Of a stretch of DNA of 64,000 bases, positions 1-64,000 are shown piece after piece. Every line of letters begins with the position of its first letter. Within the stretch, counting starts at the first letter, position 1. The position numbers and the translations under genes were made by a program. Below the pieces are notes generated by a model. The model was not told where the DNA came from and made no database searches. It was given only the letters and a program-made list of their open reading frames with translations. The stretch comes from Octopus vulgaris (lineage: Eukaryota): NCBI GenBank assembly GCA_951406725.2, contig OX597837.1, positions 46,748,001 through 46,812,000 of the forward strand, read 5' to 3'.

Positions 1-189
1 CGATAAATTAAGTACCAGTTACACACTGGGATCGATGTAATCGACATAATCCCTTTGTCTGTCCTTGTTTGTGCCCTCTGTGTTTAGCCCCTTGTGGGTA
101 GTAAAGAAATATATATGCTTGTATTGAAATATGAATATATGAGATTTGAAAGTTTATATGAAGCCAGTAAAACATCTGTCAATCAACAG

Positions 190-715
190 AACAACCTGAA
201 ATTAACATGAAGTTAATGTGCAAGCGACTGAGCACTCCACTGGCACATGTGCCGCCCTTAACATAGGAGATTCAGCATAACACAGAATGTGACAAGGCTG
301 GTCCCTTTGAATTACTGGTACAACTCATTTTTGCCAACTGAATGGACTGGAGTATCATGAAATAAAGTGTCTTGCTCAAGGACACAATGCACTGCTCAGT
401 ATTGAACTCATGACCCTAGGATCATGAGCCAAATACGTATTTCTTTACTACCCACAAGGGGCTAAACACAGAGGGGACAAACAAGGACAGACAAATGGAT
501 TAAGTTGATTATATTGACCCCAGTGTGTAACTGGTACTTATTTAATCAACCCTGAAAGGATGAAAGGCAAAGTCGACCTCGGCGGAATTTGAACTCAGAA
601 CGTAACGGCAGACAAAATACCACTAAGCATTTTGTCCAGTGTGCTAACATTTCTGCCAGCTCACCTCCTTATCATGAGCCAAATACCGTAACCACTAAGC
701 CGTGTACCTTCACCT
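190..715 (-). mobile_element. Older SINE (family D), split by the family-A insertion
   Basis: Reverse complement of the copy at about 40205-40510 (gtgtccttgagcaagacactt core). Confidence 0.75.
437..670 (-). mobile_element. tRNA-derived SINE (family A, Nin/Deu-like core) inserted in an older SINE
   Basis: Matches the many family-A copies in the window; flanked by the 16-bp direct repeat atcatgagccaaatac (421-436, 671-686). Confidence 0.9.
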
Positions 716-1466
716 GTAAAGGTAATAATTGTTGGGTGCAAATCAAAGATGTTTTGATGTTTAAGTTTAAGGCTAAGAAATATTTATAAATTTTGGTTTT
801 GAGAAGAAAATTAGATTTGAAAATTCATGATTAGTAGTGTTTAGTAAAGTAAAATACCAGTAAATACCATGGCTCAGTAAAATTGATTTGTATAATTGAT
901 GGAAGATGCTCAGATTAAAAATCAGTTGATGGCCGGAGAGTTTTGTTTATGGTATGTGTATGTGTGTGCATGTATGTATGTGTAAACTTGTACATATATA
1001 TATGTATCATCATCATCATTGTTTAACATCCATTTTGCATGTTCGCATGGTTTGGACGGTTTGATAGGAGTTGGCGAGTGAAAGAACTGCTCCAAGCTCC
1101 ATTGCCTCTTTTGGCATGGTTTTTTTTTCTTACATATATACATGCATTCGTATGTATATACACACACACAACTATATGTATGGTATGAATGAAGATTATC
1201 CCCATAATGTCCTTGTGAAAGAAAGTATTAATGTCACACCATCTCATTTATCCACTTCCTCCTCTTCCTCCTCCTCCCCTTTCTCTTCCTCCTCCTCCCC
1301 TTTCTCCTCCTCCTCCTTCTGCTCCTATAAACCTGCCAATTCATTTTAAACCCGCTCTAGTTGCTACAGCAGCAACATTACCACCACTAATGTTACCATT
1401 GCCAGCCACACCCACAGCAGACTTCCATCCAAATGACCGCCCCACCCCACCCCCATCAACACCACC

Positions 1467-1516
<50 letters not shown>

Positions 1517-1759
1517 TATATACAACATCAACACTGGTCCTATGTCTTCACAGTTTTCTTATCTTCTGGTAACCTTACTTCCGTTTCACAGTTTTCCGTT
1601 GATGGCTGGGTTTTTGTTTCTTGTCATCATCGTCATCATCATCATCATCATCATCATCATCGTTTAGCGTCCGCTTTCCGATGATGATGAAGATTATCTC
1701 CATCATCATTATTTCTCTTACTGTTCTCGCTAACTGCACACACACATCTATTGACGTAC

Positions 1760-1850
1760 CTATCTACCTACCTGTCTGTCAATCTATCTATCTACCTACC
1801 TACCTGTCTATATATCTATCTACCTACCTATCTATCTATCTATCTATCTT

Positions 1851-1893
<43 letters not shown>

Positions 1894-2010
1894 ATCTATC
1901 TATCTGTCTGCCTGTCTATCTATCTATCTAGCTATCTACCTACCTGTCTGTCTGTCTATCTATCTATCTGTCTGTCTGTCTGTCTGTCAGTTTGTCTGTC
2001 TGTATGTGTG
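1760..2010. repeat. (TCTA)n/(TCTG)n microsatellite
   Basis: Seen directly in the sequence. Confidence 0.95.
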
Positions 2011-2989
2011 TTCTTTTCTGGTTTTAATTATTTAAATTCTTCCTTTGAAGAAGGGGCTGGTTTCTAACAAAGATACAAAGCTCCATCGCTGGAAGATAGA
2101 TATTGAAAACAATGTCACATTTTAAACTTAAGAAAAGTCTTGCATACTTTTACTGTTCCACTTACAGATTGTATTCATAATGGGCAAGTCAGTCAGTTGA
2201 TTTCTTTCTCTGGAAATCCAAGCTTATATGTGTGTGTGTGTGTGTGTGTGTGTATGCAGTCTAATGATGTGAGCTACATATATTTTATATACAAACACAT
2301 ATGCACATACGTTGGTGTGTATGTTTGTGTGCATATGCATGTGTATTGTCCCTGATAAAATAGCAATTGTCCTGGGGCTGACATATTCAGGAAAACTTTA
2401 TTAACCCACCGATCAGAACTATCAAAATCCCCTTTTAAGGTTCTCTCCTAATTACTTACAACATACACACATCTATAAAATCGGGAACAAAACTAACATC
2501 TGTTTGATTATACATTTTATATTATTGAAATTAAAATTATTTATTGTTTTTATCTTTAGTCTTTTTAATTTATATATATATTTTTTTTTTTTGTGATATT
2601 TACTTAAGGGAGGATTAACAGTACCCATGACCTTTTTCAAGCCCTCTTTCTTAAATGAGAGTCATGTGATTCATGTCTAGTTTGATGATATAATCCATAT
2701 AGCAGAGACAAACTATAGATTAAATAGAAATAAATAGAAAAAAAAATGGGCTTTAAAAAAATTATACTTCAAAAACTGTCCAGTTTTATGGTTGGCAGAG
2801 TAACCTCCCCTGGAAATATTTTGGTTGAAAATTGTTTCAACCCCATGGTAACCTTAAACACATTATTTGTATAGGCACATATGGTAGGAATGAGCATTAG
2901 AACTATTTACAAAAGCAATATATATATGTACTGCTGCTTGAGTCATCTGAAACCATAAGTCAGGGAGAAGATGTTAGTAGAGTGAGTAA

Positions 2990-3310
2990 ATTGTCTGAAT
3001 TTTGTAGTGTTAATTATCCATCACAGCTGGTCATACCAATTGGTTTCGTGTGAAATTATATAATGGAGTGTTAGGCAAGAAACCAGTCATATAATGTACA
3101 CTCGTCAGAGATAGCCAATATGGAAAGGGAAATGGTGACTGCTCTCCACTGTGGAAAGCAGTTGCCATTTCCCCTTCCATGTCAGCTATCTCTGACGAGT
3201 GCACATTATATAACTGGTTTCTTGCTTAACACTCCATTATGTAACTTCACACGAAACCAATTGGTAAGACAAGCCGTGATGGATAATTAATACTATAAAA
3301 TTCAGACAAT
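2990..3310. repeat. 321-bp fold-back palindrome (Penelope-like terminal-repeat derivative)
   Basis: Arms of about 160 bp are reverse complements around tccac-t-gtgga at 3150, with scattered mismatches. Confidence 0.93.
3189..3269 (+). ncRNA. Minimal type-I hammerhead ribozyme-like motif
   Basis: tct-CTGACGA(3192-3198)-GTG...CAC-GAAA(3253-3256)-CCAATTGG-TA-aga: canonical core, palindromic stem III, GUA site. Confidence 0.65.
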
Positions 3311-4312
3311 ATATATATATATATATTAGAATGTTAATAAGCCATGTTGTACATTTATCTCTTAAACAAACCCCATTGAGATATGATGACTTAATTGTTC
3401 AAGGGTTTCAGAGGTATGGCTTGATCCTAGATGCAAATTGAAACAGGTAACACATACTTAGTTTTTCAGCTACAACATAAAGATAATAAAGTGTGTTCTG
3501 TGATAAATTAGTTAACATCAGGAAAAAAAAGGGTCGGGGAATGTCGGTATATGGAAACAGAAAAATAATACCTTCTTTCTATGAAAAGTATGGACATCAA
3601 AATAAGTCTGCTATGTAGCATTTTCTTTTTGTCTTGGTTCTTATCCATGCAGTTCCGTTATTCTTAAAACTGGGTTTAACCATTTCGTCTTGAGTTCTCC
3701 ATCATTTAACACATCAAGGTATATCTTCCATCATCAATTAACTGTCCCTGTTTTCCACCTGGCATGGAGAGTCTATTCACATTGTTACATATGTAAATCA
3801 AGGTGACAAACTGGCAGAACCATAAACACTTCAGACCAAATTCTTGGCAGTGTTTCTCTTGGCTTTACATTCTGAGGCTGACTTTGTCTTTCATTCTTTC
3901 GGGGTTGTTAAACTAAGTACCAGTCGAGCCTGAGGTTCATGTAGTTAACTATCCCCCTCCCCGTACATTTCAGGCCTTGTACCTATAGTAGAATGAATTA
4001 TTATGTATGCAAATCACATTCTTCATATTCAACACATTCTCCCCCCCCCCCACTTCAATAGCGATTCTTCAATTGATCATTATCGATTATCATATTTTCT
4101 TCTTCTCTGCTTCCATACATTCTCATAACTCTCTGTCACTATGAGAGAGCTTAGTGATCTTATCTGCTGATCTTTTAGGATTCCTCTGCTCGACATCAAT
4201 GTAAGAAGCACCATTAGCTCAGTGGCGCTTTTCTGCTACCTCTTCACAATCTGCCATGTTGTAGTCCCATGACTTCCCTGTATCCCTCGCAGGGTGGCTG
4301 AATGGGAACTAT

Positions 4313-4610
4313 AATAATAATGAAATTATTGTCTACAGTGCTCAGGTGCACCACAACTTGTCAAAAGTGTGTATAAAGTGTATGCAGTAATGTACAAATA
4401 TCTGGAAAGTGAACAGGGTATGAGTCAGATAGATGCTTGTGTGTGTAAGGAGGGGAGAAAATCAGATGTAGTGTTGGCGAATCTCAGGAAGCATGGAGGT
4501 TTTGAAGGATGCAGTGTTCCGACAACTAACAACTGATGCTGGCAGTTTGTTCCATACTTCAGTAACTTTTAGCATGAAAAAATGTTTCCAAAAGTCATGG
4601 GAACTATGCT
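4313..4610 (-). mobile_element. CR1/L2-type LINE 3' fragment
   Basis: Translates as KHFFMLKVTEVWNKLPASVVSCRNTASFK, the typical ORF2 C-terminus, followed by a (TTA)n tail. Confidence 0.8.
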
Positions 4611-5243
4611 TTGCTAAAGGGCAGCCTGTAACTGTGCAAGGCACAGCCATCACTCCATGAGGTATTTTCAAATACTTACATACCCGAGGTTTCACATGCC
4701 ACCTCTTTAATAATTATACTCCAGTTAATTAATAGTAATTTTAATTAATTCTCATTGGTTATTGACCCACTCCCTTGAATAACTGTATGTTGCTTTTATA
4801 GCAAAACATTTTGAGTTTTTTAATTAGTATTTTAGCTTTGATCAAAAAGTTCTGAATGTCTTTGAGGGATGATCAAAAGTCCATGGAGCATGGATCTATA
4901 ATCTGTTGCTATTCAGACACAATTCAATTCTCTGCTATCTCTTCAAAATAGCCTCTTAGTATATTTCTGTATTAATAACCATGGTTGTGACAATATATAT
5001 ACACAGATATATTTTACCACATGCATGTACACACACAGTTTTATGAAAACATATGTAGGAATATATATATATTTGCTGTGGTGGATGTGTGTGGATGTGT
5101 ATGCATGTGTATATTTGTTTTATGTGTGATTTATACACACACACACACACATGGAGGCAATTGTATGGATAAACAATTTAGATACATAAAACATTAAATA
5201 TATATTATATATATGTGTATGTGCTTGCCTCTATGTGTGTGTA

Positions 5244-5293
<50 letters not shown>

Positions 5294-7151
5294 TGCACGT
5301 GTGTGTGTGTGCATGTATCATATATTAAATATTCATATATCAAAATTTGGGTATTTATTATTTTACAATATTATTTAATTTGGCTGTGATATTTGCTTTG
5401 AAATGGAAACAGAGGAAGATGGAAGATAATTCCAATATTAAGGGATATTAAAAAAAAAAGAAAACCAAACATGTTTCCCAATTTGTTTCTTGTGTGTGTG
5501 TGTGCACGCACGTGCGTGTGGATGTGGTCAGAATCTGGTGGCACTTTTATTGAAACCTCTGCAAGCTTTTGAAGACTTTTTGAAAGATATTGTGGAATTC
5601 TGCCTTTTAATATAACATTTTTGAACAGCCCTGTCATTGCTAATGACTTGGTCTCCAATTAGGAGTTCAGAAGAAGACTATATTTGTGCAGTTACCCAAT
5701 GGCTTCTGTCAGTTCACAGAACAATTAAACTATGTCCCATCAGCCAATGAAACACTCATTTATTCAATGCTGCCTTTATCTATTCACTGCGGTCTGTATT
5801 TATTCAATGCTGAATCTATTTATTCAGTGTTGCTCACTTTCCCTAATCACAGCTGTGTCTACTACTTCATGGTTCCTGTTTACAGCCTAGTGAACTGAGC
5901 CTACCTACAGTAATTTAGGTATTTTCTCCTTGGAAAAAGCATAGTACTGTAATAGGATTTGGAGTTTTGACTTATTAATCATTAGTCAGAGTCATTTAAT
6001 CATGTCACTCATTGTCATTTAGTTATATAATTGATGTTGTTAAATTTGGACAGGAAAAAAACTGTTTTGAATGTTAATCAATTATTTTTTTAATTAATAT
6101 ATCATCATTACCTCCTCCTCCTTCTCTTTCTCCTCTTTCTCCTTTAACCATTGTTTGAGAAATTCATCCGGTGTTTCTTGCATTTAAAAGAATTAGGTGC
6201 ATCATGGAAGAATATGAATAAAAAAGATGGTTAAACAAATGTGAGAATGTCGTCCTGGTAACATTCTCAGACCATTGTTGTGTTATTTGCTGGACTGTAT
6301 CCCTATGTGCTAATATAATAACCAGCTTATTGCATACAATGTTCAGGTGTGCTAATTGCATGCAATGTTCAGGTGCACTACGACTTGTCAGAAAAAGAGT
6401 CAAGGAAGTTAGCAATAATAATGAAAAATGCAGGCATAGTAAACAGGATAAAATGCTAAAGGACAGAAAAATGAATGGTAAAAGAGCCGTAATGATAAAA
6501 AAGGTGCATAGGCACAAGAGGTGTAGTGTTTGTAAATTTTGGGAAACATGGAATTCTGTGAAGGATCCAATATCCTGATAGCTAACAACCAATATTAATA
6601 GTTTGTTTCATTGCTTTAACAATTCTGAGTATGAAGAAATGTTTTTGAAAGTCATGGGTGCTGCACTGGGTTTTGATTTTATAAACATGTTCATCGGTGG
6701 ATCTTTTTATGTTAAAAGGAAAGTCATATTGGATAAGTTAGTCCTAAATAGACTATGCCAGGAAACAAGATGTGATGGGCACAGCTGAGATGTCTTTGAT
6801 TGTGGGCATGGTCAATCAAAGTTGAGGTTAAACAACAATTGCCAGCAAAGGCTATGGTTTTGTTCCGGTTTGTCTTTGATAAGGTTTCAGTCCTTCATCT
6901 GTAAATAAGTCTCATAGGGTAACACAGCAGTTTTCTGAAACCAACAAGATTATCAGTGTATAAATCTGGGGAAAGTATCTGTGATATAGACTAGCACCTT
7001 ATCCAGTGAAGGGCTGGAGAGATGTTCTCATCTTTATACAATGCAAACTGATTTAAGTATCCTAAATGTGACTCATTGGCATCAAGTTAAAGCAATTCAT
7101 GCTATGCATCTTTATTGTAAACATACACTAACAGACTTTTTCAAAAACCAG

Positions 7152-7191
<40 letters not shown>

Positions 7192-7938
7192 CTTTAACAT
7201 CCACTTTTCCATAGTCACATGGGTTGGACAGAATTTGTTGAGGCAGATTTTGCACATCTGTAAACCCTTCATGTTGTCAACCCTTGCCTGCTTCCAGGCA
7301 AGGTAATATTTTCCTGTGACCAGCCGTGTCTTGGAAGATTGGTAATGAAGGACAGTGCTTACATGATAGTGACACTTACTTACAACTATCACATGACGTC
7401 AAGGCAAGGAGACAATAATACACCCACTCATGTACAATAGGCTTCTCTCAGTTTCCATCCACCAAATCCACTAGTAAAGCTTTACTCAGCCTAAGGCTAT
7501 AGAAGAAGACCCCTGTCCAAAGTGCCACACAATGGGACAATTGAACAACCAATCAACTATTTCTCACCCTCAACATGTGATGGAGAACAGTGAGAAAAAT
7601 ATAAAAACAAAATTCTGTGATTTGGATAAATTGTTAAAATTATGTTTTTAATGATATCTACCTCTTCTAAATGAAAAATCATAAAAGAAAGAGTATGGTC
7701 CCTGTCCCTGTAAGCCATTAGGTCATGGATAGCCACAGAGAGGATTGAATAAATATTTTACCATATTTTTTTGTTTATTTTATCATATTTTATCATAGGG
7801 TGCCAGAAGCTCAATTTGCAACCCCATGGTTTCAGGTTCCGACCCACAGTTAATGCTGCTCTGTAGTAGCCTGATGGGTGCCTGGCATCTTTTATAGTGA
7901 AACTGAGCAGGGTTGGTGGTATTGACAGTAGCTGGATA

Positions 7939-8345
7939 AAGGCGGCAAGCTGGCAGAAACGTCAGCATGCCGGATGAAACGCTTAGCCGTATTTCGTCTG
8001 CTACTACGTTCTGAGTTCAAATTCCGCTGAGGTCAACTTTGCCTTTCATCCTTTCGGGGTCGATAAATTAAGTACCAGTTACGCACTGGGGTTGATGTAT
8101 TCGACTTAATACGTTTGTCCGTCCTTGTTTGTCTCCTCTGTGTTTAGCCCCTTGTGGGTAGTAAAGAAATAGGTATTTTGTCTGCCGTTACGTTCTGAGT
8201 TCAAATTCCGCCGAGGTCGACTTTGCCTTTCATCCTTTCGGGATCGATAAATTAAGTACCAGTTATGCACTGGGGTCGATATAATCGACTTAATCCGTTT
8301 GTCTGTCCCCTCTGTGTTTAGCCCCTTGTGGGTAGTAAAGAAATA
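7939..8345 (+). mobile_element. Family-A SINE, full copy plus tandem 5'-truncated second copy
   Basis: tRNA-like head with B box gagttcaaattcc; body repeated at 8172-8345. Confidence 0.9.
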
Positions 8346-8618
8346 GGTATTGATAGCAGAGAGATGGGGGAGAAAGTGACAGGGGACAATCACTGGTGTT
8401 TAGTAGGATTAAGGAGAGCAAAGGTTCATAGAAGTGGCAAGGAAATAGAAACAGAAGAGATGGGAGATACAACATGGCGAAGAAATGTAACCCACATTGC
8501 CTTATCTAAATTACCAAGTTCTGTACAGAATGTGTGAAGGAAAACTGAGTAAATTATGAAATGCTGTGATTTTGATAAATTGTTGGGGTTTGTGTTTTAT
8601 ATTTGTCTTCTTCTAAAT

Positions 8619-8954
8619 CAGTGGATTTCAGCCAGGGTCCATATGGCCCCTGAAGATTCAGATAAGATTTTTGGGAGTTCACACAACAAAATATTAAATT
8701 GGGGGTCTACAATAGTATTTTAAGGGCCCCTGAAAAAATGTTGCTTTAGATGTATGTATTGGTACGAATCGCAAGTTAAGCTTCTTCCTCTAACATTTTA
8801 CATCGTTCAACCTACACAAATTAATGGGTGAAAAATAAAAGAGGAATCTTGAAAGAAGTTTCTATAAAACCAGTTCTTAAACACAGAATGGCTATGAGCA
8901 TCCACCAGAATAAAATATTTATCAAAGGGGTCCATAAATGGTTGAGAACCCCTG
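8619..8954. mobile_element. hAT-type MITE
   Basis: Termini cagtggatttcagcc and ggttgagaacccctg; 8-bp TSD ttctaaat/gtctaaat. Confidence 0.8.
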
Positions 8955-10479
8955 GTCTAAATGACAAATCACAGGATAGGTATCCATGAATGAGTAGCAT
9001 TTAGCAGTTGCCACAGGGTGTGTTTTGATGCTAAACCTATGACTCTAGTATAAACAGGAACCACCCTAAATTTCGGCTATTCCAATACGTAATGTAACTC
9101 CACCCTTAACCCCTTAACTTTTTTTTTTTGGTTTCCAAGTGTGTTTGTGCATTTGAAAAACATTACAACCATATTATTGTTATTAAACTTCAACAACAAA
9201 AAATTACAATGACAATTTACCATAATTGGTGGATGTATGGTATAACCCACCCCTAGTGCCTAATCCCAAGAAATCAATATGTAAGGTTCCCCCCACCTCT
9301 CTCTCTCCCTCTCTCTCACTTCCTATCTCTCTCTTTAAAACTCCCATTCAATCCACAGGCAATAAAATATGTACCAGTAATGTATTGCAGAATCAGCTTT
9401 CTACCTCATTCGTAATAAAATCATTATTTTCTGGACTGTGTAGCAGAATCAGTAGAGTGTCAAGCAAAATACCTGTCTTGCAGCATTTGGTTATGATCCT
9501 TCATGATCTGAGTTCAAATCCTCATGAGGTTGACTTTGCCTTTCATCCTTCCAGGAATTCATTAAATAAAGTAGCAGTCAAATCCTGGGGTTGATTTAAT
9601 CACCTCTAGATTCTCCTCACAAATTTCTGGCCATATGCTGACGTTAGAAATCAGTATTTATACTCGCCACTTTATAAGTGGTGTTTTCAAATCCAAGTAG
9701 GCTTCTCTAATCTCCCTCTGCCCCTGCTCCCACCCCCACACAATGTTTGGTAAAAAAAAAATGAAAAATTACAGAAATACACAAAAATCTCAAATATATC
9801 CATTACTTCCTCAGAAAAAAGTAAAAAAAAAAAGAAAAAAGAAAAGAAAATATTGGCTTTATGCCTCCAGTCCAGGAGAAATCATTATATGACTATAAGT
9901 TAATAATTCATGGCCCATCCAAAACCAAAAATCCAAATTTTCACTGATATTACCATCACATTTTCCATGAAATTTTTTCTATCTTCCCATTATTCTGAAG
10001 AACCATTAATAACTGTGTTTGAAAAATTTATGCTCCCTGCTAAAAAAAAAAAAAAAAAAGTGATCCGTATTAATTCACTCATCTTCATCTCTCCTACATG
10101 ACAGAAGATTTCAGCATGGACAAAATTCTGTCTTATATGAAGAAGAAAAAAAAATCTACAAGACAGATAAACAAACAAAAAAAAAAGTATTTCTACCTGA
10201 ACAAATTTGCCATTCAAAATATTTTTTACAAAAACCTTTTTCTGTCCATTTCATTATTTTTTGAAATTTTCACACAAATCAAATGTTACTATATTATTTA
10301 TTTATTTTATTAATTTATTCTATTAATTTATTTTATTATTTATTTTAATGAACAGAAGAAAAAAAGAAACAAAAAAGAACAAAAACTATAATTATTCCAA
10401 CTTTATTGCCTTGTTTATTCTTTAAAAATGAAGGAAAGGAAAAGAAACGTTTATGATTCTCAATTCATTTTGTTTATCA

Positions 10480-10485
10480 TATATA

Positions 10486-10516
<31 letters not shown>

Positions 10517-10547
10517 GTGTATATATATGTGTATATATATATATGTA

Positions 10548-10586
<39 letters not shown>

Positions 10587-10643
10587 ATATATATATGTGT
10601 ATATATATGTGTATATATATATATGTATATATATATGTATATA

Positions 10644-10698
<55 letters not shown>

Positions 10699-10760
10699 TT
10701 ATATGTATGTATGAATATGTACGTGTGTGTATGTGTATATATGTATGTGTGTGTGTGTGT
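10480..10760. repeat. (AT)n/(GT)n microsatellite
   Basis: Seen directly; source of the spurious YIYI ORFs. Confidence 0.95.
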
Positions 10761-10764
10761 GGGT

Positions 10765-11603
10765 GGTCTGATCAATAAGTATCTGGACTGTTGCTATAGT
10801 AACGAAGCTTGGCACAGACTGACCTTGAACTCTGCTGTGCTTCACACTAAGTTTTAACATTCAAGCGCTCTTCCGCTGTTTACAGCAGTGCCTGGAAGGA
10901 AGGTGTGTCGCGTGTGATCACCACATTGATCATGACAGAGAAAGTTGAGTAGAATTTTGTCAAAAGCTTAGCAATACCTGCTCAGAGGCCTACACAAAGG
11001 TTTCAAAAAGTTTTCATCGTTCTTGACACAATCAGGCAGATGTTGTGTGACTGAAACCCAAGTGTCTTTTTGGTCAGTTGAAAGCAGTTTTGGCACAAAC
11101 TTGGCAGACATGCGTTTCATACCCAAATCTTCAGTGATAATGGATTGAATTGAACTGAAACTATTCTGCACATCCTCCGATAACTCGCAGATGATGATTC
11201 AAATATTTCCCCTCACAGCTGTGATGTTTTTCTGAGTTCTGCTGGTTGCAGGTCTCCCAGAATGTTCGTCAGTATCAACATTTTCTCAGCCATCTCGGAA
11301 ACGTCTGAACCACTTGTACGCTTGTGTACGGCTTATACACTCCTCTCCATACACTTTCTACAACTTTGTGTAGGATTCTGAGCAGATATCGCCATGACAA
11401 CTTTCTCTTTGATGGTCAATGCAATGATCACATGCTACACACCTTCCTTCCAAGCACTGCTGTAAAAAGCAGAAGTGAGGTAGAACATAAAAATTTAATG
11501 CACAGCAGAGTGAAAGGTCAATTTGTGCCAAGCGGCTTCACTCTGTGTGCTTTAGCTTCATTACTATGGCAACAGTCCGGATACTTATTGATCAGACATC
11601 GTA
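10765..11603 (-). mobile_element. Internally deleted mariner element
   Basis: TIRs gtctgatcaataagtatc(t/c)ggactgttgc at both ends, with TA at the right end; internal transposase remnant EDLGMKRMSAKFVPKLLSTDQK. Confidence 0.9.
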
Positions 11604-11723
11604 TATATACATATATGCTTGTAAATGAATACATAAAAATATGTATATATATGTGTGTGTGTGTGTGTCTTTGTGTGTGTGTGTGTGTCTTTGTGTGTGT
11701 GTGTATATATATATATGTATGTA

Positions 11724-11766
<43 letters not shown>

Positions 11767-12048
11767 GAATATGCATAAATATAAAAAAGTATAGATATGT
11801 ATGCATCTGTGTAAATAATCACATATATTACAGATAAAATCATTCAACATGCAAAAATTACTAACTTAAGCAAATTCGTGCAATTCTTTTCCTTCTCTTG
11901 TTTCACATTTCTCTCCTTGCCTTTCATCGTTTCCTACTTTCATGTTATTATCATCGATCATGCGTTATTGCTGTGGTAAAAACACAAAAGGTAACTCATT
12001 CAGTGAGTTATGAACACAGTATTAAGTACCTTGTCAATTTGAGATGAA

Positions 12049-12230
12049 TTGTCAATGTTATGTACTGTCAACATTATGGACACTGACAATATTACATTCA
12101 CAGTCAATGTATGCCGTCAGTGTCGTGTTCACAGTCAATATTATGTACATTGTCAATGTTATGTATGTTGTCAGTGCTATGCATCTGGTCAATATTGTGT
12201 ACATTGTCAATGCTACGTACACATTCAGTG

Positions 12231-12278
<48 letters not shown>

Positions 12279-12370
12279 ATGCACACACACACACACACAC
12301 ACATACAGTCAATGTTATGTATATTGTCAATGTTATGTACACCGTCAGTGTTATTTATATACACAGTCAA
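12049..12370. repeat. 18-bp minisatellite (consensus about TGTCAATGTTATGTACAT) interrupted by (CT)n(CA)n
   Basis: gtcaatgttatgta recurs at 18-nt spacing. Confidence 0.85.
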
Positions 12371-13744
12371 TTCTTAATTGAAATATTTTTATTCCAATTG
12401 TCAATATTGGTAGGGAATTGGCAGTCGGTAAGATCACCAGATGAAATTCTTTGTAGAATGTGTTCTAGTTGAGTTGTGAATTCAAATACAGTCAAAGCCA
12501 ACTTTGTCTTTCATTTTTCAGGATCGGTAAATCGGTCTCGGTTCATGGACTGAGAGAAATCTTTGAGCATCCGACGGAATGTCTTGTCATTTTGGTTCCA
12601 GTTCTTTGTGTTCTGAAATTTAATCTCACCAAGGCCATAGCTTTCTTAATTGGCAGACTTAATCCATGATCTGGTTTAATACCATCACCTGGTTCTTGGG
12701 TGCCTTTAGTAGAATTCACTGCATCGGGCCAGGGCCTCTAGTTTGAAGATTAGTTGTCCTCTTGTCTCCAGCCAATGTTTGCAGCCTTTTAATGGGCCAC
12801 AAAAAAACTGCCCTTCTTCCTAAATAAGCAATAAAAAAGAATTTAAACTTTTACACCCAAATGTTATCATCATTATCATATAATATCCATTTCTCATGCT
12901 GGCATGGATTGGACAGTTTGACAGGATTTTGTGAGCAACAGGGCCGCATTGTGTTCCCGGTTTCATTGGATGGGGGGTCTTCTTAATGCCAACCACTTTA
13001 CAGTGTGTACTGAGTGCTTTTTGTGAGGATGCCAAATAACTTGAAAGACAGGAAAGAACAAGAAAAGGGAAAGAGAACCTTCAACTAAGTAGGGAGAGTA
13101 TTTGAAGGATGGGGAGAGGGGCTTTATACCAGGGACAAGCAGAGGTGTTTTATATAGAGAAGATCCATGGCTACCCCACATTCTATAAAGGTAGGTAGAA
13201 ATAGGTGGGAAAAAGATAAGATGGTGCTGATGAGATGCAGAGCAAACCCTGAACAACAAGAGATGATATGGTCAGCAGATCAGGTGGGGGAAGGCAGATA
13301 GATAGATAGGTAGATAGATAGATAGATAGATAGATAGAGTAAAGGGATAATTATAATCCTGGCTATCACCTCATTAGCAAAATATGCAGGATTATGGTTA
13401 GCATAATATTCTAAAATCAAAGAAGATCCAGAAGACTTCAACTGGTGCTAAACGGAGCTTGACACAAATCTAAGTCAAGATCTGGTAGACTTAATAGAAA
13501 CCCTGCAGAGTGAATAAGAGAAATGGTAATTCAAATGAGGAAAGGAGAAGTCAAATGGATATTACAATTATTTCCATAAATGGACAATATCTATTCCATA
13601 TCTCACACAATGTTTTGCGGTTCATACAATGCTATGTAATATCTGCCATAATATATGAGAATATGTAATAATATTCTAATGGTCCATTCACTTCTTCAGA
13701 TTTCATGATTTGAAAGCATTAACAATTAAATATATATATATATG

Positions 13745-13885
13745 TAGGCGCAGGAGTGGCTGTGTGGTAAGTAGCTTGCTAACCAACCACATGGTTCCAG
13801 ATTCAGTCCCACTGCGTGGTACCTTGGGCAAGTGTCTTCTGCTATAGCCCCAGACAGAAACTGAAAGAAGCCTGTCGTATATATG

Positions 13886-13939
<54 letters not shown>

Positions 13940-14165
13940 TGTATGTGTGTGTGTTTGTGTGTGTGTGTGTTTGTCCCCCTAGCATTGCTTGACAACCGAT
14001 GCTGGTGTGTTTACGTCCCCGTCACTTAGCGGTTCGGCAAAAGAGACCGATAGAATAAGTACTGGGCTTACAAAGAATAAGTCCCGGGGTCGATTTGCTC
14101 GACTAAAGGTGGTGCTCCAGCATGGCCGCAGTCAAATGACTGAAACAAGTAAAAGAGTAAAGAGT
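13745..14165 (+). mobile_element. tRNA-derived SINE family B (CORE-like ccttgggcaagt, internal microsatellite)
   Basis: Near-identical to 33908-34290 apart from an internal deletion; other copies near 16850, 37880 and 46750. Confidence 0.88.
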
Positions 14166-14735
14166 ATTTGTATATATATAGTTGAAATTTATAGAAAAAC
14201 AAAAGATGAAGACAGGTGTATGAACAACAAGCAGGTGTAATAGTTTGATGTTCAGGAAAGTGAAAAAAGTCTTTTGCGTTTTGAGCTTACGCTCTTCAGC
14301 AGAAAGGAATAAGAGAAAATAAGAGAGAGAATGAAATAAACTTGTGGATTTAGCAGTCAAGCATGTATATATATATGAATATTGAACAATGAGAATGAGT
14401 GCCCAACATTGCATTGGTGGATAAAGATTCTTTATTTGTGTATTAAGGCTACCATTGGTTTCTTGTTAAAGAACACCTCAATAATTATTAAGCCTATCGC
14501 ATGGGATCAACATAATCTGAAATGGCGACAAACACCAATGTTCCATGTTTGATATTTGTTGAGGTATTCCTTGGCATGAAACCAATGGTAGCCTTAATAC
14601 AGACAGAAAGTGTATATATACATACATATACATACACACACACATATATGTGTGTATGTATGTATGTATGTATATATGCATTATGTATATGAGTGTATGT
14701 GTACATGTATATATATATATATATACATACACATA

Positions 14736-14780
<45 letters not shown>

Positions 14781-14838
14781 ATCATATGGATATAATATGG
14801 TACTTAACTTAAGTACCATATTCATCTGGATCTATCTA

Positions 14839-14879
<41 letters not shown>

Positions 14880-15432
14880 GTATGTATGTATAGTATATAT
14901 ATATATACATACATATATATATGTATGTATATGTATATATATATATTAGAAGAAATGAGGTAATCAGAAGATCGGATGGTTTATATTTACAGATATTTAT
15001 TTATATATGACATTTTTTACATATATATCATATCATTCAGATTATTAGCGCTTTCTCCCATTCTAGTGGGGTTTTCAAATCAAAATACATATACATATAC
15101 ATACATATATATATGTATGGCTTTAAAAAGGGCATCCAGCCGTAGAAACTGCCAGATCAGATTGGAGTCTGGTTCGCCAGCCCTCAGTCAAAATCGTCCA
15201 ACCCATGCTAGCATGGAAAGCGGACTTTAAACGATGATGATGATGGTGGTCGTTAACTTAATTTCAAGCATAATAATTATCTCATTGCTGACATATATCC
15301 GAAGCAGGTCTGATGGTTATTCTGTCGTGGACCCTCAGATAACAATCTAGTAATGATTTCCTTTTATAGTTTTTGTGACAAATGTTGCTCATAATTTTAC
15401 CAAGAAACTTGCTAGCAGCTCCTCTGCCCCTT

Positions 15433-15700
15433 GTGCATTCACCCAAAGTGGATTTCAACTCAGCAGTTGATGGACACACCTTTGGACATAATGGACAGCA
15501 GTGCTTTGTTGTGACTGTTTGAATTATATGAATGTAAGCGTCCCATTTAGTCTCCCGGTATGTGACCGCTCATGGATAACAAGACTGGCTTTTGAATGTG
15601 TAACCTGACCACAGACAGTGCAACTGAGACCACCTTTGAGATACTCTGGCAAACAGGGCTTCAACAGCCCTCAGTTTAAGGGCAATACATTTTGCTTCTT
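15433..15700 (-). pseudogene. Degenerate tandem C2H2 zinc-finger coding relic (probably a LINE ORF C-terminus)
   Basis: 15560-15622 translates CTVCGQVTHSKASLVIHERSH (C-x2-C-x12-H-x3-H); a second, frameshifted finger CPLCPKVCPSTAELKS follows. Confidence 0.6.
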
Positions 15701-16080
15701 GCTGGGTAATTTGATATATATACACAAACATATATATATATATATCTACACACACACATATATATGAAGAGATATAGATATATACATACATATATAGAAG
15801 CTGGTGAACTGGCAAAACCATTAGCTCACTGGGCAAAATGCTTAGTGGTATGTTGTCCATCTTTACATTCTGAGTTCAGATTCCACTGAAGTTGATTTTG
15901 CCTTTTGTCCTTTCGGGGTTGTTAAAGTAAGAACTAGTTGGACACTGGGGTTGATGTAATTAATGAATCTCCTCCCCTGAAATCGCTGGCCTTGTGCCAA
16001 AATTCGAAATCAATATATATACATATATAAATACATAAGCACACACACACATATATGTATATATGTGAATGTATACATAC

Positions 16081-16124
<44 letters not shown>

Positions 16125-16484
16125 CTTTATTTGTTTTAGTCATTAGACTGTGGTCATGCTGGGGCACTACTTTAAACTAAAGAATGCATCTATTTCCCAA
16201 ACATTCAACCATCTAAGTACTAACTAAATGTAACACTATGTAACTTCCAAGATCAAATGAGAAGCAATGTGTGTACACAAATGATTGTAACAATTTGTTT
16301 CTATACATGTGATATATATCTTTTGAATGTGTTTTAATGTTAATACCTGGTTCTTGGGTGACTACTGCAAGGCCTCTCTGTTGGAAGCATTCAGGATATA
16401 TCTCTGGTTTCAGAATAACTTGCTTCATTCCAGAGATGTACTTGCATAGCGAGTGACTTGATCTGAGATTGTGTGCTGGAACGA

Positions 16485-16749
16485 AAACAGTTGCAGCATG
16501 GAAAGTGTTTATAAGCCATTTAAGAAACACACAAAAACCGTTAGATTCACTTCAACATTTAAATTTAATTTGTCAAAATATTTTCGGCGCTTTGAGACTG
16601 TGACCTGATGAAATTTTGTCAGTGAACAGGTCACAGTCTGAAAGTGATGAAAATATTTTGGCAAATTAAATTTAAATGTTGAAGTGAATCTAACGGTTTT
16701 TGTGTGTTTCTTAAATGGCTTATAAACACCTTCCACGCTGGAACTGTTT
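16485..16749. repeat. Fold-back element with arms of about 120 bp
   Basis: Arms are reverse complements around a loop of about 20 nt; a single arm recurs at about 30130-30265. Confidence 0.9.
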
Positions 16750-17330
16750 CATTTCCTTGTAGCAGTTTCCAAGGCCCTAAAAATGCTTATGGTCAATATG
16801 CTACCACCTACAACTAAGCCATAACATATATCAAAATATTATTTGCAGATGTGACTGTGTGGTTAAAAACTTGCTTTGCAACCAAGTGGCTTCAGGTTCA
16901 GTTCTGAGCCAACTAATTCTTTGTGAGTGAATTTGGTAGATGAAAACTATGCAGAAGCCTATTGCTCATGTATGTATGTGTGTGAGTGTGTGTGTGTCTT
17001 TGTCCTCCAACCCACCCCACTGCTTGATAACTGGTTTTGGTTTCTTTATGCCCTCATAACTTAGTGGTTCAGCAAAAAGAGACTAATAGAATAATTATCA
17101 GATTTAAAAAAATAAAAATAAGTCCTGGAGTTGATTTGTTTGACTGAAACCCTTCAAGGTGATGCACCAGCATGGCCACAGTCTGATGACTGAAACAAGT
17201 ATAAAAAGATAAAAGGGTAAAGATATATGACAAGTACTTTCCCTTAACCAAATCATTGTACATTACTGTAATAAACCTAATCATTGATACTCTCTTTTTA
17301 ACCACAGGTCCTACCTCATTTTCAGTGTAT

Positions 17331-17560
17331 TTTAACGTTTTAGCATTCAAATTTCTCTCTCAAATGTAAGGCTTATTCATTCATATTGTTTTGAATTAAT
17401 CATGCATTATCTCATAGCTTCAAGATTTTGAAGATGTGATTGTTTATTTTTAGAATGACAGTGTAGGGTAGGTGTGAGAGGCTTGATCTGGTCATTTTCA
17501 ATATAAAACAAGGTAGAATATCTGGGCCAGATATGGCTAATTTAAATGCTAAAGGGTTAA
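17331..17560. mobile_element. piggyBac-type (TTAA) MITE
   Basis: Ends ...gctaaagggTTAA; same family at 55505, 59690 and about 61020. Confidence 0.75.
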
Positions 17561-18602
17561 TTAGTCTGTTGGTGCATCTTGCCACAGACAATACCCCCAT
17601 TCTAATTATTAAAACTACCTTGATTTAGCAAATGATGAATTTATTTTAATCATTGTAACTTCTCTTCTTTCTGGCAATACTTCATCTTAACCGTTAACGG
17701 TACCTAACTGTAGTCTTGAAGAAATCTTCATCTTATTTCACCTACAAAAGTGGTTCTTAGTCCTTGACATTACTTCAGCTTATCATTGTCAGTACCTCTA
17801 GCCAATATTTCAATATTAACGGTATTTCATTTTAACTATTGGTGTTCCTATTTACCTCACTTGCTCACAACTTGACCCTTATCATAATCTTAATCATGAG
17901 CTTGTACCTCAAATTGTGAACTCCTTATTGATAAAGATATTAATGGCTGTCCTATTCCTGGTGTCTTTTCTTTTAACTTTTATGTCTCAGGGACTGCGTC
18001 TTTTTCACATATTACCTCCTTCAAGTGTACTTCCAGTCATTTTTCTGTAGGAATGCAGCTTACATATATACACACACACACACACACGTTTTCATGTATG
18101 TATATGAATTCCTACACATAACATACGTGTGTGTATATCAATTCTTGCATACATCAATACATATATTACATACATAAATGCATACACACACATATATACA
18201 TTCTGTGTTATTCTAACTCTGAGAAACTGTAATAAATTTTTTTAAGATAAAAAGCAATATGATTGGCTGAAATTCAGTCCTGAAATCAATTCTTCAACCA
18301 TTTCCAAGAAAATTTGTAAAATAAAATTTAAAAAAGCAAAAAAAAATGTACTCTAAAATGCTTCTTTTTATATCATTTTTAATTTATTCAAAATTTTATT
18401 TATTTATTTATTTATTATGAATTTTTTTTTCTGTTAGATATTCTATATTGTACCCTTTTGCATTGTTCTTTGAAAATTGAAATCAAAGGTAAGAACAAAA
18501 ATGAGTTAAAAGATGTCATATCTATCAATCTCTGGCAACAAGATACTTAGTATGTCTTTATTCTCTGGGACTTTTATAAATCTAATGGACGTTTTGTTCA
18601 TC

Positions 18603-18639
<37 letters not shown>

Positions 18640-18789
18640 TTAATAATAATAATAATAAAATTAATAATAATAATAATGATGATGATGAATAATAAATAAA
18701 ACAATTCTTCAATGAAGAAAAAAAATTTTTACCTCAGTAAAATTTTCTTGTGTTTATTTTACATGTTTATTACTATTCTTTGTATTATT

Positions 18790-19105
18790 ACATATATATA
18801 TGTATATTTATATATATGTGTATATATATGTGTGTATATATGTATGTATATATATATATGTGTGTGTGTATATATATACATATATATACACACACACATA
18901 TATATATATACATACATATATATACATATATACACATATATATACACATATATATAAATATACATATATATATGTACATATATATATACACATATATACA
19001 TATATATACACACACATATATATATATATACACACATATATATATTCGGTATGTAAATATAGCCGATTAACGGTACATATATATATATATATACATATAT
19101 ATACA
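18790..19105. repeat. (AT)n/(AC)n compound microsatellite
   Basis: Seen directly in the sequence. Confidence 0.95.
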
Positions 19106-20409
19106 CATCAACAAATCCCAAAGCTGAACACTATCGGTGGTGGTCATCCATTTGGGGGAGCCATGCTTTTCACATGGGCAACTTTATGTGGCCTGCTCCC
19201 GTGTGGGGAGTAGAAACACTCTTTTATGTGTGCTCCACAGGGCAGAACATGCAATGTTGTCTATAGCGAAGTAGAAAGAAGAACAGGTCATCACTGCAGC
19301 CGATATGGTTATAAACAGGTGATATGGAAGCATTGGCCAGACATATTCTCAAATTATGGCAGCATGACTCATGGACTCTTCCTCTTCTTTATTGGACAAT
19401 GCTGACTTTTCCAACAACAATGTTCACTCGGCCGATATCAGTGCTTGGCCAAGTTGCTCATAGAGTTAGGCTAGAAGGGCCAAGCCCCTTGTTTTTTTGT
19501 TAAGGCTGTTGGTGAGTTTTCCTAAGTTACTCCAATCTGGATCCCCAATGCAAACCTTCGGATCAACCTTCTCCAATACAGATCTCTAATGCAACCTCAT
19601 CCAATCCAGATCTTTGAGTCAACCTTCTTCACTGCAGATCTCCAATGCAAATCTTCGATGCAACCTGATCTAAACTCATTTTAAAGGAGTAAAAAATCAA
19701 TATGGATTCAACAGGTATTACATAAAGTAATCTGTAAAGAAAGATAACAAAAAAAATAAGAATGTAAATGTTGATGCTTCTTTTACTCTAGGGGTTGAAG
19801 ATGAACCCTCAAAGTAATCGTTTCAAAAATGCAACAAGAATTTCTTTTCAATCTAATATATACACATACACTCAGACATGTATGTGTGTGTATATTCTGT
19901 GATTGTAGACTACCAAAAGCACAAATTCTGCTGGGCCAGGCATGATGCAAGGTTTACAGACCACTGATGCAATTGAACCCAAGCAGTGGCAGAGTGGTAC
20001 CTAAGATATCTGAAAAAGCCATTCAGAAGGCCTCAATGGTGGTGGGAAGACAATTTAGTTAAACAATTTGGGCCAAGATGGAAAAGAATAGCACAATCAA
20101 GGAAGGAACTGAAAGGGCATTGTGACCACTAGTCTGGTCGATACAATAATAATATACACACACACAAACACAAATATGATGTGGATAATTTCCTTCATTG
20201 TCTTAAATGCCATTTATACAGGCAAATGCAGCTCTTTCATTGTCCAGATAAATATAAACCAACTTTTAAAAATATATTTCTTATAAATATTACATTGGTA
20301 GCCAAGAAGATCTAGATTATATGACCAAAGTATACAGTCAGCTGTGATACATACTTCTACTTATATACACCAATGCCTAGGGATGCCTATCAATGTTACA
20401 CTTTCATAA

Positions 20410-20850
20410 AGGAAGCGAGCTGGCAGAACTGTAAGCATCCGGGCGAAATGTTTAGTGGCATTTTGTCTGTCTTTATGTTCTGAGTTCAAATTTCGCCGAG
20501 GTCGACTTTGCCTTTCATCCTTTCCGGGTCGATAAATTAAGTACCAGTTATGCACTGGAGTCGATGTAATCGACTTAATACCTATGTCTGTCCATGTTTG
20601 TCCCCTCTATGTTTAGCCCCTTGTGGGCAATAAAGAAATAAGAATTGTTAGCACACTGGACAAAATGCTTAGTAGCATTTTGTCCTGTCTTTACATTTCT
20701 GAGTTCAAATTCCGCTGAGGTTGACTTTACTTTTCATCTATATGGGGTTGATAAAATAAGTGCCAGTTGAATACTGGGGTTTAATGTAATTGACTTGCCC
20801 CCCCCCCTCCCGCAAATTACTGGCCTTGTGCCAAAATTTGAAACCAATGT
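20410..20850 (+). mobile_element. Two adjacent family-A SINEs (one young, one older)
   Basis: Core gactttgcctttcatcctttc...gataaattaagtaccag present twice, the second copy diverged. Confidence 0.85.
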
Positions 20851-21182
20851 TTTAATACCCAGCTATGCATATAAGTAAAAGCCAGGTGGGACGTTGTGGA
20901 ATGGTCGACATTCTGTAAAAGACACACATCCACACAACGACACTTTCTTTTTATCAATGTCAGAAAAATGTAGGGCTGAGTTGCCCTTTATGGGATTTTA
21001 CATTAGAAACAATCAACTCTCCCACAAAATGTCCATCTTTGTGATCCCCTAAGCTACAAATCAGTATCAAGGTGCTAATTATACCAGATAATTAACCAAT
21101 ATTGAAACTTGATGACTTCTGATCCTTTTATTTACTGCAGCCAGAACTGACACTCAAATTTCCTACCAAAATATATTGAAAA

Positions 21183-21518
21183 TTGTAGTTGTGATACCTG
21201 TGCCGGTGGCACGTAAAAAGCACCATCCGAACATGGCCAATGCCAGTGCCGCCTTGACTGGCTTCTGTGCCGGTGGCACGTAAAAAGCACCAACCGATCA
21301 TGGCCGATGCCAGCCTCCCCTGGCACCTGTGCTGGTGGCATGTAAAAAACACCCACTACACTCATGGAGTGGTTGGCATTAAGAAGGGCATCCAGCTGTA
21401 GAAACACTGCCAGATCAGACTGAAGCCTGGTGCAGCCTCCTGGCTTCCCAGACCCCAGTCAAACCGTCCAATCCATGCTAGCACGGAAAATGGACATTAA
21501 ACGATGATGATGATGATG
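21183..21518 (+). mobile_element. Family-C non-autonomous retroelement with internal tandem units and a (GAT)n tail
   Basis: gtgccggtggcacgtaaaaagcacc units, then aagggcatccagctgtagaaac...ccatgctagc...(gat)n; copies near 28200, 42346, 49852 (-) and 56270. Confidence 0.85.
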
Positions 21519-21865
21519 AATGTATTCCTTAATACAAGAAAAGCAGGAGGTGGTTACATTTGGAATGCTTTTTTTCATCGTAGGTCTGTTTGGTTAGGAC
21601 CAACCTTAGGCTAATCATCTCCACTAACAGCCACACACTAATAAATACAAACAATCAAAGCTGTATCTATGTGCAAACTTCCATTCTATTGGATCTTGCA
21701 AATAATAATTATATGCATGCATGTATGTATGTAGAAAATAAAATAAAAATGGAAATACAGAGAGCTTCTAACAATGCAGAAAGTTTCACAAAAAACCTTT
21801 CTATTTTGAGTGCAAAGGCTTATCTTCAGAAGGAAGCAGACCAAGAAATGTACATTGTTAGAAGC

Positions 21866-22096
21866 TTTCTTTATTTCCCACAAGGGGCTAAACACAGAGA
21901 GGACAAACAAGGACAGACAAACGGATTAAGTCGATTATATCGACCCCAATGCATAACTGGTACTTAATTTATCGACCCCGAAAGGATGAAAGGCAAAGTC
22001 GACCTCGGTGGGATTTGAACTCAGAACGTAATGGCAGACGAAATACGGCTACGCATTTAGCCCGGCGTGCTAACGATTCTGCCAGCTTGCCGCCTT
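21866..22096 (-). mobile_element. Full-length family-A SINE about 200 bp downstream of the FARS2 stop
   Basis: Complete from head (aaggcggcaagctggcagaa) to tail. Confidence 0.9.
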
Positions 22097-22298
22097 ACTA
22101 TTAATAATAAATAACCATGCTACTGAAATGTGCATAGTGATGTTTTGAGTTATCCATTCTTTTTTGTTTACTACACACACACAGACACAGACACACAAAC
22201 CCAGAAATAGTTTAATAATTTTTATCACAGCAATACAAAATGAAGCCCTAGTTTTGAGGGCAATGTCCACAAGCTGCTCCAAAACAGCAGTATGGAGG

Positions 22299-22583
22299 TT
22301 ATCGGACCTCTCCCCCCAGTCTTTGTGCCACAGCCTGTTCAATGTTTTGATGAACCAGATTGACTTCCTGCTGGGTTAAGGTCTTTAGCAGATGGCGGTA
22401 AACAATTCTATAGCAGTGACTGTGTCTTTTCTTCTTGCTGTGGTAAAACTCGTCAACACGAAATACTTGCTCCACCATGTTGCCTCCAATTTCACGTACG
22501 AGTTCATAGAAGTTGTTTTCTTCATAGTTGTCAGGAAGCCAGAAAGAGATGTCGTTGAGGCACTGCGGGAACTGACTCACAGG
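22299..22583 (-). CDS. FARS2: FARS2 coding exon 6 (last): [17 protein letters not shown]...LGGEVR*
   Basis: ttttcag acceptor, phase 0, TAA at 22299-22301; ferredoxin-fold anticodon-binding domain. Confidence 0.95.
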   Translation of the reverse strand, partial: PVSQFPQCLNDISFWLPDNYEENNFYELVREIGGNMVEQVFRVDEFYHSKKKRHSHCYRIVYRHLLKTLTQQEVNLVHQNIEQAVAQRLGGEVR

Positions 22584-25500
22584 CTGAAAAATAGGAATAA
22601 AGTTATGGTAGTAAAGCAATCAGACAGAACGCTTAGTGGCATTTCTTCCAGTTTTATTATGGTTAGGGTTCAAATCCAGCCAAAGTCGACCTTACCTTTT
22701 ATCCCTTCAGGATTGATAAAATGAAGAACCAGACAAGTACCGAGGTCAATGTAATCACCTTATCTGCTAGGTACAAGGTGAGAGGGAATAGGTGGGGCAG
22801 GAGTGCAAGGAGTATGTGGGAGGGGTAGGGGATGTCTATTACAGGGCAGCAGAATAAAGATGATACACTAAACAGGAGCAGGGGGGGAGATATTAGTCCT
22901 GCTATAATTGTAATACATGGATACATATATTGTCATAGATGATAAGAAAAAAGTAAAATAAATAACACAAAAATGTTTACCTTATATGTGATTGGCGTGT
23001 GTGGATCATCAACCTGGAATTGCGATAGGAATCCAGAATCTTTGCTCCAAAAGAGTCGGATGTCTGGAATTTGGTAGAGACACATGGCAAGACGTTCTAG
23101 CCCAAGACCAAATGCCCAGCCCACCTGAGAGCCAGCTCCAGCTGAAACAGATAAATATATATTCAACATGTAGGGGGTAACAGAAGGGATCGTATCAGAG
23201 GACATATTTGAGTTCTAGGATTTCTACATCAGTTTAATACTGATTTCCAGCTTAGGAGGTACGAGGCTAAATATTGCGTGGAAGGAGAAGAGATGCTCAA
23301 AGTTCAAAATCTTGCTGAAGTCATCTTCGTCTTTCATCCTTTTGGAGGTTGATAACATAAAATATCAGTCAAGCGCTAGATACAGATTCCAATAACATGA
23401 TGAAGGGGGGTGAGGAGGTTGAAAAAAAACAACAAAATATTTAATTTTAAAAAGGCTAAGAAAGAACAAGATTCGAATCAGAAATCTAGAGGAAGGCAAC
23501 TAAATATTGTTTTCAACTTTTGGGACAAGGACAGCAGTTTGGGGGGCAAGGGGCAAGTCGATTACATCGATCCCAGGGTTCAAATAATATTTATTTTATC
23601 AACCCTGAGAGAATGAAAGGCAAAGTCGACCTTGACGGAATTTGAACTCAGAGCGTAAGGACGGACAAAATGCCACTAAGCATTCTGTCCGATATAGTAA
23701 CGATTCTTCTAGCTCGCTGCCTCGAGGCAATTAAATATTGTAATGCATTTAATCTTACGGTTTTAATAATTTGTAACGGTTCAAACTAATTCTTGCTAAA
23801 AATTAAAATAATCAAAACTATTGTAAGAGTTGTCTCCCATACTCCGTCACAGACTCGGAATAACGATTAATGATTCTATTTTTTCTGACAGCCTAATTTT
23901 TTTGTTTGTTTGTTTGGTTGTGTGTATTCCCCATCTTAAAAATGTTAAAATCAACTTATATAAACATTAACCATGCTAACCAATGCCAGTTGTTGGTACC
24001 AGACATACTCGAGAAAGCCTCAAAATGTCACAGTGATTTTAACTAAGGTCTTTCTTCTCAGCCCTGAAGCAGCCCCGAGTGTCTCTTGCTTTGCTTCAGA
24101 TGTTATGGAGCAAAATATATATGAGAGACAGGTCTGTCTCTGAAAATTACACAATGTTACATAACATTCCCAGAGGATATCTACAATCTGTCCACAACAG
24201 CTTTGTGTCCTACATAGAAACATAATGAAATAGTTGTAGTGAATTTGAACTCCAAATCTAGGAGTTGCTAGAATGTAAACATGCCTTGTTTTCACGTTTA
24301 CAAACCTTCTGTAGAGTATTACATTGACCAGCACAATACTTATGTTATCGACCTTGAAATGGCAAAAAACAAAGTGGGCTTGTGTAGGATTTGAACACAG
24401 AATGCAAGGAGACGTAACCAAATTTACTGGTTTCTATCTGTGAAATTCAATTCCTAAGCTTTTGGCTAAGTTGAAACTAGAGTAGAAGATAGCGCCAAAG
24501 GTGCTGTGGAGCAGGGAAGAAACTGGACCCATAGAATTAGTGCAGACATCCTAACCATAGAACCCCCATCCGGACACATAACAAAATGGAAAACGAAAAT
24601 TAAGGAGCAAAAATTTAAAGCATTCAATTCTTTGGTTTTACCTGTGTGTAATATTTCTTGTTCAATGATTCCACATCCGAGTAATTCCATCCATTTGTCT
24701 TCGTATTTAATTTCAAGCTCCCAAGATGGATGTGTAAAAGGGAAGTAAGCAGGAACCCATCGGACTTCAATATCTAAACATAAAAGCAAATAAGAAAAAT
24801 TGAAAGAAAAACTGCAAAAGAATAATCTTTTAATCAATCAGGAATTCAAAATTTGATATTTTTTTCCCTTTCTTCCACACTAAAATAATTTATTTATTCT
24901 AAGAACTCAGAGGAGACAGAGCAGTCTCACTGCCCCAAGATTTTTTATCATAGCCTCTGAGATTGACAGGAAGAAGTTATCCTAAAACCAGAGACCTCAT
25001 TCAAACACTTCCAATAGAGTAGTTTCAAAATTTAGGTTGCAGGGGTCATCAAAAGCGAAAGCCTTGAAGTAGTGGACATTCTCTCCCGATAACCCCGGAA
25101 ACCTATTATTTTGGAGCAGTGAAGGATTAAATCTATCATCCAAAAACAGGATTCCGTCTAAGAATTTTCACTCATAAAGCTTCGGTCAGTCCAAACGCTA
25201 TGATCAAATACATTTCCACAAGACACCAATTTAGTTGAATAACTAATTGAGCTGGAGAACTGAACTGAACCCTTGCCTTCTGATTGATGTTTCAGCCCCA
25301 GCCAACAAAAAGAACAAAGTTTGAGAAATTTAATGGAGAAATTAGGATTGTCATGACAATAAAACATGCTCAGAAAACTGCTTTACTGAGAACAGCAAAG
25401 ATCTTCAGATTAGTACATGGGTGTTAAGTATTGTAGAAAGAGACCCTGTGAGACCTTTGAGAAAAGGTTCGTCATGCGCTCTTACAGAATCAGCCAGAAC

Positions 25501-28500
25501 AAATGAAACTGAGAGATCTGAGAAATGAAATATACAAACTATAATAATAATAATAATAATCTTTTCTATTACAGGCACAAGGCCTGAAATCTTGGAGGGG
25601 AAGGAGCTACTTAATTACATCAAACCTAGGGCTTACCTGGTTCTTATTTCATCAACCCCAAAAGAACGAAAGGCAAAGTCAACCTCAGTGGAATTTGGGC
25701 CCAGAACATAGAGGTAGACCAAATGCCACTAAGCATTTTGTCTGGTATACTAATGATTCTGCTAGGCTGATCGGAACCAATGGGTCCAAAGACTGTATCA
25801 AGCTCCAATATCTACTTTGGCCCTTCCTAACACCAACCACCTTAATGACAATAGTGGTTTTTAATACAGGTAGAAGGCCTGAAATTTTAATGGAAGGGGT
25901 TCAATGAAGTCTTTTTGGCTTTGATTGAAACATACTTCCATATGTTTTATAAAACCTACTTACTGGTACCAAATAAATGGATGGCTAAGTTTAGCAAGCA
26001 ATTCTTCAAGTCTTCTTCTATTAGGTTGATCACTTCCCTTCTGTGATAGGCTTGTTTGTCATCCAATCTTTCCCCTTCCTCAAAGAGACACTGGCTGCTG
26101 TCATTCTGAAACAACTGGAACAAACAAAAGAGGACACACAACGTTAAGGAAACACTGGAAAGAGATAGAAAAGTGATTGCATTCCAACACAAACACACAC
26201 ACACACTTCAGGTGTGTCTGCATCAACTACTTATATTGTTTAGCTTCAGGCCAACCCTCAAAGTGAGACTTGGAAGGGCAGTAAGAACAGGTAAAAATAC
26301 TAAATGTATTCCATCAAAGGTGAGTCAGAAAGACCCTAAAGGTCAACTGGTGGCACAGTGTCACACCTGAGAAGATTCTAAGAAGAGGAAGGTTATAAGT
26401 ACTGCAAGAGATTGTAGCAGAATGCCGATTCCACCTGGCTAGCAACATTCTCAGTCTAGCCAGTCAATGGCACTTGGAAACTACTTTGACTTGGACACAG
26501 CTGGTTAGCAAGCATAAAAAAGGAGCAGGTAAGATCCCTTGGTAGTCGACATTTCAAGACGACCTGAAGACAGTCAACATTACATGGAATGGACATGCAA
26601 GAGTAGCAACTGACCCGAGCCTGGTGGAGCAAACAGGTTGCATAATGTGCTGAGCAGCACAGGAGGACCTAAAATCTCTGAAGGGACATTCTACTTACCG
26701 TGTGTTGCGTAAAGAGTCGAACTCCTTCAACTTGATGAAACACTGGAAAATGAGTTTGGTCAATAGAATCACGGCGATAAACATCACCAATCACTAGAAA
26801 AGCATCCAATCCAGATCGTATAAGATCACATTGATGGGCCGATGTGTGGGCTCTGAGCATCAAGTTGGAATTAATATAGTAACTGTCACTGACTTTTCGA
26901 CTCACATGGTCAGCGGGAACCAAAAGACTGTCAAAATTTTGCCATGTGGTGACCACAGGACTAAGGTTGTCATAGACTGAAAATAGAGGGTTCCCTCGTG
27001 AGTTTCTAAAATAGTTGTATGTAAATGACTGTATTCTCTGACGAATTAAGTTAAGTGGGTGGTGCTTCTTGTTGTGAAGGTTCTCTCCAAGTTTTGAAAC
27101 TATACTTTCACTAATGTTAGTAACTGAGTCTCTGGGATAATGCTTATCCAAGACGGAAATGGATTTATTGTCTGTGTGTTGCTTACTGTTAAATACACAT
27201 GAACTTGTGAATCGTCGAGACAAAGAACATTTCGAACGCCAGCGAAATAAACATAGCGAATACCTGAAACGAGAAAAAGTTAATATTTTTGGAATTAAGC
27301 TTTTTAAAAACGGTTTCCAACACAAATTGTGTGTAATAAAATCAAGTAATATAGAATAAATAAAGATTTCAAATGTTAGCACAAGGCCAGCAATTTAGGG
27401 GGAAAGGGTAAGTGCTCAGCTGGTACTTATTTTATTGACTCTGAAAGGATAAAAGGAAGGTCAAGCTTAGTGAAATTTGAACTCAGAAGGTAGAGATGGA
27501 CGAAATACTGTTACGTCCAGTGTGCTAATGATTCTGCCAGCTCAACACCTTATAAGGAGTAAATAATAACTTCAAAGTTACAGTCACAAATTTGTGAGGA
27601 AGTAATCCATTAAATTAAGCCTTAGTACTTGCTGGTACTTATATTTTACTGAACCTGGAAGGATGAAGGTAAAAATTGACTTTGAAATCAGATGGTAAAA
27701 AACCAGAACAAATACTTATTTCTTTACTGCCCACAAGGGGCTAAACATAGATGGGACAAACAAGGACAGACAAAGGGATTAAGTCGATTACATCGACCCC
27801 AGTGTGTAACTGGTACATATTTAATCGACCCCGAAAGGATGAAAGGCAAAGTTGACCTCAGCGGAATTTGAACTCAGAACGTAACAGCAGACGAAATACT
27901 GCAAAGCATTTTGTCTGGCGTTCTGTCTCCCTTTATCTTTTGTCATAAATAGAAGATGGCATTTTGGATATAATGCTTTGTGGCGTTTGTCCAGCCTCCC
28001 TGTTTGGAGGGTGGGTTTTCTGCTAGTATAAATAATGTTAGAAGACATTCATATTACAGTGTGGTTTTCCTGAAGAACGATGATGGCATTGATAATGAAG
28101 ACAGAAAAGGTAAAATTAATTTAAGGGGGACCTGAACTCACTTGAAGTGGCATAACCCACCATTGCAGGTCATTTGGTGAACCTGCAGGCACTGGTGCCA
28201 CATAAATAACACCTATACTGCACTACACAGAAAAGCAGTGTTCCAGTGCCACCATGGAAAAAGTACCCAGTACACTCTGTACTGGTGTCCAACTATAGAA
28301 ATCAGGCTGAAACACCACGTTAGGAGCAGCCATGCTGGCATCACATAAAAAGCAAACTCATGCCTGCACTACACAGAAAAGCAGTGTTCCAGCACCATGG
28401 AAAAAGCAGCCAGTACACTCTGTGAAGTGGTTGGCGTTAGGAAGAGTGTCCAACTATCGAAACCAAGCTGAAACAGAAGACCGGGGTCTGGCACAGCCTT

Positions 28501-30344
28501 CTGGCTTGCAAGCTCCTGTCAAACCATCCAACCCATGCCAGCATGGAAAATAGATGTTAATCCTTTTGTTACCATATTTCTGTAAACATACGCTGCCATT
28601 GTGTCAATAAGTTTTTAATATAATAAAGAATTTAGTAAAATAGCTTTCTCATTATTAAGATGGCGTCTGGAACAAATTAGCATAAAATTTTGAAAGAAGA
28701 TTATAATTGAGACCACTTTAAAGCAATAAATTTACATCAAAGAACCTGGGACAGTCTCAGGCGGTTTAGTATGAAATGGGTCAAATAATAATGCTGCTGG
28801 TGCTGCTGCTGATGATTACTAAGATTCACATGAACTGGAAGAAAAGCTACAAGAAACCCGTCCAGCCTACATTTTATTAAGACTATTGTCTATGGCTTTA
28901 CACTGCACTCTCCATCACATAGTTGTTGATTGAATTGTCACAAACAAAGGTCTGCTCACAATTGAACCCATTGTATTGACATGTATGCCAGAGAGACCGA
29001 TAATGCGGCTCTGTGCTTTTAAGGAGTGATGTGAACCAACGTCGACATAACACAGGCGGGCCCCACTCGACTTGGTCTCCTCAGAACTTATAATATATAA
29101 GTATTTTTTATTGAAACTTTCTACAAAAAACTTTCAGGTAGTGTACATCAGGTTATAAAGTAAAAATAAACCCAACAACTAGGCGGAGGGCAATATTTCA
29201 CGGACCTCGACTTATCCTCGAACGTTTTAATGATGTAGATTACAATTTTACAATTATGCCGAAAAACAAACTTTTGGAGACTATTTCAGCCTTCCCTTCC
29301 GGAATTTGTTAAATGAGTATTTTTCAGAGAAACCGGTATAATTTGAAAACAAATATAATGAACAAATTCCAAAAGGGAAAAGGTGGAATAGTCCAAAGGG
29401 AAAGTTTTGTTTTTTCTTTTTATTCTTCGTAATTGTAATCTATATCATCATAATGTAAGAGGAAACAAAGTCGAAGCGTGTAAGTTATCCGAAACTCCGC
29501 TTATAAAAATCTGAAGAGATTTTAACAACAAATTTCAATTTAATCGTAATCCACACCATCTGAAACGTATTTGTAGAAAATTTCGTTAAAAAATATCCAT
29601 TTCTCAGAAGGTTATGAGCAAACGAAATGAATGGGGTCCACTTGCGTAGAGTCGACCTTGGCGGATTTTAACCGGAACGGAAAGGAGTTCTAAAGAAGAT
29701 TCTGCAAAGCATTTCGTCTTTCTGTCGTTGATTTCATCCTTCTGTTTTATGATAATAATAGTAATTATTATTATTGTTGTAATGGATTATTTCAGCGGTT
29801 CTCAACCAGGGGTCCGCAAAGGTAGTACTGACGGTCCGTGAACGAAATTCAAAATTTCATAGATTTATATATGTAAGGATAAGCATATTCAGAGGGTTCC
29901 GTGGGAAAACTCCTTTAAATAAAAGGGTTGGGAACCAGTGGATTATTTCTAACTGAGATCCAAGACCAAAATTTGAGAGGCAAATATAGAATTTTATTAT
30001 ACTGTCGCAAGTACTCGACTGGAATTCGAACCCCGTTTCGTGGTTCGCGACCTCAACAGCTCCTTTATAGCATCCAGTGGCCAGCGATCCCGAGTTGACA
30101 CTGGTTGGACGATATTAATAATTATTTATAAACAATTGCAGCGTGGAAGGTGTTTCTTAGCCATTTAAGAAACAAATAAGATCCGTTCGATCCACTTCGA
30201 CATTTAAATTTAATTTGTCAAAATATTTTCGTGGCTTTCAGACCGCGACCTGATCACTGACAAAACTCCGAGCTAAGTGCATCTCCCTAAAATATTGTAT
30301 TGTTCAAATAAGAGCAAAGCTTACCTATGCAGGACAACAACCAT
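22299..30344 (-). CDS. FARS2: Phenylalanine--tRNA ligase, mitochondrial; spliced CDS complement(join 22299-22583, 22981-23141, 24642-24773, 25964-26114, 26699-27263, 30325-30344), 437 aa
   Basis: Six exons join in frame (1314 nt) with GT-AG introns. Diagnostic motifs: [58 protein letters not shown] and a C-terminal anticodon-binding domain (NDISFWLP...[10 protein letters not shown]). Confidence 0.96.
22981..23141 (-). CDS. FARS2: FARS2 coding exon 5 (161 nt): [20 protein letters not shown]...PITYK
   Basis: Class II aaRS motif 3; gtttcag acceptor and gtaaac donor. Confidence 0.95.
24642..24773 (-). CDS. FARS2: FARS2 coding exon 4 (132 nt): [21 protein letters not shown]...ILHT
   Basis: FPFTHPS motif; tgtttag acceptor and gtaaaa donor; phases match both neighbours. 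Confidence 0.95.
25964..26114 (-). CDS. FARS2: FARS2 coding exon 3 (151 nt): [13 protein letters not shown]...HLFGT
   Basis: ttccag acceptor and gtaagt donor; resembles the FARS2 KQ..H...DLK..L...HLFG segment. An alternative in-frame AG lies 9 nt further in. Confidence 0.9.
26300..26670 (+). mobile_element. RTE-type LINE 3' relic, antisense in FARS2 intron 2
   Basis: Degenerate translation [19 protein letters not shown]...TLTWT...[18 protein letters not shown]...VATD resembles the RTE ORF C-terminus. Confidence 0.65.
26699..27263 (-). CDS. FARS2: FARS2 coding exon 2 (565 nt): presequence remainder plus catalytic core
   Basis: gtttcag acceptor and gtaagt donor; [19 protein letters not shown] and VYRRD motifs. 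Confidence 0.96.
29041..29656. mobile_element. Old fold-back/MITE element with long imperfect inverted arms
   Basis: Ends gtcgacataacacaggcgggcccc and ggggtccacttgcgtagagtcgac; complementarity continues well into the interior. Confidence 0.65.
29793..29940. mobile_element. hAT-type MITE
   Basis: TIRs cagcggttctcaacc and ggttgggaaccagtg; perfect 8-bp TSD gattattt (29785-29792, 29941-29948). Confidence 0.9.
30325..30344 (-). CDS. FARS2: FARS2 coding exon 1 (20 nt): MVVVLH(R)
   Basis: agcATGG start context and AG|gtaagc donor in phase 2, matching exon 2. Exon 2 has no in-frame ATG before the catalytic core. Confidence 0.75.
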
Positions 30345-30867
30345 GCTTTCGATTTACCAAACTAATCAGCGGACAATAAACACAAACAGTTCTCGAGTTA
30401 AATGTGAAAACGGCGGAGTCTTTGGGTCAGTGAACGACGGAACAGGTACTCAGAAGAACGATGCTCGGCTAATTAGTTTTAATTTAAGGCTGTTTATTTT
30501 ACCGTTTTTTTAATGAAGATTTTCGGTTTTATAATTTTTTTAATAATAACAAATGAATTGGGGATTTTGAGAAAAAAGAAATTGTTATTATTCCGAAATA
30601 AAAAAACAACCAGCCTCTCCTTAACTGGAATTTCTAATTTCGATATGGGACGAAGTGTATAATTACATTGATTAATAAACGACAATTGCCTAATTAGCTG
30701 TACTGATTGATTATCGTCTTCTTTGTCTTTTCTAGACAAGCTTTGTCAATGCTAGAGGTTAAACAGCTGCTTTTACCACGACCTTTCGGGTCTCACGACT
30801 GTATTGGAAGACATACACACACACGTGTGCGTGTATATATATATATGTATGTATATATACAAACACA

Positions 30868-30916
<49 letters not shown>

Positions 30917-31208
30917 GGGAAACCACTATGTGGACACCCTTTTGCTAGAAATAGGTTCGCTATGGGATCTATTTCTAGCAATTTTACTGAACCTTCAGTT
31001 TTTTTATATGCTAGACCACTGGTGTGAAATCGATGTTAATTAAATTTATATCTACTAATTTCTAACCCTCATTTTAAATTTATATATATATATATAGCAT
31101 TTATATATATATGATATAGTTATATAAACAGGCACCCCCACGCGCGCACGGCCCAGTCGCGTGGTGAGTACCAAAAGCATCCTCACTTCCTGTGGAAAGC
31201 AGAGCAGA
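30345..31208. promoter_or_regulatory. Putative bidirectional promoter and 5' UTRs between FARS2 and LYRM4
   Basis: Divergent start codons. CpG-rich patch at 31131-31165 (cacgcgcgcacggcccagtcgcg, loosely NRF1-like) and ETS/GABP-type CACTTCCTGT at 31184-31193; an (AT)n tract lies in the middle. Confidence 0.65.
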
Positions 31209-31291
31209 ATGTCTGCAACGAGGAATCGCGTTCTCACGTTGTACAAGAAAATGTTGAGGGAATCCCAAAAGTTTCAAACCTATAACTTTCG
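31209..31291 (+). CDS. LYRM4: LYRM4 exon 1 (83 nt coding)
   Basis: ATG at 31209; CG|gtaagt donor, phase 2. Confidence 0.93.
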
Positions 31292-34200
31292 GTAAGTGAA
31301 CATTCAATTAGTAGACAAACACATGACGCACTTACAGAAAATAATAATTAGGAAAACTTCTATTTTAGTTAATTAGTATTTGACCGTCCTAAGAACGAAA
31401 GCGTGGTTTGGTATCAACAGGGTGAGACTGTTTATTTTGATTTGAAAGTTACTCGAGTCTTTAATAAATATTTAATACCGAAGCTGTTTTTATTGTAATC
31501 TAATTGCCTTCGGTTATTAATTCCACTTTTAATTTATAATTATCAGAAATAAATTACTTCAATCGATGCAGCATCTGTTCTGCTCGAAATAGTTTACATG
31601 TGTTCTTACGTAATTACTTAATTAATTAGGTTTCTTGTTGATGTGGTTGTTTTAAGTAGGACCACGGTTATCTTGTACAGCTTTCATCTTACAAGACGAG
31701 GGGTTTGTGCTCTGAAGGGGATTTGACTACCAATTCTGTAAAGTGGGGTTAAAGCGTAGGGCCTCCTCGGAGAATCATTGGCACTTGGACCATTTATTTG
31801 ATGTAAATAAGTTTGTGTCATTTGCCCATTCTTAATTTATAAAACATCCAGTTTTTAAAATATCTGTTCTTGCGAAATTTTAATTTCTAACGAGAACCGG
31901 TTTATTTCTATCAGTTAATAATCATTTCTTTTGTTAAGACCAACATTAGAAGGGAAGGATCGATCGGAGTCCTGGCACTTAATGGATCGATCCCTGCATC
32001 CTGCACTATTTTTAACTCAGTTCAGGCGATGCTGGCCATCTCTAATAAATAACAAGGAGTTTTTACTGTGACATGAGGTCACACAGCCCCTCTTTCTCTC
32101 TGATTATCGAATACGTCCCAGCTTTGACTATCTTATCTTTAAAAAAATCTTTTACTTGTTTCAGTCATTGGGTTGTGGCCATGCAGGGGCACCTCTTTGA
32201 AACAGATCGACTCCCAGTACTTATTTTTAAAAATCAGATACGTATTTTATCGGCCTCTGTTATTGAATCTCTAAGTTGCTTGTACGTAAACAAACCAACA
32301 CCGTATGTCTAGCTGTGGAGAAACTCACACACACACACTCACACATGTATGTATTTGGTATATAATTAGAACAGTGATAATGTGACATTTAAGATATGAA
32401 TTCATGAAAACATATAAATTCCATTTATTCACATATTTTTAAGGAAACGAAAACTGATATTTCGACCAGCGCAAATGGAAACTAACTTGCTTTAACTTCT
32501 GCATCGTATCTTCAGAGGGTTAAAACAAACTGCTTTAAGATATCCCTTGTTCGTTCGTGATATCCCATTGTTCCTACCATTGTCAGATGGGTTTTTTTTT
32601 TTAATCTGCAGTATTCAAAATATCGAAGGGTACCCTTTGTATAGGATCAAACTGTCTGCTTTCGGTAATATAAATTATTAATGGAAATGAATTTCAAAGG
32701 CGTTTTCGAATTAACAGGTTACAATACCGAGGTACCTTGAATCTGGGGCACCTTAACTATCTACAAGGATTAAAAATAGAACATGCCAGCAAAGGTCATG
32801 ACCTAGATGCGGCCCGCCCACGAGAGTTCCGGACCCCAGTAATGCACTCATTTGCATACAGCCAGTCAGAGCTCACCTTGACCTTGTCAAGTTAACAAAT
32901 ACACTCTACCAAAATAAACTCAGGACAAAGAATGGTGGTGTCAAGTAATTAGATAGATTTGCATCTATATCTGTTATCAGATTTTGTTAGGGCCCCATAT
33001 GGACGGGGGGGGGGGATATGGGTAGAGAGTGATGGACTAGCAACCCTCTGCCCTTACTGTTTTAGAAAGTAAACAACAACAACAGGAAAAAATACTGAGA
33101 GGCAGCCATGGTTGGATCAAGAACAAGAACAACAAGCATTATCGAAAGAGAAAAGAAGCATGGTCATTCCTGACCCAAATGACCTTATCTTATCGCCCAT
33201 CACTTGTTGTGTGCTCATAAATTAGTTTGTTAGTTGAGCTCTGATTGGCTGTATGCAAATGAGTTCGTAACTGGGGCCTGGAACTCTCATTCAAATCAAT
33301 ATATGGAATTCTTACCCCTGCAGTTGTTATGTATCACAAACTCATGCACACAACTGCGTCATATTTGTTTATATGTATACACTCATAACGGTTTTGTGTA
33401 TATATATATATGTGTATGTATATGCATCATTTGATTTGATTTGATCTAGTTTCAGCTCATGAGCTGTGGCCATGCTGTGGCACTGCCATTTGATGTTGCT
33501 ACATAATTTTACTTCACTAATTCTTTTTAGAAATTGACATTTGGTGGATGAGGGAATTTCATGCCTCTGCCCCTCATCTGCACCTTCTGCTGTGAAATTG
33601 GTTCATCTGGGATACTTGACAGTAAGAGGTCCAGTTTCATTTTGATGACACCTACATCCACCCCATTCACTTTTTGTTTAGCCAATGTCCTTTCCCCAGG
33701 CCCCATCATAAGACCGACCGGTCGAGTATTGAGAGATGCAAATAACAAAAACTAGGTTATTTGTGCCAATAAGAGAGTTTCGTTGTGGCCCCTTAACCTG
33801 CTAAAAATAGCAACCAAATCACCACTTACTGAATTAGAAAGGAAGGACAAATTGAATGATGTGGTATTAGGCATATTGTGACTCAGGAAGGAGATGAAAT
33901 GGCCATGTAGGCGCAGGAGTGGCTGTGTGATAAGTAGCTTGCTAACCAACCACATGGTTCCGGTTTCAGTCCCACTGCGTGACATCTTGGGCAAGTGTCT
34001 TCTGCTATAGCCCCGGGCCGACCGATGCCTTGTGAGTGGATTTGGTAGACGGAAACTGAAAGAAGCCTGTCGTATATATGTATGTGTGTGTGTGTCTGTG
34101 TTTGTCCCCCTAGCATTGCTTGACAACTGATGCTGGTGTGTTTACGTCCCTGTCACTTAGCGGTTCGGCAAAAAGAGACCGATAGAATAAGTACTGGGCT

Positions 34201-36199
34201 TACAAAGAATAAGTCCCGGGGTCGATTTGCTCGACTAAAGGTGGTGCTCCAGCATGGCCGCAGTCAAATGACTGAAACAAGTAAAGAGTATTCGTTTATG
34301 GAATGCTTTTGGCTAAAGGTCTGTTCAGTTAATGCTGTCTTCGGTTGAACAGCAAATAGGTTCTCTCTTATTGCTTGTATTGTGCAGTGCTTTGTTCATC
34401 TGAATATTTAAATGTCAGAAATTGTAGCAGGTGTTACCTTTGTGTTTATGCTTGAATGAATCTGACACGGTTGTGAAAAAAGGACGATGAATTAAAAGTA
34501 TAATTTGTGACTGTCTTTTATCTTTTTTGCTTCTGTTTCCACAGAATGTATGCATTACGTAGAACTAAGGACGCTTTCCGAGAGAATATATCCGAAACGG
34601 AGACTTCAAAAGTAGAGAAACTCATAGAAAAAGCAGAAGCCAATCTGCAAGTCCTGCAAAGACAGGTTGGTGTTTGTTTGCATTTATGTTTCACCTGAGA
34701 ACAGGCAATACTTTGAGGAACCCTTCTACACCAGTGTCTCTCACCCTCTCAGTACCAGCTAACTTTTCTGCTCTGTTGTGTGCATTTGGTTGCTTTGCAT
34801 GCACAGGGTAGCACTGCTAGAATAACTAAGCCACAGTCCAGAGATTTGCTTGTAAGTGGAGTCTTAGAACTGGAAGTTGGTGCTGTTCATTTTAATAGTC
34901 AACAGTTTGGGAATATCTGAGTTGTAAGTCCAAAGTAGTTACGGTGGTGAGAGAAGATTATTCTGATAACTAGAGGGATGAGGTTAATCCTTTCATTACC
35001 AACCCGGCTGAAACCAGCTCTGGCTCTTTAGTACAAATTTCTTGTTTTCATAAGTTTTGAATTAATATCTTCCACCAAACCTTAGTCACACTTTATGTTC
35101 CTAACATCAGCTTAATGATAACGAAGTTATTTTTAAAAATTCTTTGTTATATCTAAAATAATTGAGAGAAACACAGAGCATCCCAAAATAAATACAGTAA
35201 TGAAAGGGTTAAAGGTGTACAGGGAAACAATATTCAAACTAAAAGAGTAGTTGTCTTTTCTGAGAGGGGAAGGGTTGAGGTCTTTCAGAGTCTGTTGATG
35301 ACTTGTGGAGCTTTCAACATGTCTTGGGAAGGTTTGAAGTAGTGGTTTAGGAATTTTTGATAGGAGCTCTAAGATTTTATCGAAGGATCCATTAATACTG
35401 GTGACCAGTTTAATTTTTCAATTTGATCCTGGTTTATGTGTTTTTATGGGATGATAGCAGGTGGAGAGTTTCTAGCAATGAAGTTAGGCTTAATCTTGTT
35501 CATGAGGAGAAGAGAGGTGCTTGTCTGGGGTGCCCTAGGCAAATGGGGTGACCAACATGTGTGGGGGTCTTTGGTTGGAGAATTTTATTGTTTAAATTTT
35601 GTTGTTAATCGTTAGTTTTCATTGTCTACATGTGTTTTTGTACAAATTCCACTGAAGCTAACTTTGTCTTCCATCCTTTCAGGATCGATGTAATCAACTT
35701 AACCCCTCCCCCAAAATTTCAGACCTTGTGCCTGTAGTAGGAAAGATTATTATTCATTAAAGACGATGATGAAGATGTTGTGAGCCAGCAGAGTCGTCGT
35801 TGCTCCAGACAAAAACTGCTGAGTGTCATTTCTGCCAGCTTTTTACATTCTCAGCTCAAATACTCCCGACTTTCACTTTCACTTTTATTCTTGTCGGGAA
35901 GATAAAATAAATATTTGTCGAGGATTGGGGTTGATGGAATTGATTTCCTCCTTCCTTCAAAATTGCTAAATTTTGTGCCAAAATTTGAAAGCATTATTGT
36001 TAGCATTCATTCCATTAAATCTGGATCCCTTGAGGGTTCATTCTATGCTTGGGTGTTTGTCCCTGCCCCTTTGTGTCCTGTCAAAATATAAATTTTATCA
36101 GATTTGAAAATTAAAAATTTTTTTAAAATCTCTTCTCAATTTCTCTTGCAGACTGCCATTAATCACCTGTTTAGTGAAGGCAAGCTCGTTATTGAATGA
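31209..36199 (+). CDS. LYRM4: LYR motif-containing protein 4 (ISD11); spliced CDS join(31209-31291, 34545-34665, 36152-36199), 83 aa
   Basis: Translation: MSATRNRVLTLYKKMLRESQKFQTYNFRMYALRRTKDAFRENISETETSKVEKLIEKAEANLQVLQRQTAINHLFSEGKLVIE*. It has the LY(K) motif, YNFR.YA.RR..DAFREN and KLVIE typical of ISD11. Exons 1 and 3 are absent from the ORF track. Confidence 0.95.
32822..33288. mobile_element. Non-autonomous element with TIRs of about 54 bp in LYRM4 intron 1
   Basis: 32822-32875 and 33235-33288 are imperfect reverse complements. Confidence 0.65.
33431..33680 (-). mobile_element. CR1/L2-type LINE 3' fragment
   Basis: GVDVGVIKMKLDLLLSSIPDEP-like ORF2 end followed by a short repeat tail. 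Confidence 0.6.
33908..34290 (+). mobile_element. Family-B SINE, full length
   Basis: tRNA-like head with A/B boxes; matches 13745-14165. Confidence 0.9.
34545..34665 (+). CDS. LYRM4: LYRM4 exon 2 (121 nt)
   Basis: Pyrimidine tract plus ccacag acceptor; CAG|gttggt donor. Confidence 0.94.
34984..35212. mobile_element. piggyBac-type MITE (second family)
   Basis: TTAAtcctttcattac...gtaatgaaagggTTAA; related copy near 28557-28782. Confidence 0.8.
35290..35480 (-). mobile_element. Penelope-like element reverse-transcriptase relic
   Basis: Translates STCYHPIKTHKPGSN*KIKLVTSINGSFDKILELLSKIPKPLLQTFPRHVESS, resembling the PLE RT K.HKP...RPIVS...GS segment. Confidence 0.6.
36152..36199 (+). CDS. LYRM4: LYRM4 exon 3 (TAINHLFSEGKLVIE*)
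   Basis: ttctcttgcag acceptor, phase 0, conserved KLVIE, TGA at 36197-36199. Confidence 0.9.
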   Translation, partial: TAINHLFSEGKLVIE

Positions 36200-36714
36200 A
36201 ACAGTCTGCAGAACTACATGACTGAATACGGCTCTGATGAGGATGAGGATGATGATGATATGTGATGCAAATGATGACTGCAAACAGCTGATGTGTTTAA
36301 GCCACTTCTGCCCACCACTCCAAACCATTTCATAATCTTGGTCTTTATCTTCTGCCTTCTGATGTTGCTTTGATTATGTCTGACGAAATAAGAATTAGGA
36401 AATGGATTTTGGGGTTCAGAGACGGGGGAAATGGCCAGGGTGCATCCTCAGAACTTTTTGTTTTGCTTCAACCTACCTCTTTTAAATGTTTTGGGTTTTA
36501 GACTTTTCCACAAATGTCCAACTGAATTAAAAATACTCTTTTGTTTCTACCTCCAAATTGGTTCATGTTAACATCTAACATCTAATATGATATATAGATA
36601 TATATATTGTGTATATATGTATATATATATATAATTAATCAATAAATTAATTAATAACTAATAATTTTGCCAAGTAGTCAGTATGTTAAAAATAACCATT
36701 TTAAGCAAACTAGT

Positions 36715-36990
36715 ACAAATATTCTATAATTATATACATGATTATAATCAGGGGTTAGGCTAATTGCTTCACCACACACTGATTTAGAAATAGGAGCTAA
36801 ATGCCTTTTCTACTACCATAAAAGATCTCCAAGACAGTAAACACACTTTTTACGTAAAAAAGTCTGTTTACTGTCTTGGAGATCTTTTATGGTAGTAGAA
36901 AAGGCATTTAGCTCCTATTTCTAAATCAGTGTGTGGTGAAGCAATTAGCCTAACCCCTGATTATAATCATGTATATAATTATAGAATATT

Positions 36991-36993
<3 letters not shown>
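36715..36993. repeat. Near-perfect 279-bp palindrome
   Basis: Centre tACGTa at 36852-36855; by eye, one mismatch and one 1-nt indel between the arms. Confidence 0.95.
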
Positions 36994-37023
<30 letters not shown>

Positions 37024-38277
37024 GCGTGTGTGTGTGTGTGTGTATATATATTATATTTATATATTATATATATATAATATATATATTATATATATATATA
37101 TATATTATATATATAATGTCAAGGTACTTGTCAAATTGTAGGCATATTTACAATCATAACCCACCAAAAATCTATTGTATTGGAGTTATGTGATCGAATG
37201 GAGGAATAAATATTAGGTTTATAAAGAAACCAATAAATTTAATTCAAACAAGGAAAGGATTTGTGTGTGTATGTATGTGTCTGTGTATGTCTGTTATATA
37301 TATATATCATATATATAGAAGATGTTTTGATATTGCAGAAATTTTTACTAAATTTACAAAACTGGATTATTTTTGCATCATTTTGTATATAAAATAAAAT
37401 ACATCAAGAATATTTGAATTTAAAAAAAGAATTATGAAAATTAAAAATTTTGCCTTGGAAATGTTAATTTCTATAGATTTATGTATTTTGTGTTTTTTTT
37501 TTCCATGTAAGTGTCTTTTTGTTTTTGAGATGAGAACTTTAGGAAGCAGCAAACCTCTGGAGAGAAGATCTGAAAACCCACTTAACCCTTTTCCATTCAG
37601 GTTACCATGTCTAATGTGATGCTTATTTTAGTATGAAGAAACTCAAATAAGCCCACTGTGTGTGTGTGTGTGTGTGTATCCTTTTCTTGACATCATGTGG
37701 TTGTAAATGAATATCACTGTCAGACAAATAATGTCTATTTCCAGTCTTCCGTGTCTGACCATAGAGAAATATTATCTTGCTTGGAAACAGGTGAAGGTTG
37801 GCAACAGAAAGGACATCTGGCCATAGAAAATCTGCCTCAATAAACTCTGTCCCATACAAACATAGAACAATGGGTATTAGTAGCTGTGTGGTAAGTAGCT
37901 TGCTTACCAACCACATGGTTCCGGGTTCAGTCCCACAGCGTGGCACCTTGGGCAAGTGTCTTCTACTATAGCCTCAGGCTGACCAAAGCCTTGTGAGTGG
38001 ATTTGGTTGACGGAAACTGGAAGAAGCCCGTCGTATATATATGTTTGTGTGTCTGTATTTGTCCCCCCAACATCGCTTGACAACCGATGCTGGTGTGTTT
38101 ACGTCTCTGTAACTTAGTGGTTTGCTAAAAAGAGACCAATATAATAAGTACTAGGCTTACAAAGAATAAGTCCTGGGGTTGATTTGCTCGACTAAAGGCG
38201 GTGCTCCAGCATGGCCACCATCAAATGACTGAAGCAAGTAAAAGAGTATAGATTGAGGCTCTGATGAAACTGTAAAG

Positions 38278-38461
38278 CAGAGTTTCTCAACCGTTTCCTT
38301 ACATCTGTACCTCGTAGCCATTCAGTGTTTCAAAAATAATATATTTAGAATAAAATATAAGGAATTGTACAAAAACAGTGTTGAAATATTTGGTGTATTG
38401 TAGAAGTATAAGCAATTTATTACAGAGAAATTTTTTATGGGACCCTGGTTGAGAACTATTG
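38278..38461. mobile_element. hAT-type MITE
   Basis: Termini cagagtttctcaacc and ggttgagaactattg; degenerate 8-bp TSD. Confidence 0.7.
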
Positions 38462-38881
38462 CTATATAGTGTTTCTTGGGCATTTAACTATGAGTTCATA
38501 ACATCATACAGTGGAAACAACAAAACCTGTTACTCTGAGTATTTGCCATGTAACTCACAAAACTAAAAAACTTCTTTGGAGGAAGGTGGCTTTATGCTAG
38601 GTATTGATAGGTGAAAGTATGATAGATAGAAAGACAGGAATTGGTTTCTTGCTGTAAAAGAGATACATGACTAATCTGCATTCTATAAGAGTAGTAGGAG
38701 TAATTAGGGTGGAACTGGAAGGTGTGATAAAGTGTGGTGATGATAAGGTGTTAGGGTAACCCCCTCAAGGTATTAGAAGGTAAATAGAAGAGAGAGTGGA
38801 GGTGATATGGTGCTCAGGCAACTCACTTGCAGGTTATGATCAAGGAGAAATGTGGTCCTTGAAATGTAATTACTGCAAAAA

Positions 38882-38919
38882 CTGTCCGATGAACGGCAAC
38901 GGGAAACTCAGAGTAACAG
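38882..38919 (+). ncRNA. Minimal hammerhead-like motif (U4C variant)
   Basis: ctgt-CCGATGA-acggcaacgg-GAAA-CTCAGAG-TA-acag. Confidence 0.5.
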
Positions 38920-40204
38920 GTTTTGTTGAATTTTCTACTGCTTTAAATAAAGCATATTACTCTACCACTGGTATTTGAGTACTCTTTTATACACCTTGTT
39001 TCACATTTATGTGTTTACTCCAGTATTTATATATATATATATATATTTCGTACTACCTGTTAATCCTTCCTTTGTCATCTCTTTTCTTATTGCCACTCCA
39101 TATCCGACTGATGCTTTGTTTAGAAGCGTATGTATATTGAGACCTCTACACCAGGTTATTAGTATCACAATGCCTCCTGAGTGAAATATTAAAAATATAT
39201 GTGTGAAAACTTGATATTTTTTTCTACTGGGCATTCCTCTGTTGTCATATATCTGAAAAGAGGTAAAATTTATTCAAATTTCAAAAACTATGAACAAAAA
39301 TTGTAGAGGAACTTTGAAAAAAGCCATAAAAGGTGATGATAAAAATATTATTTAGTGTTCAATCAGATAACACTGGAAAGGCTTAAAATAAATGAGAACA
39401 AAAACAACAACTGTATCTGACAGTCCACAATTGATGTGAATGTTTATATTCCACACTCGTTCCCCACTTGAGTAAAGTGATGTTTATGTTATCACCCATT
39501 CTTAACAATATGACTGTATCTCTACACTTTCAAAGAACTGTAGAACAAATAATTCCTTTAGATACACAAACAAACATTGGTAACAGGAAGAGCATGCAGC
39601 TGAAAATTCCAATCTGAAATAACTCTGTCCCAAGCCATCGGGTTTTTATTTGAAGTTACTGACCTCCTGTTTAATTTGGGGACCATTTCATATGTTAGAT
39701 TCTTTTCCCTCTGATGCCACCTGAGCCAATTGTGAATCACAATATGCAATTGTGTACATGTGTATATGACACACAGAACACTTAGAGATAAGTCATTTAA
39801 AAGCCAGTCAGAACAAACATTCCCTTCAATACAAAAACACACAAACAGTTCAGTAAAAATAAACATGAATTTAATGAATGAATTTGCTTGTTTCTTCACA
39901 GTAATAGTGTTTTATAGTATTACGCAGTTGTCAGAATTTTTATTGTTGGTTATTTTTTATTGCTTTCACACTCAAAAACCTTCCAGTCCCTCCTTATCCC
40001 TCTCTTCCTCCTCCTCCTCCTCCTCTTCTCTCTGCTCATTGCTGTTAACTTCCTCTCTTTCTCATAAAGATAATAAGTGATATTCATTTGTCATCTTTAT
40101 GTGACAATGACCGAGCAGCTACAGAAAAAATAGAGATAAAATAAATGTGTAGAGAAGTATTTTGCTGTGACCAAGAAGGCCTATTCTAGTAGAGAAGTGA
40201 AACC

Positions 40205-40510
40205 ACATGGCTTGGTGGATACAGGTGTTCAGTTCACAATCGTAAGGTTGTGAGCTCAATTCCTGGCAACGCATTGTGTCCTTGAGCAAGACACTTTATT
40301 TCACATTGCTACAGTCCACTCAACTGACAAAAATGTTTTGTACATGTAATTGAAAGGGTCAACCTTGTCACACTCTGTGTCACGCTGAATCTCCCTGAGA
40401 ACGACATTAAGGGTACAAGTGTCTGTGGAGTGCTCAGTCAGTTGCACTTTAATTTCAGGAGGAGGAGGAGGAGGAGGCTGTTCCATTGAGCAGATCAACT
40501 AGAACCTTTG
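40205..40510 (+). mobile_element. Family-D SINE
   Basis: tRNA-like head and gtgtccttgagcaagacactt core; matches the element at 190-715. Confidence 0.75.
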
Positions 40511-40559
40511 TTGTATTTCTCTACCAGATCACACACTGATGTTCACCGATACTAGGCTT

Positions 40560-40930
40560 GCTATGGGTGTAATTTGCAATCTTCCCTATTGGCCCCTGCT
40601 TCAGAGATTCTGAAAGATTCAAAAGTCTTTTAGCCCCTGCTGCTAGCATCTTTCATGCAAACTTTCTCAAGCCAGATCTTCATATGGACTGAGATTGGTC
40701 TTGTAATCTTTCAAGGATCTTTTGGTGCATCTTTGAATGCTTTGTGTGGTGCACCAATACTGCACCCTCCATTTGCAGCTCAGAATAGAAAACAGCCTTT
40801 TGCAGTCTACATTCAGACATTTTGACTAACTCAATGCAGTTGGATTTGGAAACAAACTTGGAACATTGACATGCCTAACAACTGATTTGAGAATTTTCTC
40901 CTGCCATTTTATGACTAGAATCTTCTTTAC
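40560..40930 (-). mobile_element. RTE LINE RT C-terminal relic
   Basis: Fragments KKILVIKWQEKI, KAVFYSELQ and SIGAPHKAFKD across frameshifts. Confidence 0.65.
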
Positions 40931-41562
40931 AGGGTGGGCCTGAAAGATTCACCCATTGATATTTCTTAATCATTCAAAATAAACTTAAAGGTAGGTTAAT
41001 GAAATTTGGCACACCTGTTCTAATGTAAATTGTCAATCCATTGCATTAATTACATTTCAAGGACCACATTTCTCCTTGATCATAACCTGCAAGTGAGTTG
41101 CCTGAGCACCATATCACCTCCACTCTCTCTTCTATTTACCTTCTAATACCTTGAGAGGGTTACCCTACCACTTTACCATCACCACACTTTATCACACCTT
41201 CCACTTCCACCTTAATTACTCCGACTACTCTTATAGAATGCAGATTAGTCATGTATCTCTTTTACAGCAAGAAACCAATTCCTGTCTTTCTATCTATCAT
41301 ACTTTCACCTATCAATACCTAGCATAAAGCCACCTTCCTCCAAAGAAGTTTTTTAGTTTTGTGAGTTACATGGCAATTTCACTGGTGCTGATGCCACAAA
41401 GAAAGCATTCACTGCATTGTGGGAAGCAGTTTGCATTAGGAAGGGCATCCAGCAGTAGAAACTTAGCCAAAACAGATGGAACTCAGTGCAATTCTCTGGC
41501 TTGTTGAGTCTTCTTAAATCATCCACCCAATGCCAGTATGGAAAACTGATATCAAATGCTGA

Positions 41563-41617
<55 letters not shown>

Positions 41618-41744
41618 TATATTTCGTACTACCTCTTAATCCTTCCTTTTACTATGGCTTCTTGTGCTATTCTCTCCTATTCTCTCTGCTATTCCCTACT
41701 GCCCAGGGTGAAAATCTCCACTTCTAGTCGCAGCAAATATATAT

Positions 41745-41789
<45 letters not shown>

Positions 41790-41792
<3 letters not shown>

Positions 41793-42267
41793 GAGTTGGC
41801 ACTGTCAATGTAGGTACATTGAAAGGTAGGTCTAGTGAGATTGTAGAGATGCTTGAATGGAGACATGTTGATGTATGCTGCATACAAAAGGCAAGGTGGA
41901 GAGGAAATTCAGCCAGGGTCCTGACAGGCAAGGCACATAGGTATAAGATTTTCTGGGAAGCTAACAATGATGGAGTAGGGGGTGTAGGCATACTCCTTGC
42001 AGAGAAATGGGTAGATAAGGTCATAGAGGGATAGACAAGTGGTTAGTAAGAGCTGTACAGGGATGCTGTCAGTAAGGTAAGGTTCGGCAATGAGTATAGT
42101 GAAGAAATCTGGGTAGAAGAAGGGGTTCACCAAGGATCAGTGCTTAGCCCCCTCTTATTCAGCGTAATCCTCCAGATGAATTCAAGACAGGCTGCCCCTG
42201 GGAGCTCCTCTATACTGATGACCTTGTTTTCATTGCTGAATCACTACCAAAACTAGAGAAGAAATTA
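41790..42267 (+). mobile_element. Internally deleted RTE LINE (APE N-terminus joined to RT core)
   Basis: RVGTVNVGTLKGRSSEIV...VDVCCIQ..W...GVGILL followed directly by GVHQGSVLSPLLF...PWELLYTDDLV. Confidence 0.88.
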
Positions 42268-43051
42268 CACCCAGTGTAAGCTGGGTACACCTGAAATTGG
42301 TAGACGGAAACTGAAAGAATCTCATCGTATATACATATATATCATGCCGGTGGTACATAAAATGCACCATTTGAGTATGATCGTTGCCAGTGTTGCTTTA
42401 CCAGCACGTGCTGGTGGTACGTGAAAAGCAACATTTGAACGTGGTCGTTGCCAGTGCCGCCGGACTGGCTCCCATGCAGGTAGCACGTAAAAAACACCCT
42501 TTGAGCATGGTCGTTGCCAGAACCGCCTGACTGGCCCTCGTGCTGGTGACACGTAAAAGCATCCATTACACTCTCGGAGTGGTTGGCGTTAGGAAGGGCA
42601 TCGAGTTGTAGAAACTTTGCCAGATTAAGACTGGAGCCTGGTGCAGCCTCCTGGCTCACCAGTCCTCAGTCAAACCCATGCCAGCATGGAAAGTGGACGT
42701 TAAACGACGACGACGACGACGATGATGATGATATATGTTTGTGTGTCTTTGTCCTCCCACCCTTGCTTGACAAACGATGTTGGTGTGTTTACATCCCTGT
42801 AACTTAGCGGTTCGACACAAGAGACTGATAGAATAAGTACTAGGCTTTCAAGGAAGAAGTCCCGGGGTCGATTTGTTCGACTAAAGGCTGCAGTCAAATG
42901 ACTGAAACAAACAAAAGAGTTTTATCAATCTTTGTTTTTATATTTAGTTATGATAAAAGCCAACTTTACATTAATCTGATGGGTTACTCCGTACTTTTGC
43001 AGAGAACAAATTTTATTATTTCACTGTTAACAACATTCTGGTATAAGAATA

Positions 43052-43339
<288 letters not shown>

Positions 43340-43469
43340 CGAAATAAGCAACAAGGATGTCCAAAGTAGTGTAGTATAATCGTTTCATGCTACTTCATTT
43401 TATTAAACACTTATAATACCATATATACGCCTATATATATATATACACCTATATATATATACTCAGACA

Positions 43470-43640
43470 CACACATGCGTATAAACGAAAGAGAAGAGAC
43501 GAGAAAGAGAAAGTGTGCGTGCGCGAGCGTAGAACTCTTCTGTGTTTGGAAGTGAGTGGAGCTCTCCTGCGTCAGTTGCAAAAAGGTTGTTGTTGTTGTT
43601 GTTGGTTGTTTTTTGGATTTCATTTTCAGGAAATGCTAAA
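43470..43640 (+). promoter_or_regulatory. Putative UBFD1 promoter and 5' UTR
   Basis: CpG-containing gtgcgtgcgcgagcg (loosely NRF1-like) just upstream of the start exon. Confidence 0.4.
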
Positions 43641-43656
43641 ATGGCCGAAGCTGCAG
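43641..43656 (+). CDS. UBFD1: UBFD1 coding exon 1 (MAEAA)
   Basis: aaaATGG context (also YY1-like AAAATGGCCG); CAG|gtgaga donor, phase 1. Confidence 0.7.
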
Positions 43657-44791
43657 GTGAGAAGGATTCGAAACTTGTAGCAACTTGTAGCCAGGGTGCA
43701 AGATTAGCTACCTACCTACCTACCTCCACTCCATTGCACCACCACCCCCAACACCACACTTTTCTTTATTTAATTCAACTCTTATTAAACACACACATGC
43801 TGCACATACATATATATACATATATACACATGTATACACACATATATATACATATATACACATATATACACATATATATACATATATACACATATATACA
43901 CATGTATATACATATATACTCATATATACACATGTATATACATATATACACATATATACACATATATACACATGTATATACATATATACTCATATATACA
44001 CACACACATGCTGCACATACATATATATACACATATATATACATATATACACATATATACACATATATATACATATATATACACACAAAATGTCTCTTAG
44101 ACGGAGGAGCTGTCTTTCACCCTTAATTTTTCTCGACCCTAAAAAATCTGGTTACAGAATATTTTTCTTACAGTTTAAACTTTGCCATTCTTGAATTCAT
44201 TTCTCATTCTTTTACACATGTTGTTTATAATTGTGGAATAAGGAAAGCATCGAACGTTTCTCCAAGAAACAACTCAACCAAATACAATCAACTGAGTCCG
44301 AAAAACGCATTTCGTGTTCTTCTAGGGTTTTCTTTTTCGAATAATACCATATATATGTATGTATATATATATATATATATATGTATACATATACATACAT
44401 ACATATAGATAGATCTATATATTTATATATATATATATATACACATGTATATATGTATATATATATATGTATGTATATATATGTATAGGATGTTAGAGGG
44501 GTTCCCAGGGAATCCAGCGAAGCATATATTCTTCACATTTCATTTAGAAACCCAAATTATATTATTTGTGGATATTTTGAAATGGATTTTTGCAAAAGCC
44601 ATATTTTATACAGAACTGTGAATTTCCTGTTTGTACAGAATTAATATAAGTTTAAGTAGTTGGTTATTGTATTGTATTGTATTGTATTGGGAAATGCTTC
44701 ATACTTTCTCCTTTGTACCATATTTGAGCCGAGAGTAATTTATACATATGTTGCTAACGCCATATATACACAAATGACACAACAGTCTGTG

Positions 44792-44834
<43 letters not shown>

Positions 44835-47800
44835 GTAGGTCTATATACATTTATGTACAAGTGTGTGTATATATATATGCATAAATATAGGGATTTAACA
44901 GCAAACCGAACCAACAGTTTAGCCTAAATGACTATAGAATATATATATATCCGTTAATACATAACGCATGTGTTCGTATTTATAAATTAGAATATGTTTG
45001 CATTATATCTATATATGTGTGTGTGTATGAGCCCTTTTTCTCCCCCCTTAAAACACTTAGAACCCAATTCTCTGCTGCCCCACGGGTTCCCTGTCCATTC
45101 TGCCACTGTCTCACCCCAATTTGCAGTCCGAATAATATTAAGATGCTCGGCTGACGTCATAGAAACACGCAAAATTCGCCAGTTTCTTCCCCAAAATGCC
45201 CGTCAGTCTTCTTCGAAGCACCGTTCTGCTTCCATTTGCATGGTATTCGCAGATTTACGAGAGAGCTTCTTCACCAAATGCGAAGCCACTTTCTCGAACC
45301 TTCCACTCGAAAACTAATGTTGACGTGTATTACGTGTGCGTGTGTGTCTTATTTTAACAGGAGCCAAGAATTAATGGAGAAATAACAAAACCAGCACTTA
45401 TTTGTCAACAGGATGAGTAAATCCTATTTTGGCAGCCCTTGAAGTGTTTGTTGCCTAAACTTTAAGAAAGAAGGCACACGACCTAACCAAACCACATTAA
45501 TTCTCATGATTCGAGTTGAGGGATGGCTTTATTCGTGATCACCCGACCTGCTAAGAATCACCAACTTAATTTCCTTAATGTTTTCAATTAAAAGGGGAAA
45601 GCACAAGGAGAAAGGACAGGGTGGTCACGGGTAGAATGCTTTAATTATAAATCTGTTCTTGCAGGGCTCACTTGCATTTCAATATTTGCATGATTGACTT
45701 AATTGTTTTTCTTATGGCAATTAGAAGCAATTTTATCTTTAATAATTATTTTGATTTAAGATCCCGTGAACGGAGTTCTTTATGTATTAAAAAAAAGAAA
45801 ATCCTTAATATTTCAGGACTAATTTCGCAACTTTTAGTGTCTTAAATTTCTGAGGCCTATTTTCAGTGTATCATAATTTTATTTTATCTAGAAAGCCAGA
45901 TAAAAAAATCTTGATGGTTTTCTCTAAAGCTTTGTGGTTTTTAAAGCTCGACTTTGATAAATTTCTGAAAGACATTTTAACGCCGGCGAACTGTTGACAC
46001 CAAACAAAAGGACTTATTGATAATTTTCTTTAAAGATTACCACAATTTTTTCTTTCTTTTTTCTTTCTTTGAAAAAAGAAAGAAAATCCACTTATCGATA
46101 AGTCCATATGTTCTTTCGTAAGTCCGCAATGGGGGGCTAATGCAGAATCGCATCTCACCATAAAAAATGCATTTTTCTGAAAAGGTTTATTCTGATTTCT
46201 AGGTTTTACATGTCGGAGATGACGAATATGTAAAAAAATAAATAAATAACCCCCTACCCCACAAAAAATACGGTGATTTTAACAACAAACCGAAACAACA
46301 GTTTCTACAGTTTAGCCTAAATGAACGTAAAGTGCCCTTTATATGGTTTTGCATGGATTCCAGCTTTGTTTTGGAAATGATAGAGAAGTGTACATGAATA
46401 AAAAAATTTTTTTTCTCATTATGCTTTAGTCAGAAGGGAGGAGGGGGGCAATATTCATGACCCTTTTTCAGGATCACTAAGACTAGTGAACGGAAGTTAT
46501 ACTCAGACTTGAAATCTGGCTAAAGGTGCCTAAGACCAGGCATAAGGTTAGACAGATTAGGGCCATCACTTTTGCCTGGAAAAAACATGTAGTTCTCTCA
46601 GTGGCAATTCCTAAGTTGTTCACAGAAACTCTGCCATTTTTAGATTTCTTCCTGGCAAACAACTTGTTGGAGCTTCTAACTTGCTCAAAACAGCTGCCAA
46701 AGCTCCCTCATTTCATGTCCTTCCATCTTAAAACAAGAAGGGTCACATAGGCACAGGTGTGGCTATATGGTAAAAAAGTTTGCTGCCCAATCGCATTCTT
46801 CTGGGTTCAGTCCCACTGCATGACTCCTTGAGCAAGTTTCTTCTACTATAACCCTGGACCAGACAGGCCTTGTCTGTGGATTTGGTGAACAGAAACCGAA
46901 AGAAGCCTGTCAAAAATGTGTGTCTTCGTGTCTGTGTTTGTTTCTCACCACCACTCGACAGCTGGTTGGTGTGTTTATGTCCCTAACTTAGTGGTTCAGC
47001 AAAAGAAGCAAAAATGACTGCAGTCTAATGACTAAAACAGGCAAATAATAAAAAAGAAAAGAGAGCATAATATCATCTTAGATGGAAAAAAAAAGGATGA
47101 TCATGGTTGGAATGTCTTTGGATTATATGTTGCTGGACAACAGCAACAACAATCATCCCATAAGATACACTATGAATTATTCATGCTCTCTTTGACCCAA
47201 GAATCTGTATGTATTGCAGAAAAATACACAAACTTAAAAGTTGTGCTTGCTATGGAAAGACATCAATAAACAAACCCAACAGGCAAATGCTTAGATAACA
47301 ATTATGCAAAGAAATACAATGAATTACTTAAATTTCGTAGACTGAGTTCATTGTTGTTGAGTCCCAAATCAACTCTGGTTAAGAGCTAAACAATAGCAGC
47401 AAACAAAAACATTTGTTCAGGCACAGGCATTGCTGTGAGTTTGCTTCCCAAGTGGTGTTACTTAACCATCCTCTTATCTAATATCATTATTTAGTACCCA
47501 GTCTAAAACAAATTGGTAAGATGGGCTGAAATGGATCTATTATACTGTATCCTTTGATTAATATATCCACCCTGTTGAGTGCATATTTTTCTGACTTATG
47601 AATTCTTTGATGTCGTTTTGTAAGGGTTTTTGGGTTAAATTTGATGATTTTCTTTTACGTCTCCTTTTTTCAGGAACCGCTTGATCTGTTTGGTGGACAG
47701 TCAATAATGTTGGAAAGTGTAAAGCTAAAAGTTGTAGTTAAGAGAAAAAGCTGACATAGAGAACTGAATATTGGAAAAGAGTTACCCGTGTCCTGATGAT

Positions 47801-50800
47801 TGATGCTGGGTCTCAAAACGCAGACACCATGACGGCTGCTCAATGCTCTGTGACCATTATAAAGGCTGTAAGAAGTGACATGGATAGCTGCACTGGAGAC
47901 TACCCAGCCATGGCCAACAGGAAGGGACACAGCTATTGTTCTGACTGGTGTCCACATGCTGGAATCCATCCACCAACTGCAGGAACAGGTCCTTAGGCTC
48001 AATTCAGATGGCTACGGGAAGCTGCCGGAGACTGTAGTGAAACCCTGGCAGGAGAGGGTTGCTACTGTAAGGCCATGTGTGTGGCAGCAGGATTTGGCTC
48101 CTTACCTTACCTCCGGAAATCATCAGACATGGTTGTCAGAGAATTTCTGTGACTTCACCAGCCCCAATTTCTGGCCTCCTAATTTCCTTGATTGCAATCC
48201 TTTGGATTACTGTTAGGGGTATGGTTGAGAAAGACATTAACTGCTCTGTATGTAACACCAAGGCCAAGTGGTGAAGGTCAAGGAGGTGTTTGAAGATCTT
48301 CCCAGGGACACAATGAGGAATGCTTGTGTCAGGTTCCAGAGTCATCTTGAAGCTGTGGTGGAAGCTGAGGGCAGTTACTTTGGAGTAAACCATTATCATC
48401 CAGCCCTAATCTGGTTGATATTTAAAAAAGTTTTTTAAATACTTTTATTTTTGGATGGGATATTGTTTTCCTATCCTTTTATGCAAAGTGTCAAATTTAA
48501 CCCCAACCCCCTGTATAAATGGATGCCAGTGAGTATAAATGTGCGAGTGTTCGTTTCACCTTGCCTTGACATCCCATAATTGTTGTAAATGATTGTCATT
48601 CAAGCAGCATCATTCATTTCCAATATTCTGTGAAAATATGTCTGGCCATGGGGGAAATATTACATTCCATGCAAACAGGTTATGGATTGGTGACAGAAAG
48701 GGCCATCCAGCCTTAGAAAACTTCCCTTGATAACTTTGTCCAACCCCTGCAGGGATGGACATTAGAACGATGATAATGTATTTAGGACGATATTCAGTGT
48801 GTCTTCTATTTGTTCCAACATGGTAGGGAGTGACTTGAAGGAGGTGTGGCTGCTATTTCTAGCAGGTCAAATGATCTTTGAGAGTGGCAGTTCTCAATCA
48901 AAGTCCATATGGCAATTTTGTATTTATTTAAAAAATTTTTTAGATATTTTGTTTTTAACAACTATTGATTGTTTATTTTTCATTTTCATTTTCATAGAAA
49001 ATTCTGAACTGAGTGCATTAAAAATGGAAAATGAACAGTTTGAATGTTCAGCTGATGTCAACGATTCATTGCCGAATGACGTGGAAATAACGGACAAAGA
49101 TGCTCAACCAACAACAGGTCAGTGGGTGGGGCTTTTCTTCTTCCTTTCTTTCCTTTCCTTTCTGCATCTCTTGTTGCAGCTGTTCAAATATACCAACCAT
49201 TGCTAACACACACCTTCATGGAACTTTACAATATATATACACACATACATACATACATACACTAGCAGAGATACCTGGCATTGCTCAGGATTAAAATGGC
49301 AAATGGCATAGCTTGTATATATATATATATATATATATATACAACGGGAAGATTTACGAAAATAAACAAAAGACGAAAGCAGGTGGAGTACAAACAAACA
49401 ATTGTATTAGTATGGTGCTCAGGAATAGAAATAAAACAAGTCTTTTACGTTTCGAGCCGACGCTCTTCAACAGAAAGATACATAGAAAAGAAACAAGGAG
49501 AGAAAAAATGCGTGTAGGAGCTAACGGTCCAATATATAACAGTTACGTTGGAACAGGTGATATGGGCAAGTACAGTATTAACAAAACATTTGTGGAGTAA
49601 TTTTAAAGCTTTGCAGAAACAGCAATTTCAGTCCAGCACACCAATTGTTTCAAGCATTGTCGTTCAGTGCTTGAAACAGGGAGTAGAAGGACAGACGACA
49701 ACTGATGAAGGGTTGTCTTTTACGTTACTTGTCTTGTCTTCCATTTGTTTCTCTCGTTGTTTGTGTACCCAATTTTATATTCGTATTTCATGTTATGTTT
49801 TGTGACGTCCTGTACCCATATATGCACACACATATATATATATATATATATATCATCATCATCATCTTCGTTTAGCGTCCGTTTTCCATGCTAGCATGGG
49901 TTGGACGGTTCGACTAGGGTCTGGGAAGCCAGGAGGCTGCACCAGGCTCCAGTCTGATCTGGCAGTGTTTCTACGGCTGGATGCCCTTCCTAACGCCAAC
50001 CACTCCGTGAGTGTAGTGGGTGCTTCTTACGTGCCACCTGCACAGGTGCCAGGCGAGGCTGGCAAACAGCCACGATCGGTTGGTGCTTTTATGTGTCACC
50101 AGCACAGGTGATGTCACTGGCACGGGTATATATATATATATTATTTGATTGAACGCCACGCATCCATTTCCAAGTAAGTTTATGTATATAAAAATGCATG
50201 TGCATGCAGTTATTGGACTGTGACCCCAGGTTGTCTCTACCTTCAATGGTTTCAGTGATTCTACTCATTATTTATACTCGATCACTTACTAAATGTTTAA
50301 TCACCGTCAGTGCTTAAACCGTTTTGTCTCCAATGGAATGAGTTCTGCATCATTTAGAACCAATATATTGGGTTGCCTTAACTGTGGTTGGACAGATGGA
50401 TTCAAATGTCAGTATTGGAAACAAAGCAAGTGTATTCATTGATGACCTGTAACATTTTCATGTGATCCATTTGCAGCTAACTGGATTGATTTAAAAAAAA
50501 AAAAATTATTTAGAGATGAAATGTCTTCACTTTGTCACAATATGCCACTGTTCTTGTGAACATGAACTATCAGCTCCTTTACTAATTAGCTGGCACTCAA
50601 CCAGCTTACTAATCTGATGTTCTATATACATTATATATATGGAGCTAGTATGCTTACAATGACTTGGCATTGTCCCAGCATGCCTAGCTAGACCAGTATC
50701 TACATTCATACAAAAGTACAAATGATGTACTTTTTTTATATGTTCCAAATTGGTTTGGGTTTTCTGATTCACAGTTTGTCTGCAGCTCTCAGTTGTACCC

Positions 50801-51944
50801 AGTTAATAAATAAAGCTGCAACAAGGTCAGAGATAGTTTATTGTAAATTATTTCCCATTTTTTAAAACCATTATTTGTGATAGAGTCAGGGTTGTATGCT
50901 CAGCTGATTACAGTGGCTTAATCTTCATCATAATCCTTTTTCATGCTTGCATGGGACTTATTAAGGCAGTGTTTCATGGCCAGATGCCCTTCCTGGCACC
51001 AACCTTTTTAGTATCTTACAATACCTCAGGATATGATGTAACTATTCTACAAACCAACAAACATGTGATGTCTGTGATTAGAATGTTTTTTGCATAAGAA
51101 CCAAGAAGCCAGATTTTTGGAGAGGATTTTATTGATGAAAGGCTTCAAACAAGGAATTAATACTTATCTTGAATATTTAATTAAAATAATTAGGAGCAGT
51201 CTTTCTTTCTGTCTCTCTTCTCATCTCTTGTGTTTTATCCTGTTCCACTCTTCAAATATTTCTTCACATTACAACCTGATGTTGGGGGGCTATCTCTGAA
51301 ATCATTTGACCTGTTAGAAATACCTAAATTTGTTTCAAATCACACCTTATCATCTTTAAAAAAAGTGGCATCTACATAACAAAGTTTTTCACATGCTATA
51401 AGCTTGGAGGATCTTGACTGAAATCCTTTCTTTCACATGTCTGTAAGCTTGATCCAGGTAGACCTATTGTTTATGAACGACATAAACATTTGGTTCCGGT
51501 CTTTCTACAACCTTAAGCCCAAAACGGATCAATGTCTAACTTCAGTCAATTTTCCCCCATTTTATAAGGATCTCAAAAGGGTTTAAACACTTCTTGTTCT
51601 TCTCTTTCCAAACTCAGTGTTTTTTTTTATTAGGAAGATCTTATATATCAGTTTATTTTTAAATAGTCAAACTACTTTTTCTTTAAGGAATAAACAGTTG
51701 AATTAATATTGACACACGTGTATTACTGGTACTTTATTTCACTGAAATTCTAGTAGTGAATGTAACATGATTTGATCTCAGACTCTGTGTGTGTTTATGT
51801 ATTTGTTTTGCAAGATTATTGATGTGAAATTGTAGGTTGAATCAGATATTGTTATTACTTGGGGGTGGTCATATTTTGCCAATGAAACACAGTGCATGTG
51901 TTTAATTGGCAAAATATGACCATCTCTAAGTAAAACAATATATA

Positions 51945-51998
<54 letters not shown>

Positions 51999-54900
51999 AC
52001 AAGAAAGAATTGCCCATGTTAAATTTATATGTATAGATTGTGTACTTGACCAAGGAAATTTTATGAAAATTTGTAAAAATTTACCTCTTGATATTTTCTA
52101 ATGATTTTGTTTTTTAACTTTTAGCCTTTATTGTGTGTTTTATGTTGTGACCTGACCTATTGCAGGATTCACCAAATCTCCTCCCTCAAAGTGCACACTA
52201 CCATCTTAAAAAGATTGTTGGGGCATGTCGGTTAGTGTAACTCTGGATCTGTTGTGTTCTGAGTGAAAGACAGGGAATGGTTCCACTTGGAATCCTTGTC
52301 ATTTGGTTTTTCTCAATTACGATTGACCCAAGACTAATCATTTGTCCCATCACTAAAATGTGTAGCTTGAGATAGTATTTGCCTTTTGTTTTCTTCTCTG
52401 CAGAAACCCCAAATTGCAGTACTGCAGACACCCCAAAGGAATGCGTACCATTTAAAGTAGTATTTAATAAACAGAAATTTGATGTTGAGTTCGATTTGGA
52501 TAAAACAATCAGCCAAGTGAAGACCGGCATTGAAAAAATTATTGGTAAGTTCCTGAGGGCTTCTTATAAATTGTCTTTTTTGTCATTCACATCTTTTGCT
52601 GTATTTGTTGCAATTTCTCTATTTTTATCATTTCTTATTTATTGTTACAACTCAGTCTGTGACGTTTGATGAGTGTCGCATAAAAAACGTTACACACACA
52701 TGCAATGATACAAATGTATGGCACTATAGATCCAGGCAATGTTACCTGTTTGGTTATTGTAGATTCTTACCCAATATTTGTTCTTAGAAAGTAGACTCAG
52801 CCATTGAAAGATGAAAGAAGAATGAAGCCAGGAGCTGAGTTTCTGTGATCTATCACCAGGTGGTGATCAAAACTCAATTCTGATTAGTATTGTCATTCCT
52901 GTCCATGCATATTCTAAATGGTATTTTGTCCCCAAACTCATCATCCCCTTATATGTAATCATGCATCCATCCATGCCTCCCAATACATTCACATTGATGT
53001 ATAATTACGTTCCTGTCCATACATTATTCTAAATGGCATTTTGGCCCTCAAATGATGTTTGCCAACACTGACAATTTTTCATGTTATTGCAAATTAAGAA
53101 TATCTTTTAATAAAATATCTATTTTAATCCTTGCCACATTGCATGTTAGTTCCCTATTCTATAAAGCCTAATCATATTCACAGACTAATTCATCTCAGTA
53201 CCTAACTGTATCCCTTTCTCTCTCTCAATATATATCCTCCATAAGGCAGCAACCTGGCAGAATTGTTCGTTCAGTGGCATTTTGCCTGTCTTTTACTTTC
53301 TGAATTCAGATGTCACTGGGGTTGACTTTGCCTTTCATCCTTTTGGGGTTGATAAAATAAGTACCAGTCAAACACTGGGGGATCGATGTAATTGACTTAA
53401 TCCCTCCGAGGAAATTGCTGGCCTTGTGCCAAAATTTGAAACCAATACCTATATCATCCATATGCATACTATATTTGCAGCACTTTGTACAGCTGGTGTC
53501 TGAGGGATTTATTCTCTAAAATAGGCCAGTTTTTTTACACACTAGTGAACTCTTTCTTCTCTTCTCACTGTTTAGTCAGAGAGGGAGGGGCAGCACCCAT
53601 TACTGTTTATTTTTGTTGAGCCTCTGAGACTAGTGAGAGGATGTTCTCAAACTGGAAACTTCACCCAAATGCTTGCATTAAGATGAATTCTGCTAAAGAC
53701 AAAGTAGTAATCTTAACTGGGCACCACGCAAAAAACTCCAGATGCAAAGAGCTGGAATAAATACCAAAAGGCATCTTTGTTTGATGCTTTAGCAGTTCTA
53801 TAATATTTTATTGACCCCAAAATGATTAAAAGCAAAGTATGACTCAGCAGGATTTGAACTCAGAATGCAGAGAGTTGGAATATATTCTGTAAGGTATTTA
53901 ATTCTCTGTCAAATCAGCTGAATATATTTGGGAGAGAAGTTTATGCTTCGCTGAAGAGATCTGATATGAGGAAAATGTGTCTTGAGTTATTTCCCTTGTA
54001 TCATTAAAATAAACTTAACTAAAATTGTATTTTATTCAATGTATAAATTATTTCTAGTTGACTTTTAACTACCTGCCTCCCTTGGGCTTGACTTGACACT
54101 AATCCAGCAACTCCTTTGGATCACACTAGCATGGTTGTGAGGGAGATTCTAGCACCTGGGTGACTTAGGACCTCCATGTACCTAACCCAGACTTATGTCC
54201 TGGAGCATTTACTGGCCAGTAGTGCAGACTCCATTGTCTTTTGAGATGGACAGATGCCAGCACAGAACTCCAGTTCCCTCAAATGTCTAATGGGTGTTGG
54301 TGGAGATTGCTTGTCCTAGGCAAAATGAAGCACAAACTTTGGAAGTTTGCTAAAAAGTTAATATTATACCAAAAAATAGGGTTTGAGTCCATTATATATG
54401 GGCCTGGGTTGTTAAGCATTTTTCCATTTGTGACATTCCTCACACTCACTACTGCCATCATTTTATTGACCCCAAAAGGATTAAAGGCCGAGTAAAATCA
54501 AAAAGGTACTGACTGGACTATCATATTCCTCATCCTTTAATGTCCGTGTCCCATACTGACTTGGGTTGGATGGTTTAAACAGGATTCAGTTAGCCCAAGG
54601 ACTGCATCATGCTCTAGTGTCTGCTTTGACATGGTTTTTATAACTGGATGTCCTTTGGAATGCTGTCCACTTTACACACAACGTCCACTGGGTGCTTTTT
54701 TTTTTTTTTACCAACAGCACTAGTGAAGTTCTCATGCAACTTGCTTGACTACAAACCTAGAGTTTGGGAAGAGGAACTTCGTGTTAAGAGAATAAGGATT
54801 AGGGAGAGATAAAGGGCCAGAGCAGAACTGGTTTCTTGCTGAAGAGGAGCTATATAACTTCTCACATTTTTGGAAGAGATGGAGGAACTGGAGAGTTTGT

Positions 54901-56613
54901 AAGTGGTGATGAGGTATGAGGTGGGTAGGAACAAGTGGGGCAGGGGTGTCAGGAGTGAATGGAGGGAGTGGCAGATGTCTGGTACAGAGCAATAAAGGAT
55001 GCAGTGGTTATGGTTTTCTCAATTAGAGCCGACTAGAACCTAAACAACAACATAGTTTGTCACCTCAGTTACTCCCAATTTTTAACCTATCTCTCTCTTT
55101 CTCTGACCATTGGTTTCAGTTGTCACCAGCAGACCAGTTAGATTCTCTTCTGTTTTTCACTTAACTGTTTTTTTCCCCTTCTCTTATTCCAGGTGTTCCT
55201 GCTACCATGCAAAAAATTATGTTTAAAGGTATTTCAAATTATTTCATTAAACTGTGTGCTGTGAGAAATGGATTTGTTTAGAGATGTAAAGAAGTAAGGC
55301 TTCTGGGAAAAGTATGTGTGTATGAGGGGGTGCTGAAAAGTTCCTGGCTTTGGGTAAAAGAAAATACAGGAGGATCAGTTATGATTTTATTGGACATATC
55401 CTCCTCTCAGATTCACATACTAATTGCAGAGGTCCTTCAGTTTTTCTAAGCCTTGTAAAAGACCAAGGAGGGTTGGTCTTCCAACCAGGCCTTTTTGCGA
55501 TACCTTAACCCTTTAGTATTTAAACTGGCCAAAATAGTTAATCTGTTTTATGTTCAAACTGACCAGATCCAGGCCCTCACACCTACCCTACAATGTTATT
55601 CTACATTAAGTAATTACACCATCAAAATCTTGAAGATATGAGATAATGCATGATTAATTCAAATCAATGGGAATCAACAAGCATTATGTTTGATTGAATA
55701 ATCTGAACGCTAAAGGGTTTAAGCTGTATGGGTCGTAGATAGTTTGTACCTCCTGAGTAAACCTTTGATAATGTTGTTACGTGTTATATTCTGTACGTAT
55801 ATATTTAATTTGTGCATTTTCCGTAGCTTATGTCAAAATAAACCTCAATGTTTAAATTTTGTAAATAAGGATTTAAATTTTCTCTTTCTTCTGTCACCCC
55901 CAAAAAAAAAAAAAAAAGGTTTAGCAAGAGACGATATGACATTGAGGGAGCTGAAAGTGACCAAAGGTGCCAAAATGCTTGTGGTTGGTTCCACTTTAAC
56001 TGATGTTCTTTCTGTGAGTACCCCCACAGGGGAAGATAAAGATGAAACCAAAGAGGCTGCCACTTCAAAAGAGCCTTTATCTCAACAAAAGGTAAGATTT
56101 CTTAAACTGCTGTCCTCCCTTATAATTTGATTATATGCCCCCTTATGCGTACTTTTCCTTCATTGGACACTAAATTCTGCTTGCGAAGACCTGTTGAGGC
56201 AAGTGAAATCGAATTCAAGTTCAATGACTGCCATCCGTGCTAGTGGAGCGCTAAGAGTACCATATTGTAGTTGTGATACCTGTGCTGGTGGCACGTAAAA
56301 AGCACCATTCGAACGTGGCCAATGCCAGTGCCGCCTTGACTGGATTCTGTGCCGGTGGCACGTAAAAAGCACCAACCGATCGTGGTCATCGCTAGCCTCC
56401 CTGGCACCTGTGCCAGTGGCACATAAAAAGCACCCACTACACTCTCGGAGTGGTTGGCGTTAGGAAGGGCATCCAACTGTAGAAACTCTGCCAGATCAGA
56501 TTGGAGCCAGTCCTCAGTCAAATCGTTCAGCCCATGCTAGCATGAAAAGTGAACGTTAAATGATGATGATGTGTTTGTATATATGTGCATGTATATATAT
56601 ATGTATATGTGTT

Positions 56614-56646
<33 letters not shown>

Positions 56647-59600
56647 CTCTATCTTCTTTATTTATTTATTCTTCACTCTGATGAAGCTCGTTGTTTCAGA
56701 TTGGTTTTATTACCAAATATGATTAATATTTGTACATATTTTGGATATCAATGGCAATACCATATAACATTGGAGGCAGAAACAGCTGTTAGATGGGATG
56801 CAGTCTATTTGCATTGGAGTAGTAAATAATAATTGATGTAATTCAACTGTTGTTAATCAGTAGTTTTCCCTTTTCTGTTTTCTTTAAATTTTGATTCTTG
56901 ATAAACCCGTGTTTATCCTTGTCTTATAACTTACGAACATAATATGTTTGCATATGTATGTCCATGGTTTAATATAGGTAATATATGGGTAGTGTAATGG
57001 ATACTGCTATCCCATAGACAGTTATTTTAACCTCTAACTCAACTAACCCATATATATGTGTAAAGTTAATCCAAACAAGAAAGCACAAAAAAACACAACA
57101 ACGCGAGGACGTGGAACAAATATAGTATTATTGGATGCTCAGGAAAGAAGGAGTTCTTTGTCGGAAACATAGGAGAAGGAAAGATCCAGAGAAGGGAAGA
57201 CAGGAAAAAAAATCGCCAACGGTACACACGAGGTCATGTGTATATATATACACACACACACATATATACACATCTGACAAAATGAAAGCTGGAGTGAGAA
57301 AGGAAGGGCAATGCTCAATATTCTTTTGAATTATTTTCTGAACATTCGTCTTATTGATTTATCTTGTTTCTATGACAGGTACATAAAAAAGTATTGGAGA
57401 AATACAATAAGCCTGAGGATGTGCTGCCAGGCTTTCAGGGCAAGAAATATCCACTGCCTTCTCAACCAATTTCCGGAATGTACAATAAGTCTGGTGGGAA
57501 AGTACGGCTTACCTTTAAATTAGAACTTGATCAATTATGGATAGGTACAAAAGGTATGTATTTTTTAAAACTAGGTACAGCAATGGATTGGTAACAGTCA
57601 TTGATTAGTCTCCAGTTGCTTCTGATCTAACAGACACGATCAGTGATATTTTGTTCACGACAAACCTATGATATTTGGCTGCTGTTTCTAGCTAGTTAAG
57701 CCACTTTTTAGCTTCTTCCTTGTTGGCATGTACAGTTTGTTAGAACTGTGTGTGAGACAGTATTATGTGCTGGAATTTGTAGATGTTTTGGATATGTTTG
57801 TGTGTGTAGTTTGTATGTTAGGATATACATATTTGTTATGATACTTTGTGCATACATATGCAAAAATGTACACTTATATAATAGATATGTGCATTAATGG
57901 TACATGTATATAGTAGCTAGTGTGTAATATTTTGAACAAAAGCTCTCATTCAGAGGGAGAAATTCAAAATGTTTAGTAGAGCACTGGCAAAATAAGTTTA
58001 CTAAACCTGTTTGTGTATTTATTTTCATGTCGTGCTGAACAGTGGCACCATTTGTTACTTTGCTCCAAACATTACAACTCATTCCCCCCAGATACATAGC
58101 ATACAAACCTACTGTATTTACTTGAGTACAGTATTGTCTCAAATATAATGTAATCCAACATTTTGTACCTAAAAATTAGTGATATACACTTTTATCCTGT
58201 TGTCTGTTTTTTTACATTCTAGTATAATGCTAGCATCCAATTTTGATTCTGATGTTTGCGTATTGAATTTCTTGTATTATAAATGCTATATTCAAATCTG
58301 TGGACTTTTAATAACAACTTTGGAGTAATTTCGTAATCTGTTTTAATTGAATAATTTATGGATAAGTTCAATTGTAGTGCAGAATGATTCCAAATTATCT
58401 AACTCTGTGTAGTGACTTTTTTCTTCCAGAAAGAACTGATAAAATTCCCATGAATACCATTAAAGCTGTTGTCACAGAAGCTTTAGAAGGACATGAAGAT
58501 TATCATATAATGGTACGTGTATTCTCTTATTTTTTACCTAGTTATTAGCTTCACCATTCCTGTGAATAACTTGAGGAATTTTCTGTGGCATACTTGACAC
58601 AAGTGTTTGCAGGTGGTCGTCCCGAATGTCACTGCCCAGCAAAGAGCATCTGCAGTCTCAAATTGCATTCCATTTTTGTAAACATCTCTTGCCATCCATC
58701 TCTAAAGATTATCAATGGGGCTTAGGTCAGGGGAACTTGGAGGATTATTCAAGAAATAAACATTATTTGTTCTGAAGGAATCCTTTGGCTTGTGAGCATT
58801 ATGGATTGTAGCATTATCCTGTTAAATCCAGTCTTTTCCACAAAAGGGCCTTCAGTCAAAAGTGATGCCTGCTCCAATATGCCAACTTAGCCCCTTACTG
58901 TTTGATGCTCCTGCACGACCTGAAGTTCCATGGTTCCTCTGTACCAGAAAACACCCGACACCATGATAGAGCTTCCACCACTGTGCCTCGTTGAAAAAGT
59001 CTCCAGTGGAATATCTCATTTGAGAATAAAACTTTCTTCCAGTTGTGAACATCCCAGGTCTGGTGATTCTGAGCAAATTCTAAACAAGTAGTTTTGTGGT
59101 GTGGAAGAAGATGGGGTCTTTTTTAAATCTTTCTCTCTCAAATTTTCTTTTTATTAACCTTGAGCTGTATTCCACGTCTGTTATTGCTTTAATCTGGTCT
59201 GCAAGGAGTTCATTTTGGCAGTGTGTATATTCACTTGTGTGTGTGTACAAATATACACACACATATATCTACATATCTACACACCCACATATATCATCAT
59301 TGTTTTAGTACCTCTCTTTCCATGGGCAATGCACTTTCTATTTTTCATCATCATTTAACAAAATGGTGAAGAGGAATTGGGTGGCTGGGGGGTGGGTCCG
59401 GTAGATATGTGGGAAAGTAGGAGTGCCAAACTCAAGTGTCTCAGTCCTTAAAAACTCAGGGTGTGATTGTGTTTTAATCCCAGGTTAATTTTGATCAAGC
59501 AGAACTATGATTAAAAAAGTGTTGCACTGTAATCATATCTTTTTAGGGATATTTTAGACTACATTATCTAATATGTCCCCTTTTAAAATGGTAAAGTGTG

Positions 59601-61470
59601 TTTTGGCTGCTATTTCGTGTAGGTCAAACAACCTTTTCTTTGCTTTGCCCTTCCCACAACACTTAATTTTTTCACCTTCAAAACTCAATCTAACCCTTTA
59701 GCATTCTGTCAAATTAAATTCTTATTCACATTGTTTTGAATTAATCATTCATTAACTTGTAGCTTCAACATTTCAATGGAGTGTTTGTATATTTTTAGAA
59801 TGACATTGTAGGGCAGGTAGGAGAAGCTGGAGCTGGCCAGTTTAAACATAAAATGGATTGAATGTTTGGCCCAGATCAAACACTGGAGGGTTAATAACTA
59901 TTTTTTTTTGTTTTTACTTGAAACCCCCCTCCACACACACACAGTGTTGTGGGTGAATAAATTGAATTAAAATTATAAGCTTTTGACTTTCTGCATAAAA
60001 TGCAAATGTAAATTGAGGAATTAAGAAATAAATTGTAATTAGTAAAATTAATTACATTTTCCTGATTCTTATGACTTTCTCAAAACATGGAACTTGTTGA
60101 GAGCGATCCAAGGGTCTGCTGTGGATTCAGGGGATTCCCAGATTGTGCTTTGATTGACAACAGCAAGCTGAACCTAGATATATGGTCGTCATCATCGTCA
60201 TTGTTTTAACATCTACTTTTGCATGCTTGCATGGGTCAGATGAGAGTACTTTGGAGAAGAATTTTCTATGGCCAAATTGCCCTCCTTGTCACCCACCACC
60301 ACCACCACCACATGTATCTGTGTAAGGTTATAATTATAATCTCCCTGTCTTTCAAGCAACAAGCAGCCCAGACAGGTTTATGTGGAAAACTGGAAGCAAA
60401 CCACAATGTGTGCTAACAGGGATCATGCGACAGGTCGGGACATTTTGAGAAGCTTTGTTTGGTGAACTGGTCGAAGCCATTGTTTACAAACCAGCAAATG
60501 TGAGGAAAATAAGAACTCTCTCTCTTTTGCTCCCTCTCTCTCTCTCTCTCTCACCCACACACACGCACTTATATGATTGGCTTCTTTCAGTTTCCATCTG
60601 CCAGATCCACTTGCAAAGTTTTGGTTGACCCAGAACTAAAATAGGGGACACTTTAGGTATGCCATGCAGTGGGATTGAACCTGAACTATATTGCTGCTAG
60701 TGGAATGAGGGTAGAGCTCTTGGCCAGAACCTCTTACAGGTTACATCTACAGATGTGGAATTCTTGGTGTGCTTAGTAGAAGTCCTTTTTAAGAACTCAT
60801 TATTTTATTTTATTCTGTGAAGTAATTTCAATAAAGTTTATCTGTTCTCTGTTTGCTGCACCCACTGAAATATGTAAAATATAAAGTCTATACTTTTGTT
60901 TACTACACCCCCCTAAAGTGTCATCTCATATCCCCAAGGGGTGCGAGGCATCCCCTAAAATAGAGGTTTCCTTGTTGGCTTTTTTGAAAACAACAGAAAA
61001 TGCAGTTTGTATATTTATCCAATCCTTCAGCATTCAGAAAACTCTTTAAAATGCGATGCATATATAATATTCACATTGTTTTGGATTAATCATGCATTAT
61101 CTCATTGTTTTAAGATTTTGATATGATTTTTTGACAATGACATTGTAGAATAGGTGTGAGAGACCAGATCTGGACAGTTAAAACAAAAAGGTCGTAGAAT
61201 ATTTTTACCGGATACGGCTGGTTTAAATACTAAACATTTAAGAAACCGTTATTATAGTGTCCCCTCCCTCACACACCTTTTTTGTCCCCTATGCTGAGTG
61301 TTTTTCTCTAACATATTAGTGTTTTTAAATTATGATATTTTTTTTTTCTTAATTTTTAGGGAATTCAGCTTGGGACCACTGAAGCATCTCGTTATTGGGT
61401 ATACTGGGTTCCAGCTCAGTACGTAGATGCCATTAAAGATGCTATCCTCGGCAAGTGGCAGTATTTTTGA
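43641..61470 (+). CDS. UBFD1: Ubiquitin domain-containing protein UBFD1; join(43641-43656, 48998-49117, 52404-52544, 55193-55228, 55919-56091, 57379-57553, 58430-58512, 61360-61470), 284 aa
   Basis: In-frame join of 855 nt. Ubiquitin-like domain ([12 protein letters not shown]...[14 protein letters not shown]...[19 protein letters not shown]) and conserved C-terminus ([29 protein letters not shown]...[22 protein letters not shown]). Confidence 0.94.
43790..44085. repeat. (CATATATACA)n decamer microsatellite
   Basis: Seen directly in the sequence. Confidence 0.92.
47690..48515 (+). mobile_element. Tc1/mariner (DD37D/maT-like) transposase relic with right TIR
   Basis: VWQQDLAP...[27 protein letters not shown]; ends in accccctgTA. 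Confidence 0.85.
48998..49117 (+). CDS. UBFD1: UBFD1 coding exon 2 (acidic N-terminal linker)
   Basis: Strong ttttcattttcatag acceptor and G|gtcagt donor; 120 nt, phase 1-1, open frame. Poorly conserved sequence. Confidence 0.72.
49340..49535. mobile_element. Short Penelope-like/retrozyme-like repeat carrying a hammerhead-like motif on the minus strand (49441-49478)
   Basis: Related copies at about 14180-14385 and 57060-57240. Confidence 0.6.
52404..52544 (+). CDS. UBFD1: UBFD1 coding exon 3 (start of the ubiquitin-like domain)
   Basis: ctctgcag acceptor and G|gtaagt donor; [19 protein letters not shown]. Confidence 0.92.
55193..55228 (+). CDS. UBFD1: UBFD1 coding exon 4, 36-nt micro-exon ([12 protein letters not shown])
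   Basis: Long pyrimidine tract plus ccag acceptor and AAG|gtattt donor; supplies the otherwise missing P..MQK.M.KG core of the UBL domain. Confidence 0.9.
55505..55721. mobile_element. piggyBac-type MITE, inverted relative to the copies at 59690 and about 61020
   Basis: TTAAccctttag...ctaaagggtt termini. Confidence 0.8.
55919..56091 (+). CDS. UBFD1: UBFD1 coding exon 5
   Basis: [26 protein letters not shown]...KEPLSQQK; AAG|gtaaga donor; acceptor AG preceded by a poly(A) run. Confidence 0.9.
56270..56571 (+). mobile_element. Family-C element
   Basis: Near-identical to 21183-21518. Confidence 0.85.
56671..56797 (+). ncRNA. Hammerhead-like motif with long loop II
   Basis: CTGATGA (56678-56684) ... 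GAAA (56779-56782) CAGCTG T T; palindromic stem III ACAGCTGT. Confidence 0.45.
57379..57553 (+). CDS. UBFD1: UBFD1 coding exon 6
   Basis: [15 protein letters not shown]...[27 protein letters not shown]; canonical splice sites. Confidence 0.95.
58430..58512 (+). CDS. UBFD1: UBFD1 coding exon 7
   Basis: [28 protein letters not shown]; ttcttccag acceptor and gtacgt donor. Confidence 0.94.
58600..59085 (-). mobile_element. Tc1-like transposase relic
   Basis: [13 protein letters not shown]...QDNATIHNA...[11 protein letters not shown] fragments. Confidence 0.75.
59690..59894. mobile_element. piggyBac-type MITE
   Basis: taaccctttagc...gagggTTAA; same family as 17331. Confidence 0.75.
61360..61470 (+). 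CDS. UBFD1: UBFD1 coding exon 8 (last)
   Basis: [36 protein letters not shown]; tttttag acceptor. Confidence 0.95.
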   Translation, partial: GIQLGTTEASRYWVYWVPAQYVDAIKDAILGKWQYF

Positions 61471-64000
61471 TGTGGGATGGAGGCGAGCAGCACACACAAA
61501 AGAGAAAAAAAAAAGAGGAAGATACAAAAAAAAACAACTTTGTGCAGCATCTGGCAATATTAGCAACTGACTGCCCAGAGTGAAGAGTTCTTCTGTGAAG
61601 AATTTTTTTCCTGGTTTCTATCCCTACCATCATCACATTTGCTGGGCCAGGTATCAGTTGGCAGCACTTCTTTTTGCAATTTTACTGGAAGGTGGTGTTT
61701 GGGCCGTCACTTAACAGCATTTGTCATGTTGCTATATTTTGGGTCTTACCTTAAAGCCATTGGTCCTTGCTATTTATTGTGTCTCGACACACGAGAATAC
61801 ATTATTGAAATTTAATGTAGCAGACTGTGTTAACAGGCACAATTCTTTCTTGGCCAAACTTGTCTTAAATTAAACTCTCTTAAACTTTTGTTCTTTTTAC
61901 TTTGAATGTAAAATTAAAAACCAGAAAAAAAGGGTTTTTTTTTTGTCTTTTTAATTTCACCAAACACTTCATCCATCCATGTATCCATCCATGCTTGCTG
62001 TCTTGACAGTCTGTCTGTTATTTGATTGTGATTTCATTTTGTTAATTATTATTTTCGTTAATTAATTAAGATTAGTTTTCTAATTAGTTTTGAGACACGG
62101 TATGTGTATGTGTTCATATTTTCTGGTTTCTCTGCTACTTTATTTAAATAATGATTTGGATGTGCACAAAGCAGTGGGAGGCAACGCCTTGCTCCATCAT
62201 CACCGAAACAAACCAACCCTGCACTCCCAATCCATCCTGAATTATTTTGTTAACGCGTCTCTGTGCAGCCAGCTGCCCGTTTGTGCAACCATGGGATACC
62301 AAACAACTACTGAACACGTATTCAATATAACTGATTCTATTGTTAATCTCTTCCTGATTAAAAGCACTCTCATTATTTCTTGTGATATTGTCTTTGTGTG
62401 TGTGATACATAAACATGCATCAACACACATCCATTTGCATATCTACATACATGCATGTGTAGATTCGTCAACGTTTGTTTTGCACTTGTTCTGGTGTGTT
62501 AATTTCATTACAACTTCATCCCCGGCCCTGTTTGTCTATATACACCCTGTAGGGTTTTGTCAATGCTAGTCAAGTTTTAGTTGCCCTCTATCTATCAGGA
62601 GATTCATAATTAACTTAAATATTTACTACTAGAGTAGGGCTGTCCCTTTTACCTCTCCTACTCTCTATTAACCATGTCTGAGGAACCGAATTCTTTGTTG
62701 GCATCTGAGTCCTGCACAGCTTACATTGCTACCAAGTTAAATTCAGACAAGTTTGGCCAGTCAGAATTGAACCTAGCATCCCCAATCTGCCAGGTTTTAA
62801 TGTTTTGATTTCCCTTTGCCTGCTCTATTCAGACTCATCCACCCTCTCCAATCTGTCAGAATTTACAATTTTGATGACCCACCACCCTCCAATTTTTTCA
62901 GAATTTACAAATTTCATGATTGTGGTTAAATTAGAATTTTTTTGGATGTTGATGTCAGAGTTGATTCATCTCCTCTTCCTCCCCCGCTGTCCCTGTCATC
63001 ACAGCAATTTTTTTCATAAATAATTCTCAGTTCAGACAAGCTCAGCCTCCTAACCAATTATTGGCAGTACCAAAAGATAAGATTTTTTTTTCCTTTTTGT
63101 TTTTTTATATCACAACTCTGCCTGGTCTGTTTGAATGTTTGTGACTATATAATACGTATATCTATCTTACATCAGTTAGAAGCAGTTTTGTCTTGTAGAC
63201 ATAAATAAGCTTAAACCTGAATCTGTCTGTCTGTCCTCTGCTATTTCATAGAGAAACTTTACTTACCTTAGACGAAGATATTTAAATGATTTTATAGCTA
63301 AGGTTTCTGTCTTGCTCTTTTAATTTCTACAATATTCCAAAATGTTCATGTAGTACTTGGGTATTTTGCATTCATAAGGGTTATTTCATTATTAATATTG
63401 TTGTTATTATTACTGTTTGTTTTTTTAAAATGTTTTTCCAGTAGTTAATTAGCTAAAAATGCCAAGATTATTTTTGATTTGATTTCTGCTGTTTTGGTTT
63501 GTTATTATAATGAACAGTCACACAAATGTGTACACCTTACGCACGTGCACACACACACACACACACACACACAAGCTCATATGCATACAAAGCTAGATTT
63601 TAAAATTAATTTTATTACTGCTTAATTTTGGTTTGTTTAGCTAAAGAATATAAATTACACCCACTAACGCATACATTTGACGTTTTTTTGGTTTTAACCC
63701 TGCAAAACTCTGTCCTCACATTGTAATGTTTTTGTTGTTCACCAATAAGCTGTTTCTTCTTCGTCCAGACATTTCAAGTCTCCTCAACTTATTTTTTATT
63801 ATTAAATTTCATTTTCCAATAATTTTCTCTCCTGGCTTTGAAAACAAAAGAAAAAAAAAATTTTTTTATTTTGACTCGTTTTTGTTTTATTTTCTAAATA
63901 CTATTTTTTGATTAATGCTCTGAGACATATTTTTCCTCTTTTTCCCTTCTTTCACTTTGTTTATTCTAATGATTTTATTATCCCTCTCTCTCTCTCTCTC
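61471..64000 (+). other. Probable long AU-rich 3' UTR of UBFD1 (3' end not determined)
   Basis: About 2.5 kb after the stop codon, T-rich and free of the SINEs that fill the rest of the window; only ATTAAA-type signals seen. Confidence 0.4.

Follow-up and report, generated by a model that had tools for sequence, protein, structure and literature searches.

Two head-to-head ends of a Penelope-like element probably form a transcribed and edited, hammerhead-bearing hairpin in Octopus vulgaris

Organization of the locus

The window, which is the whole 64-kb stretch of Octopus vulgaris DNA analysed here, contains an inverted repeat with arms of 163 nt each (2987-3149 and 3151-3313) that are 89% complementary and are separated by a 1-nt centre. 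The hairpin folds at -238 kcal/mol (z = -34.5), and none of 100 shuffled sequences was equally stable. A fold-back with a 1-nt centre had been noticed in a preliminary description of this DNA, and the inverted-repeat search and the fold, compared with shuffles, bear it out. The extent of 321 bp given there is slightly too small for the hairpin, which spans 2987-3313, and the left copy goes ~71 nt further, to 2916. The arms differ from one another at 18 positions (15 transitions and 3 transversions), with no G-U bias among the transitions (7 wobble and 8 A-C).

On its left side the insertion is bordered by a (TA)n-type flank (2904-2915), followed by a one-sided 3' "tail" of the left copy (2916-2986, minus strand, ~71 nt), which is unpaired in the hairpin. 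The left arm (2987-3149, minus strand) is assigned to the 5'-truncated 3' end, or pLTR region, of a Penelope-like element. The junction (3143-3157, with the 1-nt centre at 3150) lies on the element's own TCCAC/GTGGA mini-stem. The right arm (3151-3313, plus strand) is the inverted copy, ending at the shorter of the two 3' end points of the family, and runs into the right (TA)n flank (3311-3327), recognised from its sequence. The motif AATATATATAT flanks the insertion on both sides; it lies within TA tracts, and a target duplication is therefore indistinguishable from the tract itself.

Several other repeats are found in the window. A 115-nt inverted repeat (90%) has its arms at 2-116 and 433-547, 316 nt apart, and a degenerate direct repeat occupies 4324-4601 and 6325-6658, ~2 kb apart. 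A very abundant short repeat, probably a SINE, is present at 3858-4050 and 530-580, and reaches a contig depth of thousands in presumed RNA runs.

The genes recognised in the window lie to the right of the hairpin. Exons of a mitochondrial-type phenylalanyl-tRNA synthetase (PF01409, PF03147) are located on the minus strand at 26672-27394 and 22302-22619, and the gene ends near 22300. Probable exons of a plus-strand gene are found at 43533-44123, 48766-49203 and 55723-56127; the frame at 55723 has no Pfam hit and presumably resembles UBFD1. In the 60 kb upstream of the window (L084-L089), plus-strand exons of an ERC/ELKS/CAST-type gene (PF10174) were recognised at L089:7814-8425, L088:1781-1951, L087:3830-4021 and L087:5483-5665, with further exon candidates at L087:2742 and L087:6461. 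The last recognised exons of this gene, which is the nearest one on the plus strand, are ~36-37 kb upstream of the hairpin. Its 3' end was not found: from L087 to position 22400 of the window there is one candidate exon (L087:6461) and nothing convincing nearer to the hairpin.

Hammerhead motifs of the two arms

The right arm contains a type-I hammerhead on the plus strand (3176-3283), recognised by a motif scan and a constrained fold. Its core consists of CUGACGA (3192-3198), GAAA (3253-3256), ACCAAUUGGU (3256-3265), the GUA triplet ending at 3266, and the UCU/AGA strands of stem I. Every part named in the preliminary description is present, and the arm is the sole match of the type-I scan in the 64 kb on both strands, compared with 2 matches in 30 shuffles. 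Stem I is formed by 3176-3191 with 3267-3283, the stem II region comprises 3199-3252, and stem III comprises 3256-3265, with the predicted cleavage site after A3266.

The ribozyme had been described as a minimal one, with a short stem I of 3 bp and a long loop on stem II. In the constrained fold stem I continues as 3 + ~5 + 5 bp, and the 54-nt stem II region is predicted to form an irregular hairpin (3-4 + 8-9 + 3 bp); with both stems extended, the term minimal does not apply. Stem III folds as 3 bp closed by a 4-nt self-complementary loop. The palindrome claimed for this stem is present, with a predicted self-pairing energy of -13.0 kcal/mol, but its perfection is a derived state, as position 3259 is G in 36 and A in 17 of 55 family copies.

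The corresponding motif of the left arm (3017-3124, minus strand) has kept an intact core and the GUGU/ACAC pairing attributed to it, but its first stem-I pair is broken. The arm reads GUA-UGA, with U in place of A after the cleavage triplet (the change is at 3033), and the resulting U-U pair beside the cleavage site explains why the left arm is not called by the type-I scan.

A check with covariance models, also suggested in the preliminary description, was negative: the hammerhead models of Rfam matched nowhere in the 64-kb window, whether at the gathering score or at E <= 10, likely because of the long stem II. No other Rfam family matched the window at its gathering score. The 15 weak matches at E <= 10, mostly to miRNA models, are all below the gathering scores and were rejected as a product of the long hairpin. 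The hammerhead form with a long stem II, as shown here, is thus one that Rfam misses.

The copy family and its parent element

A search with the right arm gave 494 first-look candidates in the 2.8-Gb genome; as in every family search, only the best 40 candidates were scored, and these yielded 50 matches of 77-100%, both arms of the window included. The similarity among the loci reaches ~1 kb and more upstream of the arm, into a broken frame of a GIY-YIG-type endonuclease (EN), and of 20 loci retrieved with the EN region as query, 16 contain a match to the arm or its tail as well. One locus (L032) is nearly whole, with a broken reverse transcriptase (RT) + EN ORF at 5389-7245 and the hammerhead arm at 7847-7992. 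This and other copies align by tblastn over RT + EN to an intact ORF of 727 aa and end in the same arm. No element ORF was found by tblastn within the 64-kb window.

Pfam recognised nothing in four ORF pieces of the family nor in the intact 727-aa ORF, and the domain identity therefore rests on motifs, homologs and a published alignment; some homologs of the 727-aa ORF carry PF26215 or PF28514, and one carries PF01541. By these sequence comparisons the two arms represent the 3' end of a family of Penelope-like retrotransposons with an RT + GIY-YIG ORF, in agreement with the Penelope link proposed earlier. The idea of a tiny non-coding mobile unit is not upheld, as the arms belong to an ORF-bearing element and no two of 23 head-to-head pairs share a junction. 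As DNA, the locus is an ordinary one, a Penelope stump of which there are probably hundreds.

The Hydra clade of these elements is marked by the RWK motif, DKT in place of DKG, a CxCx5C linker, (TA)n targets and canonical hammerheads (PMC8557442). In the family of the window, the RWK motif is present as MRWKAF in L032, and the linker (CSCR...C, with five residues between) is found in L041, L053, L040, L037 and L035. The only family copy that has an N-terminus, which is decayed, reads DKI, and a related young element reads DKT. The parent ORF is also close to Hydra-1_Obim by eye, with long runs of shared residues, a likeness that by itself would suggest an octopus-type cephalopod as host. From the motifs and this by-eye comparison with published sequences, the parent element likely belongs to the Hydra clade. 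Three short motifs of the window's family were not found in that part of the supplement text of PMC8557442 which was searched.

In the same searches two tail-bearing loci ~10 kb apart (L071 and L072, G000:C28) had identical printed flanks, and represent a local or assembly duplicate. Other palindromes of 190-480 bp and of unrelated sequence were met near family copies (L015:1777-1968, L005:94-567, L021:2885-3076 and L030:1228-1477, in oriented coordinates); it seems that insertions of fold-backs accumulate in shared TA tracts.

Anatomy and origin of the insertion

For a comparison of insertion ends, 113 loci were mapped on a natural long copy, giving 104 distinct 3'-end pieces in 80 groups (pieces short of the 3' side were excluded). 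The 3' ends form two clusters, with 40 pieces ending at arm positions 150-169 and 53 at 230-249, and 83 of 103 are touched by a TA tract, versus 12% of random positions. The tail, ~71 nt in the left copy of the window, is ~84 nt in other copies. No pile-up of 5' ends is observed at the predicted cleavage site (arm position 116): three of the 104 pieces start at 100-119 and nine at 120-139.

A single tail is present in 22 of the 23 head-to-head pairs and is lacking from the remaining one, and no pair is tailed on both arms; tailed pairs are over-represented in this sample, the tail having served as query in two of the four family searches. The junctions differ in all 23 pairs, taken from the best-scoring candidates, and the arms vary from ~60 to >1100 nt (in the L090 pair the tailed arm reaches the EN region). 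No head-to-tail tandem array was seen at the locus or among the mapped family copies. Differing junctions combined with a single tail suggest that each head-to-head pair was likely made afresh at insertion.

In published insertions of such elements, a 5'-truncated copy in inverted orientation adjoins the 5' end, and only one side carries a tail (PMC8557442; PMC3846280). In vitro, the Penelope protein nicks and extends both strands, with two start sites that delimit the tail, and the hammerhead is dispensable for insertion and cleaved only with the protein (PMC11167929). From the fixed 3' ends, the single tail and the published extension of both strands we infer one insertion of two short head-to-head copies. 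The protein of the element would have nicked both target strands and, beginning at the two start points of a single RNA, made two copies that stopped early and were joined at the element's own short TCCAC/GTGGA stem. One 3' end per arm, as seen in 22 of the 23 pairs, is what the in vitro start sites would predict. The family, with its two fixed 3' ends ~84 nt apart, thus offers a clean natural record of a poorly understood insertion step.

Two other routes to the inverted pair were considered, of which one concerns the joining step only. With the same origin, the inversion could have arisen when one cDNA (or an antisense template) snapped back at the mini-stem and primed its own synthesis, as the centre of the hairpin is on the natural TCCAC/GTGGA stem, the A at 3156 agrees with this stem's upstream strand, and self-priming from junction palindromes has been argued for in PMC3846280. 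However, the natural 8-nt loop of the stem is not kept at the window junction, the other junctions lie elsewhere and have overlaps or 2-250 extra bases, and snap-back alone does not explain two different fixed arm ends in 22 of 23 pairs; we consider it conceivable but rather doubtful. That the entire hairpin is copied as a non-autonomous element in its own right, MITE- or retrozyme-like, is highly improbable. Head-to-head pairs are common (23 in 80 groups), pLTRs can mobilise unrelated sequence in trans (PMC3846280), and the starts of 23 of 104 pieces fall together at arm positions 0-19, but this last clustering follows the start of the first query. The variety of junctions and arm lengths, the lack of a head-to-tail array and the continuity of the arms with an ORF-bearing element all speak against a unit copied as a whole. 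A MITE-like fixed fold-back was rejected on the 23 differing junctions of the best-scoring candidates, and a non-LTR retrozyme on the finding of only a head-to-head pair, with no tandem units, at the locus.

Age, decay and conservation of the ribozyme

The divergence between the arms is 0.12 (Jukes-Cantor), and each arm is 9% away from the subfamily majority, like the average copy. The arms share six derived changes; at least as many are shared in 8 of 595 subfamily pairs. On a published scale where 0.09 equals 25 million years (PMC13282606), 0.06 per arm corresponds to roughly 17 million years; the value is crude, is inflated by CpG decay and assumes the species. The insertion would be millions of years old and now decaying.

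Conservation and co-variation were analysed in 55 copies, with exclusion of 31 of 86 that did not span the hammerhead. At the 11 invariant core positions, CpG sites apart, the mismatch is 3.8% versus 7.0% elsewhere in subfamily A (p = 0.03) and 3.1% versus 8.0% in subfamily B (p = 0.01), while CpG core sites mismatch at 20-25%. The preliminary description had named a core no better conserved than its flanks as a finding that would speak against its reading; the core is indeed kept better, but only mildly, and it is intact in 28 of the 55 copies. The subfamilies differ from one another at 25 of 161 columns; these include the free position N7 but no position of the invariant core.

The hammerhead helices are paired in 79-94% over the 55 copies. 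Copy number and co-variation had also been put forward as a check; the former is reflected in the first-look candidates given above, and co-variation is seen at three of 34 tested pairs, all in stem II (p 0.001-0.02, uncorrected). RNAalifold did not recover the hammerhead fold from the family copies, as expected for decayed copies. We read the pattern as selection on the ribozyme in active source lineages, followed by near-neutral decay of the copies; selection on the copies themselves is a less likely explanation for the better-kept core and the stem-II co-variation. The ribozyme would have served the parent element and would be a passenger at the window locus.

Probable transcription and A>G changes

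The stretch is contained in 20 sequencing runs, none of them recorded as RNA and most presumed to be RNA, of which seven presumed RNA and one presumed DNA were examined. The evidence consists of single contigs at depth 4-7 from two studies. Flank-anchored arm contigs were obtained from three of the seven presumed RNA runs (both studies), and they show clusters of plus-strand A>G changes confined to the arms. In the left arm, the X10 contig (2759-3076) has eight of 25 arm A changed, at 3006, 3012, 3013, 3016, 3020, 3023, 3025 and 3033, against 0 of 78 flank A (p = 5e-6); it also has one C>T in this arm, and 0 of 24 A changed in the tail (2916-2986). The clusters of the right arm are located at 3229-3286. 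Here the X2 contig (3199-3546) has seven of 43 arm A changed against 0 of 85 flank A (p = 3e-4), and the X9 contig (3214-3846) eight of 37 against 1 of 176 (p = 3e-6), the single flank change being present also in the presumed DNA set, X18. The sites common to X2 and X9 are 3229, 3260, 3266 (the cleavage base), 3267 and 3272. Individual differences were listed for 7 of 11 in X2, 11 of 12 in X9 and 9 of 14 in X10. Runs X1, X4, X11 and X14 gave no flank-anchored arm contig among the matches listed and are evidence neither for nor against editing.

Changes on one strand in both arms are what would be expected if the arms pair within one plus-strand RNA molecule. On present evidence they argue for the ADAR-substrate duplex of the preliminary description. 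Edited sites have no 5' G (0 of 18, versus 8 of 68 arm A), which is in line with the ADAR preference and is too weak to count. Strand-biased A>G "fossil" editing is absent from the DNA of the window's arms. From the A>G changes in presumed RNA contigs, the hairpin is likely transcribed, folded and edited, instead of cutting itself.

The same clusters could come from assembly noise, paralogous reads or alleles at a locus that is not transcribed. The contigs are single and of low depth, the run types are presumed and the DNA is unmatched: X18 is a 2.2-Gb contig set from another individual, under another organism code. Moreover, 3251, 3259 and 3025 are CpG positions at which most paralogs have the other letter. 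However, none of the examined paralogs has more than three of the changed letters, the contigs reach 228-533 nt into unique flank, and all but one of the 24 listed arm changes are A>G on a single strand; they occur in both arms and in three samples from two studies, with five sites recurring between the studies. X18 spans 3005-3299 with two differences and no A>G in the right arm, and true SNPs of the X9 and X10 flanks (3476, 3535 and 3647) recur in it whereas the right-arm sites do not. An artefactual or allelic source is therefore improbable, and editing of a transcript is preferred. This transcript may be an intron or a downstream read-through of the upstream plus-strand ERC/CAST-type gene; no contig connects the hairpin to the ERC/CAST exons or to the phenylalanyl-tRNA synthetase gene.

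Predicted folding and fate of the ribozyme

In the whole RNA the hammerhead fold is ~106 kcal/mol (ensemble) less favourable than the hairpin, with a predicted probability of ~1e-75. For the right arm taken alone the predicted probability of this fold is ~4e-4, in a model that has no tertiary contacts. The earlier claim that the ribozyme is sequestered in a long duplex gains support from this model, and two contigs bridge the predicted cut site uncut. The A>G changes at 3256, 3266 and 3267 would disturb the core further. In four natural hammerheads a G at position 17 (the substitution studied being G, not inosine) slowed cleavage 8- to 100-fold (PMC3884650). By predicted folding and by editing, the hammerhead is probably a silenced passenger. 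Cleavage as a dimer through the palindrome is possible on paper, and would need a second free sense copy.

Taken as a whole, the hairpin very probably consists of two head-to-head, 5'-truncated, hammerhead-bearing Penelope-like ends, likely of the Hydra clade and brought in by one (TA)n insertion, which are likely read through, folded and edited by ADAR, the ribozyme being thereby restrained. The signs of editing across the ribozyme core, at transcript level and low depth, would account for the survival of a host transcript that contains a hammerhead, and the locus offers a ready substrate for tests.

A functional role of the hairpin for the host would be an editing-controlled ribozyme switch: the duplex would be opened by editing, and the cleavage of a neuronal ERC/CAST transcript would be adjusted in this way. 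The core of the right arm has survived ~6% decay per arm, a gene with a Cast domain is found upstream in the same orientation, and edits hit A15.1 (3256), the cleavage base (3266) and the first base of stem I (3267). An intact core is no surprise, however, when half of the copies keep it, and the edits are scattered over both arms, as in any long duplex. With the very low predicted probabilities of the hammerhead fold in the right arm and in the whole hairpin, the two contigs that span the cut site uncut and the lack of G-U bias among the arm mismatches, we hold such a switch to be most improbable. Hardly more probable is a broader version, in which inverted Penelope ends act as self-silencing ribozyme cassettes within a heavily edited transcriptome, ADAR edits the core and the cleavage base of the hammerhead itself, and the level of editing decides whether host transcripts with such stubs are cut (here probably that of presynaptic ERC/CAST); if true, an editing-gated ribozyme switch would recur at hundreds of loci. 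The restrained passenger is preferred over both.

Comparison with known systems

The closest counterparts are the inverted-pLTR insertions of EN+ Penelope-like elements (PMC8557442; Pen2a_Av, PMC3846280). They share with the window locus a 5'-truncated copy with an adjacent inverted copy, a tail at one end, a hammerhead in the terminal repeat and a microsatellite target. The window locus differs from them in having no ORF and in its longer tail (71-84 nt, compared with the published 30-40 bp). With the Hydra clade, and Hydra-1_Obim in particular, the family has in common the RWK motif, the CxCx5C linker, a C-terminal GIY-YIG-type EN, (TA)n targets, a hammerhead near the 3' end and, in L032, an element length of ~2.6 kb (PMC8557442). 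In the listed hammerhead of Hydra-1_Obim stem II consists of 7 bp closed by an 8-nt loop; the 54-nt stem II region found in the window marks a different family.

Pairs of hammerheads on opposite strands are already known since 2014 from truncated Penelope-like elements of Schistosoma, where they are 100-700 bp apart, like those of the window (PMC4209133). These minimal hammerheads have a short palindromic helix III and the G10.1-C11.1 pair, as in the window; in the window, in contrast, stem III has 3 bp and a 4-nt loop, stems I and II are long and no Rfam hammerhead model matches. Metazoan non-LTR retrozymes (bioRxiv 10.64898/2026.07.22.740005) resemble the window locus in being non-coding, in their type-I hammerhead and in their derivation from Penelope-like ends. 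They are head-to-tail tandem repeats, unlike the head-to-head window pair with its variable junctions.

Hyper-editing of inverted and palindromic repeats, including a lizard Penelope and octopus, is in print (PMC5625713). Clustered A>G changes on one strand of a near-perfect duplex are found there as in the window, where, in contrast, the edits fall on the hammerhead core and the cleavage base. A literature search with most subscription journals outside its scope found no published work that pairs Penelope editing with a hammerhead or a pLTR.

A related young element

The intact 727-aa ORF used above as a reference (L031:4348-6528, minus strand, G000:C12) belongs to a young, intact-looking Penelope-like element of Hydra type and has 1760 homologs at E <= 1e-20. 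Directly upstream of it, at ~L031:6544-6880, is a head-to-head hammerhead hairpin of 340 bp and 97%, and its 3' repeat ends in (TA)n. The hammerhead of this element reads CUGAUGA-A...A-GAAA, with no usual G10.1-C11.1 pair. The young element adjoins an old fold-back of the window's family.
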